Positions 1 through 64,000 of a stretch of 64,000 bases of DNA are shown piece by piece (position 1 is the first letter of the stretch; the number at the start of each line of letters is the position of its first letter). The notes beneath the pieces were generated by a model. That model worked only from the letters and a program-made list of their open reading frames with translations. It had not been told where the DNA came from and ran no database searches. This stretch comes from Escherichia coli (lineage in GTDB: Bacteria; Pseudomonadota; Gammaproteobacteria; Enterobacterales; Enterobacteriaceae). Made by a program: the position numbers and the translations under genes. The stretch lies in the NCBI RefSeq assembly GCF_003018255.1, contig NZ_CP027440.1. The stretch is one strand, 5' to 3'.

Positions 1-1113
1 TTGCTCGGCAATTGCCACGTCGAAGTAGCGATCCGGGAATTTACGTGAAAACTCGACCATGCCGGAACCTTCACGCATCGCCGGAGTAATCGCCATCAGC
101 TTGTTATCTTTCGCTGCGGTTTCGCACAACCAGTCGCCAAAGATTTTTGAATAGCTTGGCAAACCGCCGCTACTTTTCGGCAGACAACCGCTGGAGGGAT
201 CAAATTTAGGCACGGCGTGGAAGGTGATTGGGTCTTTTTCTGCCGGTTCATAACCACGACCTTTTTTGGTCATGATATGCAGGAACTGCGGGCCTTTCAG
301 GTCGCGCATGTTCTTAAGCGTGGTGATAAGCCCCAGCACATCGTGACCGTCCACCGGGCCGATGTAGTTAAAGCCCAGCTCTTCAAACAACGTGCCAGGC
401 ACTACCATGCCTTTAATATGTTCTTCGGTACGTTTGAGCAGCTCTTTAATGGGTGGCACGCCAGAGAAAACTTTTTTTCCGCCTTCGCGCAGTGAAGAGT
501 AAAGCTTACCGGAAAGCAGCTGCGCCAGATGGTTGTTGAGCGCGCCAACATTTTCGGAAATCGACATTTCATTGTCGTTGAGAACCACCAGCATATCAGG
601 ACGGATATCGCCCGCGTGATTCATCGCTTCAAACGCCATGCCAGCAGTAATCGCGCCATCGCCAATGACACAGACGGTGCGGCGATTTTTGCCTTCTTTC
701 TCGGCAGCAACTGCGATCCCAATTCCGGCACTGATGGAGGTTGATGAATGCCCGACGCTTAATACGTCATATTCGCTTTCGCCGCGCCACGGGAACGGGT
801 GCAGGCCACCTTTCTGACGGATGGTGCCGATTTTGTCGCGGCGCCCGGTCAAAATTTTATGCGGATAAGCCTGATGCCCCACATCCCAGATTAACTGGTC
901 AAACGGGGTATTGTAGACATAGTGCAGCGCCACGGTCAGTTCGACCGTGCCCAGCCCGGAGGCGAAGTGCCCGCTGGAACGGCTCACGCTGTCGAGTAAA
1001 TAGCGGCGCAGTTCGTCGCAGAGTTTCGGTAAACTCTCTTTCGGCAACAGTCGTAACTCCTGGGTGGAGTCGACCAGTGCCAGGGTCGGGTATTTGGCAA
1101 TATCAAAACTCAT
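1..1113 (-). CDS. dxs: 1-deoxy-D-xylulose-5-phosphate synthase, N-terminal ~371 codons (3' end lies beyond window start)
   Basis: Minus-strand frame open from nt 1 to ATG at 1111-1113; translation starts [13 protein letters not shown] and reads ...[27 protein letters not shown] at the window edge; recognised as Dxs. Confidence 0.93.
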
Positions 1114-1137
1114 CAGGGGCCTATTAATACTTATTGT

Positions 1138-2037
1138 TTATTTATTACGCTGGATGATGTAGTCCGCTAGCGCTTCCAGTGCCGAGGTATCGAGTGACTG
1201 TTCAGTCAGTTGTTTCAGCGACTGACGGGCATCGTCGATCAGATCCCGGGCTTTCTTCCGGGCTTGCTCAAGACCCAGAAGTGCAGGGTAGGTACTTTTA
1301 CCAAGTTGCTGGTCGGCACCCTGGCGTTTTCCCAACGTTGCAGTATCTCCCACCACATCCAGGATGTCATCCTGAACCTGGAAGGCAAGGCCGATGCTCT
1401 CTGCGTACTTGTCGAGTACTGGCAGAGCACGACGTCCTTTATCTCCGGCGCTTAATGCACCAAGGCGAACGGCGGCGCGAATCAATGCGCCGGTTTTATG
1501 ACGATGAATACGCTCAAGCGCGTCCAGAGGTACGTGTTTGCCTTCAGCGTCTAAATCTAATGCCTGACCACCGCACATTCCGGCAATACCGCTGGCGCTC
1601 GCCAGCTCAGAAATCATCGAAATTCTGTCGCGATCTGACACTTCCGGCATATCGGCATCGCTTAGAATCGAGAACGCCAGCGTTTGTAAAGCGTCACCAG
1701 CGAGAATCGCGTTTGCTTCGCCAAACTTCACATGGCAGGTCGGCAAACCGCGACGCAGATCGTCATCATCCATCGCCGGTAAATCATCATGAATTAATGA
1801 GTAAGCGTGGATACACTCTACGGCGGCAGCGGGTGCGTCCAGTGTGTTTGTGCTAACGCCGAACATATGACCAGTGGCATAAACCAGGAAAGGTCGCAGG
1901 CGCTTACCACCTAATAATGCGCCATACTGCATGGTTTCGACCACGGGAGTGTTCTGAAAGGGCAGTGGGGCGATAAAACGGCTCAGCGCCTGGTTGGCCT
2001 GCTTAACGCAGGCTTCGAGTTGCTGCGGAAAGTCCAT
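1138..2037 (-). CDS. ispA: farnesyl diphosphate synthase
   Basis: Track ORF 1138..2037 (299 aa); two Asp-rich prenyltransferase motifs (LIHDDLPAMDDDDLRRG, FQVQDDILD); 24 nt upstream of dxs on same strand. Confidence 0.95.
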   Translation of the reverse strand: MDFPQQLEACVKQANQALSRFIAPLPFQNTPVVETMQYGALLGGKRLRPFLVYATGHMFGVSTNTLDAPAAAVECIHAYSLIHDDLPAMDDDDLRRGLPTCHVKFGEANAILAGDALQTLAFSILSDADMPEVSDRDRISMISELASASGIAGMCGGQALDLDAEGKHVPLDALERIHRHKTGALIRAAVRLGALSAGDKGRRALPVLDKYAESIGLAFQVQDDILDVVGDTATLGKRQGADQQLGKSTYPALLGLEQARKKARDLIDDARQSLKQLTEQSLDTSALEALADYIIQRNK

Positions 2038-2279
2038 TACTCATTGTCCGGTGTAAAAGGGGTTAGAGAGGCGTCTTCATTGTCAGACAGCAGAATTTGT
2101 ACGCGCTGTTCGGCTTGTTGTAATTTGGCCTGCCCCTGACGTGCCAGCTGCACGCCGCGTTCGAACTCGTTCAGCGCCTCTTCCAGCGGCAGGTCGCCAC
2201 TTTCCAGACGGGTTACAATCTGTTCCAGCTCGCTCAGCGCCTTTTCAAAGCTGGCGGGAGCCTCATTTTTCTTCGGCAT
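2037..2279 (-). CDS. xseB: exodeoxyribonuclease VII small subunit
   Basis: Track ORF 2037..2279 (80 aa); stop overlaps ispA start by 1 nt (translational coupling, xseB-ispA-dxs operon). Confidence 0.93.
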
Positions 2280-2484
2280 AATGAATGTCTGACTCTCAAT
2301 ATTTTTCGCCCCGTCATGGTAACGGACTCAGGGCAAATAGCAAATAACGCGCAATGGTAAGGTGATGTGCGCAGCAAAGCGATGTTAGTGGTATACTTCC
2401 GCGCCTGGATGCAGCCGCAGGTGTGGGCTGCTGTATTTTTCCCTATACAAGTCGCTTAAGGCTTGCCAACGAACCATTGCCGCC

Positions 2485-3933
2485 ATGAAGTTTATCATTA
2501 AATTGTTCCCGGAAATCACCATCAAAAGCCAATCTGTGCGCTTGCGCTTTATAAAAATCCTTACCGGGAACATTCGTAACGTTTTAAAGCACTATGATGA
2601 GACGCTCGCTGTCGTCCGTCACTGGGATAACATCGAAGTTCGCGCAAAAGATGAAAACCAGCGTCTGGCTATTCGCGACGCCCTGACCCGTATTCCGGGT
2701 ATCCACCATATTCTCGAAGTCGAAGACGTGCCGTTTACCGACATGCACGATATTTTCGAGAAAGCGTTGGTTCAATATCGCGATCAGCTGGAAGGCAAAA
2801 CCTTCTGCGTACGCGTGAAGCGCCGCGGCAAACATGATTTTAGCTCGATTGATGTGGAACGTTACGTCGGCGGCGGTTTAAATCAGCATATTGAATCCGC
2901 GCGCGTGAAGCTGACCAATCCGGAAGTGACTGTCCATCTGGAAGTGGAAGACGATCGTCTGCTGCTGATTAAAGGCCGCTACGAAGGTATTGGCGGTTTC
3001 CCGATCGGCACCCAGGAAGATGTGTTGTCGCTCATTTCAGGTGGTTTCGACTCCGGCGTTTCCAGTTATATGTTGATGCGTCGCGGCTGCCGCGTGCATT
3101 ACTGCTTCTTTAACCTCGGCGGCGCGGCGCATGAAATTGGCGTGCGTCAGGTGGCGCATTATCTGTGGAACCGCTTTGGCAGCTCCCACCGCGTACGTTT
3201 TGTCGCTATTAATTTCGAACCGGTCGTCGGGGAAATTCTCGAGAAAATCGACGACGGTCAGATGGGCGTTATCCTCAAACGTATGATGGTGCGTGCCGCG
3301 TCCAAAGTGGCAGAACGTTACGGCGTACAGGCGCTGGTTACCGGTGAAGCGCTCGGCCAGGTGTCCAGCCAGACGCTGACCAACCTACGCCTGATTGATA
3401 ACGTCTCCGATACGCTGATCCTGCGTCCGCTGATCTCTTACGACAAAGAGCACATCATCAACCTGGCTCGCCAGATTGGCACCGAAGACTTTGCCCGCAC
3501 GATGCCGGAATATTGCGGCGTGATTTCCAAAAGCCCGACGGTGAAAGCGGTTAAATCGAAGATTGAAGCGGAAGAAGAGAAGTTCGACTTCAGCATTCTC
3601 GATAAAGTGGTGGAGGAAGCGAATAACGTTGATATCCGCGAAATCGCCCAGCAGACCGAGCAGGAAGTGGTGGAAGTGGAAACCGTCAATGGCTTCGGCC
3701 CGAACGACGTGATCCTCGATATCCGTTCTATCGATGAACAGGAAGATAAGCCACTGAAAGTCGAAGGGATTGATGTGGTTTCTCTGCCGTTCTATAAACT
3801 GAGCACCAAATTTGGCGATCTCGACCAGAGCAAAACCTGGCTGTTGTGGTGTGAGCGCGGGGTGATGAGCCGCCTGCAGGCGCTCTATCTGCGCGAGCAG
3901 GGCTTTAACAATGTGAAGGTGTATCGCCCGTAA
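2485..3933 (+). CDS. thiI: tRNA 4-thiouridine synthase ThiI
   Basis: Track ORF 482 aa; PP-loop SGGFDSGV and C-terminal rhodanese-like region; divergent from xseB. Confidence 0.95.
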
Positions 3934-3947
3934 TTTGTGGTTTTTAC

Positions 3948-3969
3948 GTCGCATCTGGTCAGATGCGAC
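3948..3969. repeat. REP-like palindrome (GTCGCATC-N6-GATGCGAC) between convergent thiI and yajL; possible bidirectional terminator
   Basis: Inverted repeat read directly from sequence immediately 3' of thiI stop. Confidence 0.5.
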
Positions 3970-3986
3970 GCTTACCGCATCCGACA

Positions 3987-5451
<1,465 letters not shown>

Positions 5452-5618
5452 TGTTCCTCCTCACCCGCAACCACTCCGGGTGTTCAATAAGGCTATCCCT
5501 TAATTGTGCATGCTGTTGCGACTATGCACAATTAAGGGATACGTCCTGGTGCGGGACTGTCGGTTATTTAACTTTGCGGGTATTATGCTTCGCATCAAAA
5601 ATGAAGGGAGAGGAAAAG

Positions 5619-6110
5619 ATGCCATCTTTCGATATTGTCTCTGAAGTTGATCTTCAGGAAGCACGTAACGCGGTCGATAACGCGAGCCGCGAAGTGGAGT
5701 CCCGTTTTGACTTCCGTAATGTTGAAGCCTCATTTGAGCTGAATGACGCCAGCAAAACCATCAAAGTGTTGAGCGAGTCCGACTTCCAGGTCAATCAGTT
5801 GCTGGATATTCTGCGTGCCAAGCTGCTGAAGCGCGGCATTGAAGGCAGTTCACTGGATGTACCGGAAAATATCGTTCATAGCGGTAAAACCTGGTTTGTG
5901 GAAGCGAAACTGAAACAGGGCATTGAGAGCGCGACTCAGAAGAAAATCGTCAAAATGATCAAAGACAGCAAACTGAAAGTGCAGGCGCAAATTCAGGGCG
6001 ATGAGATCCGCGTAACGGGTAAATCTCGTGATGATTTGCAGGCTGTCATGGCGATGGTACGTGGTGGCGATCTCGGTCAGCCGTTCCAGTTCAAAAACTT
6101 CCGCGATTAA
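5619..6110 (+). CDS. yajQ: nucleotide-binding protein YajQ (UPF0234)
   Basis: Track ORF 5451..6110 trimmed to ATG 5619 ([10 protein letters not shown]...), 163 aa, preceded by GGGAGAGG Shine-Dalgarno. Confidence 0.9.
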
Positions 6111-6136
6111 TCGCGACAACCTGCGCTTTGTTCATG

Positions 6137-6223
6137 TCAGATGCGGCATGAACGCCTGATTTGGCTTACAAAGGTTTGTAACTCAGGAACTTAGTAGGCC
6201 TGATAAGCGTAGCGCAGCAGGCA
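6137..6223. repeat. REP-type palindromic units (includes GTAGGCCTGATAAGCGTAGCGCAGCAGGC)
   Basis: Sequence matches the REP family seen again at 50963-50992; between convergent yajQ and yajR. Confidence 0.6.
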
Positions 6224-6237
6224 ATTTCGCCTCGCTT

Positions 6238-7602
6238 TTATGCCTGGCGAATTGCCTGTTCAACCTCAAAGCGATTCGTCACTTTGCTGTCGATTTTCAC
6301 ATACACTGAATGTTCTTCTTCTGCAATCAACACTTCTTTGACGCCTTCAGTTTCCAGCAAACGTACTTCTAACGCTTCGTTTGCGGCAGTGTCCGCCGGG
6401 ATTTCAATGCGCAAGCTGCTGACATACGGCGGTTCTTTCATGGTACTGGCGACTGCCAGCCACACTGCGGCCAGCATTGCGCCAGCGAGAAATACTCCCT
6501 GACCGTCAAACATGCCGTCAATCCAGCCGCCCAGCGAACCGCCAATCGCCACGCCAAGAAACTGGCTGGTGGAGTAAACACCCATCGCCGTACCTTTGTA
6601 ACCTGCTGGCGATTCTTTACTGATAAGTGAAGGCAGAAGGGCTTCCATCAAATTAAACGCCACAAAGAAAAGCTGCACGCCGACCACCAGTTGCCAGAAC
6701 TGCGTTTGTGCGTTCCACAACACAATTTCCGCAACCACGATCAGCCCGACGCAAAAGACAAAGACTTGCTTCATTTTGCGCTTAACTTCAGCGTAGATAA
6801 TGAAAGGCACGACCGAGCCAAAGGCGATTAACATCGTTGCCAGGTAGACCTTCCAGTGTTCAGCCGCCGGGAACCCCGCATCAGCCATCTGTCCGGGCAG
6901 GGCAACAAAGGTCGACATCAGCAAAATATGCAGACACATAATGCCAAAGTTGAGTTTCAGCAGCCGCGGTTCCGCCAGCACTTTACTGAAACTTCCTTTC
7001 ACCATTCCGGACTCACGATTAAGTACGTGAGTGCTACTGTTGGGCACAACCCAAATGGTCAACGCAATGCCGGTTGCTGCCAGAATAGCGATCATCCAGA
7101 ACAGCGCGTGCAGCCCAAGTTTGTGAGTGATGATCGGGCCAAGCACCATCGCAATGGCAAAGGTAATGCCAAAGCTCACGCCGATAAACGCCATCGCTTT
7201 GGTGCGGTTTTGTTCGCGCGTGAGATCGGAAAGCAGCGCCATAACGGCAGCGGCAATCGCACCGGAGCCTTGTAGCGCCCGGCCCAGAATAATTCCCCAG
7301 ATGGAGTCAGAGAGCGCAGCGATAACGCTACCGGCGGCAAACACTGCCAGCCCACCGACAATTAATGGTTTGCGACCAATGCGGTCGGAAAGCAGGCCAA
7401 ACGGAATCTGAAAAACGGCCTGAGTCAGACCATAAATACCAATGGCAATACCGATTAATGCTTCGCTGGCACCTTGCAGAGCCATGCCGTACGTGGTCAG
7501 AACCGGCAGAACCATGAACATGCCCAGCATGCGCAACGAGAATACGGTCCCTAAACCCCAGGTCGCGCGTCGCTCACCTGGCGTCATTTTATAATCGTTC
7601 AT
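6238..7602 (-). CDS. yajR: major facilitator superfamily transporter YajR
   Basis: Track ORF 6238..7800 trimmed to ATG 7600-7602 (MNDYKMTPGE...), 454 aa, polytopic membrane protein. Confidence 0.9.
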   Translation of the reverse strand: MNDYKMTPGERRATWGLGTVFSLRMLGMFMVLPVLTTYGMALQGASEALIGIAIGIYGLTQAVFQIPFGLLSDRIGRKPLIVGGLAVFAAGSVIAALSDSIWGIILGRALQGSGAIAAAVMALLSDLTREQNRTKAMAFIGVSFGITFAIAMVLGPIITHKLGLHALFWMIAILAATGIALTIWVVPNSSTHVLNRESGMVKGSFSKVLAEPRLLKLNFGIMCLHILLMSTFVALPGQMADAGFPAAEHWKVYLATMLIAFGSVVPFIIYAEVKRKMKQVFVFCVGLIVVAEIVLWNAQTQFWQLVVGVQLFFVAFNLMEALLPSLISKESPAGYKGTAMGVYSTSQFLGVAIGGSLGGWIDGMFDGQGVFLAGAMLAAVWLAVASTMKEPPYVSSLRIEIPADTAANEALEVRLLETEGVKEVLIAEEEHSVYVKIDSKVTNRFEVEQAIRQA

Positions 7603-7710
7603 TACCACCTCTGTTTTAAATTCGCGACTAGTGTAAAGCGGCAAACGAATGGGGTAAACATGCGGATTTTTTAGTAAATATTTCGAGAGGGATATGATTC
7701 TAATGCTAAG

Positions 7711-7735
7711 AAAAAAGGTGCCGTAGCACCTTTTT
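7711..7735. terminator. Rho-independent terminator at end of cyoABCDE (bidirectional hairpin AGGTGC-cgta-GCACCT flanked by A6 and T5)
   Basis: Stem-loop and flanking runs read from sequence 16-40 nt downstream of cyoE stop. Confidence 0.8.
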
Positions 7736-7750
7736 AACTGAGAGGTTGTG

Positions 7751-8641
7751 TTACCACACAGCAGCCAGCAGCGTATGCGAGTCCGGCACCATAAAATCAA
7801 CGGACATCATCACCGAGAGGGCAGTGATGGCGATGATAGAGAAGCCGAACAGCTTGCGCGCCCAGATTCTGTCATCAGCAACTTTATAACCGCGCAGAGC
7901 CATGCCTAACCACCAGACGCTCACCGCCGCGGCGACTACCAGATATTTATACCCAGCGTAACCGCCAAGAGAGAGCATCAGCGTGGCAACGGCAAAGGCG
8001 ATGATATACAGCGTGATGTGATTCTTCGCCACCGAAATGCCTTTTACCACTGGCAATACCGGAATGTTTGCCGCCTGGTAATCCTTAAAGCGGAAAATGG
8101 CGATGGCATAGGAGTGAGGCATCTGCCACAGACTGAAGATAGCAAGCAGGATCGCTGCGCCACTATCGAACTCGCCGGTTACTGCACAGTAGCCGATCAC
8201 CGGCGGCGCAGCGCCGGAGAGCGAACCAATCAATGTGCCGTAGACTGAGTGGCGTTTCATGTACAGGCTATAAACGCCGACATAAACCACAAAGCCCATC
8301 ACCCCCAGCCAGCAGGCCAGCGGATTCGCGCCAAACCACAGCAGCATAAAGCCAGCAATACCCAGCAAGGTGGCGTACACCAGCGAGACAGCAGGTGAGA
8401 TCAGGCCTTTAACCAGCACCCGATTCTTCGTCCTTTCCATCTTTCTGTCGATATCCCTGTCGATGTAGTTGTTAAACACACAACCCGACGCCACAACCAG
8501 TGACACCCCAACCAGCGTGTAGATAAACAGGGGATAATCAATGCTGCCCTTTGAGGCCAACAGGAATCCCCCAATCACCGAGATCAGGTTGCCAAAGATG
8601 ATGCCTGGTTTCGTTACTTGCAGGTATTGCTTAAACATCAT
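7751..8641 (-). CDS. cyoE: protoheme IX farnesyltransferase (heme O synthase)
   Basis: Track ORF 7751..8686 trimmed to [13 protein letters not shown] (296 aa); UbiA-family membrane prenyltransferase. Confidence 0.92.
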
Positions 8642-8652
8642 AACCGCCGCTC

Positions 8653-11589
<2,937 letters not shown>

Positions 11590-11598
11590 TCAACCCCT

Positions 11599-12546
<948 letters not shown>

Positions 12547-12757
12547 TTAACGACCTCAATTCCACGGGATCTGGTGGCGTTTAAAGTGTGTGGGCATTTT
12601 ACGGGAAGGTTACATTACTGTAAACATGATTAAATTCCTGTTACTTGGATTTGGCTTACAGGTCACATATGTTGCAAAACATATCAGGTTGATTTTAAGA
12701 AGCTGTTGCAAAAGGGCGTTATAACAAAAGGGGAGTGCAGAAGGAGTCTGGGCGGGC

Positions 12758-12773
12758 AATTGGTATAACCAAT
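12758..12773. promoter_or_regulatory. PdhR-type operator (AATTGGTATAACCAAT; ATTGGT-N3-ACCAAT inverted repeat) in cyoA upstream region
   Basis: Inverted repeat read from sequence about 210-230 nt upstream of cyoA ATG; PdhR is a known repressor of the cyo operon. Confidence 0.6.
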
Positions 12774-13005
12774 GCGAAATAAAACAATTATTTAACAAAT
12801 AATTATCATTAAGGTGACAACTGGGTAGTGGGAAAATAAAGACTCATTAGCTGAATCGTGTAAGAAAAATAGAATTCATAAATGGCGTCAATAATTTCCA
12901 GACGCTAAGCCGCACAAAAGAACAAATATTAATAAGCGATGCTGATGTTTATTTAGCCGTAATAATTACGGCGAGTGATTACTACGGCTAAATAATATTT
13001 ACAGA

Positions 13006-14481
13006 TTACGTCAGATGCGTTTTTCGTAGCGCCAGATAATCCAGTAAACCACCAAGCACGACGCCAGAAAGGGCGACTAAAACCCCGACTTCCAGCAGAG
13101 CAGGCAGGAAAGAGAAGTGCGTCAAATCCAGCGCGTCCATCGTCAACAGCAGTAACCACACGGCCAACAGGCTGACGCCCGCCGCCAGTGTCCACATGGC
13201 AAAGGCATAACCTGCCGGATATTCGGTACGGGAGATAAAGTTATCATTTACTCGTGTATATTCAAGCGTCTGGCGACAAACCAGCAGCAAGATAAGCCCT
13301 GGTACGGCAGCGGCGACGGAGAATAGATAGAATGTCGACCAGCCGTGTGCTTCAACAAACCAACCCGCCACGGGGCCGACATAAACTCGCCCTACAGCAG
13401 AAAGCGCTGAGAGCAGGGCAAATTGAGTAGCGGAAAATGACTTATTACACAGCGTCATTAACAGCGCGACAAAGGCTGATGTACCCATCCCGCCACAGAG
13501 GTTTTCGAAAAAGACGGCTGCGCCCATGCTGTAGAGATGCTTATCAGTAATCGACAGCAGCCAGTAACCGGCGTTAGATGCACCTTGTAAAATGCCGAAA
13601 ATCAGCAGTGCACGGAACAGCGACAGGCGCTGCATCAAAATCCCACCGTACAATGCGCCAACAATGGTCGCCAGTAAGCCAAGCGTTTTGTTAACCACGC
13701 CTACTTCACCCGCATCAAACCCGACGCCGCGAATCAAAAACGTGGTTGTCAGGCTCATAGCGAATGCGTCGCCCAGCTTATACAGCACGATAAGAAGCAA
13801 AATAAGCCAGGCATTATTGCGACCAAAGAAATCTCGCAGAGGTGCAACAACCGCTTGTTCCAGCGTTTTGGGCACAGGAATGGTGTCGGTGGGTTCTGGT
13901 GCAAGCAACGTCGCGATAATACAGGGGATCAACAGCGCCGCCATCAACCAGTACATGCCCTGCCAGCCCAGCCATTTATCTGCCAGCCACAGGGCTAAGC
14001 CGCCGGAAACCAGCATCCCTAAACGGTAACCCAGCACGCTGATTGCCGCGCCCGCACCACGTTCTTCTGCCGGGAGCACATCGGTTTTCCACGCATCGAA
14101 GACAATATCCTGGGAGGCAGAGCAAAAAGCGATCACCACCGCCAGTGCCGCCATCCAGCGGAGCTGGGTGCCTGGTTCGAGAAAACCCATCGCCGCAATG
14201 GCGACTAATAACAGAATTTGCGTGGCGAGCAGCCAACCGCGCCGCCGCCCGAAAAATGGGGGCGTGTAGCGGTCCATCAGTGGTGACCAGAGGAATTTAA
14301 AAACGTAAGCCTGGCCTACCAGAGAGAAGAAACCAATGGTTTTGAGATCGATATTCTCGACCGTCATCCAGGCCTGTAAGGTGCCGGACGTCAGGGCGAG
14401 CGGTAGCCCGGAAGCAAAACCCAGGATCAGCAATATGGCTGAACGCGGCTGTTGAAAAATACGTAAATATTGACTGGACAT
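13006..14481 (-). CDS. ampG: muropeptide permease (MFS)
   Basis: Track ORF 491 aa, MSSQYLRIFQQPRSAILL... Confidence 0.95.
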   Translation of the reverse strand: MSSQYLRIFQQPRSAILLILGFASGLPLALTSGTLQAWMTVENIDLKTIGFFSLVGQAYVFKFLWSPLMDRYTPPFFGRRRGWLLATQILLLVAIAAMGFLEPGTQLRWMAALAVVIAFCSASQDIVFDAWKTDVLPAEERGAGAAISVLGYRLGMLVSGGLALWLADKWLGWQGMYWLMAALLIPCIIATLLAPEPTDTIPVPKTLEQAVVAPLRDFFGRNNAWLILLLIVLYKLGDAFAMSLTTTFLIRGVGFDAGEVGVVNKTLGLLATIVGALYGGILMQRLSLFRALLIFGILQGASNAGYWLLSITDKHLYSMGAAVFFENLCGGMGTSAFVALLMTLCNKSFSATQFALLSALSAVGRVYVGPVAGWFVEAHGWSTFYLFSVAAAVPGLILLLVCRQTLEYTRVNDNFISRTEYPAGYAFAMWTLAAGVSLLAVWLLLLTMDALDLTHFSFLPALLEVGVLVALSGVVLGGLLDYLALRKTHLT

Positions 14482-14524
14482 GGGCGTCTACAGGCCCGGC
14501 TTGCACCGGGCCAGAGGGCAGAAA

Positions 14525-15103
14525 TTAACGCGCGTTCTGCTTGATGAATTCGTGGATGCTGGTGTCCTGAGACATATCAGCGATGGTATCGGTCAGCACA
14601 CTGTTAACCGCATCGGCGATATTTTTGTTGGAGGCCTGGAACGCACCTTCAACGTTGTAGCTGGCACGATAGTTTTTGGTCATTTTGTTGCCATTCTGCG
14701 CGGTAGCGATGATGGCGATATCCGCTTTGGTCGCGATGTTGTAGCGCACGTTGCCCTGGGACACGTCAGCATACAGTTGGCTAACGATGATTTGCAGATT
14801 AACCGGGCCATTCGGACCAACCATGTATCCACGGGCGGTCATTTGTTTTTCCAGCACTTCTTGCAGCAGGAAACGCAGATCGCGGGAGGCGGTCAGGGTA
14901 ACGATTTGATTATCGCGGGTGACTTTTGCCAGCGCCTGATCGGTACGCTGATCGGCACCATTAATGCTTACGGTGACGCCCATCAGGCTTGGATCCTGCT
15001 GTGGCAGTGTAATCGTCGGGGAAACTTCAATAGTTGTTGGCGGTTTTGCGCATCCTGCAAGCATAAACAGAGCAACTAACGGGAAGAGGATTTTTTTGAA
15101 CAT
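14525..15103 (-). CDS. yajG: lipoprotein YajG
   Basis: Track ORF 14525..15262 trimmed to MFKKILFPLVALFMLAGC (192 aa; signal peptide plus lipobox LAGC); 43 nt upstream of ampG. Confidence 0.9.
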   Translation of the reverse strand: MFKKILFPLVALFMLAGCAKPPTTIEVSPTITLPQQDPSLMGVTVSINGADQRTDQALAKVTRDNQIVTLTASRDLRFLLQEVLEKQMTARGYMVGPNGPVNLQIIVSQLYADVSQGNVRYNIATKADIAIIATAQNGNKMTKNYRASYNVEGAFQASNKNIADAVNSVLTDTIADMSQDTSIHEFIKQNAR

Positions 15104-15352
15104 GTTCGGGCTCTCAGAGACTCTTAAGCGTGTTTGGTAAAAATTCCCGCCATCATAACATTGCCAACGGCGAGGGGAAGTGGGTAAGGCATGTAAATTC
15201 ATCATGTTGACGAAATAATCGCCCCTGGTAAAAGAAACGCTGATGCGAGGCCTGTGTTTCAATCTTTAAATCAGTAAACTTCATACGCTTGACAGAAAAA
15301 CCAGGACGAAACCTAAATATTTGTTGTTAAGCTGCAATGGAAACGGTAAAAG

Positions 15353-15361
15353 CGGCTAGTA
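15353..15361 (+). promoter_or_regulatory. bolA P1 gearbox-type -10 element (CGGCTAGTA)
   Basis: Motif read about 47 nt upstream of bolA ATG; gearbox promoters use a CGGCAAGT-like -10. Confidence 0.5.
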
Positions 15362-15407
15362 TTTAAAGGGATGGATGACATCTCAGCGTTGTCGGAGGAG
15401 ATATTTC

Positions 15408-15725
15408 ATGATGATACGTGAGCGGATAGAAGAAAAATTAAGGGCGGCGTTCCAACCCGTATTCCTCGAAGTAGTGGATGAAAGCTATCGTCACAATGTC
15501 CCAGCCGGCTCTGAAAGCCATTTTAAAGTTGTGCTGGTCAGCGATCGTTTTACGGGTGAACGTTTTCTGAATCGTCATCGAATGATTTACAGTACTTTAG
15601 CGGAGGAACTCTCTACTACCGTTCATGCGCTGGCTCTGCATACTTACACTATTAAGGAGTGGGAAGGGTTGCAGGACACCGTCTTTGCCTCTCCTCCCTG
15701 TCGTGGAGCAGGAAGCATCGCGTAA
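15408..15725 (+). CDS. bolA: BolA transcriptional regulator
   Basis: Track ORF 15375..15725 trimmed to [15 protein letters not shown] (105 aa). Confidence 0.93.
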
Positions 15726-15781
15726 AAACGCATTTGCAACTGTCGGCGCTTTTCCAGTATGTTGCTAAAGATTTTATGAAA

Positions 15782-15808
15782 AACGGCCTGCGGGCCGTTT
15801 TGTTTTGT
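15782..15808 (+). terminator. Rho-independent terminator after bolA (AACGGCC-tgcg-GGCCGTT plus T-tract)
   Basis: Perfect 7-bp stem and U-rich tail read from sequence. Confidence 0.8.
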
Positions 15809-16059
15809 CTGGATTTTGCGCTTTTTGCCCAGCATTCAGACGAAAATTGCCCGGGAATTGTGAAAAAATACGCGACAGCGCGCAATAACCGTTCTCGACT
15901 CATAAAAGTGATGCCGCTATAATGCCGCGTCCTATTTGAATGCTTTCGGGATGATTCTGGTAACAGGGAATGTGATTGATTATAAGAACATCCCGGTTCC
16001 GCGAAGCCAACAACCTGTGCTTGCGGGGTAAGAGTTGACCGAGCACTGTGATTTTTTGA

Positions 16060-17367
<1,308 letters not shown>

Positions 17368-17400
17368 TTTACGCAGCATAACGCGCTAAATTCGCACAAA

Positions 17401-17433
17401 GGCCCGTCACCGCCAGGTGGTGGGCTTTTTTTT
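17401..17433 (+). terminator. Rho-independent terminator after tig
   Basis: GC-rich imperfect hairpin GCCCGTCACC/GGTGGTGGGC followed by T8. Confidence 0.7.
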
Positions 17434-17504
17434 GTCATGAATTTTGCATGGAACCGTGCGAAAAGCCTCTTTCGGTGTTAGCGTAACAACAAAAGATTGT
17501 TATG

Positions 17505-17534
17505 CTTGAAATATGGTGATGCCGTACCCATAAC
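17505..17534 (+). promoter_or_regulatory. sigma-32 heat-shock promoter of clpP (CTTGAAA-N15-CCCATAAC)
   Basis: Motifs read about 80-110 nt upstream of clpP ATG; clpP is a known sigma-32 regulon member. Confidence 0.6.
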
Positions 17535-17612
17535 ACAGGGACTAGCTGATAATCCGTCCATAAGGTTACAATCGGTACAGCAGGTTTTTTCAATTTTATC
17601 CAGGAGACGGAA

Positions 17613-18236
17613 ATGTCATACAGCGGCGAACGAGATAACTTTGCACCCCATATGGCGCTGGTGCCGATGGTCATTGAACAGACCTCACGTGGTGAGCGCT
17701 CTTTTGATATCTATTCTCGTCTACTTAAGGAACGCGTCATTTTTCTGACTGGCCAGGTTGAAGACCACATGGCTAACCTGATTGTGGCGCAGATGCTGTT
17801 CCTGGAAGCAGAAAACCCAGAAAAAGATATCTATCTGTACATTAACTCCCCAGGCGGGGTGATCACTGCCGGGATGTCTATCTATGACACCATGCAGTTT
17901 ATCAAGCCTGATGTCAGCACCATCTGTATGGGCCAGGCGGCTTCGATGGGCGCTTTCTTGCTGACTGCAGGGGCAAAAGGTAAACGTTTCTGCCTGCCGA
18001 ATTCGCGCGTGATGATTCACCAGCCGTTGGGCGGCTACCAGGGCCAGGCGACCGATATCGAAATTCATGCCCGTGAAATTCTGAAAGTTAAAGGGCGCAT
18101 GAATGAACTTATGGCGCTTCATACGGGTCAATCATTAGAACAGATTGAACGTGATACCGAGCGCGATCGCTTCCTTTCCGCCCCTGAAGCGGTGGAATAC
18201 GGTCTGGTCGATTCGATTCTGACCCATCGTAATTGA
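17613..18236 (+). CDS. clpP: ATP-dependent Clp protease proteolytic subunit
   Basis: Track ORF 207 aa; active-site Ser in GQAASMG. Confidence 0.97.
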
Positions 18237-18361
18237 TGCCAGAGGCGCAACTGTGCCGCTATACTTATCCAGGGCGGCACAACGCTGTAAGCGGCTTGCG
18301 CCTGAGAATGGCATTTGCGTCGTCGTGTGCGGCACAAAGAACAAAGAAGAGGTTTTGACCC

Positions 18362-19636
18362 ATGACAGATAAACGCAAAGATGGCTCAGGCAAATTGCTG
18401 TATTGCTCTTTTTGCGGCAAAAGCCAGCATGAAGTGCGCAAGCTGATTGCCGGTCCATCCGTGTATATCTGCGACGAATGTGTTGATTTATGTAACGACA
18501 TCATTCGCGAAGAGATTAAAGAAGTTGCACCGCATCGTGAACGCAGTGCGCTACCGACGCCGCATGAAATTCGCAACCACCTGGACGATTACGTTATCGG
18601 CCAGGAACAGGCGAAAAAAGTGCTGGCGGTCGCGGTATACAACCACTACAAACGTCTGCGCAACGGCGATACCAGCAATGGTGTCGAGTTGGGCAAAAGT
18701 AACATTCTGCTGATCGGTCCGACCGGTTCCGGTAAAACGCTGCTGGCTGAAACGCTGGCGCGCCTGCTGGACGTCCCGTTCACCATGGCCGACGCAACCA
18801 CGCTGACCGAAGCCGGTTATGTGGGCGAAGACGTTGAAAACATCATTCAGAAGCTGTTGCAGAAGTGCGATTACGACGTACAGAAAGCGCAGCGCGGGAT
18901 TGTCTACATCGATGAAATCGACAAGATTTCTCGTAAGTCAGACAACCCGTCCATTACCCGAGACGTTTCCGGTGAAGGCGTACAGCAGGCACTGTTGAAA
19001 CTGATCGAAGGTACGGTAGCTGCTGTTCCACCGCAAGGTGGGCGTAAACATCCGCAGCAGGAATTCTTGCAGGTTGATACCTCTAAGATCCTGTTTATTT
19101 GTGGCGGTGCGTTTGCCGGTCTGGATAAAGTGATTTCCCATCGTGTAGAAACCGGCTCCGGCATTGGTTTTGGCGCGACGGTAAAAGCGAAGTCCGACAA
19201 AGCAAGCGAAGGCGAGCTGCTGGCGCAGGTTGAACCGGAAGATCTGATCAAGTTTGGTCTTATCCCTGAGTTTATTGGTCGTCTGCCGGTTGTCGCAACG
19301 TTGAATGAACTGAGCGAAGAAGCTCTGATTCAGATCCTCAAAGAGCCGAAAAACGCCCTGACCAAGCAGTATCAGGCGCTGTTTAATCTGGAAGGCGTGG
19401 ATCTGGAATTCCGTGACGAGGCGCTGGATGCTATCGCTAAGAAAGCGATGGCGCGTAAAACCGGTGCCCGTGGCCTGCGTTCCATCGTAGAAGCCGCACT
19501 GCTCGATACCATGTACGATCTGCCGTCCATGGAAGACGTCGAAAAAGTGGTTATCGACGAATCGGTAATTGATGGTCAAAGCAAGCCGTTGCTGATTTAT
19601 GGCAAGCCGGAAGCGCAACAGGCATCTGGTGAATAA
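18362..19636 (+). CDS. clpX: Clp protease ATP-binding subunit ClpX
   Basis: Track ORF 424 aa; N-terminal zinc-binding CSFCGK...CDEC; Walker A GPTGSGKT. Confidence 0.97.
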
Positions 19637-19668
19637 TTAACCATTCCCATACAATTAGTTAACCAAAA

Positions 19669-19698
19669 AGGGGGGATTTTATCTCCCCTTTAATTTTT
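19669..19698 (+). terminator. probable terminator after clpX (GGGGA/TCCCC stem, U-rich tail)
   Basis: Hairpin and T-rich run read from sequence. Confidence 0.6.
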
Positions 19699-19713
19699 CC
19701 TCTATTCTCGGCG

Positions 19714-19740
19714 TTGAATGTGGGGGAAACATCCCCATAT
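19714..19740 (+). promoter_or_regulatory. sigma-32 heat-shock promoter of lon (TTGAAT-N13-CCCCATAT)
   Basis: Motifs read about 85-110 nt upstream of lon ATG. Confidence 0.7.
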
Positions 19741-19823
19741 ACTGACGTACATGTTAATAGATGGCGTGAAGCACAGTCGTGTCATCTGATTACCTGGCGG
19801 AAATTAAACTAAGAGAGAGCTCT

Positions 19824-22178
19824 ATGAATCCTGAGCGTTCTGAACGCATTGAAATCCCCGTATTGCCGCTGCGCGATGTGGTGGTTTATCCGCACATGGT
19901 CATCCCCTTATTTGTCGGGCGGGAAAAATCTATCCGTTGTCTGGAAGCGGCGATGGACCATGATAAAAAAATTATGCTGGTCGCGCAGAAAGAAGCTTCA
20001 ACGGATGAGCCGGGTGTAAACGATCTTTTCACCGTCGGGACCGTGGCCTCTATATTGCAGATGCTGAAACTGCCTGACGGCACCGTCAAAGTGCTGGTCG
20101 AGGGGTTACAGCGCGCGCGTATTTCTGCGCTCTCTGACAATGGCGAACACTTTTCTGCGAAGGCGGAGTATCTGGAGTCGCCGACCATTGATGAGCGGGA
20201 ACAGGAAGTGCTGGTGCGTACTGCAATCAGCCAGTTCGAAGGCTACATCAAGCTGAACAAAAAAATCCCACCAGAAGTGCTGACGTCGCTGAATAGCATC
20301 GACGACCCGGCGCGTCTGGCGGATACCATTGCTGCACATATGCCGCTGAAACTGGCTGACAAACAGTCCGTTCTGGAGATGTCCGACGTTAACGAACGTC
20401 TGGAATATCTGATGGCAATGATGGAATCGGAAATCGATCTGCTGCAGGTTGAGAAACGCATTCGCAACCGCGTTAAAAAGCAGATGGAGAAATCCCAGCG
20501 TGAGTACTATCTGAACGAGCAAATGAAAGCTATTCAGAAAGAACTCGGTGAAATGGACGACGCGCCGGACGAAAACGAAGCCCTGAAGCGCAAAATTGAC
20601 GCGGCGAAAATGCCGAAAGAGGCAAAAGAGAAAGCGGAAGCAGAGTTGCAGAAGCTGAAAATGATGTCTCCGATGTCGGCAGAAGCGACCGTAGTGCGTG
20701 GTTATATCGACTGGATGGTACAGGTGCCGTGGAATGCGCGCAGCAAGGTCAAAAAAGACCTGCGTCAGGCGCAGGAAATCCTTGATACCGACCATTATGG
20801 TCTGGAGCGCGTGAAAGATCGCATCCTTGAGTATCTTGCGGTTCAAAGCCGTGTCAACAAAATCAAGGGACCGATCCTCTGCCTGGTAGGGCCGCCGGGG
20901 GTAGGTAAAACCTCTCTTGGTCAGTCCATTGCCAAAGCCACCGGGCGTAAATATGTCCGTATGGCGCTGGGCGGCGTGCGTGATGAAGCGGAAATCCGTG
21001 GTCACCGCCGTACTTACATCGGTTCTATGCCGGGTAAACTGATCCAGAAAATGGCGAAAGTGGGCGTGAAAAACCCGCTGTTCCTGCTCGATGAGATCGA
21101 CAAAATGTCTTCTGACATGCGTGGCGATCCGGCCTCCGCACTGCTTGAAGTGCTGGATCCAGAGCAGAACGTAGCGTTCAGCGACCACTACCTGGAAGTG
21201 GATTACGACCTTAGCGACGTGATGTTTGTCGCGACGTCGAACTCCATGAACATTCCGGCACCGCTGCTGGATCGTATGGAAGTGATTCGCCTCTCCGGTT
21301 ATACCGAAGATGAAAAACTGAACATCGCCAAACGTCACCTGCTGCCGAAGCAGATTGAACGTAATGCACTGAAAAAAGGTGAGCTGACCGTCGACGATAG
21401 CGCCATTATCGGCATTATTCGTTACTACACCCGTGAGGCGGGCGTGCGTGGTCTGGAGCGTGAAATCTCCAAACTGTGTCGCAAAGCGGTTAAGCAGTTA
21501 CTGCTCGATAAGTCATTAAAACATATCGAAATTAACGGCGATAACCTGCATGACTATCTCGGTGTTCAGCGCTTCGACTATGGTCGCGCGGATAACGAAA
21601 ACCGTGTCGGTCAGGTAACTGGTCTGGCGTGGACGGAAGTGGGCGGTGACTTGCTGACCATTGAAACCGCGTGCGTTCCGGGTAAAGGCAAACTGACCTA
21701 TACCGGATCGCTTGGCGAAGTGATGCAGGAGTCCATTCAGGCGGCGTTAACGGTGGTTCGTGCGCGTGCGGAAAAACTGGGGATCAACCCTGATTTTTAT
21801 GAAAAACGCGACATCCACGTCCACGTACCGGAAGGTGCGACGCCGAAAGATGGTCCGAGTGCCGGTATTGCTATGTGCACCGCGCTGGTTTCTTGCCTGA
21901 CCGGTAACCCGGTTCGTGCTGATGTGGCAATGACCGGTGAGATCACTCTGCGTGGTCAGGTACTGCCTATCGGTGGTTTGAAAGAAAAACTACTGGCAGC
22001 GCATCGCGGCGGGATCAAAACAGTGTTAATTCCGTTCGAAAATAAACGCGATCTGGAAGAGATTCCTGACAACGTAATTGCCGATCTGGATATTCATCCT
22101 GTGAAACGCATTGAGGAAGTTCTGACTCTGGCGCTGCAAAATGAACCGTCTGGCATGCAGGTTGTGACTGCAAAATAG
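19824..22178 (+). CDS. lon: Lon protease
   Basis: Track ORF 19779..22178 trimmed to [16 protein letters not shown] (784 aa); Walker A GPPGVGKT; catalytic Ser in PKDGPSAG. Confidence 0.97.
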
Positions 22179-22210
22179 TGACCTCGCGCAAAATGCACTA
22201 ATAAAAACAG

Positions 22211-22247
22211 GGCTGGCAGGCTAATTCGGACTTGCCAGCCTTTTTTT
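22211..22247 (+). terminator. Rho-independent terminator after lon
   Basis: GGCTGGCAGG...CTTGCCAGCC stem followed by T7. Confidence 0.8.
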
Positions 22248-22386
22248 GTCTCGCTAAGTTAGATGGCGGATTGGGCTTGCCCTTATTAAGGGGTGTTGTA
22301 AGGGGATGGCTGGCCTGATATAACTGCTGCGCGTTCGTACCTTGAAGGATTCAAGTGCGATATAAATTATAAAGAGGAAGAGAAGA

Positions 22387-22659
22387 GTGAATAAATCTCA
22401 ATTGATCGACAAGATTGCTGCAGGGGCTGATATCTCTAAAGCTGCGGCTGGCCGTGCGTTAGATGCTATTATTGCTTCCGTAACTGAATCTCTGAAAGAA
22501 GGGGATGATGTAGCACTGGTAGGTTTTGGTACTTTTGCCGTTAAAGAGCGTGCTGCCCGTACTGGCCGCAATCCGCAGACCGGTAAAGAGATCACCATCG
22601 CTGCTGCTAAAGTACCGAGCTTCCGTGCAGGTAAAGCACTGAAAGACGCGGTAAACTAA
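22387..22659 (+). CDS. hupB: DNA-binding protein HU-beta
   Basis: Track ORF 90 aa starting at GTG 22387. Confidence 0.95.
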
Positions 22660-22694
22660 GCGTTGTCCCCAGTGGGGATGTGACGAAGTTCAAG

Positions 22695-22721
22695 GGCGCA
22701 TCTACTGATGTGCCTTTTTTA
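22695..22721 (+). terminator. Rho-independent terminator after hupB
   Basis: GGCGCATC-tact-GATGTGCC stem followed by T6. Confidence 0.8.
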
Positions 22722-22850
22722 TTTGTATTCGGTGACTTTCTGCGTCTTGTGGGCTGACAATTGCCCCCGTTTCTTGTCACAATATGCCTTTGCGCGCATC
22801 GATACGTTGCGTGAGGTACACAGTCATCTACAGCGGAGTGTTGTTACACC

Positions 22851-25296
<2,446 letters not shown>

Positions 25297-25337
25297 TGAC
25301 CTCTGTACTTATAACAACAACGTAAGGTTCTCGCGCT

Positions 25338-25736
25338 ATGCAAACACAAATCAAAGTTCGTGGATATCATCTCGATGTTTACCAGCACGTTAATAACGCC
25401 CGCTATCTGGAGTTTCTCGAAGAAGCCCGCTGGGATGGGTTGGAAAATAGCGACAGTTTTCAGTGGATGACGGCCCATAACATCGCTTTCGTGGTGGTGA
25501 ATATCAATATTAACTATCGTCGCCCGGCGGTATTAAGCGACTTGTTAACCATTACGAGCCAGTTACAGCAATTAAACGGTAAAAGCGGCATCTTAAGCCA
25601 GGTCATTACACTGGAGCCGGAAGGGCAGGTGGTAGCGGATGCGCTTATTACGTTTGTTTGTATTGATCTTAAAACGCAGAAAGCATTAGCTCTGGAAGGG
25701 GAATTGCGCGAAAAGCTCGAGCAGATGGTTAAGTAA
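25338..25736 (+). CDS. fadM: acyl-CoA thioesterase III
   Basis: Track ORF 132 aa, hotdog-fold thioesterase. Confidence 0.92.
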   Translation: MQTQIKVRGYHLDVYQHVNNARYLEFLEEARWDGLENSDSFQWMTAHNIAFVVVNININYRRPAVLSDLLTITSQLQQLNGKSGILSQVITLEPEGQVVADALITFVCIDLKTQKALALEGELREKLEQMVK

Positions 25737-25748
25737 ACGTTTTGTGGT

Positions 25749-25773
25749 GCCGGATGCTCAAGCCGCATCCGGC
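25749..25773. repeat. REP-like palindrome GCCGGATGC-N7-GCATCCGGC between convergent fadM and queC
   Basis: Perfect 9-bp inverted repeat read from sequence; likely bidirectional terminator. Confidence 0.6.
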
Positions 25774-25787
25774 GACACCCGGAATAA

Positions 25788-26483
25788 TTACTTCAACCCG
25801 GTTTTCTGCTTCATCGCTGCCATCACCGTCGGTTTATCGGCCAGATAATGATGCAAACCGTTGGCACGTAAATTACACGCCGCACAATGACCGCAACCGT
25901 CGCCTTTAATGCCGTTATAACAGGTCAGCGTTTCGTTACGGACTAAATCCAGCTTGCCGTAATAATCTGCCAGCGCCCAGGTTTCCGCTTTATCAATCCA
26001 CATCAGCGGCGTTTCAAAACGAATGTCTTTCGCCATACCCAGACTGACGGCATGGTTCAGTGCTTTCACAAACTCATCGCGGCAATCCGGGTAGCCGGAG
26101 AAATCCGTTTCGCAGACGCCGGTAATCACCGCTTCTGCTTTTACCTGATACGCATATATTGCCGCCAGTGTCAGGAACAAAATATTACGCCCAGGGACAA
26201 ACGTATTCGGGATGCCATCGGCTTCAGGTTCATAATCTGGCACTGGAATGCTGTCACGTGTCAGGCTGCTGACCGCCAGCTCGTTGAGCAGCGTTACATC
26301 AAGAACCTTATGCGCGCGTGCCCCCAGTTTCAGCGCCAGTTCGCGTGCCACGTCGATTTCCGCGCGATGTCGCTGACCGTAATCGAACGTCACGCAATGG
26401 ACTTCATCATATTGTTGTAATGCCTGCACCAGACAGGTGGTAGAATCCTGGCCTCCACTGAACACAACGACAGCACGTTTCAT
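25788..26483 (-). CDS. queC: 7-cyano-7-deazaguanine synthase
   Basis: Track ORF 231 aa; PP-loop VVFSGGQDS; C-terminal Zn-binding Cys cluster CGHCAAC. Confidence 0.95.
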
Positions 26484-26547
26484 AGATAATCCTGCTTGAA
26501 CAATAAAAGCGTTATGGTAACGCCTGCGATGAACCCGGACCAGCTAT

Positions 26548-28248
26548 TCATTGCGACGGCGCGGGAAGCCAGGCTTCGGTAAATTCAAACCAGCCTCGCG
26601 GTGTCAGTCGCACACCGTTCACGCCGGGAGGGGCGCTAATGCGATAGTGATAGTTGAACAGCGGCGTCAGCGTCGCATCTGCCATTAACTGGCTAAAAAC
26701 CGCTTTCAGGGCATTAAATCGGTTTTCCTCATCAGGCATTACTTGCACCGCGTCCAGTGTCGATTGCAAATGTGCATATGCTGGAGCGTCGAAAACATGT
26801 GGCCATAGTGGATCGCAACGCAGCCATTGCTCCAGGGTATATTCCGGTGCTTCGCCAATTAATCTGTCGCCCATCATGAGGTCTGCGTGTGCCAGTAGGG
26901 TCGTGTCGTCCCAGTTTTTTGCGTTATGAAAAATAATTGTGAGTTCACAGCCTTCCGCTGCCAGTGTCGCCTGTAGACGTTCTGCCATGGTATGAAGTTC
27001 TATCGGTAGGTGATAAACCAGCGTCAAGGTTTTCGGTAGTTTGACCTCATCCGGTACTTGCCATTGCGGAATAGTCCAGCCTGGCAGTAATGCATGACTG
27101 GCGGTGATCAGGTTTTCTCCGACTTCTAACGTTTGTAATAAACCGGATTGATGAATAATGGAAATCACTTTTCGCGCCTGCCAGAGGGACAGTCGGGGAC
27201 TTTTGCGCAACGTTAAATAGCAAAAACCTAAACTGATGCCACTACTGACCTGGCTGACCCGTTGCAGCTCCTCCGGTTTGCCGATGGTGATTTGCACGGG
27301 ATGCCGACAACTGGTTCCCAAATCTTTTTCGAAAAGCGGCGGAGTTATCCAGTACTCAACCGCTTTAAGCAGCGGATGACGTAAATGGTAATAATCATGG
27401 CTTTCCAGGCGCACCAGCTCCGCTGTGAATTGTGTTAAGCGAAAAGGACCCGTGCCGATCAGTGGGAATTGCGGATGCGCCAGATGGCTGCAATAGCTCG
27501 CCAGTCGGTGCGCAAGCCAGTAATCGGGGCGATGTAAAAAGAAGGTCAGACACTGCGGATGGGTGACTTCAATACGCTTCACGCTAATAAATAATTGATC
27601 CAGTGCTGGCAGTTGTAACAGCAGCAATAATCGCTGGTGTAAGTGTGAGGCTTTTACTGCATCGCCGTTATGCCAGTGTAGGGTTGAACGAAGATAAAAG
27701 TCCCAGCGTAACCCGTCAGTAGAGGTTTCCCAGTGATGTGCTAAATCGCCAATCGGGCGCTGAGTATTATTATCGAAGCGGGTCAGGCCGGAAAATATCT
27801 GCCCGGCCAGATGCTGCTCGGCACGGCCGGGCAAAAAGCCCGGTTGTAGCGGTTCGAGCGGGCGATAGTAGGGAATACGCAACGTGGGCGTATCGTTTTG
27901 CCATTGTCCGCCCATAAACGGCTGTAACAGAGTGCGCAGCTCACCTGGGGCCAGTTGCGCCAGCTCCAGCACATCTTGCTGCTTTCCGGTTTCCAGCGCC
28001 TGTTCCATCATCGCATTGCGTAGCGATTCTGGCGTGACCAGAAAGCGTAGTTGCCCGCGTTTTCCGCGTCCTGACTGCGCCTGCCACTCCAGCCATCCCG
28101 CCTCCTGTGCCTGGCGTAACAGCGTACGAACATGGCGTTCGCTGCAAAAACAGCGTTCGGCCAGTTCGCTGACGGTGACGGTTTGCGGCTTTCCGGCGGA
28201 AGGTTGCCACAGACGTTGATACTGGTTAAGACGGTTGAGCAGTCGCAT
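26548..28248 (-). CDS. ybaE: uncharacterized solute-binding-protein-like protein YbaE
   Basis: Track ORF 26548..28263 trimmed to MRLLNRLNQYQRLW (566 aa, from recalled protein length); function not known to me. Confidence 0.85.
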   Translation of the reverse strand: MRLLNRLNQYQRLWQPSAGKPQTVTVSELAERCFCSERHVRTLLRQAQEAGWLEWQAQSGRGKRGQLRFLVTPESLRNAMMEQALETGKQQDVLELAQLAPGELRTLLQPFMGGQWQNDTPTLRIPYYRPLEPLQPGFLPGRAEQHLAGQIFSGLTRFDNNTQRPIGDLAHHWETSTDGLRWDFYLRSTLHWHNGDAVKASHLHQRLLLLLQLPALDQLFISVKRIEVTHPQCLTFFLHRPDYWLAHRLASYCSHLAHPQFPLIGTGPFRLTQFTAELVRLESHDYYHLRHPLLKAVEYWITPPLFEKDLGTSCRHPVQITIGKPEELQRVSQVSSGISLGFCYLTLRKSPRLSLWQARKVISIIHQSGLLQTLEVGENLITASHALLPGWTIPQWQVPDEVKLPKTLTLVYHLPIELHTMAERLQATLAAEGCELTIIFHNAKNWDDTTLLAHADLMMGDRLIGEAPEYTLEQWLRCDPLWPHVFDAPAYAHLQSTLDAVQVMPDEENRFNALKAVFSQLMADATLTPLFNYHYRISAPPGVNGVRLTPRGWFEFTEAWLPAPSQ

Positions 28249-28347
28249 ATAAACCCGGAACAATATTATTTAACTATTCACTATTACTTCCGTATATATC
28301 AGGTGATACTCAATCACCATTAACCGTGTCACAGAGTGGAGAAAGAA

Positions 28348-29166
28348 ATGGCTCGTCTGGCAGCATTTGATATGGATGGCACTTTATTGATGCCTGACCA
28401 TCATTTAGGTGAGAAAACCCTCTCTACTTTGGCGCGACTGCGTGAACGCGACATTACCCTCACTTTTGCCACTGGGCGTCATGCGCTGGAGATGCAGCAT
28501 ATTCTCGGGGCGCTATCGCTGGATGCATATTTGATTACCGGCAACGGAACGCGCGTGCATTCTCTGGAAGGTGAACTTTTACATCGTGATGATTTACCTG
28601 CGGATGTCGCGGAGCTGGTGCTGTATCAGCAGTGGGATACCCGAGCCAGCATGCATATCTTCAATGACGACGGTTGGTTTACCGGGAAAGAGATCCCTGC
28701 GTTGTTGCAGGCATTTGTCTATAGTGGTTTTCGTTATCAGATAATCGATGTCAAAAAAATGCCACTCGGCAGCGTCACCAAGATCTGCTTCTGTGGCGAT
28801 CACGACGATCTTACACGCTTGCAGATCCAGCTATACGAAGCATTAGGCGAGCGTGCACATTTGTGTTTTTCCGCCACGGATTGCCTCGAAGTGCTGCCGG
28901 TGGGCTGCAATAAAGGCGCTGCATTGACGGTGCTGACCCAACATTTAGGTTTATCGTTGCGCGATTGCATGGCCTTTGGTGATGCGATGAACGATCGCGA
29001 AATGTTAGGCAACGTCGGTAGCGGATTTATTATGGGCAATGCGATGCCGCAATTGCGCGCGGAGCTCCCGCATTTACCGGTGATTGGACATTGCCGAAAT
29101 CAGGCTGTCTCTCACTATTTGACGCACTGGCTGGACTATCCACATCTACCTTATTCCCCCGAATAA
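28348..29166 (+). CDS. cof: HAD-superfamily HMP-PP phosphatase Cof
   Basis: Track ORF 28336..29166 trimmed to [14 protein letters not shown] (HAD motif I DMDGT). Confidence 0.92.
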
Positions 29167-29318
29167 CGAGATCCCTTCCAGCACCGGGCAATTGCCCGGT
29201 TTTTTTTGCGTTGAATTTGTCATTTTGTGCCGTGGTGTTTAAACCGCACAGAATAAATTGTCGCGATTTCACCTTTAAAATAGAATTAAAAGAGAAAAAA
29301 ATTCTCTGTGGAAGGGCT

Positions 29319-29777
29319 ATGTTAGATAAAATTGACCGTAAGCTGCTGGCCTTACTACAGCAGGATTGTACCCTCTCTTTGCAGGCACTGGCTGAAGCCG
29401 TTAATCTGACAACCACCCCGTGCTGGAAGCGTCTGAAACGGCTGGAGGACGACGGTATTCTTATCGGCAAAGTCGCCCTGCTGGATCCGGAAAAAATAGG
29501 CCTCGGCCTGACCGCCTTTGTGCTGATAAAAACGCAACATCACAGCAGCGAATGGTATTGCCGCTTTGTCACGGTGGTTACCGAAATGCCAGAAGTGCTG
29601 GGGTTCTGGCGCATGGCCGGTGAATACGATTATCTGATGCGCGTCCAGGTTGCCGACATGAAACGCTACGACGAGTTTTATAAGCGTTTGGTAAACAGCG
29701 TGCCGGGGCTGTCGGACGTCACTTCCAGCTTCGCGATGGAACAGATTAAATACACCACTTCTTTACCCATCGAATAA
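29319..29777 (+). CDS. decR: Lrp/AsnC-family transcriptional regulator DecR (YbaO)
   Basis: Track ORF 29091..29777 trimmed to [16 protein letters not shown] (152 aa). Confidence 0.9.
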
Positions 29778-29806
29778 ATATCCAGAATCAGGTCAGGACA
29801 CAACGC

Positions 29807-33353
<3,547 letters not shown>

Positions 33354-33396
33354 ATAGCGCAATATTTCATCGTTGGTGCAAAAATGTAACGCACTG

Positions 33397-33413
33397 TGCA
33401 CTGTCATAGTGCG
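33397..33413. promoter_or_regulatory. candidate NtrC-type site (TGCACT-N5-AGTGCG) upstream of glnK
   Basis: Partial match to TGCACC-N5-GGTGCA read about 55-70 nt upstream of the sigma-54 promoter. Confidence 0.4.
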
Positions 33414-33465
33414 TTTTTGTTTTCAATCTTCTTAACTTCCTGCTCTCCTTCTCGTTTTTCATTTC

Positions 33466-33481
33466 TGGCACACCGCTTGCA
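33466..33481 (+). promoter_or_regulatory. sigma-54 promoter of glnK-amtB (TGGCAC-N5-TTGCA)
   Basis: Exact -24 GG / -12 GC consensus read about 55 nt upstream of glnK ATG. Confidence 0.8.
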
Positions 33482-33533
33482 ATACCTTCTTCGTGTAGCA
33501 GAACCATTACCGAATTCTGACCGGAGGGGATCT

Positions 33534-33872
33534 ATGAAGCTGGTGACCGTGATAATCAAACCATTCAAGCTGGAAGACGTTCGTGAAGCGTTATCTTCCA
33601 TTGGTATTCAGGGCCTGACCGTCACCGAAGTGAAAGGTTTCGGGCGTCAGAAAGGGCATGCCGAGCTGTACCGGGGAGCGGAATACAGCGTCAACTTTCT
33701 GCCAAAAGTAAAAATTGATGTGGCGATTGCTGATGACCAACTCGATGAAGTGATCGATATCGTCAGTAAGGCGGCTTACACCGGAAAAATTGGCGACGGC
33801 AAAATCTTTGTCGCTGAATTGCAACGCGTCATTCGTATTCGTACCGGCGAAGCCGACGAAGCGGCGCTGTAA
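33534..33872 (+). CDS. glnK: nitrogen regulatory protein PII-2
   Basis: Track ORF 33396..33872 trimmed to MKLVTVIIKPFKLEDV (112 aa). Confidence 0.95.
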   Translation: MKLVTVIIKPFKLEDVREALSSIGIQGLTVTEVKGFGRQKGHAELYRGAEYSVNFLPKVKIDVAIADDQLDEVIDIVSKAAYTGKIGDGKIFVAELQRVIRIRTGEADEAAL

Positions 33873-33901
33873 TCTCTGGCACACAGCAACAGGAACGAAA
33901 A

Positions 33902-35188
33902 ATGAAGATAGCGACGATAAAAACTGGGCTTGCTTCACTGGCGATGCTGCCGGGACTGGTAATGGCTGCACCTGCGGTGGCCGATAAAGCCGACAATGCG
34001 TTTATGATGATCTGTACTGCGCTGGTGCTGTTTATGACTATTCCGGGGATTGCCCTGTTTTACGGTGGGTTGATTCGCGGCAAAAACGTGCTGTCGATGC
34101 TGACGCAGGTGACGGTGACGTTTGCACTGGTCTGTATTCTCTGGGTGGTTTACGGTTACTCGCTGGCGTTTGGTGAGGGCAACAACTTCTTCGGCAACAT
34201 TAACTGGCTGATGCTGAAAAACATCGAACTGACGGCGGTGATGGGCAGCATTTATCAGTATATCCACGTAGCGTTTCAGGGATCGTTTGCCTGCATTACC
34301 GTAGGCTTGATAGTTGGGGCGCTGGCGGAACGAATCCGCTTCTCAGCTGTGTTGATTTTCGTGGTGGTATGGCTGACGCTCTCCTACATTCCGATTGCGC
34401 ATATGGTGTGGGGCGGTGGTTTGCTGGCTTCTCACGGTGCGCTGGATTTCGCGGGTGGCACGGTGGTGCACATTAACGCCGCAATCGCCGGTCTGGTGGG
34501 CGCATATCTGATAGGCAAACGCGTGGGCTTCGGTAAAGAGGCGTTTAAACCGCACAACCTGCCGATGGTCTTCACCGGGACTGCCATTCTCTATATCGGT
34601 TGGTTTGGCTTTAACGCCGGGTCAGCGGGCACGGCGAATGAAATCGCGGCACTGGCATTTGTGAATACTGTGGTCGCAACGGCGGCGGCAATTCTTGGCT
34701 GGATCTTCGGTGAATGGGCGCTGCGCGGAAAGCCTTCACTGCTGGGAGCGTGTTCTGGTGCGATTGCCGGTCTGGTCGGCGTGACGCCAGCGTGTGGCTA
34801 CATTGGTGTTGGCGGCGCGTTGATTATCGGCGTGGTAGCTGGTCTGGCGGGCTTGTGGGGCGTTACCATGCTCAAACGCTTGCTGCGGGTGGATGATCCC
34901 TGCGATGTCTTCGGTGTGCACGGCGTTTGTGGCATTGTCGGCTGTATCATGACCGGGATTTTTGCCGCCAGCTCGCTGGGCGGCGTGGGCTTCGCTGACG
35001 GTGTGACGATGGGCCATCAGTTGCTGGTACAGCTGGAAAGCATCGCCATTACGATCGTCTGGTCCGGTGTGGTGGCGTTTATTGGCTACAAACTGGCAGA
35101 TCTGACGGTTGGCCTGCGTGTGCCGGAAGAACAGGAGCGAGAAGGGCTGGATGTCAACAGCCATGGCGAGAATGCATATAACGCGTAA
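33902..35188 (+). CDS. amtB: ammonium transporter
   Basis: Track ORF 428 aa with signal peptide; 29 nt after glnK. Confidence 0.96.
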   Translation: MKIATIKTGLASLAMLPGLVMAAPAVADKADNAFMMICTALVLFMTIPGIALFYGGLIRGKNVLSMLTQVTVTFALVCILWVVYGYSLAFGEGNNFFGNINWLMLKNIELTAVMGSIYQYIHVAFQGSFACITVGLIVGALAERIRFSAVLIFVVVWLTLSYIPIAHMVWGGGLLASHGALDFAGGTVVHINAAIAGLVGAYLIGKRVGFGKEAFKPHNLPMVFTGTAILYIGWFGFNAGSAGTANEIAALAFVNTVVATAAAILGWIFGEWALRGKPSLLGACSGAIAGLVGVTPACGYIGVGGALIIGVVAGLAGLWGVTMLKRLLRVDDPCDVFGVHGVCGIVGCIMTGIFAASSLGGVGFADGVTMGHQLLVQLESIAITIVWSGVVAFIGYKLADLTVGLRVPEEQEREGLDVNSHGENAYNA

Positions 35189-35199
35189 CAAGCACTGCA

Positions 35200-35239
35200 A
35201 AAAAACAGCCGGACGGTTTTCACCTCCGGCTATTTTTTT
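35200..35239. terminator. bidirectional terminator between convergent amtB and tesB
   Basis: AGCCGGA...TCCGGCT hairpin flanked by A6 and T7 runs. Confidence 0.7.
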
Positions 35240-36098
35240 AATTATGATTACGCATTACCCCTTCCTGAACGGTCGAGGCAACCAGCACGCCATCCTGGGT
35301 ATAAAACTCACCGCGCACAAAGCCGCGAGCGCTGGACGCCGAGGTGCTCTCCACGCTATACAGCAGCCATTCATTCAAATTAAACGGGCGATGGAACCAC
35401 ATGGAATGGTCAATGGTGGCAATCTGAATCCCCGGTTCGAGAAAACCGATGCCGTGCGGCTGTAAAGCTACCGGCAGGAAATTAAGATCAGAAGCGTAAC
35501 CGAGCAGATACTGATGAACGCGCAGATCATCCGGCACGTTACCATTTGCGCGGATCCACACCTGACGATGCGGTTCTGCGACGTGCCCTTTCAGTGGGTT
35601 ATGAAACTCCACCGGACGGACTTCAAGCGGACGATCGCAGATGAATTTATCTTTCAGCACTGGCGGCAGCAGGTGCGCCAGCGATTGGGCGATTTGCGTT
35701 TCCGAAGGCAGGCCATCAGGCGCTGGCGCGGACGGCATTGTTTTTTGATGTTCGAAACCCGCTTCTGGTGCCTGGAAAGAGGCAGTCATATAAAAAATCG
35801 GTTTGCCGTTTTGAATAGCAGCAACCCGGCGGGCGCTGAAGCTGTTACCGTCACGCAGCGTTTCGACATCATAAATAATCGGCTTCTTACTATCGCCTGG
35901 GCGAAGAAAGTAGCTGTGAAACGAATGTACCAGCCGCTCTTCAGGGACGGTCTCTTTTGCAGCATACAAGGCCTGACCCACGACCTGGCCGCCAAACACC
36001 TGGCGTAAACCTAAATCTTCACTCTGGCCGCGAAAGAGTCCTTCCTCAATTTTTTCCAGATTTAACAATGTCAGTAAATTTTTTAGCGCCTGACTCAT
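35238..36098 (-). CDS. tesB: acyl-CoA thioesterase II
   Basis: Track ORF 35238..36182 trimmed to [20 protein letters not shown] (286 aa). Confidence 0.93.
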
Positions 36099-36315
36099 AT
36101 AACTCTCCAGTAACAAAGCTGCCGCAGCAAGCCAAAGTGAGTTGAGTATAACGCAAATTTGCCACTGGTCCGATGGGTGCAATGGTCTGAATTACGGGCT
36201 AATTACAGGCAGAAATGCGTGATGTGTGCCACACTTGTTGACGTTACTATTTTGTTAACCACTCTTCCGGCGAGGAAAGTTAGCCCGCTGGTGCATTGAT
36301 AATAAGGAGAAGTGA

Positions 36316-36885
36316 ATGAAACTCGTGCACATGGCCAGTGGTTTAGCGGTTGCGATTGCGTTGGCGGCTTGCGCAGATAAAAGCGCGGATATTCAGACGC
36401 CAGCACCGGCTGCAAATACGTCTATTTCAGCAACACAACCTGCTATCCAGCAACCGAATGTCTCCGGTACCGTCTGGATCCGTCAGAAAGTCGCACTGCC
36501 GCCTGATGCTGTGCTGACCGTGACACTTTCTGACGCGTCGTTAGCCGATGCGCCGTCAAAAGTGCTGGCGCAGAAAGCGGTGCGTACCGAAGGTAAACAG
36601 TCACCATTCAGCTTTGTTCTGCCATTTAACCCGGCAGATGTTCAGCCGAACGCGCGTATTCTATTGAGTGCGGCGATTACCGTGAATGACAAACTGGTAT
36701 TTATTACCGATACCGTTCAGCCGGTGATCAATCAGGGCGGAACTAAAGCCGACCTGACATTGGTGCCGGTGCAGCAAACCGCCGTGCCGGTTCAGGCCAG
36801 CGGTGGCGCAACGGCTACCGTACCTTCGACTTCACCAACTCAGGTGAATCCGTCTTCGGCAGTTCCAGCTCCTACGCAATATTAA
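36316..36885 (+). CDS. ybaY: lipoprotein YbaY
   Basis: Track ORF 189 aa; signal peptide with lipobox LAAC; AAGGAGA Shine-Dalgarno 5 nt upstream. Confidence 0.88.
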   Translation: MKLVHMASGLAVAIALAACADKSADIQTPAPAANTSISATQPAIQQPNVSGTVWIRQKVALPPDAVLTVTLSDASLADAPSKVLAQKAVRTEGKQSPFSFVLPFNPADVQPNARILLSAAITVNDKLVFITDTVQPVINQGGTKADLTLVPVQQTAVPVQASGGATATVPSTSPTQVNPSSAVPAPTQY

Positions 36886-36915
36886 GCGCAGTTAACCCTC
36901 TCCGCCCGGAGAGGG

Positions 36916-37305
36916 TTAGTAGTTCCAGCGATAACGCTGCAAGTCGATTTGCCCGCTTCCCGATACCATCACACCTTCTGCCAGTAATGCCTGTCGTTGA
37001 CGCTGTAAATCCGGTCCGGTTAGCGAAATTGTGCCGTGGCGATTAACCACCCGGTGCCAGGGCAAGGTGCTGCCTTCGGGGAGACGCTTTAACACACCGC
37101 CTACCTGGCGCGCGGCGCGCGGCGATCCCGCCAGTTTCGCCACATCACCGTAAGTGGTGACATAGCCTTCGGGAATAGCGGCGACGATTTGCCAGACGCG
37201 TTGGGGAAATGAATCTTCTTTTTCCATCTTTTCTTCCTGAGGTAATTTTTCAGCATAATCTGGAAAAACGCCCGAGTGAAGCCGCATTGCGCAAGAAACC
37301 AGCAT
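36916..37305 (-). CDS. atl: alkyltransferase-like DNA-damage-binding protein (MGMT fold, PWHRV in place of catalytic PCHRV)
   Basis: Track ORF 36916..37326; start at 37305 (129 aa) from recalled protein length, 37326 also possible. Confidence 0.85.
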   Translation of the reverse strand: MLVSCAMRLHSGVFPDYAEKLPQEEKMEKEDSFPQRVWQIVAAIPEGYVTTYGDVAKLAGSPRAARQVGGVLKRLPEGSTLPWHRVVNRHGTISLTGPDLQRQRQALLAEGVMVSGSGQIDLQRYRWNY

Positions 37306-37320
37306 CTGGCACGCAATGGG

Positions 37321-37349
37321 TTGCAATTAGCCGGGGCAGCAGTGATAAT
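37321..37349 (+). promoter_or_regulatory. ffs promoter (TTGCAA-N17-GATAAT)
   Basis: Near-consensus sigma-70 hexamers read about 33 nt upstream of the mature 4.5S 5' end, consistent with a processed leader. Confidence 0.6.
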
Positions 37350-37381
37350 GCGCCTGCGCGTTGGTTCTCAACGCTCTCAAT

Positions 37382-37495
37382 GGGGGCTCTGTTGGTTCTC
37401 CCGCAACGCTACTCTGTTTACCAGGTCAGGTCCGGAAGGAAGCAGCCAAGGCAGATGACGCGTGTGCCGGGATGTAGCTGGCAGGGCCCCCACCC
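37382..37495 (+). ncRNA. ffs: 4.5S RNA (signal recognition particle RNA), 114 nt
   Basis: Sequence GGGGGCUCUGUUGGUUCUCCCGCAACGC...GGCAGGGCCCCCACCC read directly; matches 4.5S RNA including the conserved GGAA tetraloop region. Confidence 0.95.
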
Positions 37496-37605
37496 ATTTC
37501 TGCCTCCCCCCGTTTCGTCAAAAAATCCCAACATGGCTAAACTTTAACCACAACTGACGTCGCAAGAATTGTCTGGCTGCGCAGTACGCTTCGGAGGTAT
37601 GTCTG

Positions 37606-37959
37606 ATGAAGTATGTTGATGGTTTTGTTGTTGCCGTTCCTGCCGATAAAAAGGATGCCTATCGGGAAATGGCCGCTAAGGCCGCGCCATTATTTAAAGA
37701 GTTCGGTGCGCTTCGTATTGTCGAATGCTGGGCCAGCGATGTACCGGATGGTAAAGTGACCGATTTTCGTATGGCGGTGAAAGCGGAAGAGAATGAAGAG
37801 GTTGTCTTTAGCTGGATTGAATACCCTTCAAAAGAGGTCCGCGACGCTGCTAATCAAAAGATGATGTCGGACCCACGGATGAAAGAGTTCGGCGAGTCCA
37901 TGCCGTTTGACGGCAAGCGAATGATCTATGGTGGATTCGAATCAATCATCGACGAGTAG
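37606..37959 (+). CDS. ybaA: DUF1428 family protein YbaA
   Basis: Track ORF 117 aa. Confidence 0.9.
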   Translation: MKYVDGFVVAVPADKKDAYREMAAKAAPLFKEFGALRIVECWASDVPDGKVTDFRMAVKAEENEEVVFSWIEYPSKEVRDAANQKMMSDPRMKEFGESMPFDGKRMIYGGFESIIDE

Positions 37960-38000
37960 GTAGCGTGACGGGCTGTGCGGCGTGCCGTCAGCCCTAAAAT

Positions 38001-39551
38001 TCACAAATGTTGCTCGGCCCAGCGTAAGAAATCCTCTTTCGGTAATGCCTTGCTGTAGAGCCAGCCCTGACCGTAGTGCACGCCATGCTGGCGTAACCAC
38101 TCTTCTTGTTTACTGGTTTCGATTCCCTCCGCTACCATTTTCAGTTTCAGTGTTTTTGCCATTTCGATGATATGCGGCGTGACATTTTTATATTCCAGCG
38201 CATCAACGAAAGATTTATCGATCTTCAGAATGTCGACATCCAGATCCTGTAAATAACTTAAACTTGAATACCCCGTACCAAAATCATCGAGATAAATTTC
38301 ATGGCCCGCCTCCCGGTAGCGAGAAATTATCGGGGCGCTGGTTTTCGGATCGGCAAACTCGCGTTCAGTGAGTTCAAGCGCGATCTGTCTGGGATTAACC
38401 TGATAGTGATTGATCATTTCACGCAGCAATTGCGGGATTTTTTCCGAGGTGAGCACGGTGGATTCAAGATTGATCGAAATATGCTGCTGCGGATGCTGAC
38501 GCAGCCAGTCGCCCATATCTTCGAAGACGCTTCTTATGATCAGTAGCGTCAACGGCTCAGAAAGGCCCGTTTGCTGTGCCAGCGGAATAAAACTATCTGG
38601 TGACAACCAACTACCGTCTGTCTGCGGCCAGCGCGCCAGTGCCTCAGCACCGACAATTTTGCCATTGGCTAAGGAGACAATCGGCTGATAGTGCACGCAA
38701 ATATCACGATTTTCGATAGCATCCTGCAGCCGATGATGCGGTGACTGGATACGGCGCAAAATACGCAGCACAAACATCGCTGCCAGCAGGCCAATCACCA
38801 ACCCGAGCGGTAACCAAATAAAGACTTGCCGATGCCAGCCTTTCTGCAACATTTTCGTTGAAGACCAGGTGATGATCGAAATATTCATTTCCGGGAAGGG
38901 CAGGATATCGTAAATGATTCCATTATTTTCGATATGCTCACCGGGTGTTTTTTGTAGTCTGGTAATAATTCCCTGAGCAATTTCATCGCTGCTGGTTATC
39001 ACAACGTTATGGGCATTGCCAATAATGGCGGCATCAATTTGCCATGAGCTATAGGGAATGACATCAATAAAGGAAGCGGGGTCGATCATGACGACATAAT
39101 GTGCCGTTCCCATGGCAACCATGTAACGGATAATGCCTAAATCGTTATGCGATGTTAACCAGACACGATAACCATCTTTCGAAATTTTACCTGGCTCGGG
39201 GAAGGTATCGGGCGGGCTTTCATGCTCCAGAGACGAACACTGGGGAACGTTGTTATCGATATAAACCACTTCCTGAATATAGCGATAACTGTAAGATACC
39301 CGACGCATTTCCATGAGATGGGCTTCGCTACAGGCAGCGCCTTGCCATCTTTCCAGCTCTTGCAGCGCATCTTTCCCTTGTGTCGCCACCTTATTGGCCC
39401 GAATAGCGACGCGGGAGGAATACGTATTCAGCTCTTCAATAAATGATGTTTCTACCTGCTGATGGGCCAGCCAGATGCTTAAGCCGACAGGCAGCAATAC
39501 TGAAAGAATCAGTACTCCCGAAATAAGGCCGACCAGATGTCGTGTTCTCAC
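38001..39551 (-). CDS. pdeB: c-di-GMP phosphodiesterase PdeB (membrane CSS-EAL type; formerly YlaB)
   Basis: Track ORF 38001..39557; EAL motif in VGAEALARW; N-terminal TM helix; GTG start at 39551 (516 aa) from recalled protein length. Confidence 0.88.
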   Translation of the reverse strand: MRTRHLVGLISGVLILSVLLPVGLSIWLAHQQVETSFIEELNTYSSRVAIRANKVATQGKDALQELERWQGAACSEAHLMEMRRVSYSYRYIQEVVYIDNNVPQCSSLEHESPPDTFPEPGKISKDGYRVWLTSHNDLGIIRYMVAMGTAHYVVMIDPASFIDVIPYSSWQIDAAIIGNAHNVVITSSDEIAQGIITRLQKTPGEHIENNGIIYDILPFPEMNISIITWSSTKMLQKGWHRQVFIWLPLGLVIGLLAAMFVLRILRRIQSPHHRLQDAIENRDICVHYQPIVSLANGKIVGAEALARWPQTDGSWLSPDSFIPLAQQTGLSEPLTLLIIRSVFEDMGDWLRQHPQQHISINLESTVLTSEKIPQLLREMINHYQVNPRQIALELTEREFADPKTSAPIISRYREAGHEIYLDDFGTGYSSLSYLQDLDVDILKIDKSFVDALEYKNVTPHIIEMAKTLKLKMVAEGIETSKQEEWLRQHGVHYGQGWLYSKALPKEDFLRWAEQHL

Positions 39552-39714
39552 CAGCATATCCTTATTAACACAGTGTAGGGAAAGTATATCTGATTGTGGA
39601 AAAAGGCTGGCAGGAGATAAGGAGGTAGAGCCGGGATTTCATGAAGGGATGGGTGGAAACGAACGTTGTCATTTGACCAGGCGCAGAGCTTTACGCCTGG
39701 TATGTAACCCTAAC

Positions 39715-40185
39715 TTAAGATGTTGATTCGGCGCGAGCGAGGGTAAAAATATCGTAAAAAGATAGTTCACCTTTACGGACGATCATTTTTTGCAGTTGTT
39801 CTTTATGAACATCCGCGACACGCGGAGAGTTCAGGATGGCTTCAACTAGCGCGGCAGGTACAAAGCGCGTGTTGTACCATTCGCCGTTATAGCAAACGCG
39901 GAAATCCAGCACGTCGATATCTTCATAGCGGTAGCGTGGGTAGACATCGAAAAAGAAGAAACCATTAAGCAGGATAAATAATACAACCAGTAGCCAGACA
40001 GAGCCTGAAAGCGTTTCGGACTGCAACATCACTGCCAGGGTGGCAAAAAAAGCAACGTACATACCGATAAACAACCCCGGATGTTTACGGATAAAACTGA
40101 TACTAAAGCGGGGTTTGTTGTCGCGTTTTTCGCGGGTATTTAGAGACTCAATTGTTTCGGTCAGCAGGCGTTGTATTTCGGTCAT
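39715..40185 (-). CDS. ylaC: inner membrane protein YlaC
   Basis: Track ORF 39715..40224 trimmed to [15 protein letters not shown] (156 aa). Confidence 0.88.
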
Positions 40186-40300
40186 CGTTTGCCTTCGTGG
40201 TATCTGCAACTTTCCAGGGAACACCCTATTTTAACGTGGGAATAGTAGAGGGAAAGTAACAGATTTACCACAATTTTGCATAACAGTTGCGAAAAACCGA

Positions 40301-40852
40301 TTACAATTTTTTAATTATTCTGGCTGGATTACCGCCCACGACAACGTTGTCCGGGACATCTTTTGTGACAACTGCACCTGAGGCTACCACGACGTTATCA
40401 CCAATGGTCACACCAGGGTTAATGACCGCACGTCCGCCAATCCAGACGTTATTACCGATGGTGACGGGTTTCCCCAGTTCAGCACCGCTATTACGTGCTA
40501 CAGGGTCGATGGGATGTGTTGCCGTGTAGATATGAACGCCTGGTGCCAACATACAGTTATCACCAATGCGAATAGGGCAGACATCAAGCATCACGCAATC
40601 GAAGTTGGCGAAAAAATTATTGCCGAGAAAAATGTTATAACCATAGTCACAGCGAAACGTTGGCTCAATATAAGCCTCTGTCACCTGACCGAATAAATCA
40701 GCAAGAATTTGCTGGCGTAATGTGTGCTCTTCCGCCAGGGAATGATTGTATCGGTGAATAAGCCGACGAGCGCGCAGGCGATCGCGAGATAACGCCTCAT
40801 CTGCCGAGTGATACAACTCACCAGCAATCATCTTTTCTTTTTCTGTGCTCAT
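40301..40852 (-). CDS. maa: maltose O-acetyltransferase
   Basis: Track ORF 183 aa; left-handed beta-helix hexapeptide repeats. Confidence 0.95.
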
Positions 40853-40930
40853 TACTGACCTCCGGTTGCTGAAAATGCGGCAACACAGTAAGACGAAAAG
40901 TCAGTGAAGAGAACGTTCCCATTACATCTG

Positions 40931-40946
40931 TGTGATGAAGATCACA
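40931..40946. promoter_or_regulatory. CRP consensus box TGTGA-N6-TCACA (TGTGATGAAGATCACA) upstream of maa
   Basis: Exact match to both CRP half-sites read from sequence, about 80-95 nt upstream of maa ATG. Confidence 0.6.
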
Positions 40947-41024
40947 TAGGGTATGCCTTCATGGCGAAAGAATTATAAAACTCTTAATAAACAGCCGGTT
41001 ATAGCTCCGAAAGCGAGTTATTTA

Positions 41025-41243
41025 TTAGCGAATAAATTTCCATACTGAGGAAGGGATCTTGTCGTACAGTTTATTCATGGTCAATTCGGCGAGGCGGTGA
41101 TCTGCGGCTGAGTAAAATACCGCCAGTTCATTATCTGATAATTCGTATTTATTTTTCTCGATAACACGCTCCAGCGTGTCAATTGTCTGGCAACGACGTA
41201 AACGCATTAAATAATCGGTTTTTGTTAAAGGTTTTTCGGACAT
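41025..41243 (-). CDS. hha: haemolysin expression-modulating protein Hha
   Basis: Track ORF 41025..41489 trimmed to [22 protein letters not shown] (72 aa). Confidence 0.95.
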
Positions 41244-41268
41244 ACTTCTACCCATGGTTGTAATAATT

Positions 41269-41643
41269 CTAACAAGATAAACTCGCAGGATTCTCTTTCG
41301 TCGCATTGACAAAACAACGGAATAGTCGATTACCTGACTTCCGCCATTTCTGAAGATCCTGCATATTAATACCATAACTACTGAACAACATAAAGGTGTC
41401 ATCCAGATATTCGTCGATCTGCTCAATGAGCTTATTGTCTTCATTATACTTAATTTTGTAATTAAGTGCGAAGGTCGCAATATGCTCAATCAGTTCATTC
41501 AACTGGAGGTTGATCGCCGAGGTTGGGTCGTTAACCCAGCCATGATTGCTTTCTTCAAGGTTTGCAAGACAGTCATGATACAGGGTTTCACAGAGAAACT
41601 TAAGCTGCGCGATATCATGTCTTTTGGGTGAGTATTCATCCAT
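41269..41643 (-). CDS. tomB: Hha toxicity modulator TomB
   Basis: Track ORF 124 aa; 25 nt upstream of hha (tomB-hha operon). Confidence 0.93.
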
Positions 41644-42144
41644 AACGCGTCCCCTTCTTAGCGGTTGAACTAACGGACACCTTTCGGGATGGAAAAAACT
41701 TACTGACCTGGACTTGCCCTCTCGTTTGTTAGCTTAACTATAAGCCACTCTTTGCAGGTTTTCATCGCATTATTACGAAAAATTACAATTAGGAAGGAAG
41801 CGGGACAGGACTCACTTTTTCATACTAGCACTAACCCGCAGCAGGTAAAAGCAGTTTGCTCGAACTGTTCATAACATTTCAGGATTATCGCCAGATGAAA
41901 TTGGTAACACTAATACCAGGATTGCTCTGAATATGACGTAATAACCGAGGAATGAATAAAGAATTACCGTAAATAATTAAGAATAGCCTCTAAATGATTA
42001 TGGATTATTAAATCTATTAGCGCTACTTAATATAAATTAACTAACAATCAGTATTTTTTATGAATTTTATACGTGTTTAATACTGGTTTTCGTATGAGAT
42101 CCTGAGTTGGTGGTTCAATGACTCCTTAATGTTCGTCGGTTATG

Positions 42145-42170
42145 CATAAAAAAGGCCGCTTGCGCGGCCT
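42145..42170 (-). terminator. Rho-independent terminator after acrB
   Basis: AGGCCGC-ttgc-GCGGCCT stem; on the minus-strand transcript it is followed by a U5 run (A5 at 42148-42152 on plus). Confidence 0.8.
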
Positions 42171-42188
42171 TAGTGATTACACGTTGTA

Positions 42189-45341
<3,153 letters not shown>

Positions 45342-45360
45342 TTAACGGCTCCTGTTTAAG

Positions 45361-46554
45361 TTAAGACTTGGACTGTTCAGGCTGAGCACCGCTTGCGGCT
45401 TGCTGGTTATTATCAGCGGTAACTTCTTGTGCTTTTACCTGGACACCAGGACGCACTTTCTGCAGCCCACTTATTACTACGCGATCGCCTGCTTTCAGAC
45501 CTTCTGTCACCAGCCACTTATCGCCGATAGCCTGGCTTGCAACGATCGGACGGGTTTCCACTTTGTCATCCGCGCCAACCACCAGTACGGTGGCATCGCC
45601 ACGCGGCGTACGGGTTACGCCCTGTTGCGGGACTAAAATAGCGTTTGGATTAAGCCCTTCTTCCAGACGTGCACGTACGAACATACCCGGCAGCAGAGTG
45701 TGATCCGGGTTCGGGAAGATAGCGCGTAGGGTGATAGACCCGGTGGTCTGATCAACGGTAACGTCAGAGAATTCCAGCGTACCGTCCTGCGGGAACTTAA
45801 TGCCGTCACTGGTGATCAGCGACACTTTGGCTTTGCCGTTCTCTTGTTTCAGCGTGCCATTTGCCAGTTCCTGTTTCAGGCGCAGGAAGTCGTTGCTGGA
45901 CTGGGTCACATCAACGTAGATCGGATCAAGTTGCTGCACGGTTGCCAGCGCAGTCGCCTGACCGTTCTGTACCAATGCGCCTTCTGTCACGTTCGACTTA
46001 CCAATGCGACCGCTAATCGGAGAGGTAACTTTGGTGTAAGCCAGATTGATTCGCGCAGTTTCAACGGCAGCTTTCGCCGCAGTTACCGCAGCATTCGCCT
46101 GTTGCGCATCAGCCAGAGCCTGATCGTACTCTTGTTTACTGATGTACTGAGTACCGAGCAGTTTCTGATAACGATTCACCGTCAATTGCGCGATATTTGC
46201 TGCAGCCTGGGCTTTCGCCAGATCACCTTTCGCACTGTCGTATGCCGCCTGATAGGTCGCAGGATCAATCTGATAGAGAGAGACACCTGCTTCGATGTCG
46301 CTACCTTCTTTGAAATTACGCTTCAGGATAATCCCGCTAACTTGAGGACGAACTTCTGCGATCCGGTAGGCACTGGTGCGACCCGGAAGCTCGGTTGTGA
46401 TCTGCAGAGGTTCAGTTTTGACTGTTACTACGCCAACGGCGGGCATCTGCTGGCCACCTTGTTGGGCCTGTTTGTCGTCACATCCTGTTAGGGCTAAGCT
46501 GCCTGAGAGCATCAGAACGACCGCCAGAGGCGTAAACCCTCTGTTTTTGTTCAT
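45361..46554 (-). CDS. acrA: periplasmic adaptor (membrane fusion) protein
   Basis: Track ORF 45361..46590 trimmed to MNKNRGFTPLAVVLMLSGSLALTGC (397 aa, lipobox). Confidence 0.96.
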   Translation of the reverse strand: MNKNRGFTPLAVVLMLSGSLALTGCDDKQAQQGGQQMPAVGVVTVKTEPLQITTELPGRTSAYRIAEVRPQVSGIILKRNFKEGSDIEAGVSLYQIDPATYQAAYDSAKGDLAKAQAAANIAQLTVNRYQKLLGTQYISKQEYDQALADAQQANAAVTAAKAAVETARINLAYTKVTSPISGRIGKSNVTEGALVQNGQATALATVQQLDPIYVDVTQSSNDFLRLKQELANGTLKQENGKAKVSLITSDGIKFPQDGTLEFSDVTVDQTTGSITLRAIFPNPDHTLLPGMFVRARLEEGLNPNAILVPQQGVTRTPRGDATVLVVGADDKVETRPIVASQAIGDKWLVTEGLKAGDRVVISGLQKVRPGVQVKAQEVTADNNQQAASGAQPEQSKS

Positions 46555-46643
46555 ATGTAAACCTCGAGTGTCCGATTTCAAATTGGTCAATGGTCAAAAG
46601 TTAATAAACCCATTGCTGCGTTTATATTATCGTCGTGCTATGG

Positions 46644-46667
46644 TACATACATTCACAAATGTATGTA
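46644..46667. promoter_or_regulatory. AcrR operator, 24-bp palindrome TACATACATTCACAAATGTATGTA
   Basis: Inverted repeat (10-bp arms) read in the divergent acrA/acrR spacer, 28 nt upstream of acrR ATG. Confidence 0.8.
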
Positions 46668-46695
46668 AATCTAACGCCTGTAAATTCACGAACAT

Positions 46696-47343
46696 ATGGC
46701 ACGAAAAACCAAACAAGAAGCGCAAGAAACGCGCCAACACATCCTCGATGTGGCTCTACGTCTTTTCTCACAGCAGGGGGTATCATCCACCTCGCTGGGC
46801 GAGATTGCAAAAGCAGCTGGCGTTACGCGCGGTGCAATCTACTGGCATTTTAAAGACAAGTCGGATTTGTTCAGTGAGATCTGGGAACTGTCAGAATCCA
46901 ATATTGGTGAACTCGAGCTTGAGTATCAGGCAAAATTCCCTGGCGATCCACTCTCAGTATTAAGAGAGATATTAATTCATGTTCTTGAATCCACGGTGAC
47001 AGAAGAACGGCGTCGATTATTGATGGAGATTATATTCCACAAATGCGAATTTGTCGGAGAAATGGCTGTTGTGCAACAGGCACAACGTAATCTCTGTCTG
47101 GAAAGTTATGACCGTATAGAACAAACGTTAAAACATTGTATTGAAGCGAAAATGTTGCCTGCGGATTTAATGACGCGTCGGGCAGCAATTATTATGCGCG
47201 GCTATATTTCCGGCCTGATGGAAAACTGGCTCTTTGCCCCGCAATCTTTTGATCTTAAAAAAGAAGCCCGCGATTACGTCGCCATCTTACTGGAGATGTA
47301 TCTCCTGTGTCCCACGCTTCGTAACCCTTCCATTACCGAATAA
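46696..47343 (+). CDS. acrR: TetR-family repressor of acrAB
   Basis: Track ORF 215 aa; N-terminal HTH. Confidence 0.96.
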
Positions 47344-47470
47344 CCCTGAATCTGACTCCAGGATTTTTCCTGGACATTTTCGTCGTTGCTATTCTGGTTC
47401 ACTGCGTCGTGATATTCTTGCGGTTTGACTTTTTCAGGTCGTTCTTCAGGTTCAGAAACCTTCATTCATC

Positions 47471-50400
47471 ATGACTATGTTCCAGTATTACAAACGATCA
47501 CGGCATTTTGTTTTTTCAGCATTTATTGCTTTTGTTTTTGTCTTGTTATGCCAGAACACGGCGTTTGCGCGGGCGTCATCGAATGGTGATCTGCCGACAA
47601 AAGCGGACCTGCAGGCACAACTTGACTCACTGAATAAACAAAAAGATCTTTCTGCTCAGGACAAACTGGTGCAGCAGGATCTGACAGATACATTAGCTAC
47701 CCTCGATAAAATCGATCGCGTAAAAGAAGAGACAGTTCAGCTACGGCAAAAGGTTGCTGAAGCGCCGGAAAAAATGCGCCAGGCGACCGCGGCGTTAACT
47801 GCACTTAGCGATGTCGATAATGACGAAGAAACGCGCAAAATTCTGAGTACGCTTTCGTTGCGCCAGCTGGAAACTCGCGTTGCCCAGGCGCTGGACGATT
47901 TGCAAAACGCACAAAACGATCTGGCGTCTTATAACAGCCAGCTGGTTTCGTTACAGACGCAGCCCGAACGCGTGCAAAATGCGATGTATAACGCTTCGCA
48001 GCAGCTGCAACAAATTCGCAGTCGTCTGGATGGGACTGATGTCGGCGAGACTGCCTTACGTCCCAGCCAGAAAGTGTTAATGCAGGCTCAGCAGGCGTTG
48101 CTGAATGCCGAGATTGACCAGCAGCGTAAAAGCCTGGAAGGGAACACAGTCTTACAGGATACCTTGCAAAAGCAACGGGATTACGTGACGGCGAACAGCG
48201 CCCGTCTGGAGCACCAGTTGCAGCTGTTGCAAGAAGCAGTAAACAGCAAGCGTCTGACTTTAACCGAAAAAACGGCGCAGGAAGCCGTCTCCCCGGATGA
48301 AGCCGCGCGTATTCAGGCTAATCCGCTGGTGAAGCAGGAACTGGAAATTAACCAGCAGTTAAGTCAGCGTCTGATTACCGCGACTGAAAACGGTAATCAG
48401 TTGATGCAGCAAAACATTAAAGTCAAAAACTGGCTGGAGCGGGCGCTGCAATCGGAACGCAATATTAAAGAGCAGATTGCCGTCCTGAAGGGCAGCTTGC
48501 TGTTGTCTCGTATCCTTTACCAGCAACAACAAACGCTGCCCTCGGCGGATGAACTGGAAAACATGACCAACCGCATCGCGGATTTGCGTCTCGAACAGTT
48601 TGAAGTTAACCAGCAGCGTGATGCACTCTTCCAGAGCGATGCGTTCGTCAACAAACTGGAAGAAGGTCACACCAACGAAGTCAACAGCGAAGTTCACGAT
48701 GCATTATTGCAAGTGGTTGATATGCGTCGCGAATTGCTGGATCAGCTTAACAAACAGTTGGGTAACCAATTGATGATGGCCATTAACCTGCAAATCAACC
48801 AGCAGCAGTTAATGAGTGTGTCGAAAAACCTGAAATCCATCCTGACTCAGCAAATCTTTTGGGTGAACAGTAACCGTCCAATGGACTGGGACTGGATCAA
48901 AGCGTTCCCGCAAAGCCTGAAAGATGAATTTAAGTCGATGAAAATCACGGTGAACTGGGAAAAAGCCTGGCCTGCCGTTTTTATCGCTTTCCTCGCCGGT
49001 TTGCCGCTGCTGTTGATTGCCGGGCTGATCCACTGGCGTCTGGGCTGGCTGAAAGCGTATCAACAAAAACTGGCTTCCGCTGTGGGTTCCCTGCGTAACG
49101 ACAGCCAGCTCAACACACCAAAAGCGATCCTTATCGACCTGATCCGTGCGCTGCCGGTGTGCCTGATTATTCTCGCGGTTGGCCTGATTCTGTTGACCAT
49201 GCAGCTCAACATCAGCGAACTGCTATGGTCGTTCAGTAAAAAACTGGCGATTTTCTGGCTGGTGTTTGGCCTGTGCTGGAAGGTACTGGAGAAAAACGGC
49301 GTTGCCGTGCGTCACTTTGGTATGCCGGAACAGCAGACCAGCCACTGGCGTCGGCAAATTGTCCGCATCAGTCTCGCGTTGCTGCCTATCCATTTCTGGT
49401 CTGTGGTGGCAGAACTTTCCCCGCTGCATCTGATGGATGATGTGCTGGGGCAGGCGATGATTTTCTTCAACTTGCTGCTGATTGCCTTCCTGGTGTGGCC
49501 GATGTGCCGCGAAAGCTGGCGTGATAAAGAGTCGCACACCATGCGACTGGTCACCATTACCGTACTGTCGATTATCCCGATTGCGTTGATGGTGCTGACT
49601 GCCACGGGTTATTTCTACACCACGCTGCGCCTCTCCGGGCGTTGGATTGAAACCGTTTATTTGGTGATCATCTGGAACCTGCTGTACCAGACGGTATTGC
49701 GCGGCTTAAGCGTAGCGGCGCGGCGTATCGCCTGGCGTCGTGCGCTGGCGCGTCGGCAGAATCTGGTGAAAGAGGGCGCAGAAGGTGCTGAACCGCCGGA
49801 AGAACCCACCATTGCACTGGAGCAGGTTAACCAGCAGACGCTGCGTATTACCATGTTGCTGATGTTTGCGCTGTTCGGTGTCATGTTCTGGGCAATTTGG
49901 TCCGATTTGATCACCGTGTTCAGCTATCTGGACAGCATCACGCTCTGGCATTACAACGGCACTGAAGCTGGCGCTGCGGTGGTGAAAAACGTCACCATGG
50001 GCAGTCTGTTGTTTGCGATTATCGCCTCAATGGTGGCCTGGGCGTTGATTCGCAACCTGCCTGGTTTACTGGAAGTGCTGGTGCTCTCGCGACTGAATAT
50101 GCGCCAGGGCGCGTCGTATGCCATTACTACCATCCTTAACTACATCATTATTGCCGTTGGTGCGATGACGGTGTTCGGATCGCTGGGCGTCTCGTGGGAT
50201 AAACTCCAGTGGCTGGCGGCAGCATTATCCGTAGGTCTTGGTTTTGGTTTACAAGAGATCTTCGGTAACTTCGTTTCCGGTTTGATCATTCTGTTCGAAC
50301 GTCCGGTGCGCATAGGCGACACGGTAACCATTGGTAGCTTCTCGGGTACGGTCAGCAAGATCCGTATTCGTGCGACAACGATTACCGATTTCGATCGCAA

Positions 50401-50833
50401 AGAAGTGATTATCCCGAACAAAGCGTTTGTTACCGAGCGTCTGATCAACTGGTCGTTGACTGACACGACTACGCGTCTGGTGATCCGTCTCGGCGTAGCT
50501 TATGGCTCCGATCTGGAAAAAGTGCGTAAAGTGTTGCTGAAGGCGGCGACTGAGCACCCAAGGGTGATGCACGAACCAATGCCGGAAGTCTTCTTTACGG
50601 CATTTGGTGCCAGCACGTTGGATCATGAGCTGCGTCTGTATGTGCGTGAACTGCGTGACCGTAGCCGTACTGTCGATGAGCTGAACCGTACTATCGATCA
50701 GCTGTGCCGTGAAAACGACATCAACATTGCCTTTAACCAGCTTGAAGTGCATCTGCACAACGAGAAGGGCGATGAGGTGACGGAAGTCAAACGCGACTAC
50801 AAAGGCGACGATCCGACGCCAGCGGTAGGGTAA
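47471..50833 (+). CDS. mscK: potassium-dependent mechanosensitive channel MscK
   Basis: Track ORF 1120 aa; signal peptide, long coiled-coil periplasmic domain, C-terminal MscS-like channel domain. Confidence 0.95.
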   Translation: MTMFQYYKRSRHFVFSAFIAFVFVLLCQNTAFARASSNGDLPTKADLQAQLDSLNKQKDLSAQDKLVQQDLTDTLATLDKIDRVKEETVQLRQKVAEAPEKMRQATAALTALSDVDNDEETRKILSTLSLRQLETRVAQALDDLQNAQNDLASYNSQLVSLQTQPERVQNAMYNASQQLQQIRSRLDGTDVGETALRPSQKVLMQAQQALLNAEIDQQRKSLEGNTVLQDTLQKQRDYVTANSARLEHQLQLLQEAVNSKRLTLTEKTAQEAVSPDEAARIQANPLVKQELEINQQLSQRLITATENGNQLMQQNIKVKNWLERALQSERNIKEQIAVLKGSLLLSRILYQQQQTLPSADELENMTNRIADLRLEQFEVNQQRDALFQSDAFVNKLEEGHTNEVNSEVHDALLQVVDMRRELLDQLNKQLGNQLMMAINLQINQQQLMSVSKNLKSILTQQIFWVNSNRPMDWDWIKAFPQSLKDEFKSMKITVNWEKAWPAVFIAFLAGLPLLLIAGLIHWRLGWLKAYQQKLASAVGSLRNDSQLNTPKAILIDLIRALPVCLIILAVGLILLTMQLNISELLWSFSKKLAIFWLVFGLCWKVLEKNGVAVRHFGMPEQQTSHWRRQIVRISLALLPIHFWSVVAELSPLHLMDDVLGQAMIFFNLLLIAFLVWPMCRESWRDKESHTMRLVTITVLSIIPIALMVLTATGYFYTTLRLSGRWIETVYLVIIWNLLYQTVLRGLSVAARRIAWRRALARRQNLVKEGAEGAEPPEEPTIALEQVNQQTLRITMLLMFALFGVMFWAIWSDLITVFSYLDSITLWHYNGTEAGAAVVKNVTMGSLLFAIIASMVAWALIRNLPGLLEVLVLSRLNMRQGASYAITTILNYIIIAVGAMTVFGSLGVSWDKLQWLAAALSVGLGFGLQEIFGNFVSGLIILFERPVRIGDTVTIGSFSGTVSKIRIRATTITDFDRKEVIIPNKAFVTERLINWSLTDTTTRLVIRLGVAYGSDLEKVRKVLLKAATEHPRVMHEPMPEVFFTAFGASTLDHELRLYVRELRDRSRTVDELNRTIDQLCRENDINIAFNQLEVHLHNEKGDEVTEVKRDYKGDDPTPAVG

Positions 50834-50892
50834 TAACCAAAGGGGGCGACATTTAGTTGCCCCGAGATTACTAACAAAGTGCGCGTTGTTCA

Positions 50893-50992
50893 TGCCGGAT
50901 GCGGCGTGACCGCCTTATCCGGCCTACGAAACCGCAAGAATTCAATATATTGCAGGAGCGGTGTAGGCCTGATAAGCGTAGCGCATCAGGCA
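50893..50992. repeat. BIME: two REP units in opposite orientation (TGCCGGATGCGGCGTGACCGCCTTATCCGGCCTAC and GTAGGCCTGATAAGCGTAGCGCATCAGGC)
   Basis: Canonical REP sequences read directly between convergent mscK and ybaM. Confidence 0.85.
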
Positions 50993-51044
50993 GTTTTGCG
51001 TTTGCCCACAATCTTAGGGGACATTTAGCGACCCCATTTATTTC

Positions 51045-51206
51045 TCACTTTTCCGCCTCATCATCGCGCGTTAATTTCTTTTCATAATCGCGTTTTACAA
51101 TATCCAGCGCGCGCAGTACGGTGCGGGCTGGGATCTGATTTTCTTCCAGCAGCACAATCAAATCGACGGCCAGTTTGACATCGTCAGGGGCATTTTCCAG
51201 TGACAT
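51045..51206 (-). CDS. ybaM: small protein YbaM (DUF2496), 53 aa
   Basis: Not in the 60-aa-minimum ORF track; hand translation of minus strand gives [53 protein letters not shown]; 13 nt downstream of priC. Confidence 0.8.
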
Positions 51207-51219
51207 ACTCTCTCCATTG

Positions 51220-51747
51220 CTAGCGGGTTAAACGCGCTAACCTGTTTTCGATTTTTTCCAGCGCATGGCGGCAGCGTGCCAGGCGCGCTTCATAGGCTTC
51301 CACTTCACGATGCAGCGTTTGCTGTTCCACGAGATCGGTCACCCGCGCCAGGCGGGCTCGACGTTCAGCAACCATCTCACTTAGCCGCCGCTCAAAATCC
51401 TGATGCTGAATACGTTTACGCTGCCAGCGGGCAATTTTCGGTGGCGCACTGTCCCACTCGCGTAGCGACCAGGCTGTGGCTTCACGCGCTATAGCCTCCA
51501 GTTGCGCCGCCAGATGTTCCGCCAGCCAGGCGACTTGCGGCAGCTGTTGCTGCTCAACCGCATGACGAAGCGCAGCCAGATTATCGCCCGCCTCATCGAG
51601 ACAAGCCTGCAGTGTTGTCGCACGAGTCTGAAAAAGATGCCTGTCAAAACGGGCGCTTAGCGTGGCAAATTGCGCTACCGGGGCACAACGCTGACGCAGC
51701 GTAGCGAGCTGTCCTTCCAGTTTTTCCAGCAGCAGGGCGGTTTTCAC
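51220..51747 (-). CDS. priC: primosomal replication protein N''
   Basis: Track ORF 175 aa. Confidence 0.93.
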
Positions 51748-51816
51748 GATAAGACCTCAATGAAAATGATAATTGTTATGCTAAAGTAGCAACTCTGTAA
51801 GCTGACAACACTCAAT

Positions 51817-52194
51817 ATGCAACGAATCATTTTAATCATCATTGGCTGGCTGGCGGTAGTGCTGGGTACGCTGGGCGTGGTATTACCGGTATTACCGACG
51901 ACGCCGTTTATCCTGCTGGCGGCCTGGTGCTTTGCCCGTTCTTCCCCGCGCTTTCACGCCTGGTTGCTGTACCGCTCATGGTTTGGCAGCTATCTACGTT
52001 TCTGGCAGAAACATCATGCGATGCCGCGCGGCGTCAAACCGCGGGCGATTTTGCTTATTTTGCTCACGTTTGCCATTTCTCTGTGGTTCGTCCAGATGCC
52101 ATGGGTGCGCATCATGTTGCTGGTAATTCTCGCCTGTTTGCTTTTTTATATGTGGCGAATTCCAGTGATTGATGAAAAGCAAGAAAAGCACTGA
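51817..52194 (+). CDS. ybaN: DUF454 inner membrane protein YbaN
   Basis: Track ORF 125 aa, hydrophobic. Confidence 0.9.
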
Positions 52195-52346
52195 AGCACA
52201 ACAATCGCAGTTGCAATTATTGCGTACAGCCAGTACATTCTGGCGTTTTCGAGCACAGGCGCAGGCGGTCAAAGGTTAAACAACTGTTACTTTTGATACG
52301 TTTAAAACGCGCCGTGAGTACCACCGTAACAAGCAGGCATACACTT

Positions 52347-52898
52347 ATGACCGCGACTGCACAGCAGCTTGAGTATCTCAAAAATAGCATCAAAAGCATT
52401 CAGGACTACCCAAAACCCGGCATTCTTTTCCGCGATGTCACCAGCTTACTGGAAGACCCGAAAGCTTACGCTCTCAGCATCGACTTGCTGGTTGAGCGTT
52501 ACAAAAATGCGGGCATTACCAAAGTGGTCGGCACCGAAGCGCGTGGCTTCTTGTTTGGCGCTCCGGTAGCTCTGGGTCTGGGCGTTGGCTTTGTACCGGT
52601 CCGTAAACCGGGCAAACTGCCGCGTGAAACCATCAGTGAAACTTACGACCTGGAATACGGCACCGATCAGCTGGAAATCCACGTTGATGCCATCAAACCG
52701 GGCGACAAAGTTCTGGTGGTGGACGATTTGCTGGCAACCGGCGGCACTATCGAAGCGACCGTTAAACTGATCCGTCGTCTGGGTGGTGAAGTAGCTGACG
52801 CTGCGTTCATTATCAACCTGTTCGATCTTGGCGGCGAACAGCGTCTCGAAAAACAGGGCATTACCAGCTACAGCCTTGTCCCGTTCCCGGGCCATTAA
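52347..52898 (+). CDS. apt: adenine phosphoribosyltransferase
   Basis: Track ORF 52293..52898 (begins at TTG) trimmed to ATG 52347, [16 protein letters not shown] (183 aa); PRPP-binding [13 protein letters not shown]. Confidence 0.95.
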
Positions 52899-53026
52899 TT
52901 ATCGTCAGTCTTGCGCTGCTCACGCTACGGGCAGCACAAGATGTGCATTCAGCCTCGCCGTTCTGACGGGGCTGTGTTAGCATTACCCCTTCGTGAATCC
53001 ACCTTCCAGCGTTTCAGAGCCTGCCA

Positions 53027-54958
53027 ATGAGTTATCAGGTCTTAGCCCGAAAATGGCGCCCACAAACCTTTGCTGACGTCGTCGGCCAGGAACATGTGCT
53101 GACCGCACTGGCGAACGGCTTGTCGTTAGGGCGTATTCATCATGCTTATCTTTTTTCCGGCACCCGTGGCGTCGGAAAAACCTCTATCGCCCGACTGCTG
53201 GCGAAGGGGCTAAACTGCGAAACCGGCATTACCGCGACGCCGTGCGGCGTGTGCGATAACTGTCGTGAAATCGAGCAGGGGCGCTTTGTCGATCTGATTG
53301 AAATCGACGCCGCCTCGCGCACTAAAGTTGAAGACACTCGCGACCTGCTGGATAACGTCCAGTACGCTCCGGCGCGTGGTCGTTTCAAAGTTTATCTCAT
53401 CGACGAAGTGCATATGCTGTCGCGTCACAGCTTTAACGCACTGTTAAAAACCCTTGAAGAGCCGCCAGAGCACGTTAAGTTTTTGCTGGCGACGACCGAT
53501 CCGCAGAAATTGCCGGTGACGATTTTGTCACGCTGTCTGCAATTTCATCTCAAGGCGCTGGATGTCGAGCAAATTCGCCATCAGCTTGAGCACATCCTCA
53601 ACGAAGAACATATCGCTCACGAGCCGCGGGCGCTGCAATTGTTGGCACGCGCCGCTGAAGGCAGCCTGCGAGATGCCTTAAGTCTGACCGACCAGGCGAT
53701 TGCCAGCGGTGACGGCCAGGTTTCAACCCAGGCGGTCAGTGCGATGCTGGGTACGCTTGACGACGATCAGGCGTTATCGCTGGTTGAAGCGATGGTCGAG
53801 GCCAACGGCGAGCGCGTAATGGCGCTGATTAATGAAGCTGCTGCCCGTGGTATCGAGTGGGAAGCGTTGCTGGTGGAAATGCTCGGTCTGTTGCATCGTA
53901 TTGCGATGGTACAACTTTCGCCTGCTGCTCTTGGCAACGACATGGCCGCCATTGAGCTGCGGATGCGTGAACTGGCGCGCACCATACCGCCGACGGATAT
54001 TCAGCTTTACTATCAGACGCTGTTGATTGGTCGCAAAGAATTACCGTATGCGCCAGACCGCCGTATGGGTGTTGAGATGACGCTGCTGCGCGCGCTGGCG
54101 TTCCATCCGCGTATGCCGCTGCCTGAGCCAGAAGTGCCACGCCAGTCCTTTGCGCCCGTCGCGCCAACGGCAGTAATGACGCCAACACAGGTGCCGCCGC
54201 AACCGCAATCAGCGCCGCAGCAGGCACCGACTGTACCGCTCCCGGAAACCACCAGCCAGGTGCTGGCGGCGCGCCAGCAGTTGCAGCGCGTGCAGGGAGC
54301 AACCAAAGCAAAAAAGAGTGAACCGGCAGCCGCTACCCGCGCGCGGCCGGTGAATAACGCTGCGCTGGAAAGACTGGCTTCGGTCACCGATCGTGTTCAG
54401 GCGCGCCCGGTGCCATCGGCGCTGGAAAAAGCGCCAGCTAAAAAAGAAGCGTATCGCTGGAAGGCGACCACTCCAGTGATGCAGCAAAAAGAAGTGGTCG
54501 CCACGCCGAAGGCGCTGAAAAAAGCGCTGGAACATGAAAAAACGCCGGAACTGGCGGCGAAGCTGGCGGCAGAAGCCATTGAGCGCGACCCGTGGGCGGC
54601 TCAGGTGAGTCAACTTTCGCTACCAAAACTGGTCGAACAGGTGGCGTTAAATGCCTGGAAAGAGGAGAACGGCAACACGGTGTGTCTGCATTTGCGCTCC
54701 TCTCAGCGTCATCTGAATAACAGTGGCGCACAGCAAAAACTGGCTGAAGCGTTGAGCACGTTAAAAGGTTCAACGGTTGAACTGACTATCGTTGAAGATG
54801 ATAATCCCGCGGTGCGTACGCCGCTGGAATGGCGTCAGGCGATATACGAAGAAAAACTTGCGCAGGCGCGCGAGTCCATTATTGCGGATAATAATATTCA
54901 GACCCTGCGTCGGTTCTTCGATGCGGAGCTGGATGAAGAAAGTATCCGCCCCATTTGA
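53027..54958 (+). CDS. dnaX: DNA polymerase III subunit tau (full-length product)
   Basis: Track ORF 643 aa; Walker A GTRGVGKTS; Zn module CGVCDNC. Confidence 0.97.
   Translation: MSYQVLARKWRPQTFADVVGQEHVLTALANGLSLGRIHHAYLFSGTRGVGKTSIARLLAKGLNCETGITATPCGVCDNCREIEQGRFVDLIEIDAASRTKVEDTRDLLDNVQYAPARGRFKVYLIDEVHMLSRHSFNALLKTLEEPPEHVKFLLATTDPQKLPVTILSRCLQFHLKALDVEQIRHQLEHILNEEHIAHEPRALQLLARAAEGSLRDALSLTDQAIASGDGQVSTQAVSAMLGTLDDDQALSLVEAMVEANGERVMALINEAAARGIEWEALLVEMLGLLHRIAMVQLSPAALGNDMAAIELRMRELARTIPPTDIQLYYQTLLIGRKELPYAPDRRMGVEMTLLRALAFHPRMPLPEPEVPRQSFAPVAPTAVMTPTQVPPQPQSAPQQAPTVPLPETTSQVLAARQQLQRVQGATKAKKSEPAAATRARPVNNAALERLASVTDRVQARPVPSALEKAPAKKEAYRWKATTPVMQQKEVVATPKALKKALEHEKTPELAAKLAAEAIERDPWAAQVSQLSLPKLVEQVALNAWKEENGNTVCLHLRSSQRHLNNSGAQQKLAEALSTLKGSTVELTIVEDDNPAVRTPLEWRQAIYEEKLAQARESIIADNNIQTLRRFFDAELDEESIRPI
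54294..54350 (+). other. dnaX: dnaX programmed -1 ribosomal frameshift cassette producing gamma: SD-like AGGGAG (54294-54299), slippery A_AAA_AAG (54310-54316), -1 frame stop TGA (54319-54321), downstream stem-loop (about 54323-54350)
   Basis: All elements read in the dnaX frame (AAA=Lys429, AAG=Lys430); a -1 shift yields ...K-K-E-stop, a 431-aa gamma. Confidence 0.9.
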
Positions 54959-54995
54959 TCGTAAGCACAGCTTACGTTCGTCATCCTTAACGTGA

Positions 54996-55339
<344 letters not shown>

Positions 55340-55340
<1 letters not shown>

Positions 55341-55945
55341 TGCAAACCAGCCCGCTGTTAACACAGCTTATGGAAGCACTGCGCTGTCTGCCGGGCGTTG
55401 GCCCGAAGTCGGCGCAGCGTATGGCGTTCACGCTGCTTCAGCGCGATCGTAGCGGCGGGATGCGTCTGGCGCAGGCGCTCACCCGGGCGATGTCGGAAAT
55501 CGGCCACTGCGCCGATTGCCGCACCTTCACCGAACAGGAAGTCTGTAACATCTGTTCGAATCCGCGTCGTCAGGAAAACGGTCAAATCTGCGTGGTGGAG
55601 AGTCCGGCGGACATCTACGCCATTGAGCAGACGGGGCAGTTTTCAGGCCGTTATTTTGTGTTGATGGGACACCTGTCACCGCTGGACGGCATCGGTCCGG
55701 ATGATATCGGGCTTGATCGTCTGGAACAGCGTCTGGCAGAGGAAAAAATCACTGAAGTGATCCTCGCCACCAACCCCACGGTTGAAGGTGAAGCTACCGC
55801 TAACTACATTGCCGAGCTTTGCGCGCAATATGACGTGGAAGCCAGCCGAATCGCTCATGGCGTACCGGTTGGCGGCGAACTGGAAATGGTCGATGGCACC
55901 ACGCTGTCACACTCCCTTGCCGGGCGTCATAAGATTCGTTTTTAA
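55340..55945 (+). CDS. recR: recombination protein RecR
   Basis: Track ORF 201 aa; Cys4 zinc finger CADCRTF...CNIC; Toprim region; ATG overlaps ybaB stop (TGATG). Confidence 0.96.
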
Positions 55946-55950
55946 GCAAA

Positions 55951-55974
55951 CGAGAGCAGGATCACCTGCTCTCG
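55951..55974 (+). terminator. hairpin after recR (CGAGAGCAGG-atca-CCTGCTCTCG), probable weak terminator
   Basis: Perfect 10-bp stem read from sequence; tail only moderately U-rich. Confidence 0.5.
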
Positions 55975-56003
55975 CTTGAAATTATTCCCCCTTGTCCCCA
56001 TCT
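55975..56003 (+). promoter_or_regulatory. sigma-32 heat-shock promoter of htpG (CTTGAAA-N14-CCCCATCT)
   Basis: Near-perfect sigma-32 consensus read about 50-80 nt upstream of htpG ATG. Confidence 0.8.
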
Positions 56004-56054
56004 CTCCCTCATCCTGTTTTTAACCTTAAAATGGCATTATTGAGGTAGACCTAC

Positions 56055-57929
56055 ATGAAAGGACAAGAAACTCGTGGTTTTCAGTCAGAAGTGAAGCAGC
56101 TTCTGCACCTGATGATCCATTCTCTCTATTCCAATAAAGAAATCTTCCTGCGTGAGCTTATCTCTAACGCCTCCGATGCGGCGGACAAGCTGCGTTTCCG
56201 CGCGCTCTCTAACCCGGATCTGTACGAAGGTGATGGCGAACTGCGCGTTCGTGTCTCTTTCGATAAAGACAAGCGCACGCTGACCATCTCCGATAACGGC
56301 GTGGGGATGACCCGCGACGAAGTGATTGACCATCTGGGGACTATCGCTAAATCCGGCACCAAATCATTCCTCGAATCCCTGGGTTCTGACCAGGCGAAAG
56401 ACAGCCAGCTGATCGGTCAGTTTGGTGTTGGTTTCTACTCTGCGTTTATCGTGGCCGACAAAGTGACCGTGCGTACTCGCGCGGCAGGCGAAAAACCAGA
56501 AAACGGTGTTTTCTGGGAATCGGCTGGTGAAGGTGAATACACCGTTGCCGACATCACCAAAGAAGATCGTGGTACTGAAATCACCCTGCATCTGCGTGAA
56601 GGCGAAGACGAGTTCCTCGATGACTGGCGCGTGCGTTCCATCATCAGCAAATACTCCGACCATATCGCGCTGCCGGTAGAGATCGAAAAACGCGAAGAGA
56701 AAGATGGCGAAACCGTTATCTCCTGGGAGAAAATCAACAAAGCGCAGGCGCTGTGGACCCGTAACAAGTCGGAAATCACCGATGAAGAGTACAAAGAGTT
56801 CTACAAACACATCGCCCACGACTTTAACGATCCGCTGACCTGGAGCCACAACCGTGTTGAAGGTAAGCAGGAGTACACCAGCCTGCTGTACATTCCGTCC
56901 CAGGCTCCGTGGGATATGTGGAACCGCGATCATAAACATGGCCTGAAACTGTACGTCCAGCGTGTGTTCATCATGGACGACGCAGAACAGTTCATGCCGA
57001 ACTATCTGCGCTTCGTGCGTGGTCTGATTGACTCCAGCGATCTGCCGCTGAACGTTTCCCGTGAAATCCTCCAGGACAGCACGGTAACGCGTAACCTGCG
57101 CAATGCGCTGACCAAGCGTGTGCTGCAAATGCTGGAAAAACTGGCGAAAGACGACGCGGAAAAATACCAGACCTTCTGGCAACAGTTTGGCCTGGTACTG
57201 AAAGAAGGTCCGGCGGAAGATTTCGCTAACCAGGAAGCGATCGCCAAACTGCTGCGTTTTGCTTCTACCCATACCGATTCTTCTGCGCAGACCGTGTCTC
57301 TGGAAGACTACGTTTCCCGCATGAAAGAAGGGCAGGAGAAAATCTACTATATCACCGCAGACAGTTACGCGGCAGCGAAGAGCAGCCCGCACCTGGAACT
57401 GCTGCGTAAGAAAGGCATCGAAGTTCTGCTGCTTTCCGACCGCATCGATGAGTGGATGATGAACTATCTGACTGAGTTCGACGGTAAACCGTTCCAGTCT
57501 GTGTCTAAAGTTGACGAGTCGCTGGAAAAACTGGCTGACGAAGTTGATGAGAGCGCGAAAGAAGCGGAGAAAGCACTGACTCCGTTCATCGACCGTGTGA
57601 AAGCCCTGCTCGGCGAGCGCGTGAAAGATGTCCGTCTGACTCACCGTCTGACCGATACGCCAGCGATCGTTTCGACCGACGCGGACGAAATGAGCACTCA
57701 GATGGCGAAACTGTTCGCTGCGGCGGGCCAGAAAGTGCCAGAAGTGAAATACATCTTCGAACTGAACCCGGATCACGTACTGGTGAAACGTGCGGCGGAT
57801 ACTGAAGATGAAGCGAAGTTCAGCGAGTGGGTAGAACTGCTGCTGGATCAGGCGCTGCTGGCAGAACGCGGTACGCTGGAAGATCCGAACCTGTTTATTC
57901 GTCGTATGAACCAGCTGCTGGTTTCCTGA
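56055..57929 (+). CDS. htpG: molecular chaperone HtpG (Hsp90)
   Basis: Track ORF 624 aa; GHKL ATPase N-domain. Confidence 0.97.
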
Positions 57930-57933
57930 TGTC

Positions 57934-57972
57934 ATGCCGGATGACCTTCGTGTCATCCGGCATTTTTCTTTT
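57934..57972 (+). terminator. Rho-independent terminator after htpG
   Basis: TGCCGGATGA...TCATCCGGCA 10-bp stem followed by T-rich tail. Confidence 0.85.
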
Positions 57973-58037
57973 CTTCATCTGCACTTTCCGCAAATTATCT
58001 TGCCATTAACCGTTTCAGCCTCAGGTGCCTTTCTTGA

Positions 58038-58754
<717 letters not shown>

Positions 58755-58885
58755 TCAAGCCGCAGCAGATCTGCTTTCGGGCAGGTCTGCTCATCCTCCT
58801 CAGGCAATACCTCTCACAGCAATTAGTTCTTCTTCTTCACTTTTCCGCTACAATTATCAACAAGTTGAATCGATAAGAGGCGGTA

Positions 58886-59848
58886 ATGCGTCAGACTAAA
58901 ACCGGTATCCTGCTGGCAAACCTGGGGACGCCCGATGCCCCCACACCTGAAGCGGTAAAACGCTATCTGAAACAATTTTTAAGCGACAGACGTGTGGTTG
59001 ATACCTCACGGTTGTTATGGTGGCCATTGCTACGCGGCGTGATTTTGCCGCTGCGCTCGCCGCGTGTGGCGAAGCTGTATGCCTCTGTCTGGATGGAAGG
59101 TGGCTCGCCGCTGATGGTTTACAGCCGCCAGCAACAGCAGGCGCTGGCACAACGTTTACCGGAGACGCCCGTAGCGCTGGGAATGAGCTACGGCTCGCCA
59201 TCACTGGAAAGCGCCGTAGATGAACTACTGGCAGAGCATGTAGATCATATTGTGGTGCTGCCGCTTTATCCGCAATTCTCCTGTTCAACGGTCGGTGCGG
59301 TATGGGATGAACTGGCACGCATTCTGGCGCGCAAACGTAGCATTCCGGGGATATCGTTTATACGTGATTACGCCGATAACCACGATTACATTAATGCACT
59401 GGCGAACAGCGTACGCGCTTCTTTTGCCAAACATGGCGAACCGGATCTGCTGCTGCTCTCTTATCATGGCATTCCCCAGCGTTATGCAGATGAAGGCGAT
59501 GATTACCCGCAACGTTGTCGCACAACGACTCGCGAACTGGCTTCCGCACTGGGGATGGCACCGGAAAAAGTGATGATGACCTTTCAGTCGCGCTTTGGGC
59601 GGGAACCCTGGCTGATGCCTTATACCGACGAAACGCTGAAAATGCTCGGAGAAAAAGGTGTAGGTCATATTCAGGTGATGTGCCCGGGCTTTGCTGCGGA
59701 TTGTCTGGAGACGCTGGAAGAGATTGCCGAGCAAAACCGTGAGGTCTTCCTCGGTGCGGGCGGGAAAAAATACGAATATATTCCGGCGCTTAATGCCACG
59801 CCGGAACATATTGAAATGATGGCTAATCTTGTTGCCGCGTATCGCTAA
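58886..59848 (+). CDS. hemH: ferrochelatase
   Basis: Track ORF 320 aa. Confidence 0.96.
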
Positions 59849-60804
59849 AGCTGAGCGGTAAAGAATTGAGCGCCGTCGCGAAGAGCCTCGTCGGCGGTTT
59901 TCATCATCCGTGAATAATGCAAAAAGGCGTGCAGCGTGCCTGGGTAGAGTTTGAACTCACAGGGCTGCTGATGCGCCGCTAACGTCTGGTAAAGCAGACG
60001 GCTGTCATCCAGCAGCGGATCGAACTCCGCCCCGGCAATAAAACAGGGCGGAACTTCGCGAGTGAGATCATTATTAAACAGGCAGTAATACGGCGACTCG
60101 CGGTCCGCGTCGTTACTTAAATACGCCTCTTCATACATCTGTAAATCCTGTTGCGTTAAGCCATCCCAGACACCGCCCAACAGACGACGAGTCACGGAAT
60201 CCCGTAATCCGTAAAGCCCATACCACAGCAAAACGCCCGCAACTTTACCGCAATCGATCTGTTTATCACGCAACCACAACGCACTGGCGAGCGCCAGCAT
60301 GGCACCTGCGGAATCACCGGCAAAGCCAATGCGGGACATATTGATTTGATAATCTTCCGCCTGCTGGTGGAAATAACAACAGGCAGCCACAATTTCCTCT
60401 ATCGCTTGCGGAAAACACGCTTCAGGTGAAAGGGTGTAATCAATGCCAATCACCGTACATTGGCTGTAGCTTGCCAGCAGGCGCATGATGCGATCGTGGG
60501 TATCAAGATTGCCGAGAATAAAACCGCCGCCATGCAAATAAAATAGCGTCGCCGGGCTATCTGGCTGCGGACAAAAGAGACGTGTTTCCACCTGCCCATA
60601 TTTTGTTGGAACCATGTAAGCTCTGGTTGCCATTTCTGGAGCGCCCGCATTCCAGAATCGGCGCTCAAGCGTGTAATGCTGTCGTTGCTCAGCAATCGTT
60701 CCCGTTGCGGGCCAGGGCGGTAAATCCGGCTGAAGAGTATTCACAACGGTCTTCATTTCAGCAGAAATAAGGTCCAGAACGGGTAATTTGTTTTCCGGCT
60801 TCAT
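59845..60804 (-). CDS. aes: acetyl esterase (alpha/beta hydrolase, HSL family)
   Basis: Track ORF 319 aa; HGGG oxyanion motif and GDSAG nucleophile motif. Confidence 0.95.
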
Positions 60805-60955
60805 GCAAAAACTCCTTTCAAATTACGTCATTGTAAGGAACCACTGCCATGAAAATGCGATCCCGCCTGCTGATATTGAAACTGGCTGCGTCTCGCGCGC
60901 TCCCGTCAGATTGTGTTAACATTCGCCGCTCAGTTAACCACCCGTAAAAACAACC

Positions 60956-62260
60956 ATGAAATTTCCCGGTAAACGTAAATCCAAACATTACTTCCCCGTA
61001 AATGCACGCGATCCGCTGCTTCAGCAATTCCAGCCAGAAAACGAAACCAGCGCTGCCTGGGTAGTGGGTATCGATCAAACGCTGGTCGATATTGAAGCGA
61101 AAGTGGATGATGAATTCATTGAGCGTTATGGATTAAGCGCCGGGCATTCACTGGTGATTGAGGATGACGTTGCCGAAGCGCTTTATCAGGAACTAAAACA
61201 GAAAAACCTGATTACCCATCAGTTTGCGGGTGGCACCATTGGTAACACCATGCACAACTACTCGGTGCTCGCGGACGACCGTTCGGTGCTGCTGGGCGTC
61301 ATGTGCAGCAATATTGAAATTGGCAGCTATGCCTATCGTTACCTGTGTAACACCTCCAGCCGTACCGATCTTAACTATCTACAAGGCGTGGATGGCCCGA
61401 TTGGTCGTTGCTTTACGCTGATTGGCGAGTCCGGGGAACGTACCTTTGCTATCAGCCCTGGCCACATGAACCAGCTGCGGGCTGAAAGTATTCCGGAAGA
61501 TGTGATTGCCGGAGCCTCGGCACTGGTTCTCACCTCTTATCTGGTGCGTTGCAAGCCGGGTGAACCCATGCCGGAAGCAACCATGAAAGCTATTGAGTAC
61601 GCGAAGAAATATAACGTACCGGTGGTGCTGACGCTGGGCACCAAGTTTGTCATTGCCGAGAATCCGCAGTGGTGGCAGCAATTCCTCAAAGACCACGTCT
61701 CTATCCTTGCGATGAACGAAGATGAAGCCGAAGCGTTGACCGGAGAAAGCGATCCGTTGTTGGCATCTGACAAGGCGCTGGACTGGGTTGATCTGGTGCT
61801 GTGTACCGCAGGGCCAATCGGCTTGTATATGGCGGGCTTTACCGAAGACGAAGCGAAACGTAAAACCCAGCATCCGCTGCTGCCGGGTGCTATAGCGGAA
61901 TTTAACCAGTATGAGTTTAGCCGCGCCATGCGCCACAAGGATTGCCAGAATCCGCTGCGTGTCTATTCGCACATTGCGCCGTACATGGGCGGGCCGGAAA
62001 AAATCATGAACACTAATGGAGCAGGGGATGGCGCACTGGCAGCGTTGCTGCATGACATTACCGCCAACAGCTACCACCGTAGCAACGTACCAAACTCCAG
62101 CAAACATAAATTCACCTGGTTAACTTATTCATCGTTAGCGCAGGTGTGTAAATATGCTAACCGTGTGAGCTATCAGGTACTGAACCAGCATTCACCTCGT
62201 TTAACGCGCGGCTTGCCGGAGCGTGAAGACAGCCTGGAAGAGTCTTACTGGGATCGTTAA
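60956..62260 (+). CDS. gsk: inosine-guanosine kinase
   Basis: Track ORF 434 aa, PfkB-family sugar kinase fold. Confidence 0.95.
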   Translation: MKFPGKRKSKHYFPVNARDPLLQQFQPENETSAAWVVGIDQTLVDIEAKVDDEFIERYGLSAGHSLVIEDDVAEALYQELKQKNLITHQFAGGTIGNTMHNYSVLADDRSVLLGVMCSNIEIGSYAYRYLCNTSSRTDLNYLQGVDGPIGRCFTLIGESGERTFAISPGHMNQLRAESIPEDVIAGASALVLTSYLVRCKPGEPMPEATMKAIEYAKKYNVPVVLTLGTKFVIAENPQWWQQFLKDHVSILAMNEDEAEALTGESDPLLASDKALDWVDLVLCTAGPIGLYMAGFTEDEAKRKTQHPLLPGAIAEFNQYEFSRAMRHKDCQNPLRVYSHIAPYMGGPEKIMNTNGAGDGALAALLHDITANSYHRSNVPNSSKHKFTWLTYSSLAQVCKYANRVSYQVLNQHSPRLTRGLPEREDSLEESYWDR

Positions 62261-62292
62261 GTTATCGACCAGACCGGACGACGATGGCATCC

Positions 62293-62329
62293 GTAGGCCG
62301 GATAAGATGCGTCAGCATCGCATCCGGCA
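62293..62329. repeat. REP element (GTAGGCCGGATAAGATGCGTCAGCATCGCATCCGGCA)
   Basis: REP-family palindromic sequence read between convergent gsk and ybaL. Confidence 0.75.
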
Positions 62330-62343
62330 ATGGAATCAATGTT

Positions 62344-64000
62344 TTACCCCGTCACCACCTCACCCGCCGGTGGCGTTTCCAGCAGTTCCAGCATAGTACG
62401 AGCAATTTCACGCTCACCCATCACTACCTGATTCGCACCACGTTCGGTGATATACGCCACTTCATCGTCATAATGGGCGCGGGCAATAATCTCAATATCC
62501 GGATTTTTCGCGCGGGCAGATGCCACAATCTCGCCCGCTTCATAACCGTTGGGAATCGTCAGGATCAGCCATTTTGCACATTCCAGATGCGCCAGTTGCA
62601 TAATTTCTTCGTTCGCCGCATTGCCCAATACTGCGCGGACCCCGCGCTCTCGCAGTTCATCAACACGGGTTCGTGACGTCTCAATCACCACCAGCGGAAT
62701 ATCAGAGGCGAGCAATTTCTCCCCCAGCAGGCTGCCTACACGACCGTAACCTACCAGTAGCGCATGGTTGCAAATATCCACTGGGATCTGCTTCTCTTCT
62801 TCGATAGCCTCTTCCAGCGTCTGCTCTTCCAGCGTTTCGGTCTTCGCCAGATATTTCTCCAGCAGCGCAAACAGGACCGGGTTGAGCATAATCGACAAAA
62901 TCGCCCCTGCCAGTACCAGGTTCTGCCCGGCTTGCGGCAATAGATCCAGCGCCATGCCCAGTCCCGCCAGGATAAACGCGAACTCACCAATTTGCGCCAG
63001 GCTGGCGGCGATAGTTAATGCCGTACGTTGGGAGTGACCAAACAGTCGCACCAGGAAAAACGCGGCTAACGACTTACCAAACAGAATAATCGCCAGCGTC
63101 GCCAGCACTGCCAGCGGTTGCTGAATCAGAATTAACGGATCAAACAACATCCCGACGGAGACAAAAAACAGCACCGCAAACGCGTCGCGCAATGGCAGCG
63201 TATCGTGGGCGGCACGGTGACTCAGTTCAGACTCGTTCAGTACCATCCCGGCAAAGAACGCACCGAGTGCAAAGGAGACATCAAACAGCTCCACCGCACC
63301 AAAGGCAATCCCTAACGCCAGTGCCAGCACCGACAGGGTAAACAGCTCACGGGAACCGGTTGCTGCGCTACGTGCCATAATCCACGGCACCAGACGGCGA
63401 CCTACCAGCATCATAATGGCGATAAATGCGATCACCTTGCCGATGGTGATCCCCATATCGACAGCAAGAGTGGCAAAGCCCACATCGCCTTGTTCCATCA
63501 TTCCTGCCACTGCGGGCAGCAACACCAGCGTCAGAACCATGACCAGGTCTTCCACAATCAACCAACCGATGGCGATTTGCCCACGCTGACTGTCAATTAA
63601 TTGCCGTTCTTCAAGTGCGCGCAGTAACACCACGGTACTGGCGGTGGAAAGACATAAACCGAACACGATACCGGTCATTAACGACCAACCCAGCACGGCG
63701 GAGAGCGCCATACCCAGCAGCGTAGCCACGGCTATCTGGGCGATCGCGCCGGGAATGGCGATGGCCTTTACCGCCATCAAATCCTTGAGCGAAAAGTGCA
63801 AACCGACGCCAAACATCAACAGAATGACGCCCAGTTCAGCCAGTTCCGGCGCAAGCTTGGTATCGGCAACAAAGCCCGGAGTGAATGGTCCTGCCAGCAC
63901 ACCCGCTAACAGATATCCCACCAGAGGAGAAATACGTAGTTTATTGGCCAGCATGCCGAGGATAAAGGCGAGCACAAGGCCGCCAACAATGGTGGTGATA
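62344..64000 (-). CDS. ybaL: CPA2-family cation:proton antiporter YbaL, 3' portion (N-terminus lies beyond window end)
   Basis: Track ORF 62344..63975; minus-strand frame stays open to nt 64000 (reads ...ITTIVGG upstream of the track Met); C-terminal TrkA-N/Rossmann region present. Confidence 0.9.
   Translation of the reverse strand, partial: ITTIVGGLVLAFILGMLANKLRISPLVGYLLAGVLAGPFTPGFVADTKLAPELAELGVILLMFGVGLHFSLKDLMAVKAIAIPGAIAQIAVATLLGMALSAVLGWSLMTGIVFGLCLSTASTVVLLRALEERQLIDSQRGQIAIGWLIVEDLVMVLTLVLLPAVAGMMEQGDVGFATLAVDMGITIGKVIAFIAIMMLVGRRLVPWIMARSAATGSRELFTLSVLALALGIAFGAVELFDVSFALGAFFAGMVLNESELSHRAAHDTLPLRDAFAVLFFVSVGMLFDPLILIQQPLAVLATLAIILFGKSLAAFFLVRLFGHSQRTALTIAASLAQIGEFAFILAGLGMALDLLPQAGQNLVLAGAILSIMLNPVLFALLEKYLAKTETLEEQTLEEAIEEEKQIPVDICNHALLVGYGRVGSLLGEKLLASDIPLVVIETSRTRVDELRERGVRAVLGNAANEEIMQLAHLECAKWLILTIPNGYEAGEIVASARAKNPDIEIIARAHYDDEVAYITERGANQVVMGEREIARTMLELLETPPAGEVVTG

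Follow-up and report, generated by a model that had tools for sequence, protein, structure and literature searches.

The palindrome ATTGGT-N3-ACCAAT upstream of cyoA is the already published PdhR site in front of the Escherichia coli cyoABCDE operon, and its prediction from the letters of a 64,000-nucleotide stretch of DNA (the window) was correct but ordinary. Very probably this known box serves pyruvate-relieved repression of cyoABCDE. Its most likely route of action from position -177 would be through a conserved upstream module, but this specific mechanism we infer with low confidence. The link between pyruvate and the oxidase goes back to a 2007 publication, genome-wide confirmation followed in 2020, and nothing new is added here on the identity of the site. 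The descriptive refinements added are its position at -177, its phylogenetic range, its conserved neighbours and the absence of a partner box.

The PdhR box in the ampG-cyoA spacer

The sequence check placed AATTGGTATAACCAAT at 12,758-12,773. An inverted-repeat scan found the arms ATTGGT (12,759-12,764) and ACCAAT (12,768-12,773) to be 100% complementary around a 3-nt centre, in agreement with the perfect inverted repeat that had been claimed. Written as the 17-mer AATTGGTATAACCAATG (12,758-12,774, strand not assigned), the box is a perfect 6-3-6 palindrome over 12,759-12,773 with its centre at 12,766, and the outermost pair is mismatched. The PdhR consensus (A)ATTGGTnnnACCAAT(T) was taken from published papers including Anzai et al. 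(2020; PMC7660256); the 15-mer matched it at 12 of 12 positions and the 17-mer at 13 of 14, with the core GGTnnnACC intact.

The box is located in non-coding DNA upstream of cyoABCDE, between cyoA, the first gene of the operon (11,599-12,546, minus strand, a 315-aa ORF), and ampG (13,006-14,481, minus strand). Both genes were annotated from complete E. coli genomes matching window positions 12,400-13,200 at 100%. The ampG-cyoA spacer (12,547-13,005) comprises 459 bp with 36.6% G+C, compared with 51.8% for the whole window, as expected from the description of a 459-bp AT-rich control region. Counted from the first base of the cyoA ATG, the box spans 212-227 nt and is centred at 220 nt, so the predicted distance of about 210-230 nt was also accurate. 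The pdhR gene itself lies outside the window, which is E. coli DNA; among 5,426 complete E. coli genomes, 5,423 carry it.

The pattern ATTGGTNNNACCAAT had one perfect match in the whole 64 kb, which was this PdhR box. Based on composition, 0.003 perfect matches would be expected per window and 4.5e-5 per spacer, and none of 100 shuffles yielded one. No second PdhR-like box was detected in 12,400-13,100, where the best other 15-mer matched 8 of 12 positions and 3 of 6 in the core.

Identity with the published K-12 site

The identical 16-mer was found in K-12 MG1655 at NC_000913.3 451822-451837 (2323-2338 of the extracted locus L001). The cyoA start in NC_000913.3 is at 451610, which places the box centre 220 bp upstream, the same distance as in the window. 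The ampG-cyoA spacers of the window and K-12 were 98% identical with 11 substitutions, including one that lies 2 nt away from the 16-mer. The K-12 cyoA box has the same 17-mer and the same 220 bp to the ATG; the window strain is a non-K-12 strain, and there is no functional difference between the two boxes.

Table 1 of Anzai et al. (2020; PMC7660256) gives the cyoA box as AATTGGTataACCAATg, with 13 of 14 positions matched and a genome position of 451054, and in their PdhR genomic SELEX the gSELEX-chip peak upstream of cyoA fell at 450964. After pdhR itself and ndh, this cyoA peak ranked with the most intense (2,315-2,995; PMC7660256). In the older K-12 numbering cyoA spans 449887-450834 (coordinates via Kim et al., 2012, PMC3415461), and 451054 is thus 220 bp upstream of it. 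The printed genome position was taken as the box centre because the K-12 pdhR operator ATTGGTAAGACCAAT is centred at 122052, exactly the position printed for it in the same table (PMC7660256). Since the K-12 and window boxes are both 220 bp from the cyoA start, the published site consists of the same nucleotides. Comparison with curated PdhR sites, which had been suggested as a check, therefore bore out the proposed match, the box centre coinciding with the cyoA entry of Anzai et al. (2020; PMC7660256). According to a column of that table, RegulonDB includes the cyoA PdhR box. Anzai et al. (2020; PMC7660256) and other later papers credit cyoABCDE as a PdhR target to Ogasawara et al. (2007).

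Published work shows in vitro binding of PdhR to the identical K-12 sequence, and the identity of the window box as a PdhR-binding site is held with high confidence. Ogasawara and co-workers reportedly obtained both a gel shift and a DNase I footprint of PdhR on cyoA DNA in 2007.

The cyoA promoter and the distance to the box

A core sigma-70 promoter of cyoA was predicted on the minus strand at 12,596-12,624, with the -35 hexamer TTTACA (12,624-12,619), a 17-nt spacer and the -10 hexamer TAAAAT (12,601-12,596). These hexamers matched 10 of 12 consensus positions and were the sole promoter-like site that the promoter scan found in the spacer; no promoter-like hexamers adjoined the PdhR box. 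The core promoter and the 5' UTR were near-invariant across 35 aligned sequences. Kim et al. (2012; PMC3415461, supplementary file 2) mapped the cyoA transcription start site (TSS) to K-12 450877 on the minus strand, with 245 reads and a 5' UTR of 43 nt, and tabulated no other TSS between the cyoB-internal starts and ampG. The sequence upstream of this TSS, AGGAATTTAATCATGTTTACAGTAATGTAACCTTCCCGTAAAATGCCCACA, contains both predicted hexamers, and K. pneumoniae has a homologous cyoA promoter and start (Kim et al., 2012, PMC3415461). Transferred to the window through identical sequence, the TSS is at 12,589 (minus strand), 7 bases past the predicted -10 hexamer and again with a 43-nt 5' UTR.

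The centre of the PdhR box at 12,766 is at -177 from this mapped TSS, and the -35 hexamer is about 140 bp away. The box thus lies outside the interval from -35 to about +20 in which a classical promoter-occluding operator is placed. The term operator used in the original prediction holds for the identity of the PdhR site but not in the promoter-proximal sense, since the box is located at -177.

Weak plus-strand Cappable-seq starts are found at 450922 and 450931 in the older K-12 numbering, with scores of 1.96 and 1.63. They correspond to about 12,634 and 12,643 (plus strand) of the window, inside the cyoA control region, and both are directed away from cyoA and towards the PdhR box. At the other end of the spacer, an inverted repeat with 21-nt arms, 90% complementary, and a 5-nt loop follows directly after the ampG stop (12,949-12,995) and is partly conserved. 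This repeat has no T-run and was therefore missed by the terminator scan, which detected no canonical terminator between ampG and the cyoA control region.

Conservation of the box across species

The cyoA loci of 80 species were collected, and the 700 bp upstream of each cyoA were scored for a PdhR box. In 23 of 34 Enterobacteriaceae species, including members of Citrobacter, Salmonella, Enterobacter, Leclercia, Kosakonia, Kluyvera, Phytobacter, Atlantibacter and Shimwellia, a box that matched 11 or more of the 12 consensus positions was located 220-232 bp from the ATG. The sequence of these boxes was almost always ATTGGTTATACCAAT, central TAT included. Three more Enterobacteriaceae species had a box with 10 of 12 positions. 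Degenerate arms were observed in Klebsiella oxytoca (GGTGGTTATGCTCATT), K. indica (CGCAGTTATACTCATT) and Cedecea (CCAGTTATAGCTATT), as well as in Enterobacter sp. 10-1 and Pluralibacter gergoviae. The Erwinia species displayed TGGTTATAGCA at 229-230 bp, in which the core ACC is changed to AGC. Within the 700 bp upstream of cyoA no box was detectable in Pantoea, Serratia, Pectobacterium, Brenneria, Photorhabdus, Rahnella, Hafnia, Edwardsiella or Aeromonas. The second-best PdhR-like matches of the other species did not keep a constant position.

In an alignment of the window with 34 Enterobacteriaceae sequences (35 in total), the mean identity of the box 15-mer was 0.89, compared with 0.54 for the remaining region 83-459 bp from the ATG. 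The best 7 of 363 sliding 15-mers every one overlapped the PdhR box. Across the species compared, the site is restricted to the core Enterobacteriaceae, where its conservation is strong. Such conservation gives independent computational support for a functional element that has long been kept at its position.

The distance from box to ATG was 220 bp in Escherichia, Salmonella and Citrobacter and 231-232 bp in all other box-bearing Enterobacteriaceae. This difference is explained by an indel of 11-12 bp between the CRP-like site and the -35 hexamer (window about 12,625 to about 12,650; compared with L005-L031), which splits the Escherichia/Salmonella/Citrobacter clade from the other genera. The indel moves every upstream element by one helical turn, the centre of the CRP-like site shifting from about -70.5 to about -81.5. 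It is compatible with helical-phase dependence, though it represents one evolutionary event only.

Neighbouring candidate elements

Candidate ArcA-like direct repeats, TGATAATTATT TGTTAAATAAT TGTTT, are located on the minus strand at 12,782-12,808, 8 bp upstream of the PdhR box, as three repeats with 11-bp spacing. The pattern TGTTAA-N5-TGTTA occurs three times in the 64 kb, against 0.83 expected; two of these occurrences lie within this run, and TTGTTAAnnAnTTGT from this run was kept in 35 of 35 aligned sequences. Further upstream, the Cra-like box GCTGAATCGTGTAA (12,850-12,863, plus strand) has one mismatch to RSTGAAWCSNTHHW, and its CGATTCAGC block was about 90-100% conserved in the alignment.

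On the promoter side, 44 bp downstream of the centre of the PdhR box, the block TTGTTATAAC (12,718-12,727, minus strand) was also conserved. This block resembles the PdhR box but has even spacing, and in Cedecea (L032, L033) it forms a perfect 12-bp palindrome, TTGTTATAACAA. The CRP-like site TGGCTTACAGGTCACA (12,652-12,667, plus strand; centre at about -70.5) has three mismatches to the consensus, and its TGTGAC half-site was invariant in the alignment and occurs 11 bp further upstream in Pantoea and Serratia. The Cra-like match with its single mismatch and the CRP-like match were each not significant alone in pattern scans, and both are named candidates because they are conserved. A perfect 7-bp inverted repeat, ATATGTT-N4-AACATAT (12,667-12,684), overlaps the conserved TTGCAACAT / TGTGAC block beside the CRP-like site.

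Cra has been reported in the literature to act on cyoABCDE, and a MarA/Rob/SoxS ChIP peak has been published at Salmonella cyoA. Given the conserved ArcA-like, Cra-like and CRP-like candidates and the reported action of Cra, the expectation that this region integrates several regulators appears reasonable.

Possible mode of action and effect in vivo

PdhR, a pyruvate sensor of the GntR/FadR family, binds the 15-17 bp palindrome and would lower transcription of the operon for cytochrome bo3 oxidase. When pyruvate rises, PdhR would be released or inactivated and the terminal oxidase derepressed along with pdhR-aceEF-lpd and ndh. The site would tie the pyruvate node to the choice and the amount of terminal oxidase, given that PDH makes NADH and that Ndh and cytochrome bo3 oxidise it. 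The distal position at -177 has to be squared with this repressor function. Simple promoter occlusion is unlikely, because the box is at -177 from the only mapped cyoA TSS. Instead of a simple block, PdhR at cyoA may be an anti-activator or a co-repressor, which would hinder an activator or stabilise a repressive complex with the adjoining ArcA-like repeats within a conserved upstream module. This putative module would include the Cra-like box at about -265, the ArcA-like repeats at about -195 to -220, the TTGTTATAAC block at about -133 and the CRP-like site at about -70. A more specific form, in which the box is one element of a helically phased module possibly shared with LldR, so that lactate and pyruvate would both tune the terminal oxidase, is tentative and seems the less probable case.

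Other routes to repression were considered and rejected. An extra promoter beside the PdhR box, at which occlusion might occur, was not indicated, with no consensus-like hexamers there and one mapped TSS. Looping between two operators, as at lldPRD, is unsupported because 12,400-13,100 contains no second PdhR-like box. A roadblock to read-through from ampG would be conceivable, given that the interval to cyoA has no canonical terminator and that a long hairpin follows ampG, but nothing was found in its favour.

The literature, including Anzai et al. (2020; PMC7660256), treats cyoABCDE as a PdhR-repressed target. However, in the pdhR-mutant strains of Anand et al. (2019) ndh was up while cyoABCDE showed 'no significant differential regulation'. 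In published transcriptomes of evolved replicates of pdhR-mutant strains cyoABCDE was 'variable' and ndh clearly up. The RT-qPCR re-check of Anzai et al. (2020; PMC7660256) covered aceE and ndh, not cyoA. Pyruvate did not weaken the cyoA gSELEX-chip peak, whose intensity was 2,995 in its presence and 2,315 for PdhR alone (PMC7660256). The effect on cyo in vivo appears weak in the published pdhR-mutant transcriptomes. The remaining value of the cyoA PdhR box lies in this apparent weakness, in a distal position that must fit a repressor, and in its strong conservation limited to the core Enterobacteriaceae.

Comparison with other PdhR and LldR operators

The operator of pdhR-aceEF-lpd shares with the cyoA box the consensus, the regulator and the effector pyruvate. 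They differ in position and in match: the pdhR operator lies close to its promoter, about 40 bp before the pdhR ATG, and matches 14 of 14 positions, whereas the cyoA box, with 13 of 14, is placed at -177. The pdhR operator lies just downstream of its TSS, and its autoregulatory role was reportedly described by Quail and Guest in 1995. Compared with this operator, the -177 position of the cyoA box is atypical for a repressor.

The operators of lldPRD are recognised by LldR, a paralogue from the FadR subfamily, and have nearly the same palindrome, ATTGGC-N3-ACCAAT. At lldP there are two boxes 126 bp apart, whereas cyoA has a single box with GGT instead of GGC. One of the lldP operators is distal to the promoter, like the cyoA box, and the two lldP boxes have been proposed to loop. 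The LldR operators of lldPRD are said to have been described by Aguilera and co-workers in 2008.

The ndh box, ttTTGGTatgACCAATg, is the other respiratory target that emerged alongside cyoA from these SELEX studies (PMC7660256), and the proposed logic is shared, PDH output being coupled to the oxidation of NADH. It matches 11 of 14 positions and is closer to its gene going by the table positions (PMC7660256), compared with 13 of 14 for the cyoA box. In pdhR mutants ndh responds clearly, while cyoABCDE is without a clear response.

Alternative explanations

The main rival to pyruvate-relieved repression from -177 is a bound site with a weak effect in vivo, that is, a genuine PdhR site that is near-silent for cyoABCDE under most conditions, with ArcA, Fnr, Cra and CRP dominating cyo expression. 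The location of the box at -177 from the only mapped TSS, the pdhR mutants in which ndh rises and cyoABCDE is not significantly changed or is variable, and the absence of cyoA from the targets re-verified in 2020 (PMC7660256) would all fit with it. However, no other block of the upstream region is as well conserved, and the box keeps a fixed distance across genera, which argues for selection and against complete neutrality. Published work, reportedly with reporter data of Ogasawara and co-workers from 2007, describes PdhR repression of the cyo promoter. A near-silent site is considered rather improbable. Chance formation of a palindrome in AT-rich DNA, which the AT-richness of the spacer and nothing more would favour, is excluded by the expectation per spacer, the negative shuffles, the cross-genus conservation and the published binding peak.

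It is a good deal less probable that a PdhR paralogue from the FadR subfamily, with the lactate sensor LldR as the likeliest, is the main or an additional user of the site; the operators of such paralogues are almost identical in sequence. Upstream of lldP in K-12 there are two boxes separated by 126 bp, ATTGGCCCTACCAAT, which differs from the PdhR consensus at one position, and ATTGGCAGTGCCACT, and PdhR has been reported in the literature to act on lldPRD, so that cross-recognition occurs in at least one direction. The core GGT...ACC of the cyoA box, however, is that of PdhR sites and not the GGC of lldP, and the paired second box of lldP is lacking at cyoA. Binding of PdhR to cyoA DNA has been directly documented (PMC7660256), and the literature search returned no LldR data for cyoA. 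Slightly less probable again is that the conservation is due to an overlapping site for another factor, such as an extra ArcA half-site or the factor of the TTGTTATAAC block, with the PdhR-like arms secondary. The central GTTATA is kept where the arms have decayed (K. oxytoca, K. indica, Cedecea and Erwinia), a second conserved block, GTTATAAC, lies 44 bp away and the ArcA-like repeats begin 8 bp from the box, all of which would suit such an overlap. Nevertheless, 23 species keep both arms at 11 or more of 12 positions with the PdhR-defining positions included, an offset of 27 bp puts the GGTTA of the box out of register with the ArcA-like repeats and their 11-bp spacing, and PdhR binding is documented (PMC7660256). 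Pyruvate-relieved repression by PdhR through the upstream module thus remains the preferred reading.

Other sites in the window

The second-best match to the PdhR box in the window was ATTGGTAACACTAAT (41,900-41,914), with one mismatch that changes the core ACC to ACT. It is located in the spacer between tomB (41,269-41,643, minus strand) and acrB (42,189-45,338, minus strand), about 260 bp upstream of tomB, and its K-12 counterpart is ATTGGTGACACTAAT at NC_000913.3 480965-480979. Anzai et al. (2020; PMC7660256) assigned a weak gSELEX peak (541/16) at 480770 to tomB and gave an 8/14 box at 480940, both in the old numbering. The better tomB match is about 570 bp from the gSELEX peak and could, but need not, be the sequence that PdhR binds. 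Just past the hha end of the tomB-hha operon, a palindrome that matches the CRP consensus perfectly, TGTGATGAAGATCACA (40,931-40,946, no mismatches), was also found.

Follow-up and report, generated by a model that had tools for sequence, protein, structure and literature searches.

The tail of the ampG mRNA of Escherichia coli most likely carries a stable hairpin of about 20 bp that is AU-rich and lacks a following U-run, as predicted by RNA folding of the DNA that separates ampG from the cytochrome bo3 operon cyoABCDE. We tentatively propose, with somewhat less than even confidence, that this hairpin serves as a U-less stem-loop of the 3' untranslated region (UTR), which would mark or protect the end of the ampG mRNA and separate ampG from the cyo control region. 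The window analysed here is a continuous stretch of E. coli DNA of 64 kb, in which ampG occupies 13006-14481 (-) and cyoA 11599-12546 (-), leaving a spacer of 459 bp. By BLAST, this intergenic region is 100% identical to that of strain 2014C-3338 and 97.3% identical to that of MG1655, and the RefSeq records inspected carry no feature at the hairpin. Across genera the spacer measures 450-480 nt and is a mosaic of blocks conserved between genera, of which the hairpin lies closest to ampG; in the window it is 403-449 nt upstream of the cyoA ATG.

The hairpin is encoded by one imperfect inverted repeat with arms at 12949-12969 and 12975-12995, each of 21 nt, 90% complementary and 5 nt apart; no inverted repeat in the whole window ranks higher. 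An earlier, sequence-only reading of this DNA had described a 37-mer at 12954-12990, which was located there with its letters exactly as quoted, and within it a perfect palindrome, GCCGTAAT-A-ATTACGGC, which was likewise found at 12956-12972. That reading had also noticed a second arm able to pair with the first: the pairing exists, but its extent was missed, as it belongs to the larger repeat of 12949-12995. The features to which the text refers are as follows.

12949-12995 (-): whole hairpin, ampG-sense UUAUUUAGCCGUAGUAAUCAC-UCGCC-GUAAUUAUUACGGCUAAAUAA.
12975-12995 (-): 5' arm on the ampG transcript, holding the near-invariant CGU(A/U)GUAAUnAC.
12970-12974 (-): apical loop, UCGCC in sense, whose sequence varies freely between genera and within E. 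coli.
12949-12969 (-): 3' arm on the ampG transcript, holding the near-invariant GnAAUnAU(A/U)ACG.
12957-12987 (-): conserved core (inner stem and loop), sense CCGTAGTAATCAC-N5-GTAATTATTACGG.
12956-12972 (no strand): perfect 17-nt palindrome, restricted to the E. coli lineage; as a hairpin, -9.0 kcal/mol.
12986 (no strand): polymorphic base; the window has G, whereas the six aligned E. coli strains (K-12, O157 and four more) have A.
13006-13008 (-): TAA stop codon of ampG, followed after 10 nt by the hairpin in the transcript.

In the window the predicted helix comprises 18 bp, a 1x1 A·C internal loop, a further 2 bp and the 5-nt apical loop, and the flanks on the ampG transcript (5' UUAUUU and 3' AAAUAA) both lengthen it. 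The minimum free energy (MFE) of the ampG-sense (-) RNA is -23.3 kcal/mol (z = -7.5), whereas dinucleotide shuffles of it give -7.5 +/- 2.1 and none of 200 folded as stably; RNA of the + strand folds at -25.3 kcal/mol (z = -6.3). Among the orthologues, 76 distinct 51-mers have a median z of -6.2. The second-strongest hairpin in the window lies elsewhere, at 5494-5541, as a perfect 18-nt inverted repeat, TATCCCTTAATTGTGCAT-N12-ATGCACAATTAAGGGATA, with no U-run after it, in a divergent intergenic region beside a 303-aa open reading frame (4540-5451, -).

The hairpin is a single-locus element. The region is present in 5424 of 5426 complete E. coli genomes by BLAST, at one locus in each; the second place reported per genome for a 66-mer query most likely reflects a match of the palindrome to its own opposite strand. 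Only 116 of the 5424 genomes are at least 99% identical to the window's version of that 66-mer. Within the window, a motif search permitting up to 3 mismatches returned a single copy, and a covariance model built from the collected sequences, which matches the hairpin at 12947-12997 (-) with 63.9 bits, found a single site in each of the related loci, which total 540 kb. A degenerate pattern of the 19-base core had 62 matches in metagenome contigs, of which 54 are the ampG-cyoA locus (53 with ampG and/or cyoA adjoining, and L106, in which no gene was detectable, counted by its Enterobacter-type flanks alone). The other eight have no complementary stem flanks, and their number is about that expected by chance for a pattern of this size. 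The same degenerate core had no match in viral contigs, and a phage attachment site was rejected on that count. With one locus per genome, the element is therefore neither a dispersed repeat nor a regulon motif.

The sequence-only reading had suggested looking for the motif in other enterobacteria, and there it proved to be kept across many genera of the Enterobacteriaceae. An AmpG search of genome contigs yielded 80 species loci in this family, 79 of them with a complete ampG 3' end, and a hairpin with the core CCGTTGTAATnAC-N5-GnAATTATAACGG lies 14-30 nt past the ampG stop in 51 of the 79, in genera that include Salmonella, Citrobacter, Klebsiella/Raoultella, Enterobacter, Kluyvera, Leclercia, Trabulsiella and Yokenella. 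The distance from stop to hairpin is greater at five loci (L015, L019, L031, L050 and L082), where an ERIC-like or other insertion lies in between. L019 has an ERIC-like element (3976-4110) and L015 and L031 an insertion of about 270 nt (3976-4250), each between the ampG stop and an intact hairpin; farther downstream in the same spacer, E. coli EC529 carries ISApl1 (L008, 440-1414). The covariance model also detects diverged hairpins in Atlantibacter, Pseudocitrobacter, Huaxiibacter and others. Despite ampG-cyoA adjacency, the hairpin is lost or degenerate in several lineages, e.g. Buttiauxella, Pseudescherichia and Cedecea, and most lineages without the motif bear another stable hairpin directly after the ampG stop.

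Selection acts on the pairing of this element and not merely on its sequence. In a gap-free alignment of 52 sequences, on which covariation was computed, standard pairs fill 81.5% of cells, compared with 27-55% when the partners are slid; double changes occur at 10 of 20 pairs, and the covariation score of 0.185 (0.094 +/- 0.009 in shuffles) was matched by none of 500 shuffles. Covariation is free in the outer stem (columns 3-11 with 41-49), which brings the complementarity to 18-23 bp and whose arms read UUAUUUAGCC/GGCUAAAUAA in E. coli, GGUUAUUUCCC/GGCGAAAUAACC in Enterobacter, UAAUAAGCC/GGCUUAUUA in Klebsiella and AUGGUGACC/GGUCAUUUGCUA in Yokenella. RNAalifold with default scoring returned no consensus structure for the 52-sequence alignment, a failure due to the Kluyvera-like rows and the scoring scheme: with RIBOSUM scoring the full hairpin is recovered (-24.6), and removal of eight Kluyvera-like rows recovers a partial hairpin. 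For a 19-genus alignment of the region, default RNAalifold recovered this hairpin alone (-13.9), with no second conserved structure between it and the downstream U-rich block.

Almost no variation is seen in the inner stem, CGTTGTAATnAC-N5-GnAATnATAACG: 11 of its columns are invariant and 9 nearly so, a constraint that suggests an added sequence-specific partner, either protein or RNA. In this stem a G·U wobble between columns 16 and 36 occurs in 48 of the 52 sequences and is never replaced by G-C or A-U, and at columns 15 and 37 (12983 and 12961 in the window) E. coli shows a compensatory swap from U-A to A-U. Remodelled and stronger hairpins are found in Pseudocitrobacter (L087) and Atlantibacter (L066, L067 and L076). 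In the Kluyvera clade (L020, L023, L024, L027, L037, L040 and L061; about 3989-4050) the 5' arm has taken a new partner farther downstream, e.g. TACGCTGTA...TGCAGCGTA, and the ancestral 3' arm, GTAATAATAACG, is conserved though mostly unpaired; judging from these alignments, structure alone cannot explain its retention.

As no terminator intervenes between the ampG stop codon and the hairpin, which are 10 nt apart, RNA polymerase leaving ampG must transcribe the hairpin. What follows it does not resemble a termination signal: a terminator scan of 12400-13200 called no site, no T-run follows the hairpin on either strand, and the tail reads UAAAUAAAC. The judgement of the sequence-only reading that this is not a canonical intrinsic terminator, made from the absent U-run, therefore stands, as does its statement that the element is not a named one: a scan against Rfam 15 (E<=10) gave only sub-threshold noise from miRNA models (15-16 bits, with gathering thresholds of 41-93), no RefSeq feature covers the site, and the hairpin sequence was found in no paper of the literature searched. 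The 100 nt downstream contain 16% C, 15% G and 41% U, which is not C-rich and has no evident rut-like signal; C exceeds G in 24 of 49 loci.

Mapped transcript ends bear on the site through the Term-seq study of Adams et al. 2021 (PMC7815308), taken here from the portion of its tables that was accessible. The base of the hairpin was calibrated to about 452,015-452,023 on the minus strand of K-12, equivalent to about 12940-12949 in the window. The accessible tables list no 3' end at 451,530-452,393 (NC_000913.3, minus strand), and a prefix search of them gave no 452,0xx or 451,9xx entry, so that, within that portion of the data, no dominant 3' end was called at the hairpin (Adams 2021, PMC7815308). 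The study does describe "ampG int", an ORF-internal sRNA with its 3' end at 452,393 (PMC7815308), which maps to 13319 (-) in the window, inside ampG and 313 nt upstream of its stop, and is separate from the hairpin; the only bicyclomycin-sensitive site that the same accessible material reports nearby is at 453,334, also inside ampG. The missing end is weak, though negative, evidence, because ampG is weakly expressed and the minus-strand thresholds, in the part of the source consulted, look high. The sequence-only reading had named two outcomes that would speak against its proposal, and they diverge: the accessible tables indeed list no ampG end at the structure, but conservation, which was to have been lacking, is strong.

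Under the reading that we tentatively prefer, the hairpin would fold in the 3' UTR at the end of the yajG-ampG transcript, and transcription would stop diffusely, probably by Rho-dependent termination, in the untranslated U/A-rich DNA downstream. Exonucleases working from 3' to 5' would then trim the RNA back to the base of the hairpin or stall there, by which the end of the ampG mRNA would be both defined and protected, and ampG transcription would be kept out of the dense cyoABCDE control region just downstream. A class of this kind is documented, namely the U-less protective stem-loops at the 3' ends of Rho-dependent E. coli transcripts (Dar & Sorek 2018, PMC6061677). The ampG hairpin resembles its members in being stable, in lying in the 3' UTR just past the stop, in lacking a U-rich tract and in preceding a long untranslated stretch; it differs from them in having no steady-state 3' end in the accessible Term-seq tables and no C-rich, rut-like region downstream, and in being unusually long, AU-rich and conserved in inner-stem sequence across genera. 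In favour of this reading, canonical terminators stand in place of the hairpin at L065 and L074, and other stable hairpins mostly do so in lineages without the motif. The constraint on the inner stem goes beyond what a barrier to exonucleases needs and is a point against this reading. Confidence in a protective 3' stem-loop is held below even because no 3' end is mapped at the site, the downstream DNA is not C-rich and the inner-stem constraint demands more than a barrier.

Among the alternatives, the one that survives best, unlikely though we consider it, is a palindromic DNA operator with half-sites CGTT[G/A]TAAT[C/T]AC and a 5-bp spacer, bound by a dimeric or tetrameric regulator of cyoABCDE (or of ampG). 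Such an operator would act at a distance, some 360 bp before the cyoA core promoter, to which it might loop. The choice between DNA and RNA can be approached through mismatches, since their type is irrelevant in duplex DNA, whereas in RNA G·U pairs and C·A does not. The 76 distinct 51-mers together contain 136 G·U pairs when read in the ampG sense and 71 in the antisense, and the stabler fold is the sense one in 52 sequences and the antisense one in 23 (means of -18.5 versus -15.9 kcal/mol; Wilcoxon p = 2e-5, a value that is optimistic because the 76 sequences are related). The difference is widest in remodelled hairpins, at -32.8 sense and -24.0 antisense in Pseudocitrobacter L087 and at -33 to -35 sense and -23 to -24 antisense in Atlantibacter. 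At 12986, likewise, the A allele, the major one in E. coli, pairs as U·G in ampG-sense RNA but leaves the + strand with a C·A mismatch. A one-sidedness of mismatches and MFE would have no bearing on duplex DNA, and complementarity of 18-23 bp, with an outer stem that covaries between genera, extends beyond any operator; these properties speak for a hairpin in the RNA transcribed in the ampG/cyo sense rather than for a DNA operator. They are suggestive and not decisive, because a typical inner stem has one wobble and one mismatch per strand.

Several observations favour the operator. The cyo control blocks nearby are no more invariant than the inner arms, the asymmetry between the half-sites is fixed as G/A, with the 16/36 pair never Watson-Crick, and the Kluyvera clade retains GTAATAATAACG in a largely unpaired state. 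The hairpin is missing from all four loci that have no cyoA within 2.5 kb downstream (L065, L074, L086 and L088), and the want of an RNA 3' end in the accessible tables of Adams 2021 (PMC7815308) is also what an operator would predict. Against it, E. coli, L087 and Atlantibacter alter conserved arm bases while preserving the pairing, and there is no further copy of the motif in the window, in the 540 kb of related loci or in other metagenome contexts. Nor can a known factor be assigned. For CpxR, a known direct regulator of cyo, binding at the cyo promoter region has been reported, and its box has the consensus GTAAA-N5-GTAAA, a direct repeat (PMC8831704), to which the hairpin, with GTAAT-N8-GTAAT, is a misfit; the only intergenic matches with at most 2 mismatches are at 12610-12634, in the core promoter, and a CpxR box at the hairpin was rejected. 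Motifs of Fur, ArcA, CytR, IHF, GntR-type regulators and TyrR, compared by eye, do not fit the hairpin either. An RpoS SELEX peak lies inside ampG, and HprR/YedW binding has been reported 'within' the cyo operon, not at the hairpin.

The remainder of the spacer gives the context in which such a site would act. The cyoA core promoter, TTTACA-17-TAAAAT (12596-12634), is fully conserved across genera and is the sole promoter-like site in a scan of 12400-13200; a CpxR-like GTAAACATGATTAAA (1 mismatch) on the + strand overlaps its -35 region. Farther upstream, a conserved AT-rich block at 12782-12812 contains the direct repeats TTGTTAA and TTGTTTT (TTGTTA-type, 11 bp apart) and may be ArcA-like. 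A nine-base block on the cyo strand, CGATTCAGC at 12850-12858 (+), is invariant in 19 of 19 aligned genera and presumably resembles a Cra/FruR half-site. Nearest to the hairpin, 25-35 nt downstream of it, is the conserved block ATATTTGTTGTTTTGTGCGC...CTGGAAATTATTG, in cyo-sense also given as ATATTTGTTnTTTTGTGCG...CTGGAAATTATTG, at 12889-12929, which in Buttiauxella-like lineages is replaced by a U7-8 run and GGAAAATTATTT. The PdhR box AATTGGTATAACCAAT at 12758-12773 is conserved across genera, matches the consensus at 13 of 14 positions and is identical in sequence to a published gSELEX site; among these neighbouring control blocks it alone is a confirmed factor site.

The constraint on the inner stem may also be read at the level of RNA. 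The hairpin would then be a dedicated cis element at the ampG/cyo boundary, whose GUAAU-containing inner stem and fixed G·U would be read sequence-specifically by a protein or an RNA, so as to control the fate of the ampG mRNA or to insulate or couple the peptidoglycan-recycling permease operon and the cytochrome bo3 operon. We regard this as distinctly unlikely.

Cleavage by RNase III is quite improbable in our estimation. In this alternative the AU-rich helix of about 20 bp would be cut, which would either remove the 3' protection of ampG, in a retroregulation like that of sib, or split ampG read-through from cyo RNA. RNase III needs about 20 bp of near-continuous double-stranded RNA, and the E. 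coli helix of 18 bp, a 1x1 loop and 2 bp is near that length; many genera lengthen the helix to 20-24 bp, and the helix is rich in A and U and has few G-C pairs. Cleavage would, besides, account for the missing stable 3' end at the hairpin. However, the helix is only 11-14 bp in several genera, e.g. at L048, L049, L053 and L063, which is too short by the usual rule, and strict sequence conservation is not a known requirement of RNase III. In the literature searched, no paper joins ampG and RNase III, and none links ampG to terminators, ProQ or bicyclomycin at this site. The nearest parallel is the RNase III hairpin lambda sib, which the ampG hairpin resembles in being long, near-perfect, downstream of a coding region and of about the length that RNase III needs; it differs in that the helix is too short in several genera, the context is not that of a phage (with no match in viral contigs) and cleavage by RNase III is putative.

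A hairpin-dependent terminator or pause site that works without a U-run, possibly with NusA/NusG or Rho, and that insulates the cyo promoter region, is to our minds very unlikely. The hairpin does sit where a terminator would, at the end of a transcription unit, and at two of the loci where synteny with cyoA is broken (L065 and L074) canonical terminators, each a hairpin with U6-7, stand after ampG in its stead. In six Buttiauxella loci a run of U7-8 is conserved about 100 nt past the stop, in L073 with a long stem abutting it, and Klebsiella-type tails are moderately U-rich. Set against this, at most 2 U occur among the 8 nt past the core stem in 38 of 51 genera, and a simple terminator scan made no call in 12400-13200 of the window, nor at the U-run of L032 or L056; the accessible Term-seq tables likewise give no 3' end at the hairpin. 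We know of no established case of U-less intrinsic termination by E. coli RNA polymerase. The comparison with canonical intrinsic terminators runs along the same lines: the ampG hairpin shares with them its place at the end of the unit but has no U-tract, its stem is AU-rich instead of GC-rich, and its flanks extend the helix where a tail would be. With neither a U-rich tract nor, in the accessible tables of Adams 2021 (PMC7815308), a precise RNA 3' end at the site (the low expression of ampG being a caveat), a canonical intrinsic terminator was rejected.

The last alternative, a two-state RNA switch formed by mutually exclusive hairpins as the sequence-only reading had envisaged, is exceedingly improbable: the E. 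coli 3' arm is self-complementary, so that a local 7-bp hairpin could form first during transcription, and the 5' arm of Kluyvera has two possible partners, but the palindrome hairpin at -9.0 kcal/mol competes with a long hairpin at -22.7 (window) or -20.5 (K-12) and has an equilibrium probability of about 0, Rfam gives no riboswitch match, and the location in a 3' UTR offers no downstream expression platform. The palindrome, moreover, is not kept: genera other than E. coli read GTAATTATAAC at its site, which is not self-complementary, and in the divergent E. coli strain AHM8C160RI two loop substitutions shorten it and leave the long stem intact. Its hairpin being both weak and confined to E. 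coli, a thermodynamic two-state switch is unsupported. From the aligned orthologues, the 17-nt palindrome would seem to be a by-product of the change at column 37 together with the local loop sequence. A riboswitch-like RNA, for which two conserved and energetically competitive structures are required, was rejected for the same reasons.

REP/BIME elements that stabilise mRNA, e.g. at malE-malF, offer one further comparison for the protective stem-loop that we prefer. Like them, the ampG hairpin is intergenic, palindromic, free of a U-run and 3' of a gene, and it could block exonucleases. REPs are GC-rich and present in hundreds of copies, whereas the ampG hairpin is AU-rich and strictly single-copy; an assignment to REP/BIME or to another dispersed palindrome, which would require many copies per genome, was rejected on the single locus found in each E. 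coli genome.

The finding has no obvious bearing on a long-standing open question; its interest lies in what it would say about this boundary between two operons. If the hairpin does protect and delimit the ampG mRNA, it would be one more well-conserved and unannotated example of U-less 3' stem-loops, and it would explain how a weakly expressed permease operon avoids running into a respiratory promoter that ranks among the most heavily regulated in E. coli. The more interesting point is that an inner stem and a G·U that stay fixed over many genera suggest a specific partner; were the hairpin a dedicated element read by such a partner, it would represent an RNA motif family conserved across the Enterobacteriaceae at a single locus per genome.

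Follow-up and report, generated by a model that had tools for sequence, protein, structure and literature searches.

YbaE of Escherichia coli is a cytoplasmic SgrR paralogue probably paired with the divergent phosphatase gene cof

Transcription factors of the LacI/GalR and LysR families join a DNA-binding domain to a ligand-binding fold of the venus-flytrap type, an arrangement also found in the YbaE protein of Escherichia coli. However, the LacI/GalR and LysR proteins use the smaller class I and class II folds together with a different helix-turn-helix, whereas YbaE and SgrR contain the large three-lobed family-5 fold. SgrR is the regulator of glucose-phosphate stress and activates the divergently transcribed small RNA gene sgrS. 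SgrS stabilises the yigL mRNA, which originates from an unlinked locus, and YigL is a sugar-phosphate phosphatase induced under phosphosugar stress. SgrR also regulates the distant genes setA and alaC, and a highly conserved regulatory sequence adjoining sgrR has been described (Horler and Vanderpool). Both RefSeq and Horler and Vanderpool (2009) list YbaE as an SgrR homologue, the latter within clade 2 and with its function given as not known, so that the family and the architecture of YbaE are already public and not new. A previous sequence-only reading of the locus had stated that no function could be assigned to ybaE, which holds as far as experiments are concerned, while public annotation does provide the SgrR-family class.

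The window, a stretch of DNA of 64,000 nucleotides, contains ybaE in a segment that could be identified as E. coli by a match in 5,424 of 5,426 complete genomes, and RefSeq annotates ybaE, queC, cof, and fadM at this locus. The ybaE coding sequence occupies 26548..28248 on the minus strand, as supported by the open reading frame, Pfam, end-to-end alignments with the SgrR model and with SgrR, the RefSeq name, and dN/dS. The open reading frame itself extends over 26548..28263, and the 566-residue product starts from the ATG at 28248, a length shared by 10,693 database members. One contig only encodes an 818-residue YbaE-QueC fusion protein, whose junction reads as read-through over a lost stop codon and which probably represents an artefact or a rare mutant. 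The downstream neighbour queC (25788..26483, minus strand), coding for 7-cyano-7-deazaguanine synthase, was assigned by open reading frame, Pfam, and RefSeq as well as by a QueC equivalog score of 490.7 against a cutoff of 378. The spacer between the two genes (26484..26547, minus strand) is exactly 64 bp long by the coordinates of the open reading frames. The description of ybaE as a 566-residue gene located directly upstream of queC on the same strand and ending 64 bp before it was thus accurate. On the other side of ybaE, the divergently oriented cof (28348..29166, plus strand; open reading frame, Pfam, RefSeq) encodes the Cof-type HAD-IIB phosphatase acting on HMP-PP, and it is the target that we propose for YbaE.

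The domain search suggested by the sequence-only reading returned SgrR_N and SBP_bac_5 as the only Pfam domains of YbaE, and no queuosine-related domain. The N-terminal winged-helix DNA-binding domain SgrR_N (PF12793) covers residues 7-119 (27892..28230, minus strand) with an E-value of 3.1e-39 and a score of 134.2 bits (cutoff 24). The AlphaFold2 model of the whole protein is of moderate confidence only (pLDDT 75), and it builds residues 7-119 from helices and a strand hairpin with pLDDT values of 76-88. The remaining residues from approximately 121 to 561 (26566..27888, minus strand) adopt the cluster-C (family 5) solute-binding-protein fold and form the C-terminal sensor domain, within which PF00496 (SBP_bac_5) spans residues 165-303 (62.3 bits, cutoff 32.4). 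The top structural matches found by Foldseek were NikA, DppA, CntA, and MppA, with E-values between 1e-19 and 2.5e-23 over about 500-530 columns and TM-scores of 0.52-0.68. The resemblance to a solute-binding-protein fold, which had been pointed out from the sequence, was therefore correct for residues ~120-566, but the DNA-binding domain at residues 7-119 had been missed. YbaE shares with NikA, DppA, OppA, MppA, and CntA the fold of its C-terminal ~440 residues and the family-5 signature region. Unlike these proteins, to which it is 13-18% identical, YbaE has no signal peptide, bears an additional DNA-binding domain, and is not accompanied by transporter genes.

The similarity to SgrR extends over the entire protein. 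Residues 8-564 of YbaE aligned with positions 8-550 of the SgrR model (552 positions), and BLASTP against SgrR of E. coli K-12 gave 28% identity over YbaE residues 9-565 with an E-value of 4e-55. The two proteins thus have in common their two-domain architecture, their length, whole-protein colinearity, and a cytoplasmic location. The SgrR equivalog model NF010149 scored YbaE with 230.3 bits, below its cutoff of 476, and YbaE is not an SgrR orthologue; its distribution is also narrower than that of SgrR, and it is missing from the Morganellaceae examined. Equivalog models of transporter solute-binding proteins reached only 16-28 bits against cutoffs of 393-1005, and no permease or ATPase genes lie beside ybaE, its neighbours being cof and queC; YbaE is not a transporter component. 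The signal-peptide prediction proposed earlier turned up no export signal: a sequence-based test found neither a hydrophobic N-terminal stretch nor a lipobox or twin-arginine motif, and the maximum hydropathy within the first 56 residues was 0.73. The SgrR_N domain and the missing signal peptide together identify YbaE, as far as its sequence tells, as a full-length cytoplasmic transcription-factor paralogue of SgrR. The homologues that come next in similarity (P0123, P0124, P0125, P0127, P0130, and P0137) were rejected as YbaE or SgrR orthologues because they belong to other paralogue clades and lie in unrelated contexts. A sequence search for solved structures of SgrR-family members found none.

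The ybaE locus also resembles the sgrR locus in its layout. In both cases, the regulator gene is divergent from its target, a likely one for ybaE, across a short spacer with a conserved sequence beside the start codon of the regulator. The divergent gene next to ybaE, however, is the phosphatase gene cof at a distance of 99 bp rather than the small RNA and small-peptide gene sgrS/sgrT. The cof-ybaE spacer (28249..28347) contains a conserved regulatory block. In an alignment of 60 distinct sequences comprising the spacer and 6 nt of each flanking gene, 45 of the 111 columns were at least 95% identical. Conservation of the block extends from E. coli as far as Yersinia and Edwardsiella, and dS is saturated among the aligned genera. 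Within E. coli, the spacer is more conserved than its flanks.

An inverted repeat CGGAA-N27-TTCCG was located at 28256..28292, which we consider a putative YbaE operator. Of 100 independent metagenome loci, all of them bordered by cof, by ybaE, or by the two together, 98 have retained this repeat, a motif defined after the fact from short half-sites. The half of the block nearer to cof contains the near-invariant stretch TATTCACTATTACTTCCGTATAT (28275..28297, plus strand), and the core of the conserved block reads TATTCACTATTAC. In 79 of 80 loci, the block lies 49-60 nt from the cof ATG, whereas its distance from the ybaE ATG varies between 24 and 306 nt, and the metagenome set shows the same pattern of a fixed cof-block and a variable ybaE-block distance. 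Downstream of the proximal half-site by 12 nt, the hexamer GATACT (28305..28310, plus strand) would act as the -10 element of cof and predicts a transcription start site for this gene near 28317. Its reverse complement AGTAT is invariant in the alignment, and variants such as AATAGT keep A2, T3, A4, and T6. No good -35 element for the predicted cof promoter was found in the spacer; the inverted repeat covers roughly positions -61 to -25 of this promoter.

A similar geometry is found at the promoter controlled by SgrR. The repeat adjoining sgrR is GGGAA-N28-TTCCC, and at sgrS the half-site TTCCC is followed after 12 nt by ATAATT ahead of the annotated +1, the same spacing as at cof, a comparison that rests on the annotated +1 and on our present reading of the sequence. 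Both systems thus conform to [C/G]GGAA-N27/28-TTCC[G/C], and in each the -10 element of the target follows the proximal half-site after 12 nt. Loci of other paralogues carry GGAA-N26-28-TTCC repeats, and AGGAAC-N24-GTTCCT lies upstream of the paralogue P0124.

Gene presence adds to this picture. Since ybaE, cof, and queC adjoin one another in every orthologue locus, synteny alone cannot tell cof from queC as the partner of ybaE within those families. Proteus and Providencia have kept the order decR-queC-fadM-ybaV-ppiD, and both cof and ybaE are missing there. This joint absence was seen in two Morganellaceae genomes only. In the scan of the genome collection, the best 80 loci were all from Enterobacteriaceae, and the genomes without ybaE came from chromosomes mislabelled in the plasmid collection. 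The comparative evidence points to cof, not queC, as the gene to which ybaE is tied.

From the observed domain architecture, cytoplasmic location, paralogy, synteny, and motifs with their spacing, we infer that YbaE is probably a one-component factor of the SgrR family that is paired with cof and acts through the inverted repeat in the spacer. The N-terminal winged helix would bind DNA, and the family-5 periplasmic-binding-protein fold would have been recruited as an intracellular ligand sensor, so that ybaE and the divergent phosphatase gene would constitute a two-gene module. YbaE would bind CGGAA-N27-TTCCG in the 99-bp spacer, at a cof promoter with a -10 but no recognisable -35 element. 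A metabolite sensed by YbaE would then lead to the activation of cof and probably also to autoregulation. By analogy, the ligand is probably phosphorylated and could be a sugar phosphate or a pyrimidine of the HMP-PP type.

In the SgrR-SgrS-YigL circuit, too, an SgrR-family regulator is coupled with a phosphatase of the Cof-type HAD-IIB class. YigL shares 39% identity with Cof, and YigL records are the best Cof matches annotated as E. coli proteins. The coupling between SgrR and YigL is indirect and involves unlinked loci, whereas YbaE would exert direct transcriptional control over an adjoining gene. We put forward, as a tentative extension that we would not yet favour, that YbaE and Cof could form a second circuit paralogous to SgrR/SgrS/YigL. 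In such a circuit, YbaE would respond to a toxic phosphorylated metabolite, for instance a sugar phosphate or a pyrimidine analogue of the HMP-PP type, and would directly activate cof via a family-wide GGAA-N26-28-TTCC operator spanning about three helical turns.

It is also conceivable, if rather improbable, that YbaE is a regulator with targets elsewhere and that the block represents core promoter sequence, a binding site for a different factor, or an RNA acting in cis. An invariant sequence does not reveal the protein that binds it and might be made up of promoter and UP-element sequence, and SgrR, too, acts on the distant setA and alaC. Moreover, the expression of ybaE depends indirectly on cAMP-CRP, which implies other regulators at or near the spacer; a CRP site at the TGTGA motif of the spacer was rejected owing to its wrong spacing and a negative published EMSA. 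A blastn search for further operator copies in E. coli returned only the locus itself, but degenerate copies elsewhere would be beyond the reach of blastn. Elsewhere in the window, the pattern matched just once, within ybaV at 24988-25025, and this match was discarded as no more than expected by chance. Against targets elsewhere and another origin of the block stand the geometry shared with the SgrR-controlled sgrS promoter, the related repeats upstream of other family members, the occurrence of the block only together with ybaE, cof, or both, and the gain and loss of cof and ybaE as a pair. An RNA element is unlikely, as RNAalifold predicted no more than a stem of 5 bp closing a loop of 27 nt (-2.5 to -3.8 kcal/mol) and the block had no Rfam match. 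We thus retain binding of YbaE at the inverted repeat as the preferred explanation of the block.

The sequence-only reading had instead considered co-transcription of ybaE with queC and, on this ground, a functional link. YbaE would then sense a 7-deazaguanine or another metabolite of the queuosine pathway, or otherwise serve queuosine synthesis, which we regard as very unlikely. The two genes do share a strand across a gap of 64 bp, and in each of the 84 orthologue loci ybaE is followed by queC, as it is in 63 of the 64 metagenome loci with room for this gene. However, this conserved adjacency is seen only inside a frozen block extending from mdlA to lon and is absent in Proteus and Providencia. 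The gap ranges from 26 to 421 nt among 85 loci and amounts to 280 nt in Yersinia. The Morganellaceae keep queC in place without ybaE, the paralogue clades are never found near queC, and YbaE, unlike the widespread QueC, occurs in only part of the Enterobacterales. Neither a queuosine-related domain in YbaE nor a riboswitch supports the connection. On the comparative evidence, ybaE owes its place ahead of queC to inherited synteny.

The conserved -10-like hexamer TACCAT (26514..26519, minus strand), located 30 nt upstream of the queC ATG, may serve as the -10 of a putative queC promoter. The pattern G-N-TA[C/A]CAT is invariant across 71 distinct Enterobacteriaceae spacers, related -10-like forms occur in Edwardsiella, Hafnia, Rahnella, Yersinia, and Serratia, and Providencia has a similar element upstream of queC despite lacking ybaE. 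Just past the ybaE stop codon lies the motif AGCTGG (26540..26545, minus strand), whose conservation in alignment A2 is 90% or more. It shares bases with CTGGTC, a weak -35-like sequence that precedes TACCAT by 18 bp, and might be part of the same promoter. Overlapping the -10-like element, a weak terminator-like hairpin of 8 pairs, three of them G-C, is followed by a T-rich run (26507..26525, minus strand). Across the alignment, 81% of the cells in this hairpin are paired, yet covariation is weak, since the observed value was also attained in 8-11 of 500 shuffles. The fold of 26470-26560 is no better than that of shuffles (z 0.26), and read-through is plausible with a hairpin this weak in a surrounding fold at chance level. 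Searching 25000-29500 against Rfam gave no match, in the spacer or elsewhere, neither a riboswitch (preQ1 included) nor an sgrS-like RNA. A structured RNA in the 64-bp spacer was rejected on account of these results, and only the weak terminator-like feature was kept. Hafnia, by contrast with E. coli, has a strong terminator-like hairpin of 10 bp with a T-run between the two genes. Published transcript evidence for a ybaE-queC operon or a queC transcription start site was sought, and none was found in the literature available. Most likely, queC is transcribed from a promoter of its own within the 64-bp spacer, and some read-through from ybaE may occur. Given the variable gap, the -10-like element, the Hafnia hairpin, the Morganellaceae, and the frozen synteny, the suggested functional link through co-transcription is unsupported.

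Could YbaE simply be a copy of SgrR that has lost its function and is decaying? Its sequence changes faster than those of its neighbours, with 46-50% identity in Yersiniaceae and Hafniaceae compared with 80-83% for QueC and a dN/dS 3-4 times that of queC. Truncated forms occur as well, namely a 444-residue cluster without the DNA-binding domain and shortened matches in loci L024 and L086, and YbaE is without an established phenotype. However, the dN/dS values of 0.04-0.11 indicate purifying selection, 17 orthologues drawn from three families share 125 invariant residues, and the open reading frame is intact and constant in length in thousands of genomes. The regulatory sequence upstream of ybaE has also been kept, and we judge decay to be highly improbable.

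A periplasmic solute-binding or regulatory role, for example as a peptide-binding component, is next to untenable: the family-5 fold, older database names that are still in use, for instance 'oligopeptide ABC transporter substrate-binding protein', and a recent paper that terms YbaE periplasmic and reports resistance to the lacritin peptide N-104 in a ybaE knockout would agree with it, but the N-terminus carries a winged-helix DNA-binding domain in place of any of the export signals sought, transporter equivalog scores are far below their cutoffs, and no permease or ATPase genes adjoin.

As ybaE is a catalogued gene of a public family and its tie to queuosine is unsupported, the initial observation by itself matters little. 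The analysis corrects the periplasmic description of YbaE in the recent literature, and it leaves an ordinary finding with a testable lead, consisting of a candidate operator, cof as a candidate target, and the parallel to the phosphosugar-stress response of SgrR and YigL. If true, ybaE and cof would represent a small regulatory module for the detoxification of a thiamine precursor or a phospho-metabolite. The repeat would then provide the first general DNA-recognition rule for the SgrR family, and ybaE of E. coli would gain a function.

The ORF at 26548..28263 on the minus strand encodes, from the ATG at 28248, the 566-residue YbaE, and queC (25788..26483, minus strand) follows after a spacer of exactly 64 bp (26484..26547), so that every particular of position, length, strand and distance in the sequence-only reading was correct. 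RefSeq labels the genes here as ybaE ('SgrR family transcriptional regulator'), queC, cof and fadM. The segment is E. coli because a 2.7-kb query around ybaE matched 5,424 of 5,426 complete E. coli genomes. Over these 2.7 kb (window 25700-28400), identity of at least 99% was found in only 16 of the 5,424 genomes, most being at 95-99%, which points to an uncommon E. coli lineage as the source of the window.

Pfam placed an SgrR_N winged-helix DNA-binding domain at residues 7-119 of YbaE (E 3e-39) and SBP_bac_5 at residues 165-303, both above threshold. The NCBIfam SgrR equivalog aligned with YbaE end to end (8-564 versus 8-550 of 552) at 230 bits, below its cutoff of 476, and transporter binding-protein models scored 16-28 bits against cutoffs of 393-1005. 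YbaE is 28% identical to K-12 SgrR over its full length (BLASTP, E 4e-55); it is a paralogue rather than SgrR proper. An AlphaFold2 model built from 17 orthologues (pLDDT 75, pTM 0.67) consists of a helical N-terminal domain, a disordered linker (104-120) and a large alpha/beta body, which Foldseek matched to NikA, DppA, CntA and MppA (E down to 2.5e-23, identity 13-18%); a sequence search of the PDB found no SgrR-family structure. The suspected solute-binding-protein-like fold was thus borne out by both domain search and structure prediction. A sequence-based check of the N-terminus found no hydrophobic segment, lipobox or twin-arginine motif, and hence no sign of a signal peptide. Given the DNA-binding domain, the binding-protein fold and the missing export signal, YbaE is predicted to be a cytoplasmic regulator using a periplasmic-binding-protein fold as sensor. 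A 2025 paper, reporting that a ybaE knockout is resistant to a lacritin peptide, calls YbaE periplasmic, which the sequence evidence contradicts.

The gene, its family and its architecture were already known: Horler & Vanderpool (2009) assigned YbaE to 'clade 2' of SgrR homologues, of unknown function, and suggested that such homologues regulate their divergent gene. The view that YbaE has no assignable function therefore holds for the literature, but its family and architecture were already public. Published data also indicate that ybaE expression goes up when carbon is limiting; the response depends on cAMP-CRP, though apparently indirectly. The gene is under purifying selection, with a dN/dS of 0.04-0.11 versus 0.016-0.027 for queC, and 125 residues are invariant among orthologues from three families. 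Some strains carry a YbaE that is truncated or lacks the DNA-binding domain (protein cluster P0023, 444 aa, 305 member sequences; loci L024 6001-7603 and L086 6001-7320), among them E. coli SCPM-O-B-8794 and Citrobacter koseri NCTC10786, which suggests occasional loss of function. One contig encodes an in-frame YbaE-QueC fusion (P0002, 818 aa), with the stop codon lost and translation continuing across the spacer; this is likely an artefact of sequencing or a rare mutant.

Does the proximity of queC reflect a functional link, as had been proposed along with co-transcription? YbaE orthologues (at least 45% identity) occur in three families, Enterobacteriaceae, Hafniaceae (Hafnia, Obesumbacterium, Edwardsiella) and Yersiniaceae (Yersinia, Serratia, Rahnella, Rouxiella). 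All 84 of 84 orthologue loci share one gene order: mdlA-decR-(PALP gene)-cof, divergent from ybaE, which is followed by queC and by the convergent fadM-ybaV-ppiD-hupB-lon. Because the adjacency is universal within a frozen block, it says nothing specific about function. Providencia and Proteus chromosomes mislabelled as plasmids in PLSDB gave the decisive comparison: in Providencia alcalifaciens (annotated) and Proteus mirabilis, the order is mdlB-mdlA-decR, divergent from queC, then the convergent fadM-ybaV-ppiD-hupB-lon, so that queC sits in the same block without ybaE and without cof. None of the next-closest YbaE homologues (28-39% identity) lies beside queC; their neighbours are GFO/IDH oxidoreductases, a PTS EIICB gene, fimbrial operons or a type VI secretion cluster. 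The PLSDB records concerned (NZ_OL790811.1, NZ_OL790812.1, NZ_AP026896.1, NZ_CP134663.1 and others) are 4-5 Mb 'plasmids' that represent whole chromosomes, a data-quality trap for plasmid statistics. The PALP gene, encoding a PLP-dependent enzyme of ~346-350 aa, lies between cof and decR, divergent from decR, in Klebsiella, Hafnia, Serratia, Yersinia and Rahnella (~3760-5011 in loci L001 and L087-L090); Escherichia lacks it, with a cof-decR gap of only about 150 bp (window 29167-29315).

The ybaE-queC gap is unconstrained in length, ranging over 26-421 nt among 85 loci (Edwardsiella 48 nt, Hafnia 101, Serratia 115, Rahnella 121, Yersinia 280). Across 71 distinct Enterobacteriaceae spacers, mean column identity was 54%, with AGCTGG conserved just 3' of the ybaE stop and G-N-TA[C/A]CAT invariant about 30 nt upstream of the queC ATG. 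The hexamer TA[C/A]CAT (26514-26519; invariant T1, A2, A5 and T6) matches the pattern of a sigma-70 -10 element and is a putative queC promoter element; kindred hexamers occur in the longer spacers of the other families, and the Providencia region upstream of queC, lacking ybaE, still has GCTAACATAG. A terminator scan found a weak terminator-like hairpin overlapping it (26507-26525; 81% of cells paired, the observed covariation reached by 8-11 of 500 shuffles), the wider stretch 26470-26560 having a folding z of 0.26. Between the two genes, Hafnia carries a 10-bp hairpin with 6 G-C pairs and a T-run after it, and no Rfam family, including preQ1 riboswitches, matched at the locus. With a putative promoter of its own for queC, terminator-like hairpins and linkage only among relatives, the proposed functional link is not supported, and the connection is most likely synteny without function. 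In Escherichia only, 26533-26545 upstream of queC reads GGTCCGGGTTCAT, sharing 11 of 13 positions with TGTTCCGGGTTTAT (28249-28261), the distal operator half-site upstream of ybaE; a partner half-site at the appropriate distance is missing, and the likeness is probably fortuitous or lineage-specific. In Yersinia, the 280-nt spacer holds four copies of GGCATAGC (L089, about 7790-7830).

The other side of ybaE is strongly conserved. The 99-bp cof-ybaE spacer (28249-28347) holds a block, near-invariant from E. coli through Yersinia, Serratia and Edwardsiella, that reads AGTAT-N5-TG-N2-ATATACGGAA[G/C]TAATAGTGAA[T/C]A...TTGTTCCGGGTTT in the ybaE sense. An alignment of 60 distinct sequences, comprising the spacer and 6 nt of either flanking gene, has 45 of its 111 columns at 95% identity or more, across genera whose synonymous sites are saturated (dS about 2 or more). 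Identity of 99% or more is seen for the spacer in 4,621 of 5,378 E. coli records, but over the surrounding 2.7 kb in only 16. The block keeps its place relative to cof and not relative to ybaE: it lies 49-60 nt from the cof ATG in 79 of 80 loci and 24-306 nt from the ybaE ATG, the latter distance varying because insertions fall on the ybaE side. Insertions of ~100-300 bp, possibly small repeat elements, recur between block and ybaE ATG (expanded spacers at L011, 374 bp; L059, 382 bp; L057, L014 and L023) or between the -10-like motif and queC (L012 and L061, 189 bp), and never between block and cof among the loci compared. An independent scan of metagenome contigs for the block core returned 120 loci, of which 100 were true, each flanked by cof, ybaE or both, and 20 were unrelated matches of the degenerate pattern. 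The cof distance was 46-58 nt in 90 of 92, and the ybaE distance 23-635 nt.

Within the block, the inverted repeat CGGAA-N27-TTCCG (28256-28292), kept in 98 of the 100 true metagenome loci, is a putative operator. Folded as RNA, the repeat would give no more than a 5-bp stem around a 27-nt loop (-2.5 to -3.8 kcal/mol), and a protein-binding DNA site appears the better reading than an RNA element. In the cof sense, the proximal half-site is followed after 12 nt by GATACT, whose reverse complement is invariant; variants such as AATAGT retain A2, T3, A4 and T6. No recognisable -35 lies upstream of GATACT in the spacer, and the predicted cof promoter has the profile of an activator-dependent one. 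The ybaV coding sequence holds another exact match to CGGAA-N25-29-TTCCG (24988-25025), which was rejected as an operator, being at chance level (8 of 100 shuffles give at least 2 matches). In Hafnia, the cof 5' region contains TTTTTGTGACGAATCA in three tandem copies (L087, about 5870-5920).

A similar arrangement is found at sgrR. The K-12 sgrR-sgrS spacer contains GGGAA-N28-TTCCC, against CGGAA-N27-TTCCG here; the proximal TTCCC is followed after 12 nt by ATAATT and, 6 nt on, by the annotated +1 of sgrS, as the cof half-site is followed after 12 nt by GATACT. The distal half-site adjoins the start of sgrR, GTTCCCCTTTTATG, with GTTCCGGGTTTATATG as its ybaE counterpart, and Horler & Vanderpool independently describe strong conservation of the DNA adjoining sgrR and a requirement for it in sgrS activation. 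In a third clade, AGGAAC-N24-GTTCCTGTTT precedes the P0124 gene; counted alike, this amounts to GGAA-N26-TTCC. Short half-sites and a post hoc motif definition make an operator architecture common to SgrR-family loci a lead rather than a result. Both E. coli paralogues adjoin thiamine-related genes, sroA (TPP riboswitch) and thiBPQ downstream of sgrR (K-12 sgrR-sgrS spacer, L093 1801-1867) and cof (HMP-PP phosphatase) divergent from ybaE (28249-28347), which may be coincidence. Other SgrR-family clades (L091, L092/L214, L215) lie by chaperone-usher fimbrial operons, one with a tandem pair of such regulators, or a type VI secretion cluster, so the family would regulate beyond sugar metabolism; L091 has several CCGGAA/TTCCGG motifs in a 280-nt upstream region.

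Cof carries the annotation HMP-PP phosphatase (Cof-type HAD-IIB class), and its best non-Cof match among E. coli-annotated records is YigL (39% identity), the sugar-phosphate phosphatase whose mRNA is activated by SgrS in the SgrR response. Searching a complete P. mirabilis chromosome with Cof gives the YigL orthologue as top match (63% to E. coli YigL, 39% to Cof), and with YbaE a 29% partial one; this genome thus lacks both genes, consistent with cof and ybaE forming a two-gene module that is acquired or lost together.

Building on the observed architecture, location, paralogy, synteny, and motif conservation and spacing, we infer that the winged-helix domain of YbaE would bind the operator in the cof-ybaE spacer, probably in dimeric form across some three helical turns, and that its binding-protein-like domain would sense a cytoplasmic metabolite. 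YbaE would then activate cof and probably modulate its own expression. The searchable literature gave no description of the proposed cof connection or the candidate operator. YbaE is thus an ordinary annotated regulator, to which the candidate operator and cof attach a useful and directly testable hypothesis.

What the first reader, a model, noticed from the sequence alone, without database searches (positions are those of the whole stretch)
33397..33481. glnK-amtB driven by a consensus sigma-54 promoter with a nearby NtrC-like inverted repeat
TGGCAC-N5-TTGCA (33466-33481) is an exact -24/-12 promoter. About 55-70 nt upstream is TGCACTGTCATAGTGCG, a partial match to the NtrC site. The spacing is shorter than for typical enhancers, so the exact activator site deserves confirmation.
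Basis: partly seen in the sequence, partly recalled or inferred. Interest (0 to 1): 0.25.

Follow-up and report, generated by a model that had tools for sequence, protein, structure and literature searches.

The report
E. coli glnK-amtB nitrogen-starvation promoter

Summary
The window is E. coli chromosome (mdlA-mdlB-glnK-amtB-tesB). TGGCAC-N5-TTGCA (33466-33481) is the only exact match in 64 kb (0.06 expected). It is the motif under a published sigma-54 ChIP-seq peak assigned to glnK.

TGCACTGTCATAGTGCG (33397-33413) is not above chance as a lone match. However, its core GCAC-N5-T-N-GTGC is invariant upstream of glnK in 20 Enterobacterales while the flanks diverge. A weaker second site lies 20 bp upstream (33377-33393). 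Published NtrC ChIP-seq, ChIP-exo and gSELEX data place NtrC in this spacer, and glnK mRNA is not readily detected without NtrC.

With the start predicted at 33492, the sites are centred at -87 and -107. This is the shortest spacing among 26 relatives (-87 to -177; one outlier at -337). An apparent 10.8-bp spacing ladder failed a pre-registered test on new taxa.

New here: the site forms an 11-bp RNA hairpin (-14.9 kcal/mol) followed by a T-run, 35-70 nt after the mdlB stop. The same arrangement occurs in 16 of 17 taxa labelled Enterobacteriaceae and in none of 10 from other families. This suggests a combined enhancer and mdlAB terminator, but that is inference only.

Verdict: already known and ordinary; interpretation supported.

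The parts
31572..33353 (+). mdlB (ABC transporter), the upstream co-directional gene; stop codon TGA at 33351-33353
   Evidence: ORF list. MG1655 annotation mapped onto the window by the glnK offset. RefSeq annotation under the match.
33377..33393 (.). Distal, weaker NtrC-like site TGCAAAAATGTAACGCA (TGCA-N9-CGCA), centred at about -107 and 20 bp from the proximal site centre
   Evidence: Read from the sequence. It is conserved in register in most Enterobacterales as TGCA(C/A)-N7-(A/T/C)(C/G)GC(A/G). It has decayed in Salmonella, in Photorhabdus and partly in K. pneumoniae. Binding was not tested.
33397..33413 (.). Proximal NtrC site TGCACTGTCATAGTGCG (9 of 12 consensus positions), centred at 33405, about -87
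   Evidence: GCAC, T and GTGCG are invariant in 15 Enterobacterales (A2), and GTGC(G/A) in 5 more. The relatives' versions reach 12/12 matches to TGCACC-N5-GGTGCA (S. enterica, K. pneumoniae). The 47-mer 33370-33416 is identical in 5359 of 5426 complete E. coli genomes.
33388..33423 (+). Intrinsic-terminator-like element for mdlAB: an 11-bp stem (33388-33398 pairing with 33405-33415), a 6-nt loop, then the T-run 33414-33423 (TTTTTGTTTT). The stem arms are the right halves of the two NtrC sites.
   Evidence: Terminator scan. RNA fold gives -14.9 kcal/mol, z = -3.7. In 9 Enterobacteriaceae, 92% of cells are paired and there is one compensatory pair, C-G 5 versus U-A 4. Hairpin plus T-run overlaps the proximal site in 16 of 17 taxa labelled Enterobacteriaceae and in 0 of 10 from other families. 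No experimental 3' end was found. Function is inferred.
33424..33465 (+). C/T-rich, T-tract-rich spacer between enhancer and promoter (the looping segment). It is much shorter than in relatives.
   Evidence: Sequence. Comparison of spacer lengths. Polymorphic within E. coli.
33466..33481 (+). Sigma-54 promoter glnKp: TGGCAC-N5-TTGCA (-24 GG at 33467-68, -12 GC at 33479-80)
   Evidence: Unique exact match, 0.06 expected. Conserved as TGGCA(C/T)-N5-TTGC(A/T) about 58-104 nt before the glnK ATG in 26 Enterobacterales; Plesiomonas has GTGC at -12. The same motif lies under the sigma-54 ChIP-seq peak OS03 (PMC4591121).
33485..33491 (+). CCTTCTT, a CT-rich heptamer centred at -4. It is reported to act as an anti-Shine-Dalgarno 'insulator' in read-through transcripts.
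   Evidence: Sequence. Levy et al., bioRxiv 10.1101/086108: mutating the 7-nt CT-rich region centred at -4 of glnKp gave the largest increase in reporter expression. The position agrees with a start at 33492.
33492..33492 (+). Predicted transcription start (+/-1 nt), 42 nt before the ATG
   Evidence: Inferred from C(-12) at 33480. It agrees with the distance of 42 listed for glnK in the sigma-54 ChIP-seq table. It was not mapped here.
33523..33529 (+). Shine-Dalgarno sequence GGAGGGG of glnK
   Evidence: Sequence. Conserved in relatives.
33534..33872 (+). glnK (PII-2 signal protein, 112 aa)
   Evidence: exact match to GLNK_ECOLI.
33902..35188 (+). amtB (ammonium channel, 428 aa). It follows glnK after a 29-nt gap with no terminator-like site between them.

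Best explanation
This is glnKp, the sigma-54-dependent, NtrC-activated promoter of the E. coli glnK-amtB operon.

How it works (established knowledge of the Ntr system):
1. RNA polymerase with sigma-54 sits on TGGCAC-N5-TTGCA (33466-33481) as a closed complex that cannot start by itself.
2. Under nitrogen limitation, NtrB phosphorylates NtrC.
3. NtrC~P dimers occupy a tandem enhancer: the proximal site 33397-33413 (centre about -87) and the weaker distal site 33377-33393 (centre about -107). The centres are 20 bp apart, so both lie on one face of the helix.
4. The dimers assemble into an oligomeric ATPase, reach the polymerase by looping the short T-rich spacer, and drive open-complex formation.
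5. Transcription then starts near 33492 and yields glnK-amtB mRNA.
6. The enhancer is one moderate and one poor site, which fits the reported later activation of glnK than glnA.

Additional inference from this work: in Enterobacteriaceae the same DNA, read as mdlAB mRNA, folds into a hairpin (33388-33415) followed by a U-run. It probably terminates mdlAB transcription inside the enhancer. That would shield the poised sigma-54 promoter and glnK-amtB from read-through, alongside the published CT-rich anti-SD insulator at -4.

What is shown and what is inferred:
- Shown by sequence, comparison or literature: the promoter motif, sigma-54 occupancy, NtrC occupancy of the spacer, NtrC dependence, and conservation of the site.
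- Inferred: the exact bases NtrC contacts, the start site, and terminator function.
For: - Identity of the locus.
- Promoter: a unique exact match, conserved in relatives, and the same 17-mer under the sigma-54 ChIP-seq peak for glnK (PMC4591121).
- NtrC in vivo and in vitro:
  - ChIP-seq peak 1 is glnK-amtB at 39.7-fold, and glnK mRNA is not readily detected in a glnG deletion and is restored by complementation (PMC4066584).
  - gSELEX finds NtrC and RpoN holoenzyme peaks in the mdlB>glnK spacer (PMC8743547).
  - NtrC-specific activity at the glnK promoter (glnK transcript per NtrC molecule) is 400-fold higher on ammonium starvation (PMC3870243).
  - glnK is in the ChIP-exo/RNA-seq NtrC regulon (PMC9853098).
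- Site assignment:
  - GCAC-N5-T-N-GTGC(G/A) is the only invariant block of the spacer in 20 Enterobacterales.
  - Relatives carry better versions of the site, up to 12/12 to the consensus TGCACCAnnnTGGTGCA quoted.
  - The site keeps its base identity in taxa that lack the T-run.
  - No other NtrC-like match (at least 8/12) lies between it and the promoter.
  - The site is almost invariant within E. coli.
- Terminator.
- No sigma-70-like promoter lies upstream of glnK, and no Rfam family matches there.
Against: - The 17-mer alone is at chance level in the window.
- The published NtrC ChIP-seq interval (471741-471821 in old K-12 coordinates) maps to window 33453-33533. That is 40-120 bp downstream of the sites and over the sigma-54 promoter. 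This is compatible with ChIP resolution and looping but does not pinpoint the site.
- I could not read the primary glnK enhancer paper (Atkinson et al. 2002, PMC135341). Agreement with any published site mapping is therefore unverified.
- The start site was not mapped here.
- For the terminator, no mdlB or glnK entry appears in the two Term-seq supplements I could search.
- The hairpin partly follows automatically from two adjacent dyad sites.
- K-12 MG1655 has a weaker U-run, TTTTCATTTT.
Confidence: 0.9

Rival explanations
1. The inverted repeat is an NtrC enhancer only. The hairpin and T-run are by-products: two adjacent dyad sites are self-complementary by nature, and T-tracts may serve DNA bending or spacing. 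On this view mdlAB transcription ends by another route, for example Rho.
For: - Half-site complementarity alone gives a weak hairpin in the non-Enterobacteriaceae taxa, -6 to -10 kcal/mol.
- No 3' end for mdlB appears in the searchable Term-seq supplements.
- Only one covarying pair was seen, and it probably reflects a single event.
- Yersinia has an A-tract at the position of the T-run, which hints at a bending role.
Against: - A T-run (5-8 T in 8 nt) directly abuts the stem in 16 of 17 taxa labelled Enterobacteriaceae and in 0 of 10 others.
- The stem extends beyond the half-sites (AA...UU, CACU/AGUG) and reaches -14.9 kcal/mol, z = -3.7.
- The E. coli departure from the NtrC consensus (TAGTGCG instead of TGGTGCG) is matched by a complementary T in the left arm.
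- Taxa without the overlap often have a separate hairpin plus T-run nearby: Leminorella and Photorhabdus. K. pneumoniae, Tenebrionibacter and Enterobacter Bisph1 carry extra ones.
Confidence: 0.4
2. The inverted repeat is only the mdlB intrinsic terminator, and NtrC activates glnKp from some other sequence.
For: - The repeat has terminator anatomy.
- The 17-mer alone is a chance-level match.
- The NtrC ChIP-seq interval is offset towards the promoter.
Against: - The bases of the repeat are conserved, not merely its pairing, across families that lack the T-run.
- Relatives have perfect NtrC consensus sites at this position.
- No other NtrC-like site exists in the 180-bp spacer.
- NtrC binds this spacer in vitro in gSELEX.
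Confidence: 0.04
3. The enhancer-promoter distance is under a strict face-of-helix constraint, so evolution changes it only in whole helical turns. Escherichia would then be the lowest rung of a 10.8-bp ladder.
For: - In the first 20 taxa the spacings were 87, 97, 108, 117-118, 129-131 and 140-142.
- These fit 86.4 + 10.84k with residuals of at most 1.24 bp; P is about 0.005 against uniform spacing.
- The principle has been published for LuxO/qrr enhancers (PMC4740811).
Against: - The test was pre-registered and run on new taxa.
- Only 3 of 6 usable taxa fell within +/-1.5 bp (binomial P = 0.21). Erwinia was at -113, Tenebrionibacter at -122 and Leminorella at -177.
- With all 9 spacing classes the best-period R is 0.58, P = 0.20.
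- Enterobacteriaceae alone give P = 0.044, a post hoc figure.
Confidence: 0.3

Closest known systems
E. coli glnKp (glnK-amtB promoter; van Heeswijk et al. 1996 and Atkinson et al. 2002, cited from memory and from reference lists)
   Same: It is the same locus. The sequence is 100% identical to E. coli CFSAN061763, and the NtrC sites and -24/-12 core are identical to K-12 MG1655. The sigma-54 motif matches the published ChIP-seq motif.
   Different: Nothing essential differs. The window strain has TTTTTGTTTT where MG1655 has TTTTCATTTT after the proximal site, plus two other single-base differences in the spacer.
E. coli glnAp2 enhancer-promoter (NtrC sites centred at -140 and -108)
   Same: A sigma-54 -24/-12 promoter activated by tandem NtrC~P sites through DNA looping, under the same regulator and signal.
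   Different: The glnK sites are closer to the promoter (-107/-87 against -140/-108) and closer to each other (20 bp against 32 bp). They are poorer matches to the consensus (7/12 and 9/12). No overlapping sigma-70 promoter or governor sites were seen. The site overlaps a terminator-like hairpin.
Intrinsic (Rho-independent) terminators
   Same: A stem-loop with 5 G-C pairs followed by a U-run, preceded by an A-tract, 35-70 nt after the stop codon of a co-directional gene.
   Different: Its stem is made of transcription-factor half-sites and sits inside the enhancer of the next operon. Termination has not been demonstrated.
CT-rich anti-Shine-Dalgarno insulation in sigma-54 promoters (Levy et al., bioRxiv 10.1101/086108)
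   Same: It is described on this very promoter, and CCTTCTT at -4 is present here (33485-33491). Its proposed purpose is protection of glnK from read-through expression.
   Different: That mechanism acts on translation of read-through RNA. The terminator-like hairpin proposed here would act earlier, on transcription.

Membership tests
Sigma-54 (RpoN) dependent promoter | GG at -24 and GC at -12 in the TGGCAC-N5-TTGCA arrangement, with fixed spacing | tested here: met
   Exact match at 33466-33481, unique in the window with 0.06 expected. Conserved upstream of glnK in relatives.
Sigma-54 (RpoN) dependent promoter | Occupied by sigma-54 holoenzyme | not testable with these tools
   Literature only. 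The ChIP-seq peak OS03 carries the motif CTGGCACACCGCTTGCA for glnK (PMC4591121). gSELEX gives an RpoN holoenzyme peak at 61% (PMC8743547).
Sigma-54 (RpoN) dependent promoter | Transcription strictly dependent on an enhancer-binding ATPase, with no competent sigma-70 promoter | tested here: inconclusive
   No sigma-70-like site was found between mdlB and glnK. In the literature, glnK mRNA is not readily detected in a glnG deletion. Transcription itself was not tested here.
NtrC (NRI) enhancer / upstream activating sequence | A 17-bp dyad resembling TGCACCAnnnTGGTGCA | tested here: met
   The proximal site matches 9/12 and the distal 7/12. The match alone is at chance level, but the dyad core is invariant in 20 Enterobacterales and reaches 12/12 in S. 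enterica and K. pneumoniae.
NtrC (NRI) enhancer / upstream activating sequence | Two or more sites that allow oligomerisation, on the same helical face | tested here: met
   The centres are 20 bp apart in E. coli, Citrobacter, Enterobacter, Yersinia, Rahnella, Acerihabitans and Pantoea. The distal site has decayed in Salmonella and Photorhabdus.
NtrC (NRI) enhancer / upstream activating sequence | Located upstream of, and separable from, the sigma-54 promoter (tens to hundreds of bp) | tested here: met
   Centres at -87 and -107 in the window. In 25 of the 26 relatives the proximal site is at -87 to -177, and at -337 in Plesiomonas.
NtrC (NRI) enhancer / upstream activating sequence | NtrC~P protects these bases, and mutating them abolishes activation | not testable with these tools
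   ChIP-seq, ChIP-exo and gSELEX place NtrC in the spacer at about 100-bp resolution. The primary glnK enhancer paper was not available.
Intrinsic transcription terminator | A G+C-containing stem-loop immediately followed by a U-tract on the transcribed strand | tested here: met
   11 pairs (5 G-C), a 6-nt loop and the tail TTTGTTTTCA. -14.9 kcal/mol, z = -3.7.
Intrinsic transcription terminator | Placed at the 3' end of a transcription unit and conserved as a structure | tested here: met
   It lies 35-70 nt after the mdlB stop. mdlB-glnK synteny holds in all Enterobacterales loci tested by tblastn except Orbaceae. Pairing is 92% with one compensatory pair. It is present in 16 of 17 taxa labelled Enterobacteriaceae.
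Intrinsic transcription terminator | RNA 3' ends map to the U-tract | tested here: inconclusive
   No mdlB or glnK entries appear in the two searchable Term-seq supplements. Other datasets are not held.

The most novel reading that the evidence does not exclude
In Enterobacteriaceae the glnK enhancer may be a two-in-one element. As DNA its half-sites bind NtrC~P. As mdlAB mRNA the same half-sites pair into the stem of an intrinsic terminator that stops upstream transcription inside the enhancer. The two functions would then constrain each other: the E. coli deviation from the NtrC consensus is matched by a complementary change in the other arm. The merger would have accompanied progressive shortening of the spacer, to a minimum of -87 in Escherichia.
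Probability: 0.45. Interest if true: 0.3.

Novelty: already known. Interest (0 to 1): 0.13.

Why it matters
The finding itself is a textbook promoter, so it mainly shows that the first-stage reader can recognise sigma-54/NtrC architecture from raw sequence.

The side observations could interest people who study bacterial enhancers or use glnKp as a synthetic-biology part. First, the natural UAS fragment carries a probable terminator. Second, Escherichia has the most compact enhancer-promoter geometry in its order. Third, the tempting 'whole helical turns only' rule for spacing did not survive an independent test.

Tried and rejected
1. Helical-phase ladder. The first 20 taxa gave a striking 10.84-bp ladder, P about 0.005. 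I wrote the prediction down and fetched 7 further Enterobacterales. Only 3 of 6 usable taxa fell on the ladder, P = 0.21, and the pooled P was 0.20. I report it as unconfirmed.

2. Experimental 3' ends for mdlB:
   - The supplements of PMC7815308 and PMC12207403 have no mdlB or glnK entry.
   - PMC6061677, PMC4161252 and PMC8848933 have no supplements held.

3. Primary and review literature on the glnK enhancer:
   - PMC135341, PMC3973380 and PMC18977 are not held.
   - No held paper prints the 15-mer core of the site, GCACTGTCATAGTGC.
   - The ChIP-exo supplement of PMC9853098 is not held.

4. Rfam search of 33200-34000 gave nothing at E <= 1, so there is no known leader RNA.

5. A sigma-70 promoter for glnK: none was found.

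6. Treating the NtrC 17-mer as significant by pattern match alone: rejected, since it is at chance level.

7. Other NtrC-like hits upstream (-139, -192 and -289 relative to the start) lie in or at the end of the mdlB coding sequence. They are not conserved as sites.

Full report
**What is there.** The window is Escherichia coli chromosome. The 301 bases around the finding are 100% identical to strain CFSAN061763 and match 5423 of 5426 complete E. coli genomes. The annotation under the match is mdlB and glnK. The MG1655 annotation gives the order mdlA-mdlB-glnK-amtB, then tesB on the other strand.

- In window coordinates mdlB ends at 33353.
- glnK is 33534-33872.
- amtB is 33902-35188.
- The mdlB-glnK spacer is 180 bp.

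- TGGCACACCGCTTGCA at 33466-33481 is the only exact TGGCAC-N5-TTGCA in 64 kb on either strand, with 0.06 expected.
- TGCACTGTCATAGTGCG at 33397-33413 differs from TGCACC-N5-GGTGCA at three positions. At that stringency the window has 28 matches against 36 expected. The core GCAC-N7-GTGC occurs twice against 1.97 expected.

The promoter is therefore significant by itself. The activator site is not, and needs other support.

**Comparative evidence for the activator site.** I collected 26 glnK loci from other Enterobacterales, by three routes:

- A protein-pattern scan of one genome per species gave Escherichia albertii, Citrobacter, Enterobacter, Superficieibacter, Yersinia, Rahnella, Acerihabitans and Photorhabdus, among others.
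- Exact-protein look-ups added K. pneumoniae, S. enterica, S. bongori, C. koseri and E. kobei.
- Later look-ups added Pantoea, Erwinia, Cedecea, Leminorella, Plesiomonas, strain BIT-l23 and Tenebrionibacter.

mdlB-glnK-amtB synteny holds in every Enterobacterales locus tested by tblastn except Orbaceae. Plesiomonas has a different upstream gene.

Every locus has TGGCA(C/T)-N5-TTGC(A/T) about 58-104 nt before the ATG; Plesiomonas has GTGC at -12.

Across 15 taxa the only invariant block is GCAC-N5-T-N-GTGCG, while the flanks are scrambled. The five extra Enterobacteriaceae keep GCAC...GTGC(G/A). S. enterica and K. pneumoniae carry the perfect consensus TGCACC-N5-GGTGCA. Within E. coli the 47-mer covering the enhancer is identical in 5359 of 5426 genomes.

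A second, weaker dyad lies exactly 20 bp upstream, centre to centre. In the window it is TGCAAAAATGTAACGCA at 33377-33393. It is conserved in register in most taxa but has decayed in Salmonella and Photorhabdus.

No other NtrC-like sequence lies between these sites and the promoter.

**Published evidence.**

- Sigma-54 ChIP-seq lists CTGGCACACCGCTTGCA, + strand, for glnK, with a distance of 42 (PMC4591121). This is the window's motif, and 42 nt is also the distance I compute from the predicted start (33492) to the ATG.
- NtrC ChIP-seq peak 1 in nitrogen-starved cells is glnK-amtB, at 39.7-fold. glnK mRNA is not readily detected in a glnG deletion and returns on complementation (PMC4066584).
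- gSELEX finds NtrC, RpoN holoenzyme and the two together in the mdlB>glnK spacer. The paper quotes the NtrC consensus TGCACCAnnnTGGTGCA (PMC8743547).
- glnKp is described as depending exclusively on NtrC activation, with NtrC-specific activity at the promoter 400-fold higher on ammonium starvation (PMC3870243).
- glnK is in the ChIP-exo/RNA-seq NtrC regulon (PMC9853098).

Two caveats apply. First, the ChIP-seq interval maps to window 33453-33533, using the unique sigma-54 motif as the anchor. That is over the promoter rather than the dyads, so it supports the region but not the exact bases. Second, I could not read the primary glnK enhancer paper. From memory, van Heeswijk et al. 1996 and Atkinson et al. 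2002 describe this promoter and a weaker enhancer than that of glnAp2.

**Mechanism.** This follows established knowledge of the Ntr system, applied to this anatomy.

1. Sigma-54 holoenzyme forms a closed complex on 33466-33481.
2. Nitrogen limitation leads, through GlnD, PII and NtrB, to NtrC~P.
3. NtrC~P dimers bind the tandem dyads at about -87 and -107 and oligomerise.
4. The oligomer loops the short T-rich spacer to reach the polymerase, and ATP hydrolysis opens the promoter.
5. Transcription starts near 33492.
6. One moderate and one poor site fit the need for high NtrC~P, and so the expression of glnK-amtB later than glnA (text).
7. The CT-rich heptamer CCTTCTT at 33485-33491 is centred at -4. 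This is the position where Levy et al. found the anti-Shine-Dalgarno 'insulator' of glnKp. It independently supports the predicted start.

- With the start defined as C(-12)+12, the proximal site is centred at -87 in E. coli and E. albertii.
- It is at -97 in three Citrobacter and -108 in E. kobei.
- It is at -117 or -118 in Salmonella and Superficieibacter.
- It is at -129 to -131 in Klebsiella, Cedecea, Photorhabdus and BIT-l23.
- It is at -140 to -142 in three Enterobacter, Yersinia, Rahnella, Acerihabitans and Pantoea.

Escherichia therefore has the most compact version, and -141 is the most widespread spacing and possibly the ancestral one.

The first 20 taxa fell on a ladder of 86.4 + 10.84k with residuals of at most 1.24 bp, P about 0.005. 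This recalls the published tolerance of sigma-54 enhancers to whole-turn indels (PMC4740811). I recorded the prediction and tested it on new taxa. It failed: Erwinia was at -113, Tenebrionibacter at -122 and Leminorella at -177. Only 3 of 6 fell within tolerance (P = 0.21), and the pooled P was 0.20. The ladder is at best a tendency within Enterobacteriaceae (post hoc P = 0.044).

**A second reading of the inverted repeat.** The terminator scan flags 33388-33415 plus the tail TTTGTTTTCA.

- As RNA it forms an 11-bp stem with a 6-nt loop at -14.9 kcal/mol (z = -3.7). It is preceded by an A-tract and followed by UUUUUGUUUU.
- The stem arms are the right halves of the distal and proximal NtrC sites.
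- In nine Enterobacteriaceae 92% of cells pair. One pair covaries (C-G in five, U-A in four): where E. coli and Citrobacter have TAGTGCG instead of TGGTGCG, the opposite arm has the complementary T.
- In Salmonella and K. pneumoniae, where the distal site has decayed, the proximal dyad itself forms the stem.

Applying the tool's own rules to all taxa, a hairpin plus T-run built on the proximal site is present in 16 of 17 taxa labelled Enterobacteriaceae. It is present in none of the 10 from other families. The exception, BIT-l23, is 'unclassified Enterobacteriaceae' and by eye its locus resembles that of Erwinia sp. CPCC 100877.

Several taxa without the overlap have a separate hairpin plus T-run nearby. 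Leminorella has one just upstream of its NtrC site, and Photorhabdus has one just downstream. K. pneumoniae, Tenebrionibacter and one Enterobacter have an extra one between enhancer and promoter.

I infer that stopping upstream transcription before glnKp is a recurrent need, and that in Enterobacteriaceae the terminator and the enhancer share the same bases. This is inference only:

- I found no 3'-end data for mdlB.
- Part of the hairpin follows automatically from adjacent dyads.
- MG1655 has a weaker U-run.

**Comparison with known systems and novelty.** The element is a member of the sigma-54 promoter class and of the NtrC enhancer class. It is the already described glnKp of E. coli.

Compared with glnAp2 (sites at -140 and -108) it is closer to the promoter, more tightly spaced and weaker in consensus match. 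The possible enhancer/terminator overlap and the lineage-specific compaction are minor additions that I did not find stated in the literature available to me. They do not change the classification.

**Verdict.** The finding is already known and of low interest.

Noticed in passing
window 33388-33423: The NtrC dyads double as an 11-bp hairpin plus T-run directly after mdlB, a probable intrinsic terminator inside the glnK enhancer. It is seen in 16 of 17 taxa labelled Enterobacteriaceae and in none of 10 other Enterobacterales.
   Followed up: yes
window 33414-33423 vs L001 (MG1655) 5479-5488: The T-run after the proximal NtrC site is polymorphic in E. coli. The window has TTTTTGTTTT, while MG1655 and strain EC07 have TTTTCATTTT. 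The NtrC sites and the -24/-12 core are unchanged. Other polymorphisms lie at about -38 and -7.
   Followed up: partly
L086 (E. coli NZ_OZ040756.1) 2775-3472: [quoted passage not shown] This should uncouple glnK-amtB from glnKp.
   Followed up: partly
L004, L005, L009-L012, L081, L085, L087 (about 62 bp upstream of the proximal NtrC site): Relatives with long spacers have a third conserved element, TGCACC-N5-xCAGGC(G/A), sitting on or next to the mdlB stop codon. It is partly a hairpin with the sequence around the stop. It is absent from E. coli. It could be a third NtrC site or a structural element.
   Followed up: no
L081 (K. pneumoniae) and L093 (Tenebrionibacter), -66 to -35 relative to the predicted start: An additional strong G+C-rich hairpin followed by a T-run lies immediately upstream of the -24 element (-14.4 and -25.7 kcal/mol). 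It looks like an inserted terminator between enhancer and promoter.
   Followed up: partly
L016, L017, L019, L020, L029-L042 (Pseudomonas/Stutzerimonas), about 2400-2500: The roughly 85 nt before glnK are almost invariant across Pseudomonas. They read as a sigma-70-type promoter, TTACAA-N16-TAGACT, plus a conserved 5' UTR. A sigma-54-like CTGGCA-N4-TTCTGCTT lies about 200 nt upstream of the ATG, with NtrC-like dyads downstream of it. There is no Rfam match and no covariation signal.
   Followed up: partly
window 33873-33901: The glnK-amtB intergenic spacer contains CTGGCACACAGCAACAGG. This is a -24-like TGGCAC without a -12 TTGC at the right distance, so it is not a second sigma-54 promoter.
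   Followed up: no
window 20080-20094: This is the only other GCAC-N7-GTGC in the window (GCACCGTCAAAGTGC). Two matches equal the chance expectation, and I did not examine its context.
   Followed up: no

Follow-up and report, generated by a model that had tools for sequence, protein, structure and literature searches.

What is encoded by a stretch of DNA on which a structured RNA and several open reading frames (ORFs) lie across one another? This question is raised by the ffs locus in the window, a stretch of 64,000 nucleotides from Escherichia coli (contig NZ_CP027440.1). An earlier note on this DNA had placed here an intact signal recognition particle (SRP) RNA, preceded by a promoter of the form TTGCAA-N17-GATAAT and by a short leader that is removed by processing, and it had regarded two ORFs overlapping the RNA as spurious and as liable to mislead a protein-only annotation. 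Work on ffs, on its promoter and on the leader processed by RNase P goes back to the 1970s and 1980s, and the locus as such is already known and a textbook case, its RNA being a classical non-tRNA substrate of RNase P. With near certainty, the locus is the single-copy, essential ffs gene of E. coli with its own sigma-70 promoter and a leader that is removed by RNase P, and the ORFs crossing it are not genes. The identity of the RNA, its structure and covariation, the conservation of promoter and leader and the non-conservation of the ORFs were computed here, while the start site, the processing by RNase P and RNase T and the binding of Ffh are taken from the literature. The features of the locus are collected in Table 1.

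Table 1. Features of the ffs locus and of its surroundings, in coordinates of the window.
Feature	Position	Strand	Basis or remark
-35 hexamer TTGCAA	37321..37326	+	sequence, sigma-70-like scan, conservation
-10 hexamer GATAAT, 17-nt spacer	37344..37349	+	sequence, scan, conservation
G+C-rich discriminator GCGCCT, -10 box to start site	37350..37355	+	sequence
5' leader of the primary transcript, removed by RNase P	37356..37381	+	26 nt if the start is at -26; literature
Leader hairpin GCGUUG / CAACGC, 5-nt loop	37358..37374	+	predicted, fold of 37356-37540
Mature 4.5S RNA (ffs)	37382..37495	+	114 nt; K-12 identity, RF00169, fold, covariation
Domain IV core (Ffh-binding region)	37424..37447	+	24-mer in many phyla; PMC7967276
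GGAA (GNRA) tetraloop of domain IV	37434-37437	+	sequence
3' single-stranded ACCC overhang	37492..37495	+	unpaired in MFE structure; PMC3439924
ATTTCT, short U-rich tract after the mature end	37496..37501	+	conservation; role inferred
ORF of 112 aa, ATG start, spurious	37209..37547	+	ORF list; 5' end antisense through atl
ORF of 60 aa, GTG start, spurious	37276..37458	+	ORF list
Divergent neighbour atl/ybaZ (MGMT-family DNA base-flipping protein)	36916..37227	-	PGAP; longer K-12 form starts at 37305
Downstream neighbour ybaA (DUF1428)	37606..37959	+	ORF list, PGAP, K-12 annotation
sraA sRNA	19657-19752	-	Rfam, 106.7 bits
DnaX ribosomal frameshifting element	54291-54355	+	Rfam, 96.8 bits

Identity, ends and fold of the mature RNA

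By direct reading of the sequence, the mature RNA begins with GGGGGCTCTG... at 37382 and runs with ...GGGCCCCCACCC to 37495, which gives a length of 114 nt; in a longer reading, it starts with GGGGGCTCTGTTGG... from 37382 and finishes with ...GGCAGGGCCCCCACCC up to 37495. All 114 of 114 nucleotides are the same as in ffs of E. coli K-12 (b0455), for which the curated gene of strain MG1655 is likewise 114 nt long (NC_000913.3 476448-476561). Alignment of the 321 nt at 37290-37610 with K-12 MG1655 revealed two substitutions only, at 37315 and 37509, both outside the promoter hexamers, the leader and the mature RNA; promoter, leader and mature RNA are thus all identical to K-12, and the neighbourhood of the gene is the same as well.

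An Rfam scan of the whole window gave three matches above the gathering score, namely sraA, the DnaX frameshifting element and Bacteria_small_SRP (RF00169, of clan CL00003). The covariance-model search had been proposed in the earlier note as a check, and the RF00169 match lies at 37390-37486 and extends over the full model (1-97 of 97) with 68.1 bits against a gathering score of 40 (E 5.5e-13). The biochemical RNA runs 8 nt farther than the model at the 5' side and 9 nt farther at the 3' side, comprising the terminal helix and the ACCC tail. The PGAP annotation of ffs is the Rfam span alone (97 nt, 37390-37486), whereas the K-12 annotation has 114 nt. The 114-nt ends given in the earlier note are better than those of PGAP and correspond to the biochemical RNA.

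The 114-nt RNA folds into one long hairpin with a minimum free energy (MFE) of -57 kcal/mol and a z-score of -3.15 relative to dinucleotide-preserving shuffles, of which 2 out of 200 fold as stably. Its domain IV is formed around the 24-mer GGTCAGGTCCGGAAGGAAGCAGCC, which in a scan using one genome per species was found as an exact match in at least 120 genome contigs; the carriers among the matches listed belong to Proteobacteria, Actinomycetota, Firmicutes, Chloroflexota, Planctomycetota and others. The domain IV motif is critical for Ffh binding (PMC7967276), and Ffh binding and SRP function are known for the identical K-12 RNA (PMC7967276, PMC5499578). The exact core is also shared by the large SRP RNA of Bacillus (scRNA, 271 nt), the 24-mer being found in contigs of Bacillus and Paenibacillus; unlike 4.5S RNA, however, the Bacillus scRNA has an Alu domain and is matured by RNase III-type cleavage and not by RNase P (PMC1935012).

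Covariation was analyzed in an alignment of the window sequence with 27 gamma- and betaproteobacterial homologues (28 sequences in total), in which compensatory changes preserve the pairing in 15 of 32 consensus pairs. Since the domain IV motif had served to find the homologues, the central 24 columns are invariant by construction and the covariation is confined to the helices flanking them. Close relatives already carry paired substitutions, such as G27A together with C80U in Citrobacter and U37C together with A68G in Enterobacter. Such paired compensatory changes are a signature of selection acting on the RNA and not on a protein. All features accessible in silico place the RNA in RF00169; the match to Rfam, the identity to K-12 and the compensatory changes all bear out the intact SRP RNA that had been read at 37382-37495 on the plus strand.

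Promoter and start site

The two hexamers that had been proposed as promoter of ffs are present at 37321-37349, with the last base of the -10 box (37349) 33 nt before the mature 5' end at 37382, in line with the ~33 nt of the earlier note, whose coordinates hold to the base. In a consensus scan of 36800-38000 they form the sole sigma-70-like site, and taken by itself this match is no better than chance, with 1 site found versus 0.7 +/- 1.0 expected in shuffles. The promoter is credible because it is conserved across species and because published mapping of the start site agrees with it, and not on account of the consensus match alone.

Conservation was assessed in five Enterobacterales loci, i.e., the window, Escherichia albertii, Citrobacter werkmanii, Enterobacter sp. 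and Superficieibacter electus. GATAAT is invariant in all five, the -35 box is kept as TTGCAA or TTGCAT in the four relatives, and the spacer is constant in length and variable in sequence. In the cross-genus alignment the conserved block starts at the -35 hexamer, just upstream of which the sequence diverges, and stops at ACCCATTT just past the mature 3' end. Identity to the three non-Escherichia relatives is 97-98% in the mature RNA and 88-94% in discriminator plus leader (37350-37381; this range also describes the four other Enterobacterales together), compared to 52-76% in the upstream intergenic region and 29-45% in the downstream region. E. albertii is closer throughout (mature RNA 100%, upstream region 95%, downstream region 89%). 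Beyond the Enterobacterales, a promoter of the form TTGnAA-N16/17-nAnAAT lies 27-41 nt upstream of the mature 5' end, and it was found in eight gammaproteobacterial loci including that of E. coli (three from Pseudomonas/Stutzerimonas, one each from Rheinheimera and Haemophilus, and two from Vibrio).

In published RNA-seq data the 5' ends lie mainly at -26, where a sigma-70 start is also predicted (PMC5499578), and dRNA-seq independently gave a start 26 bp ahead of the annotated 5' end (PMC7967276). Position -26 corresponds to 37356 of the window; the base there is a G, and its distance of 7 nt from the -10 box is canonical. The chance-level consensus match would also fit a view in which the hexamers are incidental and ffs is transcribed mainly from promoters near -130 or -160, yielding a longer precursor. 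For this view speak predicted starts at -160 and -130, minor RNA-seq 5' ends near -153 and -127 and primer-extension products exceeding the classical precursor in length, although the precursor lengths in primer extension remain unclear according to the same authors (PMC5499578). However, the primary 5' ends of that study and the dRNA-seq start coincide at -26, hexamers and spacer length are kept where the region upstream of the -35 box is poorly conserved in the three non-Escherichia relatives, and equivalent promoters occur at the same distance in all eight gammaproteobacterial loci, which makes a main transcript from farther upstream very improbable.

The promoter at 37321-37349 is followed directly by a GC-rich discriminator. 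The discriminator of rrnB P1 is GCGCC, which is resembled by the GCGCCT of ffs, so that ffs is in this respect like the promoters of stable RNAs such as rrnB P1, while its spacer length and its -35 sequence differ from that promoter. By this analogy, the GC-rich discriminator suggests a stringent or growth-rate control of ffs. The discriminator is also GC-rich in Pseudomonas, Stutzerimonas, Rheinheimera and Haemophilus and is not so in Vibrio.

The leader and its hairpin

A start at -26 agrees with the short processed leader that had been postulated (PMC5499578, PMC7967276), and an older biochemical estimate of its length, quoted in PMC5499578, amounts to 22 nt. RNase P has been named as the processing enzyme of 4.5S RNA (PMC7049720) and its action was shown in vitro and in vivo (PMC5499578), while plant protein-only RNase P enzymes are unable to process the 4.5S precursor (PMC5499578). 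The sequence is compatible with an RNase P-processed precursor, the promoter ending 33 nt upstream of the mature 5' end.

Within the leader a small hairpin is predicted (Table 1), which was reported to be conserved in Enterobacteriaceae on the basis of BLAST searches (PMC7967276). In the Enterobacterales loci compared here its stem is invariant and its loop variable. At the equivalent site, downstream of the -10 box and ahead of the mature 5' end, hairpins of 6-8 bp are predicted in Pseudomonas, Stutzerimonas, Rheinheimera, Haemophilus and Vibrio (loci L031, L043, L057, L109, L049, L067, L078 and L119, in each case upstream of their ffs), and altogether a hairpin is predicted within these ~30 nt in 13 of 13 gammaproteobacterial loci. 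The stems of different orders are unrelated in sequence, and so are even those of the two Vibrio species. Over eight representatives, the Fisher-combined shuffle p-value is ~2e-7, which is approximate since the boundaries of the leaders were chosen by the authors and mononucleotide shuffles were used.

The leader also shares an exact 10-nt direct repeat with the RNA itself: GTTGGTTCTC is found at 37360-37369 in the leader and at 37391-37400 in the 5' strand of the mature RNA, with AACGCT following both copies. It was considered as a conserved functional alternative pairing or partial duplication, and this was rejected: the leader copy is missing from E. albertii, Enterobacter, Citrobacter and Superficieibacter, and the G27A/C80U change in the mature helix of Citrobacter has no counterpart in the leader. 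The direct repeat is probably incidental or the trace of a recent local event.

The 3' end

The RNA ends in a 4-nt ACCC overhang, and RNase T is reported to be stopped by CC, leaving this overhang on 4.5S RNA (PMC3439924). Behind the mature end, ATTT is present in all five Enterobacterales loci and conservation collapses directly afterwards; T-rich sequence also trails the ffs RNAs of Pseudomonas. A pattern scan of 36800-38000 and the fold of 37356-37540 detected no separate terminator hairpin downstream of ffs. One terminator-like match at 37373-37387, which crosses the junction of leader and mature RNA, was discarded as a chance match, with 1 found versus 1.6 expected from shuffles of 36800-38000. 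With regard to the mode of termination, we infer that the long 4.5S helix together with the ATTTCT tract may release the transcript, of which a few nucleotides would then be trimmed.

In the two Vibrio loci (L078, L119), a canonical terminator hairpin AAGCCTGCAAT...ATTGCAGGCTT with a T-rich tract follows right after ffs, whereas E. coli is without one. On sequence grounds, this difference implies that E. coli and Vibrio may use different routes of 3' maturation.

Open reading frames across the RNA

Both ORFs named in the earlier note, of 112 and 60 aa, are contained in the mechanical ORF list, along with several shorter ones on both strands. No Pfam match was obtained for the 112-aa or the 60-aa ORF, even at E = 1, and the exact 112-aa sequence was not found in the protein collection. 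Neither ORF is annotated in curated K-12 or by PGAP. The 112-aa frame begins antisense inside atl, upstream of the start site of ffs; in E. albertii it runs into a stop at -20 and in Superficieibacter into one at -35. The shorter frame of 60 aa meets a stop at -16 in Enterobacter and Citrobacter and is left with no usable start codon in Superficieibacter. In the same relatives in which the ORFs break, the RNA is 97-100% identical. Upstream of the promoter, the cross-genus alignment contains indels of 1, 2, 4 and 6 nt.

One public entry carries the exact 60-aa translation, namely hypothetical protein EFER_2561 from E. fergusonii ATCC 35469 (CAQ90056.1, UniRef100_B7LMC3), and hence the earlier warning that a protein-only annotation would be misled describes something that did occur. 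EFER_2561 clusters with a 156-aa product that was called on a short Logan contig.

That one or both ORFs encode a real small protein, so that the locus would have a dual function, is highly unlikely. Both frames are indeed open in the window, and the 60-aa frame is open in E. albertii too and has the deposited entry. Against this stand the missing Pfam families and annotations, the cut or startless frames in E. albertii and Superficieibacter (112 aa) and in Enterobacter, Citrobacter and Superficieibacter (60 aa), upstream indels that are not multiples of three, the antisense beginning of the longer frame, and substitutions inside the RNA that are paired and compensatory and thereby of the RNA type of selection. 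As judged from these comparisons, the ORFs over ffs lack protein-level selection and are not genes, in line with their earlier description as spurious.

Genomic context and copy number

The gene order tesB-ybaY-atl-ffs-ybaA-pdeB is the canonical context of ffs. Among 5426 complete E. coli genomes, 5424 carry the 175-nt stretch of the ffs finding, each in exactly one copy; identity reaches 99% or more in 5411 of these 5424, and ffs is annotated in every match listed. A longer query of 421 bp (37200-37620) matches 5424 of the 5426 genomes, with ffs, an MGMT-family protein and ybaA as annotated features. The idea that the copy in the window is a non-functional duplicate or pseudogene of ffs, for which no support was found, can be dismissed as next to impossible, as promoter, leader and RNA are identical to the K-12 gene, the copy is the sole one in each E. 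coli genome and its context is canonical.

Several side observations were made on these genomes and on related loci. Two of the 5426 complete genomes are without a match to ffs, an essential gene, and two of the 5424 matching records are plasmids and not chromosomes. In 64 genomes, less than 80% of the 421-bp query was matched (5360 of 5424 reach at least 80% coverage) although the 175-bp core is complete; this pattern points to insertions or rearrangements of the flanking DNA. In Stutzerimonas urumqiensis (NZ_RBZQ01000004.1), two ffs-like copies (L109 and L110) lie ~12 kb apart on one scaffold; the second one diverges in its 5' terminal strand, differs in the region upstream and could be a duplication or the remnant of an integration site.

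The start of the divergent neighbour atl/ybaZ is annotated inconsistently. In K-12 the protein has 129 aa from 37305, which is 16 nt from the -35 box of ffs, and in PGAP it has 103 aa from 37227. The CAT at 37225-37227, corresponding to the short start, is conserved across genera, with the coding sequence at 37150-37227 being 73-90% identical, and an AGGAAG Shine-Dalgarno-like sequence lies ahead of this start. The extension of the long form (37228-37305) is poorly conserved and has indels that are not multiples of three. Comparison of the sequences thus indicates that the short form is probably the right one.

From transcript to signal recognition particle

Taken together with the literature, these data are consistent with the following course of events. 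The sigma-70 promoter would start transcription at about 37356, and the primary transcript would bear a leader of ~26 nt with the small hairpin. RNase P would then cleave between 37381 and 37382, recognizing the long terminal helix and the 3' ACCC tail much like the acceptor stem and RCCA of a tRNA. Exoribonucleases would trim the 3' end until RNase T stalls at the terminal CC, leaving the 114-nt hairpin RNA. Its apical domain IV with the GGAA tetraloop would bind Ffh to form the signal recognition particle, which would direct ribosomes that synthesize membrane proteins to the membrane-located FtsY. As for the ORFs across ffs, they are by-products of the sequence and not translated genes.

In its maturation 4.5S RNA is similar to precursor tRNAs, as a single RNase P cut is made at the base of a helix bearing a 3' single-stranded NCC(N) tail and RNase T, halting at CC, completes the 3' end (PMC3439924, PMC7049720). 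Unlike precursor tRNAs, 4.5S RNA has no tRNA body and consists of one long hairpin.

Implications for annotation and for the ffs leader

For annotation, the locus teaches that a structured G+C-rich RNA gene yields long open frames that can be called by a protein-only pipeline, and EFER_2561 of E. fergusonii is a concrete case from a public database in which an RNA gene is annotated as a protein. Automated RNA annotation, as done by PGAP via Rfam, for its part makes the 114-nt RNA too short, by 8 nt at the 5' side and by 9 nt at the 3' side.

The recurrence of the leader hairpin across gammaproteobacterial loci is one modest extra beyond the published account in PMC7967276, which is confined to Enterobacteriaceae. 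It is possible, if somewhat doubtful, that the predicted hairpin has a function and is conserved in its structure throughout the Gammaproteobacteria, instead of being an appendage specific to Enterobacteriaceae. If this is true, the hairpin could shield the triphosphate 5' end of the transcript until cleavage by RNase P, it could position RNase P, or it could guide the co-transcriptional folding of the long helix.

Follow-up and report, generated by a model that had tools for sequence, protein, structure and literature searches.

A 64,000-nucleotide stretch of Escherichia coli DNA, called the window here and numbered from its first base, carries in front of maa what appears to be a perfect binding site for CRP, and the question raised by this locus is whether that site places maltose O-acetyltransferase under catabolite control. 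This enzyme, Maa, adds acetyl groups to glucose, maltose and many glucosides, and is unwelcome where cells are engineered to make glycosides. An earlier note on this DNA had described the box as a perfect match in the 172-bp spacer between hha and maa, some 80-95 nt upstream of the maa start, had proposed it as a functional and perhaps new activating site, and had called for it to be scored with a weight matrix. We conclude, with a probability of roughly 80%, that the box is a high-affinity cAMP-CRP site from which a class I CRP-dependent sigma-70 promoter of maa is activated. The features on which this reading rests are collected in Table 1. All local genes (pdeB, ylaC, maa, hha, tomB and acrB) are carried on the minus strand, and the spacer between hha and maa spans 40853-41024.

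Table 1. Features of the hha-maa region, in window coordinates; promoter positions are relative to the maa transcription start
Feature	Position	Strand	Remarks
maa	40301..40852	-	maltose O-acetyltransferase, 183 aa; gene proposed as regulated
hha	41025..41243	-	gene upstream of maa, on the same strand
CRP binding site	40931..40946	.	TGTGATCTTCATCACA read toward maa; both half-sites equal the consensus; centre 40938.5
Palindrome GGGAACGTTCTC	40909..40920	.	-42..-31, overlaps the -35; candidate LacI-family (TreR) operator
Weak -35-like hexamer TTCTCT	40908..40913	-	-35..-30; 3/6 matches; 17 bp from the -10
-10 hexamer TACTGT	40885..40890	-	-12..-7; 3/6 matches
maa transcription start (G)	40878	-	published cap-selected start, converted; leader of 26 nt
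Shine-Dalgarno GGAGG	40859..40863	-	6 nt before the ATG, within the leader
Second, weaker CRP-like sequence AGTGATACAACTCACC	40807..40822	.	within the maa coding region, at about +63.5

The box itself is as the earlier note had described it. Apart from the sequence TGTGATGAAGATCACA at 40931-40946, neither strand of the 64-kb window holds an exact TGTGA-N6-TCACA; dinucleotide-preserving shuffles gave an expectation of 0.04 and at least one match in only 4 of 100 cases. Counted upstream from the A of the maa start codon, the box occupies nucleotides 79-94 and is centred at 86.5. The scoring that the note had called for was done with a symmetrised CRP matrix built from the 106 other ChIP-seq sites of Haycocks 2015, the maa site being excluded. 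On this matrix, whose maximum is 22.0 bits, the box scores 20.1 bits and would rank third against the 106 sites, with the runner-up in the window at 12.1 bits. The weaker CRP-like sequence within maa reaches 11.4 bits, the fourth highest score in the window; its K-12 counterpart, AGCGATACAACTCACC, is found under the same SELEX peak as the box (Shimada 2011, PMC3105977), and the intragenic sequence is probably not functional. In K-12 MG1655 the half-sites of the box are identical and one base of the N6 spacer is changed, so that the allele reads TGTGATCTTTATCACA toward maa. The E. coli of the window is not K-12-like: over the 321 bp from 40780 to 41100, only 11 of 5424 complete genomes reach 99% identity to it, the best match being strain DETEC-S792 at 99.7%.

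CRP binding upstream of maa is already known from two published genome-wide data sets. Shimada 2011 (PMC3105977) placed maa among 119 'newly identified' CRP targets of genomic SELEX, and the supplement places the K-12 sequence TGTGATAAAGATCACA between maa and hha; in ETEC H10407, Haycocks 2015 (PMC4287617) found CRP in vivo by ChIP-seq at a high-confidence peak whose site, TGTGATCTTTATCACA, was assigned to maa. The binding data thus belong to the K-12/ETEC allele, which is one N6-spacer base apart from that of the window, but both target lists name the very same site and assign it to the same gene. What the available parts of these two papers give is a site listing, with no class assigned from a transcription start, no conservation analysis, no expression test and no mention of a palindrome. 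The earlier idea of a functional activating site therefore gains published binding by SELEX and ChIP-seq and, as described below, a class I position, but the site is not new. CRPBSFinder does not mention maa, and neither do the available portions of the main text and supplements of a Crp ChIP-exo study. What we add here is the promoter model, which is built from the class I geometry given by a published transcription start, a conserved -10 and conservation of the site across genera, and which allows catabolite control of maa to be annotated as probable.

The transcription start comes from SMRT-Cappable-seq of K-12 (Yan et al. 2018, PMC6131387; coordinates of NC_000913.3), in which a monocistronic b0459 transcript begins at 479944 on the reverse strand. 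This position was converted to the window through an alignment of the two sequences that is gap-free downstream of the box, and it puts the centre of the CRP box at -60.5. The archetype of class I CRP-dependent promoters, lacP1, has CRP centred at -61.5. The maa site is thus one base off the canonical position, a difference within the mapping error of the start. The earlier note had called the position of the box plausible for activation and had allowed that a mapped start might leave it non-functionally placed; the published start gives a class I distance instead.

A consensus promoter scan found no promoter on the maa strand, and SELEX with RpoD holoenzyme alone gave peaks for ylaB, ylaC, hha and tomB, with none listed for maa; the two results together fit an activator-requiring promoter. 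On the other hand, the cultures that yielded the maa start were in late log phase and had grown in glucose M9 and/or rich medium (PMC6131387), so that some maa transcription takes place when cAMP may be low. The same study lists a 'novel' hha-maa transcript that starts inside tomB (K-12 480424, corresponding to about 41359 in the window), and a terminator scan detected no intrinsic terminator after hha. Given this start within tomB and the lack of a detectable terminator, maa is also reached by read-through.

Conservation across genomes points in the same direction as the geometry. A genome-collection scan with Maa returned mostly Bacillota homologues, with 13 enterobacterial loci among the matches listed (Escherichia, Citrobacter, Enterobacter, Pluralibacter, Cedecea, Siccibacter and an 'Escherichia sp.'); four Salmonella-type loci were retrieved separately through the exact Salmonella-type Hha sequence. 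The order tomB-hha-maa-ylaC is kept in all 13 enterobacterial loci among the matches listed. When 500 bp upstream of maa were scanned, the best CRP-matrix match scored 13-20 bits and lay 80-100 bp from the maa ATG in 12 of these 13 listed loci, Siccibacter being the only one without such a site within the 500 bp. The four Salmonella-type loci carry AGTGATATAGATCACA, which scores 18.2 bits with its centre 86.5 bp from the ATG. In an alignment of 15 enterobacterial sequences, the spacers show 49% per-column identity overall, and the conserved columns cluster in the CRP half-sites, a palindrome downstream of them, the -10, the Shine-Dalgarno sequence and the ATG. The last T of the -10 is invariant in 15 of 15 sequences and the first T nearly so, and of the 14 sequences that bear a CRP site, 10 have 53.5 bp between its centre and this invariant T at -7. 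Within the species, 5420 of 5426 complete E. coli genomes match the 77 bp that run from the box to the start at an identity of 95% or more. From the geometry of the promoter and this conservation, we infer that CRP activates maa.

It is worth noting that Maa is much less conserved among enterobacteria (73-90% identity) than Hha (90-99%) or TomB (84-99%) in the loci among the matches listed, and that outside the enterobacteria the best 80 loci kept by the scan are all from Bacillota (Bacillus, Paenibacillus and relatives), with Maa identities of 61-72%. This pattern of sequence identity hints at horizontal transfer.

Other explanations of the box have to be weighed against an activator site. 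CRP could bind here without meaningful effect on maa, the box being a background or chromosome-organising site, since many sites bound genome-wide have no known regulation, and 34% of the ChIP-seq targets are intragenic (PMC4287617). We consider this unlikely for maa, where the score is near-maximal, the distance from the mapped start is the canonical one of class I, and both the site and its distance from the -10 are kept across genera in a spacer that otherwise evolves fast. The box might instead serve a divergent promoter on the plus strand, whose transcript would be antisense to hha; a -10-like TATAAA does occur on that strand at 40974-40979, about 36 bp from the box centre. CRP would then sit near -47.5, where it does not activate, the promoter scan gave none on the plus strand at this TATAAA, and the part of the spacer that holds it is unconserved outside Escherichia, whereas the elements on the maa side are conserved. 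We therefore regard a divergent promoter as very improbable.

Being palindromic, the box might also act in RNA, forming a hairpin in the 3' UTR of hha or terminating tomB-hha transcripts. It can indeed fold into a 6-bp stem with a 4-nt loop, and tomB-hha transcripts must end somewhere in the spacer, even if some read through (PMC6131387). But the scan turned up no terminator-like site, the stem is not followed by a T-run, the predicted fold of the spacer RNA is no better than that of shuffled sequences (z = -0.30), and the spacer has no Rfam match. Moreover, the orthologous sequences CGTGACTGCGATCACA and TGTGAGCTTCATCACG keep the CRP half-site consensus and lose the symmetry of the stem, so that a role in RNA seems to us highly improbable. 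An equally slim chance is left for another regulator of the CRP/FNR family, for example FNR, as the real ligand, an idea that draws on the resemblance of GTGAT-N4-ATCAC within the box to the FNR core TTGAT-N4-ATCAA. CRP sites and FNR sites are told apart by the G of GTGA and the C of TCAC. At these discriminating positions the box is of the CRP type, and CRP itself binds there by SELEX (PMC3105977) and ChIP-seq (PMC4287617).

If the box is an activator site of maa, as we favor, the mechanism would resemble that of lacP1. When glucose is low, cAMP-CRP would bind with its centre at -60.5, and the bound protein, by analogy with lacP1, would touch the C-terminal domain of the RNA polymerase alpha subunit. 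In this way CRP would recruit the polymerase to a core that is probably weak on its own (TTCTCT and TACTGT), with transcription starting at 40878. The class I contact is thus put forward by analogy with lacP1, and the two promoters share a single CRP site about 61 bp upstream of the start, a core that in maa looks weak by sequence, and an operator of the LacI-family type nearby, in maa a candidate. The products are akin as well, in that the lac operon encodes LacA, a paralogous hexapeptide-repeat sugar O-acetyltransferase. The promoters differ in that the maa CRP site matches the consensus in both half-sites whereas the lac site is imperfect, in the maa centre at -60.5, and in the placement of the candidate operator, which in maa lies over the -35 and not over the start site.

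This candidate operator is the palindrome GGGAACGTTCTC, which lies 24 bp from the centre of the CRP box and is one mismatch from GGGAACGTTCCC (11 of 12 positions in both the window and K-12). Allowing up to one mismatch, GGGAACGTTCCC has one match in the window against 0.08 expected. A perfect 12/12 match stands at the same position upstream of maa in four Citrobacter, two Enterobacter and four Salmonella-type loci; Cedecea and Enterobacter Ag1 depart from it at two positions, E. coli and Pluralibacter at one, and E. albertii and a divergent Escherichia at three. The exact palindrome is absent from the Bacillota maa loci that were fetched. At -42..-31, over the -35, the candidate operator is placed where a bound repressor would block RNA polymerase.

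A likely ligand is suggested by treB. The maa palindrome, which can be written GGGAACGTTC(T/C)C, is in its perfect form the same as the invariant palindrome of the treB promoter. In K-12 this promoter, directly downstream of treR, reads TTGTGATCTTCGCTGCGTTTC-GGGAACGTTCCC-G, and TTTCGGGAACGTTCCC is invariant in all five treR-treB spacers compared (K-12, Citrobacter, Salmonella, Enterobacter and a Pantoea-labelled sequence), which vary otherwise. TreR is the LacI-family repressor of treBC. Considering the phylogenetic footprinting, the position beside treR and the role of TreR at treBC, the treB palindrome is most likely the TreR operator. YcjW was also considered as the ligand of the maa palindrome and was rejected, given that its apparent operator at ycjM/ycjU, GGGACCGCTACC, is four mismatches from the maa sequence. 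Copies of GGGACCGCTACC are found upstream of ycjM and just before ycjU, at the 3' end of ycjT (4192-4203 and 14120-14131 of the extracted K-12 locus), and this pair probably represents the YcjW operators.

The likeness between the two promoters extends beyond the palindrome, since treB, like maa, has a CRP-type TGTGA motif followed by the GGGAACGTTCCC palindrome upstream of the -10. The 18-bp spacing between the CRP and palindrome centres of treB is shared by the maa promoters of Cedecea and of Enterobacter Ag1 and R1, whereas the spacing at maa is 24-25 bp in Escherichia, Citrobacter, the Salmonella-type genomes and Pluralibacter. The two promoters also differ. At treB the CRP site (0.7-4.9 bits) is conserved in its left half only and the palindrome is invariant; at maa the CRP site is strong, and the palindrome deviates at one position in E. 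coli and at three in E. albertii and the divergent Escherichia. Among maa promoters, in what are few and related sequences, genera with a perfect palindrome tend to have weaker CRP sites (13.9-18.2 bits), and Escherichia combines near-perfect CRP sites (18.7-20.4 bits) with a decaying palindrome.

The palindrome over the -35 suggests, from sequence comparison, that maa may be under dual control by CRP and TreR. TreR would probably block the -35 in genera with a perfect palindrome, and may act more weakly in E. coli. More tentatively, and with somewhat less than even confidence, we propose that maa might belong to the TreR regulon as a second member, so far unrecognised, and that its promoter might represent an ancestral enterobacterial CRP-plus-TreR module. 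In Escherichia, the decay of the operator (one to three mismatches) together with a CRP site that is now perfect suggests a shift toward control by CRP only. If this proposal is true, Maa would be made with trehalose-6-phosphate present and glucose absent, and an enzyme whose physiological role is unclear would be linked to the metabolism of trehalose or of internal free glucose. The probable switch-on by cAMP-CRP, with possible release by trehalose-6-phosphate, could help explain when Maa is active and what its natural role is.

The TreR-type operator beside the CRP box is the only item here that is possibly new, and it may already be recorded in RegPrecise, EcoCyc or RegulonDB. In the literature searched we found no link between TreR and maa, and nothing relevant on the palindrome itself. 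The available part of the supplements of a 2026 carbon-source atlas, which includes trehalose, mentions neither maa nor treB, and a paper on treR of E. coli W and a comparative paper on the LacI family give neither an operator sequence nor maa.

Two further observations concern the same promoter region. In a genomic SELEX study of FlhDC, a peak is located at the old K-12 coordinate 479234, within about 7 bp of the centre of the CRP box, which in those coordinates is at about 479227.5. In E. coli ML35 (NZ_CP025747.1), an IS5-like element of the ISKpn26 family (2518-3692 of the extracted locus) is inserted in the maa promoter, between the CRP box and -35 region on one side and the -10 and start site on the other, and maa is thereby cut off from its activator site.

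Follow-up and report, generated by a model that had tools for sequence, protein, structure and literature searches.

The tomB-hha operon of Escherichia coli is separated from acrB by a long, A+T-rich stretch of non-coding DNA, and the locus raises the question of whether such a composition betrays a foreign origin. A preliminary description had regarded the spacer, together with the two small genes downstream of it, as an anciently acquired, H-NS-silenced insert between maa and acrAB. The analysis of the whole stretch of 64,000 nucleotides that contains the locus (hereafter the window), combined with a comparison of the corresponding region across the Enterobacterales, leads to a different answer: the spacer is probably native DNA, inherited vertically, that serves as boundary and control region of the acrAB and tomB-hha operons, for which we propose control by CpxR and H-NS.

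Gene coordinates were transferred from an annotated E. coli genome with 99.6% identity to the window and are collected with the other features of the locus in Table 1. The spacer is indeed the longest among the 43 spacers of at least 30 bp in the window, followed by cyoA-ampG (459 bp), and it lies upstream of tomB-hha as originally noted; it is also directly downstream of acrB, all three genes being on the minus strand. Its counterpart in MG1655 is 480709-481253, window coordinates within the spacer being shifted by 439065. The interval first delimited, 41644-42144, corresponds to a real spacer, but its end falls just short of the acrB terminator. The A+T-richness that had been noticed by eye, with a peak at 41880-42120, is confirmed by calculation: the GC content of the spacer is 37.8%, compared to 44.9% in the pooled spacers and 51.8% in the window as a whole, and the GC minima of the 64 kb fall here at all five scales of the sliding window, 100 bp (41972-42071, 19%), 200 bp (41895-42094, 26.5%), 300 bp (41854-42153, 31%), 500 bp (41655-42154, 35.8%) and 1100 bp (40972-42071, 38.2%). 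As had also been suggested, hha and tomB are AT-richer than their surroundings, with the two lowest GC contents among the 58 genes of the window (mean 51.9%, sd 3.6). In both genes low GC extends to each of the three codon positions, with GC3 some 2 sd under the prediction based on amino acids; amino-acid composition accounts for approximately half of the GC deficit.

Table 1. Features of the maa-hha-tomB-acrB region, in window coordinates.
Feature	Position	Strand	Description or basis
acrB	42189-45338	minus	transferred annotation
tomB-acrB spacer	41644-42188		545 bp, from transferred gene ends
acrB intrinsic terminator	42148-42171	minus	stem-loop AAGGCCGCGCAAGCGGCCTT, then a T run; terminator scan
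Variable filler, ~70 bp	42075-42147	minus	Escherichia-only block in alignment, conservation near 0
Distal AT-rich tract, ~285 bp	41791-42074	minus	GC minima, TpA-rich
Conserved island (a)	42030-42052	minus	ACTGATTGT ... TTTATAT; alignment conservation
Conserved island (b)	42004-42010	minus	-10-like hexamer, TAATAAT in E. coli; alignment columns
RcsAB-box-like palindrome	41917-41930	minus	TCAGAGCAATCCTG, 9/14 to consensus TaAGaatatTCcta
Conserved island (d)	41867-41880	minus	consensus cTAAc...ATGAa....AAGG; alignment conservation
Near-invariant block	41768-41790	minus	TAATTGTAATTTTTCGTAATAAT, invariant across 29 genera
CpxR-type direct repeat GTAAT-N5-GTAAT	41772-41786	minus	GTAATTTTTCGTAAT, 2 mismatches to GTAAA-N5-GTAAA
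tomB-hha sigma-70 promoter, -35	41760-41765	minus	ATGAAA, 17-bp spacer to -10; promoter scan
tomB-hha sigma-70 promoter, -10	41737-41742	minus	TATAGT; promoter scan
Conserved 5' leader of tomB, ~87 nt	41644-41730	minus	cross-genus conservation
tomB (Hha toxicity modulator)	41269-41643	minus	124 aa, GC 40.5%, Pfam PF10757
hha (H-NS co-regulator)	41025-41243	minus	72 aa, GC 40.2%
maa	40301-40852	minus	transferred annotation

Low GC at the spacer and in both genes, extending to all codon positions, together with the H-NS binding on record, is what speaks for a foreign insert, and hha is moreover coded 'L/n' in the HTG column of a published table (table S2 of PMC4720273), where the capital L presumably denotes a Lawrence-Ochman composition flag. 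The comparative data argue against it. The order acrB-spacer-tomB-hha is kept in essentially all of the approximately 80 Enterobacteriaceae species fetched, with a spacer of 435-559 bp and 35-40% GC in each, which contradicts any insertion within the family, and among 5426 complete E. coli genomes 5423-5424 carry the spacer here, in single copy. In Yersinia, Erwinia, Apirhabdus and Providencia, the neighbours of tomB-hha are ffs/ybaZ-ybaY-tesB and maa is not found there, indicating that it is instead the block maa-ylaC-pdeB-ybaA that was inserted, as a later, lineage-specific addition. Signs of mobility were sought at the locus: no tRNA was found, flanking direct or inverted repeats occur at chance level only, and the annotation contains no mobility gene. 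On records labelled as plasmids, tomB occurs in 14 out of 72,556, several of them of megabase size and with matches close to the chromosomal tomB of the host itself; since no genuine plasmid copy was found among these records, a plasmid origin of tomB was rejected. Although the four-fold sites of tomB and hha are saturated between genera, both genes have remained within 37-46% GC in 65 species, so that their AT-richness is maintained now and is not a foreign relic. Composition here reflects present forces and not ancestry. The contribution of the amino-acid composition to the GC deficit and a promoter active without helper factors (see below) also argue against a foreign insert. Taken together, these observations make an insert between maa and acrAB kept silent by H-NS very unlikely; if tomB-hha was acquired at all, this may have predated the radiation of the Enterobacterales.

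The two ends of the spacer are well conserved. On the acrB side, the stem of the terminator (42171-42152) comprises 8 pairs, 6 of them G-C, and begins 17 nt past the acrB stop codon; the terminator is near-invariant across 29 genera and is retained after acrB in Yersinia and Erwinia. The adjoining filler of about 70 bp is confined to Escherichia sequences, most other genera being without it or differing. On the tomB side, the proximal 147 bp show 0.63-0.87 identity between genera, and outside the core genera alignment is possible only for the proximal 200 bp and for the terminator. The hexamers of the sigma-70 promoter match the consensus at 9 of 12 positions and are both conserved across genera, the predicted start of transcription lying near 41730 (about 480795 in MG1655). 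Identical hexamers are listed for tomB-hha among constitutive RpoD promoters, RNA polymerase holoenzyme recognising the spacer promoter without helper factors (Shimada 2014, PMC3946193), and of three Salmonella fragments tested, the proximal one, p922, is alone in driving GFP (PMC5133643). In the leader, an invariant CCATCCC (41686-41692) complements AAGGGGA of the Shine-Dalgarno region (41650-41656), which would be compatible with a possible anti-Shine-Dalgarno pairing; in the RNAalifold consensus CCAUCCC pairs with the Shine-Dalgarno and start region with 0 compensatory changes, and the single-sequence folding energy of the leader is ordinary (z = -0.66).

The CpxR-type repeat lies upstream of the -35 hexamer, centred some 49 bp before the predicted start, and both the box and the -10 hexamer are kept in Erwinia and Yersinia. 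The CpxR motif scan of the window gives 64 matches for 46 expected, so that the motif is by itself undistinctive. In Y. pseudotuberculosis a CpxR motif is located 162 bp upstream of ymoB, a 200-bp promoter fragment holding it is shifted by CpxR~P in EMSA, and reporter data show an increase of ymoB promoter activity upon CpxR activation with YmoA protein levels unchanged (PMC13353760); this motif occupies the position equivalent to that of the E. coli box. In E. coli, tomB and hha are RegulonDB CpxR targets and tomB belongs to the CpxR iModulon, while it is outside the direct CpxR ChIP targets of the same iModulon study (PMC7657598).

Between these ends, the distal AT-rich tract has a TpA density of 11.0 per 100 bp versus 4.2 window-wide and is likely a platform to which H-NS binds. 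Sequence evolution in it is close to neutral, without overall constraint: identity between E. coli and Salmonella (measured over 41791-42147) is 0.53-0.55 with 27% gaps, while the four-fold sites of acrB give 0.54 and shuffles 0.44. Its size and composition are nevertheless retained across genera (mostly about 300-360 bp, the shortest being 225 bp, at GC 0.33-0.38), and short islands in it are conserved. Island (a) has the consensus cTTATTGT-N6/7-TTTATtT in other genera. Some 20 of the 29 genera have TATAAT or a TAnnnT form at island (b), which could be a distal promoter or else a spurious one; no -35 matching it was seen by eye, and it is absent from the output of the consensus promoter scan. 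As a measure of intrinsic curvature, AA/TT phasing with a period of 10-11 bp reaches significance in the window (z = 3.8) and in a single Salmonella; other Escherichia do not show it, and the cross-species mean z is 0.76. No good match to the high-affinity H-NS 10-mer, which we take to be TCGATAAATT, was found in the distal tract. With phasing not kept across species, no good 10-mer match and no overall sequence constraint, any structural role of the tract is hypothetical.

Also conserved within the tract is a palindrome resembling the 14-bp RcsAB box, whose consensus is TaAGaatatTCcta (PMC4325325). The copy in the window, TCAGAGCAATCCTG, keeps all five capital positions of the consensus and is degenerate in Escherichia, whereas near-perfect forms are present in most other genera, for instance TAAGAATATTCCTG in Salmonella and CCAGGAATATTCCTGG in Yokenella. 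The best match has at most 2 mismatches in 50 of 76 spacers, mostly 305-335 bp upstream of the tomB ATG, compared to 6 matches of this quality in 841 kb of flanking DNA, that is a more than 250-fold enrichment in the spacers. Scanning the window for RcsAB boxes at up to 3 mismatches did not recover the element, and such a scan within the window alone is not statistically distinctive; the weight given to the RcsAB and CpxR elements derives therefore from their cross-species conservation only. A literature search found no paper tying Rcs to the regulation of tomB, ybaJ or hha.

Binding of H-NS to the locus is documented. The spacer between tomB and acrB is marked 'HNS' in genomic-SELEX tables (Shimada 2014, PMC3946193), and in vivo ChAP-seq places H-NS at hha, at maa and at the maa-hha spacer (Higashi 2016, PMC4720273, tables S2 and S3); tomB and the tomB-acrB spacer are not among the entries of the H-NS tables of the latter study. 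The part of the preliminary description that concerned H-NS is therefore retained as far as binding is concerned, but 'silenced' is too strong a word for an operon whose promoter is active unaided and whose Salmonella counterpart drives GFP.

An alternative that has to be considered for the distal tract, possible though rather unlikely in our estimate, is that it is functionless, a neutral scar of a rearrangement by which ykgM-ykgO, a znuA-like transporter and an ORF of 117 residues were lost from this site in the ancestor of the Enterobacteriaceae; the scar would have drifted to an AT-rich mutational equilibrium, and H-NS would bind it solely for its AT-richness. In Yersinia and Erwinia these genes fill the space equivalent to the acrB-tomB spacer and the ORF ends exactly at the CpxR box, and the distance from terminator to box in E. 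coli (about 357 bp) is close to the 354-bp length of this ORF. A scar would also agree with distal identity similar to that at four-fold sites and near the shuffle baseline, with alignability restricted beyond the core genera to the proximal part and the terminator, with the distal location of all 8 SNPs that distinguish the spacer from that of K-12, and with the tolerance of IS1 and transposon insertions in the distal part, a transposon insertion in the spacer being tolerated and even selected during long-term culture (PMC5010248). The 117-residue ORF has no Pfam or NCBIfam family, and its AlphaFold model (pLDDT 84) gives weak NTF2-like or cone-shaped alpha+beta matches (E >= 0.03, TM about 0.4). 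That the spacer is a decayed form of this ORF was rejected: tblastn gave E values of at least 0.6 on mixed strands, and the family profile scored six-frame translations of the 76 spacers no better than shuffled spacers. The absence of a trace of the ORF in both searches speaks against a scar. So does persistence: all genera examined retain a tract of about 225-360 bp at 33-38% GC although its sequence has turned over completely, which is unexpected given the bias toward deletion usually attributed to bacterial genomes. Conserved islands inside the tract, above all the RcsAB-like palindrome with its enrichment over the flanks, also argue against a scar, as does the occurrence of a long AT-rich region 5' of tomB next to another upstream neighbour: in Providencia, where this neighbour is mltD, the region measures 525 bp at 28-30% GC. 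Such regions are also found in Apirhabdus (691 bp), Mangrovibacter (846 bp) and Cronobacter (463 bp).

The opposite reading would be that the tract is selected not for its sequence but for its physical properties, namely length, AT and TpA content and the nucleation of H-NS/Hha filaments, and that it acts as an autoregulatory platform setting the cellular ratio of Hha to H-NS, with envelope-stress regulators as counter-silencers, CpxR acting at the promoter and the other input coming, in most Enterobacteriaceae, through an undescribed RcsAB-type operator some 320 bp 5' of tomB. We put this forward tentatively and regard it, in this full form, as unlikely; if it were true, selection of this kind would show in a tract that stays roughly the same size, at 33-38% GC, while its sequence turns over completely, and in a long AT-rich region 5' of tomB even next to a different upstream gene. 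That the spacer conceals an unannotated gene appears highly improbable, whether for a small RNA, for a small protein or, with a distal promoter near 42004-42010, for a long structured leader. The conservation of the -10-like TATAAT of island (b), the two mapped start sites of Yersinia ymoBA (PMC13353760) and two short ORFs (21 residues at 41700-41765 and 25 residues at 42115-42192) could be taken in its favour, but the -10-like hexamer has no conserved -35, the shorter ORF begins within the -35 hexamer of the proximal promoter and upstream of the predicted start site, the acrB terminator is the sole terminator on either strand, and conservation of the tract is too low for a coding sequence or a structured RNA. 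Moreover, Rfam yields no match at gathering score in the spacer, and at a permissive E-value a single chance-level one over the acrB terminator (uxuA RNA, E = 0.35, 22.8 bits versus 66.8 required), and no feature is annotated in the spacer in MG1655 RefSeq or in the PGAP-annotated E. coli genomes among those listed.

With the spacer understood as a native boundary and control region, its parts suggest the following mode of operation. The proximal promoter would be usable by RNA polymerase unaided, and envelope stress would raise its activity through CpxR~P bound at about -49. H-NS together with Hha would coat the AT-rich tract as well as tomB and hha themselves, likewise AT-rich, thereby damping the promoter, which would amount to a feedback on the production of a partner of H-NS itself. 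A second input of envelope stress may come, in most other Enterobacteriaceae, from an RcsAB-type operator in the tract.

This arrangement can be compared with known systems. It resembles H-NS-bound promoters with RcsAB boxes such as that of rcsA, where repression by H-NS is combined with RcsAB boxes (PMC11879457), in that H-NS binding is on record, that the sigma-70 promoter is preceded by a tract rich in AT and TpA, and that boxes for envelope-stress regulators lie in or beside this tract. It differs from them in that the lowering of tomB-hha expression by H-NS is one that we infer, that the Rcs-like box is degenerate in Escherichia, and that the product is a partner of H-NS, so that repression would form a putative feedback loop. 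The Yersinia ymoB-ymoA operon is orthologous and has its GTAAx-N5-GTAAx box and -10 hexamer equally distant from the start codon, but there the box overlaps the stop codon of the 117-residue ORF and ykgM-ykgO lie between acrB and this ORF, whereas the same space is non-coding AT-rich DNA in E. coli. With targets of xenogeneic silencing, which are AT-rich islands of horizontal origin under a coat of H-NS and Hha, the locus shares a GC content low relative to the genome and occupancy by H-NS; unlike them, it has order-wide synteny, no mobility signatures, an active promoter and a composition that is maintained with no decay toward the host value. Finally, tomB-hha has been described as a toxin-antitoxin pair and the proximal promoter of Salmonella binds TomB (PMC5133643), as in type II toxin-antitoxin promoters, but an operator of this kind would take up only some tens of bp close to the -10 hexamer and leaves 400 bp upstream unexplained.

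Hha tunes the silencing by H-NS of virulence genes and of horizontally acquired genes, and TomB-Hha affects biofilm formation and persistence, which gives the control of the tomB-hha operon some importance. The promoter, the CpxR input and the binding of H-NS are already on record, and in this sense the locus is largely ordinary. The present analysis adds that it is ancestral to the Enterobacterales and not an insert, that maa-ylaC-pdeB-ybaA is the later arrival, that the AT-richness is actively maintained, that an RcsAB-like palindrome is conserved within the tract in most genera, and that an uncharacterised gene for 117 residues occupies the same space in Yersiniaceae and Erwiniaceae. Current understanding of the locus is not overturned by these results; they mainly correct the tempting but wrong step from low GC content to foreign origin.

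The tomB-acrB spacer (41644-42188, 545 bp), which also forms the sequence downstream of acrB, is the longest of the 43 spacers in the window. Its GC content is 37.8%; that of all spacers taken together is 44.9%, and the window has 51.8%. Sliding windows of 100, 200, 300, 500 and 1100 bp over the whole window always place the GC minimum at this locus, with the lowest value, 19%, at 41972-42071; hha (40.2%) and tomB (40.5%) have the lowest GC among 58 genes. The preliminary description of a long AT-rich spacer beside two AT-richer genes is thus confirmed. TpA steps in the distal tract, the AT-rich part away from tomB, amount to 11.0 per 100 bp versus 4.2 window-wide; AA/TT helical phasing of the tract is strong in the window but not general across species. 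The cyoA-ampG spacer (12547-13005) is comparable, being second in length (459 bp) and in AT-richness (36.6% GC, 26% at 12777-12876). Gene coordinates were carried over from the best-matching annotated genome (99.6% identity over the tomB-acrB locus; 98.4% for K-12). Within the spacer, MG1655 coordinates equal window coordinates plus 439065; the MG1655 RefSeq record has no annotated feature in this interval, and all 8 SNPs separating the two sequences fall in the distal part.

Features of the tomB-acrB region and of the 117-aa ORF found in other families
Feature	Position	Strand	Basis
pdeB	38001-39551	-	transferred annotation
ylaC	39715-40185	-	transferred annotation
maa	40301-40852	-	transferred annotation
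hha	41025-41243	-	transferred annotation
tomB	41269-41643	-	transferred annotation
conserved tomB leader, ~87 nt	to ATG at 41643	-	
-10 TATAGT	41742-41737	-	promoter scan; 17 bp from -35
-35 ATGAAA	41765-41760	-	promoter scan
near-invariant block TAATTGTAATTTTTCGTAATAAT, with direct repeat GTAAT-N5-GTAAT	41790-41768	-	
AT-rich tract	42074-41791	-	
island cTAAc...ATGAa	41880-41867	-	alignment
island, palindrome	41930-41917	-	alignment
island, -10-like TATAAT (E. coli TAATAAT)	42010-42004	-	alignment
island cTTATTGT...TTTATtT	42052-42030	-	alignment
~70-bp block, Escherichia sequences only	42147-42075	-	conservation map and alignment
acrB intrinsic terminator	42171-42148	-	terminator scan
acrB	42189-45338	-	transferred annotation
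acrA	45361-46554	-	transferred annotation
117-aa ORF, Yersinia pseudotuberculosis	L089:6072-6425		
117-aa ORF, Erwinia	L085:6504-6857		

The elements of the spacer have largely been described before. The tomB-hha hexamers are exactly those in the list of constitutive RpoD promoters from genomic SELEX, and the same table tags the spacer as holding H-NS binding sites (PMC3946193). Among three candidate fragments 5' of Salmonella tomB, only the proximal one drove GFP (PMC5133643). In the leader, the complementarity of an invariant CCATCCC (41692-41686) to the Shine-Dalgarno region (41656-41650) suggests an anti-SD hairpin, and translational control by this candidate structure is possible; the pairing has zero covariation support and the leader folding energy is ordinary. 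A genomic-SELEX peak of PdhR and a weak box predicted for it (8/14) are also reported for the interval (PMC7660256), at window positions ~41705 and 41875 (MG1655 480770 and 480940); the box as printed there shows no obvious agreement with the sequence read at that position.

The direct repeat in the near-invariant block differs from the CpxR consensus GTAAA-N5-GTAAA by two mismatches. Matches that good occur 64 times in the window versus 46 expected, so that the match alone is not distinctive. The box is, in addition, invariant in 29 genera and can be recognised in Erwinia (AACTGTAATTTTTAGTAAG) as well as Yersinia (AATTGTAAGATTCCGTAAT). For Y. pseudotuberculosis, a study from 2026 located a CpxR motif 162 bp 5' of ymoB, the tomB orthologue, and reported that a 200-bp promoter fragment with this motif is shifted by CpxR~P and that CpxR activation increases promoter activity (PMC13353760). 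The position of that motif is the position of the E. coli box. RegulonDB lists tomB and hha among CpxR targets, and the CpxR iModulon includes tomB (PMC7657598).

When E. coli is compared with other genera, identity is 0.63-0.87 over the proximal 147 bp (box, promoter and leader) and 0.47-0.55, with 22-37% gaps, over the distal tract, a level close to that of four-fold sites and of the spacer between hha and maa (0.45-0.49), the shuffle baseline being slightly lower (0.44). The spacer profile aligns over its full length in Cronobacter, its distal part poorly; in Apirhabdus and Mangrovibacter it detects the terminator and the proximal 200 bp but nothing else, and in Erwinia and Yersinia even less. 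The main rival explanation, which concerns the distal tract alone, takes the tract for leftover DNA without function that has reached mutational equilibrium and that H-NS binds incidentally; we regard this as possible but rather unlikely. Four short islands stand out within the tract, among them a palindrome that reads TAAGAATATTCCTG/A in most genera and CCAGGAATATTCCTGG in Yokenella, the RcsAB box consensus being TaAGaatatTCcta (PMC4325325). The best RcsAB match has at most two mismatches in 50 of 76 spacers, counts that are not independent as the species are related, and lies 305-335 bp 5' of the tomB ATG in most spacers (237 bp in the shortest); flanking DNA holds 6 such matches in 841 kb. 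Conservation of the palindrome within otherwise unalignable DNA is informative despite this kinship. Near-perfect copies include those of comparison loci L013, L020, L038, L052 and L077; the Escherichia version is degenerate, having drifted to TCAGAGCAATCCTG with 9 of 14 matches, and retains all five strongly conserved positions. In the literature we found no paper tying Rcs to regulation of tomB, ybaJ or hha.

The spacer copy is not contiguous in ~15 of 5423 genomes. A deletion in E. coli Br_112_kylling (L002, NZ_CP182371.1; one complete genome) takes tomB, the entire spacer and the 3' end of acrB, leaving a shortened hha beside a truncated acrB pseudogene, and in E. coli TUM13773 (H40, NZ_CP128912.1) the spacer is interrupted by an IS1 transposase. 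During a 700-generation culture, selection also favoured a DARS1 transposon insertion in the spacer (PMC5010248).

A TomB profile scan of one genome per species gave 80 Enterobacteriaceae loci, essentially all with the order acrB-spacer-tomB-hha followed by maa-ylaC (maa missing in a few); the spacer measures 435-559 bp with 34.6-40.4% GC across all loci. The order is acrB-463 bp-tomB-hha-maa-ylaC in Cronobacter, acrB-846 bp-tomB-hha-ylaC in Mangrovibacter, acrB-691 bp-tomB-hha-ffs-ybaZ-ybaY-tesB in Apirhabdus, acrAB-ykgM-ykgO-(znuA-like transporter)-117-aa ORF-tomB/ymoB-hha/ymoA-ffs-ybaZ-ybaY-tesB-amtB-glnK-mdlBA in Yersinia and Erwinia, and mltD-525 bp (28-30% GC)-tomB-hha-ybaY-tesB-mdlBA-decR-queC in Providencia. 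These gene orders indicate that tomB-hha was tied to the ffs/ybaZ-ybaY-tesB block before the families diverged. The genes ybaA, pdeB, ylaC and maa (37606-40852; GC 45.6-48.6%, somewhat below average) lie between hha and ffs in core Enterobacteriaceae only, and ffs directly follows hha in Yersinia, Erwinia and Apirhabdus; it is maa-ylaC-pdeB-ybaA, not tomB-hha, that looks like the lineage-specific addition. The locus has neither tRNA nor flanking repeat, and a second genomic copy is absent. The proposal of an ancient insert between maa and acrAB is therefore not borne out: family-wide synteny contradicts it, whereas composition and H-NS binding are as that proposal predicted.

The genes ykgM and ykgO, a pair paralogous to those of ribosomal proteins L31 and L36, are absent from the E. 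coli window; the pair lies just after acrB in Erwinia (L085) and two of three Yersinia loci (L088-L089), farther off in the third (L087), and inverted after ylaC in Cronobacter (L090:7039-7443), a shifting position that suggests repeated local rearrangement around tomB-hha. The tomB gene is effectively absent from real plasmids. The tomB-carrying 'plasmid' records H44-H46, H51, H53-H54 and L093 include several of megabase size (0.8-5.4 Mb) and a 488-kb Providencia 'plasmid 2' that carries the core genes dnaQ, rnhA, gloB, mltD, tomB-hha and tesB; probably these are chromosomes under a wrong label or, for Providencia, a chromid.

In Yersiniaceae and Erwiniaceae (Yersinia, Serratia, Ewingella, Rouxiella, Erwinia, Pantoea), ymoB/tomB is directly preceded on its own strand by the unnamed conserved 117-aa ORF, whose end coincides exactly with the CpxR box: the ADEL-stop at its C-terminus is invariant and provides the TGTAA of the box. 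The ORF has no family match in Pfam or NCBIfam, and its AlphaFold model (pLDDT 84) gives weak NTF2-like matches only; in these families the tomB-hha unit could include it as a third member. The near-equality of the E. coli terminator-to-box distance (357 bp) and the ORF length (354 bp) suggested a decayed gene; since neither tblastn nor profile search found a trace, the idea that the spacer is a decayed copy is unsupported, although very old decay is conceivable.

In 65 species, GC is 38.7-46.1% for tomB and 36.5-45.2% for hha, and their GC3 is always 10-25 points under that of acrB in the same genome. About half of the deficit in the window comes from amino-acid composition, the remainder being AT-biased synonymous choice (GC3 0.44-0.46 observed versus 0.55-0.56 expected); measured against window usage, the codon adaptation of both genes falls in the lower tail without making either an outlier (z -0.9 and -1.3). 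Four-fold-site identity between E. coli and other genera is 0.54-0.60 for acrB and 0.27-0.48, that is saturated, for tomB and hha. As GC is still low everywhere at saturated sites and synonymous choice is AT-biased, the composition is upheld by present forces, perhaps selection in favour of AT-rich DNA, perhaps local mutational equilibrium, and is no relic of a foreign origin.

In vivo ChAP-seq in E. coli found hha, maa and the maa-hha spacer bound by H-NS (PMC4720273, tables S2 and S3); tomB and the tomB-acrB spacer are absent from these tables, and a good match to the 10-bp H-NS motif is lacking in the tract. Of the H-NS-silenced insert originally proposed, AT-richness and H-NS binding stand and the insert does not; the locus is probably not silent either, its promoter being recognised as of the constitutive RpoD type (PMC3946193). 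We consider it likely that the spacer is a native control region between acrAB and tomB-hha, combining promoter, CpxR and H-NS. Transcription of acrAB would be halted at the strong terminator, and tomB-hha would be transcribed from the proximal sigma-70 promoter, working unaided from a predicted start site and boosted by CpxR~P at about -49. Bound together with Hha to the upstream tract and to the genes, both AT-rich, H-NS would damp expression, closing a putative feedback loop on its own partner; a second envelope-stress input may come from an Rcs-type operator in other genera.

Follow-up and report, generated by a model that had tools for sequence, protein, structure and literature searches.

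A 24-bp palindrome between the divergent acrA and acrR genes of Escherichia coli is the published operator of the repressor AcrR

TetR binds a 15-bp site as one dimer, and QacR binds a 28-bp site as two dimers. At tetO and at QacR IR1, as at the AcrR site, a dyad-symmetric promoter site is bound by helix-turn-helix dimers that are released by ligand. The sequences of QacR IR1 and tetO are unrelated to that of the AcrR operator, whereas its length of 24 bp, its 10-bp arms and the dimer-of-dimers mode of binding that has been suggested for AcrR (PMC10597343) resemble the QacR arrangement, the stoichiometry of AcrR on its site being so far a suggestion. Closer to AcrR are TtgR (Pseudomonas putida ttgABC) and MtrR (Neisseria gonorrhoeae mtrCDE), its nearest relatives in the PDB (E = 2e-44 and 2e-32, respectively), both of them local repressors of RND pumps acting on pseudo-palindromic sites that overlap the pump promoter. 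A 2025 study treated TtgR, AcrR and MtrR as one TtgR/AcrR family with exchangeable DNA-binding modules and paired each with its own operator, as PLttgO, PLacrO and PLmtrO (PMC12693512). The paralogous envR-acrEF locus of E. coli has the same layout as acrR/acrAB, with a TetR-family repressor gene divergent from an RND pump operon; the 398-bp envR-acrE spacer of MG1655 contained neither a site with at most 3 arm mismatches to the AcrR operator nor a comparable perfect inverted repeat.

For AcrR itself, the site TACATACATTTGTGAATGTATGTA is described as two 10-bp inverted repeats with a 4-bp spacer in the passages of PMC10597343 and PMC9769551 that cite Su, Rutherford & Yu 2007 for it, and the same sequence is quoted in a review (PMC10482752). 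In EMSA experiments, purified AcrR shifted an acrAB promoter fragment and not gapA (whole promoter fragments were used rather than the 24-mer alone), and binding to the acrAB promoter was prevented by ethidium, putrescine, cadaverine and spermidine (PMC9769551, PMC10597343). An acrABp-lacZ fusion was strongly derepressed in a Δ-acrR strain, and its induction by ethidium needed acrR (PMC9769551). When the AcrR operator was placed downstream of phage lambda PL (PLacrO) in the 2025 study, expression became AcrR-dependent and rhodamine-6G-inducible (PMC12693512), indicating that the operator functions outside its native context. The AcrR structures found in a PDB search (2qop, 3bcg, 3lhq) were all DNA-free, with none of an AcrR-DNA complex.

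We analyzed a 64,000-nucleotide stretch of E. coli DNA (the window) that includes the acrR/acrA region. Its relevant features, in window coordinates, are as follows.

42189..45338, minus strand: acrB, encoding the RND permease and lying second in the operon under repression (ORF list and annotation)
45361..46554, minus strand: acrA, periplasmic adaptor of the pump, 397 aa (RefSeq and NCBIfam)
46601..46630, plus strand: candidate acrR promoter, -35 TTAATA at 46601-46606 and -10 either TATATT (last base 46628) or TATTAT (last base 46630) (consensus scan only)
46645..46640, minus strand: candidate acrAB -10 TACCAT, overlapping the first two left-arm bases (consensus scan only)
46644..46667: AcrR operator, 24-bp palindrome; its reverse complement is the published acrAB-promoter site
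46644..46653: left arm TACATACATT (repeat finder)
46654..46657: central 4 bp CACA, varying between species
46658..46667: right arm AATGTATGTA (repeat finder)
46669..46664, minus strand: candidate acrAB -35 TTTACA, overlapping the right arm (consensus scan only)
46696..47343, plus strand: acrR, TetR-family repressor gene, 215 aa (RefSeq and NCBIfam)

The preliminary description of this DNA had reported a 24-bp palindrome with perfect 10-bp arms between the divergent acrA and acrR starts, and both the structure and the position were borne out. Positions 46644-46667 read TACATACATTCACAAATGTATGTA, with the structure TACATACATT-CACA-AATGTATGTA, and the repeat finder returned arms (46644-46653 and 46658-46667) of 10 nt each that are 100% complementary around a 4-nt centre. 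The pattern TACATACATTNNNNAATGTATGTA, allowing up to 3 mismatches, matched once in the 64 kb and never in 100 dinucleotide-preserving shuffles, and the runner-up 24-mer in the window differs from the operator at 8 positions. The annotated ATGs lie at 46554 (minus strand, acrA) and 46696 (plus strand, acrR); for acrA, the mechanical ORF list gives a TTG further upstream, which is not the annotated start. The spacer between the two ATGs is 46555-46695 (141 bp, 34% G+C), with 28 bp separating the palindrome from the ATG of acrR and 89 bp separating it from that of acrA. The identity of both genes was confirmed by their products, which scored 417.7 bits against NCBIfam equivalog NF007949 (cut-off 271) for acrR and 884.6 bits against NF011604 (cut-off 765) for acrA, and PDB entry 2qop aligned with AcrR residues 1-214 (E = 1.2e-139).

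The reverse complement of 46644-46667 is TACATACATTTGTGAATGTATGTA, identical at 24 of 24 positions to the published AcrR site. We take TTTACATACATTTGTGAATGTATGTACC to be the 28-mer of Su, Rutherford & Yu 2007 (BBRC 361:85), and it equals the reverse complement of 46642-46669. The earlier expectation that AcrR binds this palindrome is thus supported by the alignment that had been proposed as its check, run here with a 24/24 match, and by flanking genes that are indeed acrR and acrA. The EMSA named beside that alignment as a check already exists in the literature for fragments of the acrAB promoter. Because sequence, position and neighbour genes all agree, we conclude that the palindrome is the published AcrR operator itself and not a mere relative of it. 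The finding is already known, the operator having been defined in 2007.

The surrounding DNA, 46300-47000, was matched at ≥95% identity in 5,423 of 5,426 complete E. coli genomes, with RefSeq acrA and acrR beneath. In MG1655 the genes occupy 484426-485619 (acrA, minus strand) and 485761-486408 (acrR, plus strand), a window coordinate being the MG1655 coordinate minus 439,065. With 34 differences from MG1655 over 3,001 bp at the locus, the strain is a different one. A 71-bp stretch around the operator was identical in 5,274 of the 5,423 E. coli genomes, BW25113 included, and was found in one place per genome. Variation within the species is uninformative, as E. coli is too uniform around the operator. 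Some complete genomes carry insertions here: an IS1B element splits acrR in one (H1), and in two others (H10 and H22) an IS481-family element cuts the match off 7 bp past the right edge of the operator (~46674). Insertions of this kind would inactivate acrR or separate it from its promoter.

The spacing between the candidate acrAB -35 and -10 hexamers found by the consensus scan is 18 bp, and the palindrome fills this interval and lends bases to both hexamers. A database transcription start for acrAB, which we take to be at MG1655 485,698, corresponds to window position 46633, 7 nt downstream of the candidate -10. With the candidate acrR promoter, the palindrome would correspond to roughly nucleotides +7 to +30 of the acrR transcript. 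The genome-wide table of transcription starts of Kim et al. 2012 (PMC3415461 supplement) lists no start at either the predicted acrAB or the predicted acrR promoter; the two acrA starts that it gives, at 221 and 359 nt upstream of the ATG, are weak and fall within acrR, and its acrR start, 492 nt upstream of that gene, is weak as well (PMC3415461). The two acrA starts map to window positions ~46775 and ~46913 on the minus strand, antisense in acrR, and transcripts from them would read through the operator. Because the hexamers come from consensus matching and the predicted starts are absent from the PMC3415461 table, we infer the promoter overlap rather than observe it. An overlap of the palindrome with the acrAB core promoter is nonetheless plausible from the sequence.

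Taken together, these data point to the palindrome as the operator of the TetR-family regulator AcrR in the shared acrAB/acrR control region (probability about 0.96), probably acting by occlusion and autorepression with ligand release. As expected of a TetR-family operator, the locus combines dyad symmetry with an adjacent gene for a helix-turn-helix regulator. In this mechanism, AcrR dimers would read both 10-bp arms through their N-terminal helix-turn-helix. Since the palindrome occupies the interval from the candidate -35 to the candidate -10, bound AcrR would sterically exclude RNA polymerase from the candidate acrAB promoter, and since it lies just downstream of the candidate acrR promoter, AcrR would block that promoter or the early acrR transcript and limit its own synthesis. 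Pump substrates or polyamines would bind the C-terminal domain of AcrR, which would then leave the DNA and allow acrAB to be expressed. Activators of the MarA/SoxS/Rob type may act from a marbox 26 bp further upstream. We take the marbox consensus (MarA/SoxS/Rob site) to be AYNGCACNNWNNRYYAAAY, and its only exact match in the window, with 0.03 expected, is ATGGCACGAAAAACCAAAC at 46696-46714 (plus strand), the first 19 nt of acrR including the ATG; this match sits 26 bp upstream of the candidate acrAB -35, as expected for activation by MarA/SoxS/Rob. AcrR binding at the promoter of acrAB, release by ligand, derepression in Δ-acrR and function of the transplanted operator are published steps (PMC9769551, PMC10597343, PMC12693512), and to them we infer here the exact promoter overlap, the autorepression through the palindrome and the stoichiometry.

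We scanned one genome per species (~100,000 species, 298 Gb) for the operator core ACATACATTNNNNAATGTATGT, which has 18 fixed bases, and obtained at least 120 exact matches; the genes at each locus were found by tblastn with the AcrR, AcrA and AcrB of the window. Because this set was selected by the palindrome, it shows the company that the palindrome keeps and not how often AcrR-like loci carry it, and conservation of the 18 fixed bases within it is not independent evidence. Among the matches listed (at least 120), 111 adjoin AcrA/AcrB-like pump genes and 110 have a divergent AcrR-like gene starting within 500 bp. The distance from palindrome centre to AcrR-like gene start has a median of 40 bp among these 110 listed loci, as in the window, and an AcrA-like gene is also present in 107 of them. 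One listed locus (L084) has AcrA- and AcrB-like genes, and its sequence ends before the regulator would begin. The nine listed matches, among at least 120, that lack a pump or regulator context come mostly from low-G+C genomes and are close to the number expected by chance, which for 18 bases in 298 Gb is about 4 at uniform composition and more in A+T-rich DNA.

One of these nine out-of-context matches, from a Desulfovibrio sp. (L056), is yet beside a TetR-like gene. There, the core is inside a 42-bp perfect palindrome, TTCACCTTAAACATACATTCACGAATGTATGTTTAAGGTGAA, at ~5998-6039, flanked by a TetR-like ORF (5121-5720) and a 414-aa ORF (6055-7299) in a layout unlike that of acrR/acrA; the inner 26 bases of this palindrome also occur in L028.

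The listed loci with an AcrR-like gene form a close set and a distant set. In 85 of them the regulator is at least 55% identical to AcrR, and these are Enterobacterales. In the other 25 listed loci, identity is 33-45%, and the hosts are Aeromonas, Burkholderiales, Silvimonas, the alphaproteobacterium Inquilinus and a few MAGs. The distant loci and their Burkholderiales hosts include the following.

Burkholderiales with the operator core among the listed matches: Acidovorax, Ottowia, Polaromonas, Comamonas, Rivibacter, Aquabacterium, Ramlibacter, Herminiimonas
Distant loci, including: L007, L011, L012, L014, L022, L025, L035, L037, L040, L048, L065, L071, L075, L078, L085, L088, L094, L098, L102, L109, L117, L119

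In regulators of the distant set, identity is 63% across residues 1-65 and reaches 78% in the helix-turn-helix (33-53), compared with only 26.5% in the ligand-binding domain. The flanks are scrambled in the 25 distant loci and the palindrome persists. The two outermost positions, which were free in the scan pattern, are also kept among the unique loci listed: position 1 is T in 75 of 75 close and 24 of 25 distant loci, and position 24 is A in 75 of 75 and 21 of 25, respectively. The central 4 bp take 12 different tetranucleotides in the close set and 12 in the distant set (unique loci listed). At the -35 position, all 75 unique Enterobacterales loci listed have TTTACA or CTTACA, and all 24 distant loci listed end in ACA, with a promoter-like xxTACA. 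At the -10 position, the close loci listed always have TACCAT, TAACAT or TAATAT, and the distant loci listed mostly have TAnnnT (TATATT, TATAAT, TAAACT and similar). From this pattern, we tentatively suggest, at somewhat less than even odds, that the core of the AcrR operator may be a near-invariant and very old operator common to local RND-pump repressors of Gamma-, Beta- and Alphaproteobacteria.

Across 79 unique Enterobacterales spacers, identity to the window is ~81% in the leader on the acrA side (46555-46643), where many columns reach ≥90%, and 63% on the acrR side (46668-46695); identity to the central CACA is 75%. The acrA leader being about as conserved as the operator, the operator is not the sole constrained element of the spacer. 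The leader contains an imperfect inverted repeat (46604-46612 / 46617-46625), and its minus strand holds TCGGAC, the reverse complement of 46569-46574. Two CsrA sites are described for the acrAB leader of Salmonella, and TCGGAC is one of them (PMC5727465).

We considered whether the palindrome might serve chiefly as a hairpin in the RNA, at the 5′ end of the acrR transcript, acting on its stability or translation, and not as a site for a DNA-bound protein. Folded as RNA, the 24-mer does give a perfect stem of 10 bp (-8.4 kcal/mol; z = -4.3 relative to shuffles), which would occupy positions of about +7 to +30 in the acrR mRNA if the candidate acrR promoter is real. However, the fold is unremarkable in a 60-nt context (z = -1.6), the stem is A+U-rich with no U tract after it, the free outer positions retain T and A themselves instead of covarying as pairs, and across species the site travels with a conserved helix-turn-helix and not with a conserved transcript. 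With direct binding of AcrR and a working transplanted operator also published (PMC10597343, PMC9769551, PMC12693512), we judge this reading very unlikely; although the hairpin does fold, its presence is better accounted for as a consequence of the dyad, and an effect on acrR mRNA is not needed. An intrinsic terminator was likewise rejected, as only 2 of the 10 pairs in the stem are G-C, neither strand has a T run after it and the terminator scan made no call. Alternatively, another regulator could be the chief user of the site and AcrR a secondary one, the paralogous TetR-family protein EnvR/AcrS being an example. EnvR has been reported to repress acrAB, and the window AcrR reaches 178.7 bits with the family model of EnvR, which indicates that AcrR and EnvR are related. 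Against a primary role for EnvR/AcrS, the site adjoins an AcrR-like gene across species (listed matches), the envR-acrE spacer of MG1655 has no related palindrome at up to 3 arm mismatches, and deletion of acrR alone is enough for strong derepression of acrABp-lacZ, with ethidium induction also needing acrR (PMC9769551). It is therefore highly improbable that AcrR is secondary at this site.

The A+T-rich spacer (34% G+C) and the presence of seven other perfect inverted repeats in the window raise the question of whether the palindrome could have arisen by chance or be one copy of a dispersed repeat, such as a REP-like element or a terminator. This reading is excluded: 0 of 100 shuffles gave a match, no terminator was called, and about 110 unrelated genomes (listed matches) carry the palindrome in the same gene context. 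A REP-like dispersed repeat was rejected in particular, the operator having 1 match in the window and the 71-bp stretch around it one place per E. coli genome.

Perfect inverted repeats (arms ≥10 nt, loop ≤10 nt) are enriched in the window as a class, with 8 distinct repeats compared with 0.68 ± 0.88 in 40 shuffles. The seven others, with arms of 10-12 nt (3947-3970, 7712-7735, 25280-25304, 36893-36918, 48371-48400, 55951-55974 and 57934-57963), are mostly G+C-rich and resemble terminator or REP-type hairpins. With regard to weaker AcrR-like sites, AcrR sites with 9-11 mismatches have been predicted in the literature at flhDC, puuA, mdtUJI, soxRS and marRAB (PMC10597343, PMC9769551). In the 64-kb window, we found 6, 38 and 156 24-mers with at most 9, 10 and 11 mismatches to the operator, respectively. 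Because 24-mers with 9-11 mismatches occur at chance density, such predicted sites are indistinguishable from chance by sequence alone. The repeat finder also returned a direct repeat (46648-46665 / 46681-46698) that suggested a second AcrR site at 46677-46700; with 10 mismatches, of which there are 38 such 24-mers in the window, this site is unsupported.

The operator is medically relevant, since AcrAB-TolC is the chief multidrug efflux pump in E. coli and one contributor to clinical resistance is the loss of repression by AcrR. Since the operator was defined in 2007 and is already a synthetic-biology part, its rediscovery adds nothing new on E. coli. Two points may be useful, namely the chance density of sites with 9-11 mismatches and the occurrence of the core palindrome beside very divergent regulators in other proteobacterial classes; only the latter, the breadth of the core beside highly diverged AcrR-like regulators, may be new, and then mildly so. 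If the core is indeed an old operator shared by these repressors, it would amount to sensor modules having been exchanged in nature on an unchanging operator, with the DNA-binding module held while the ligand domain diverged, and cross-repression would be possible between resident and horizontally acquired pump regulators.
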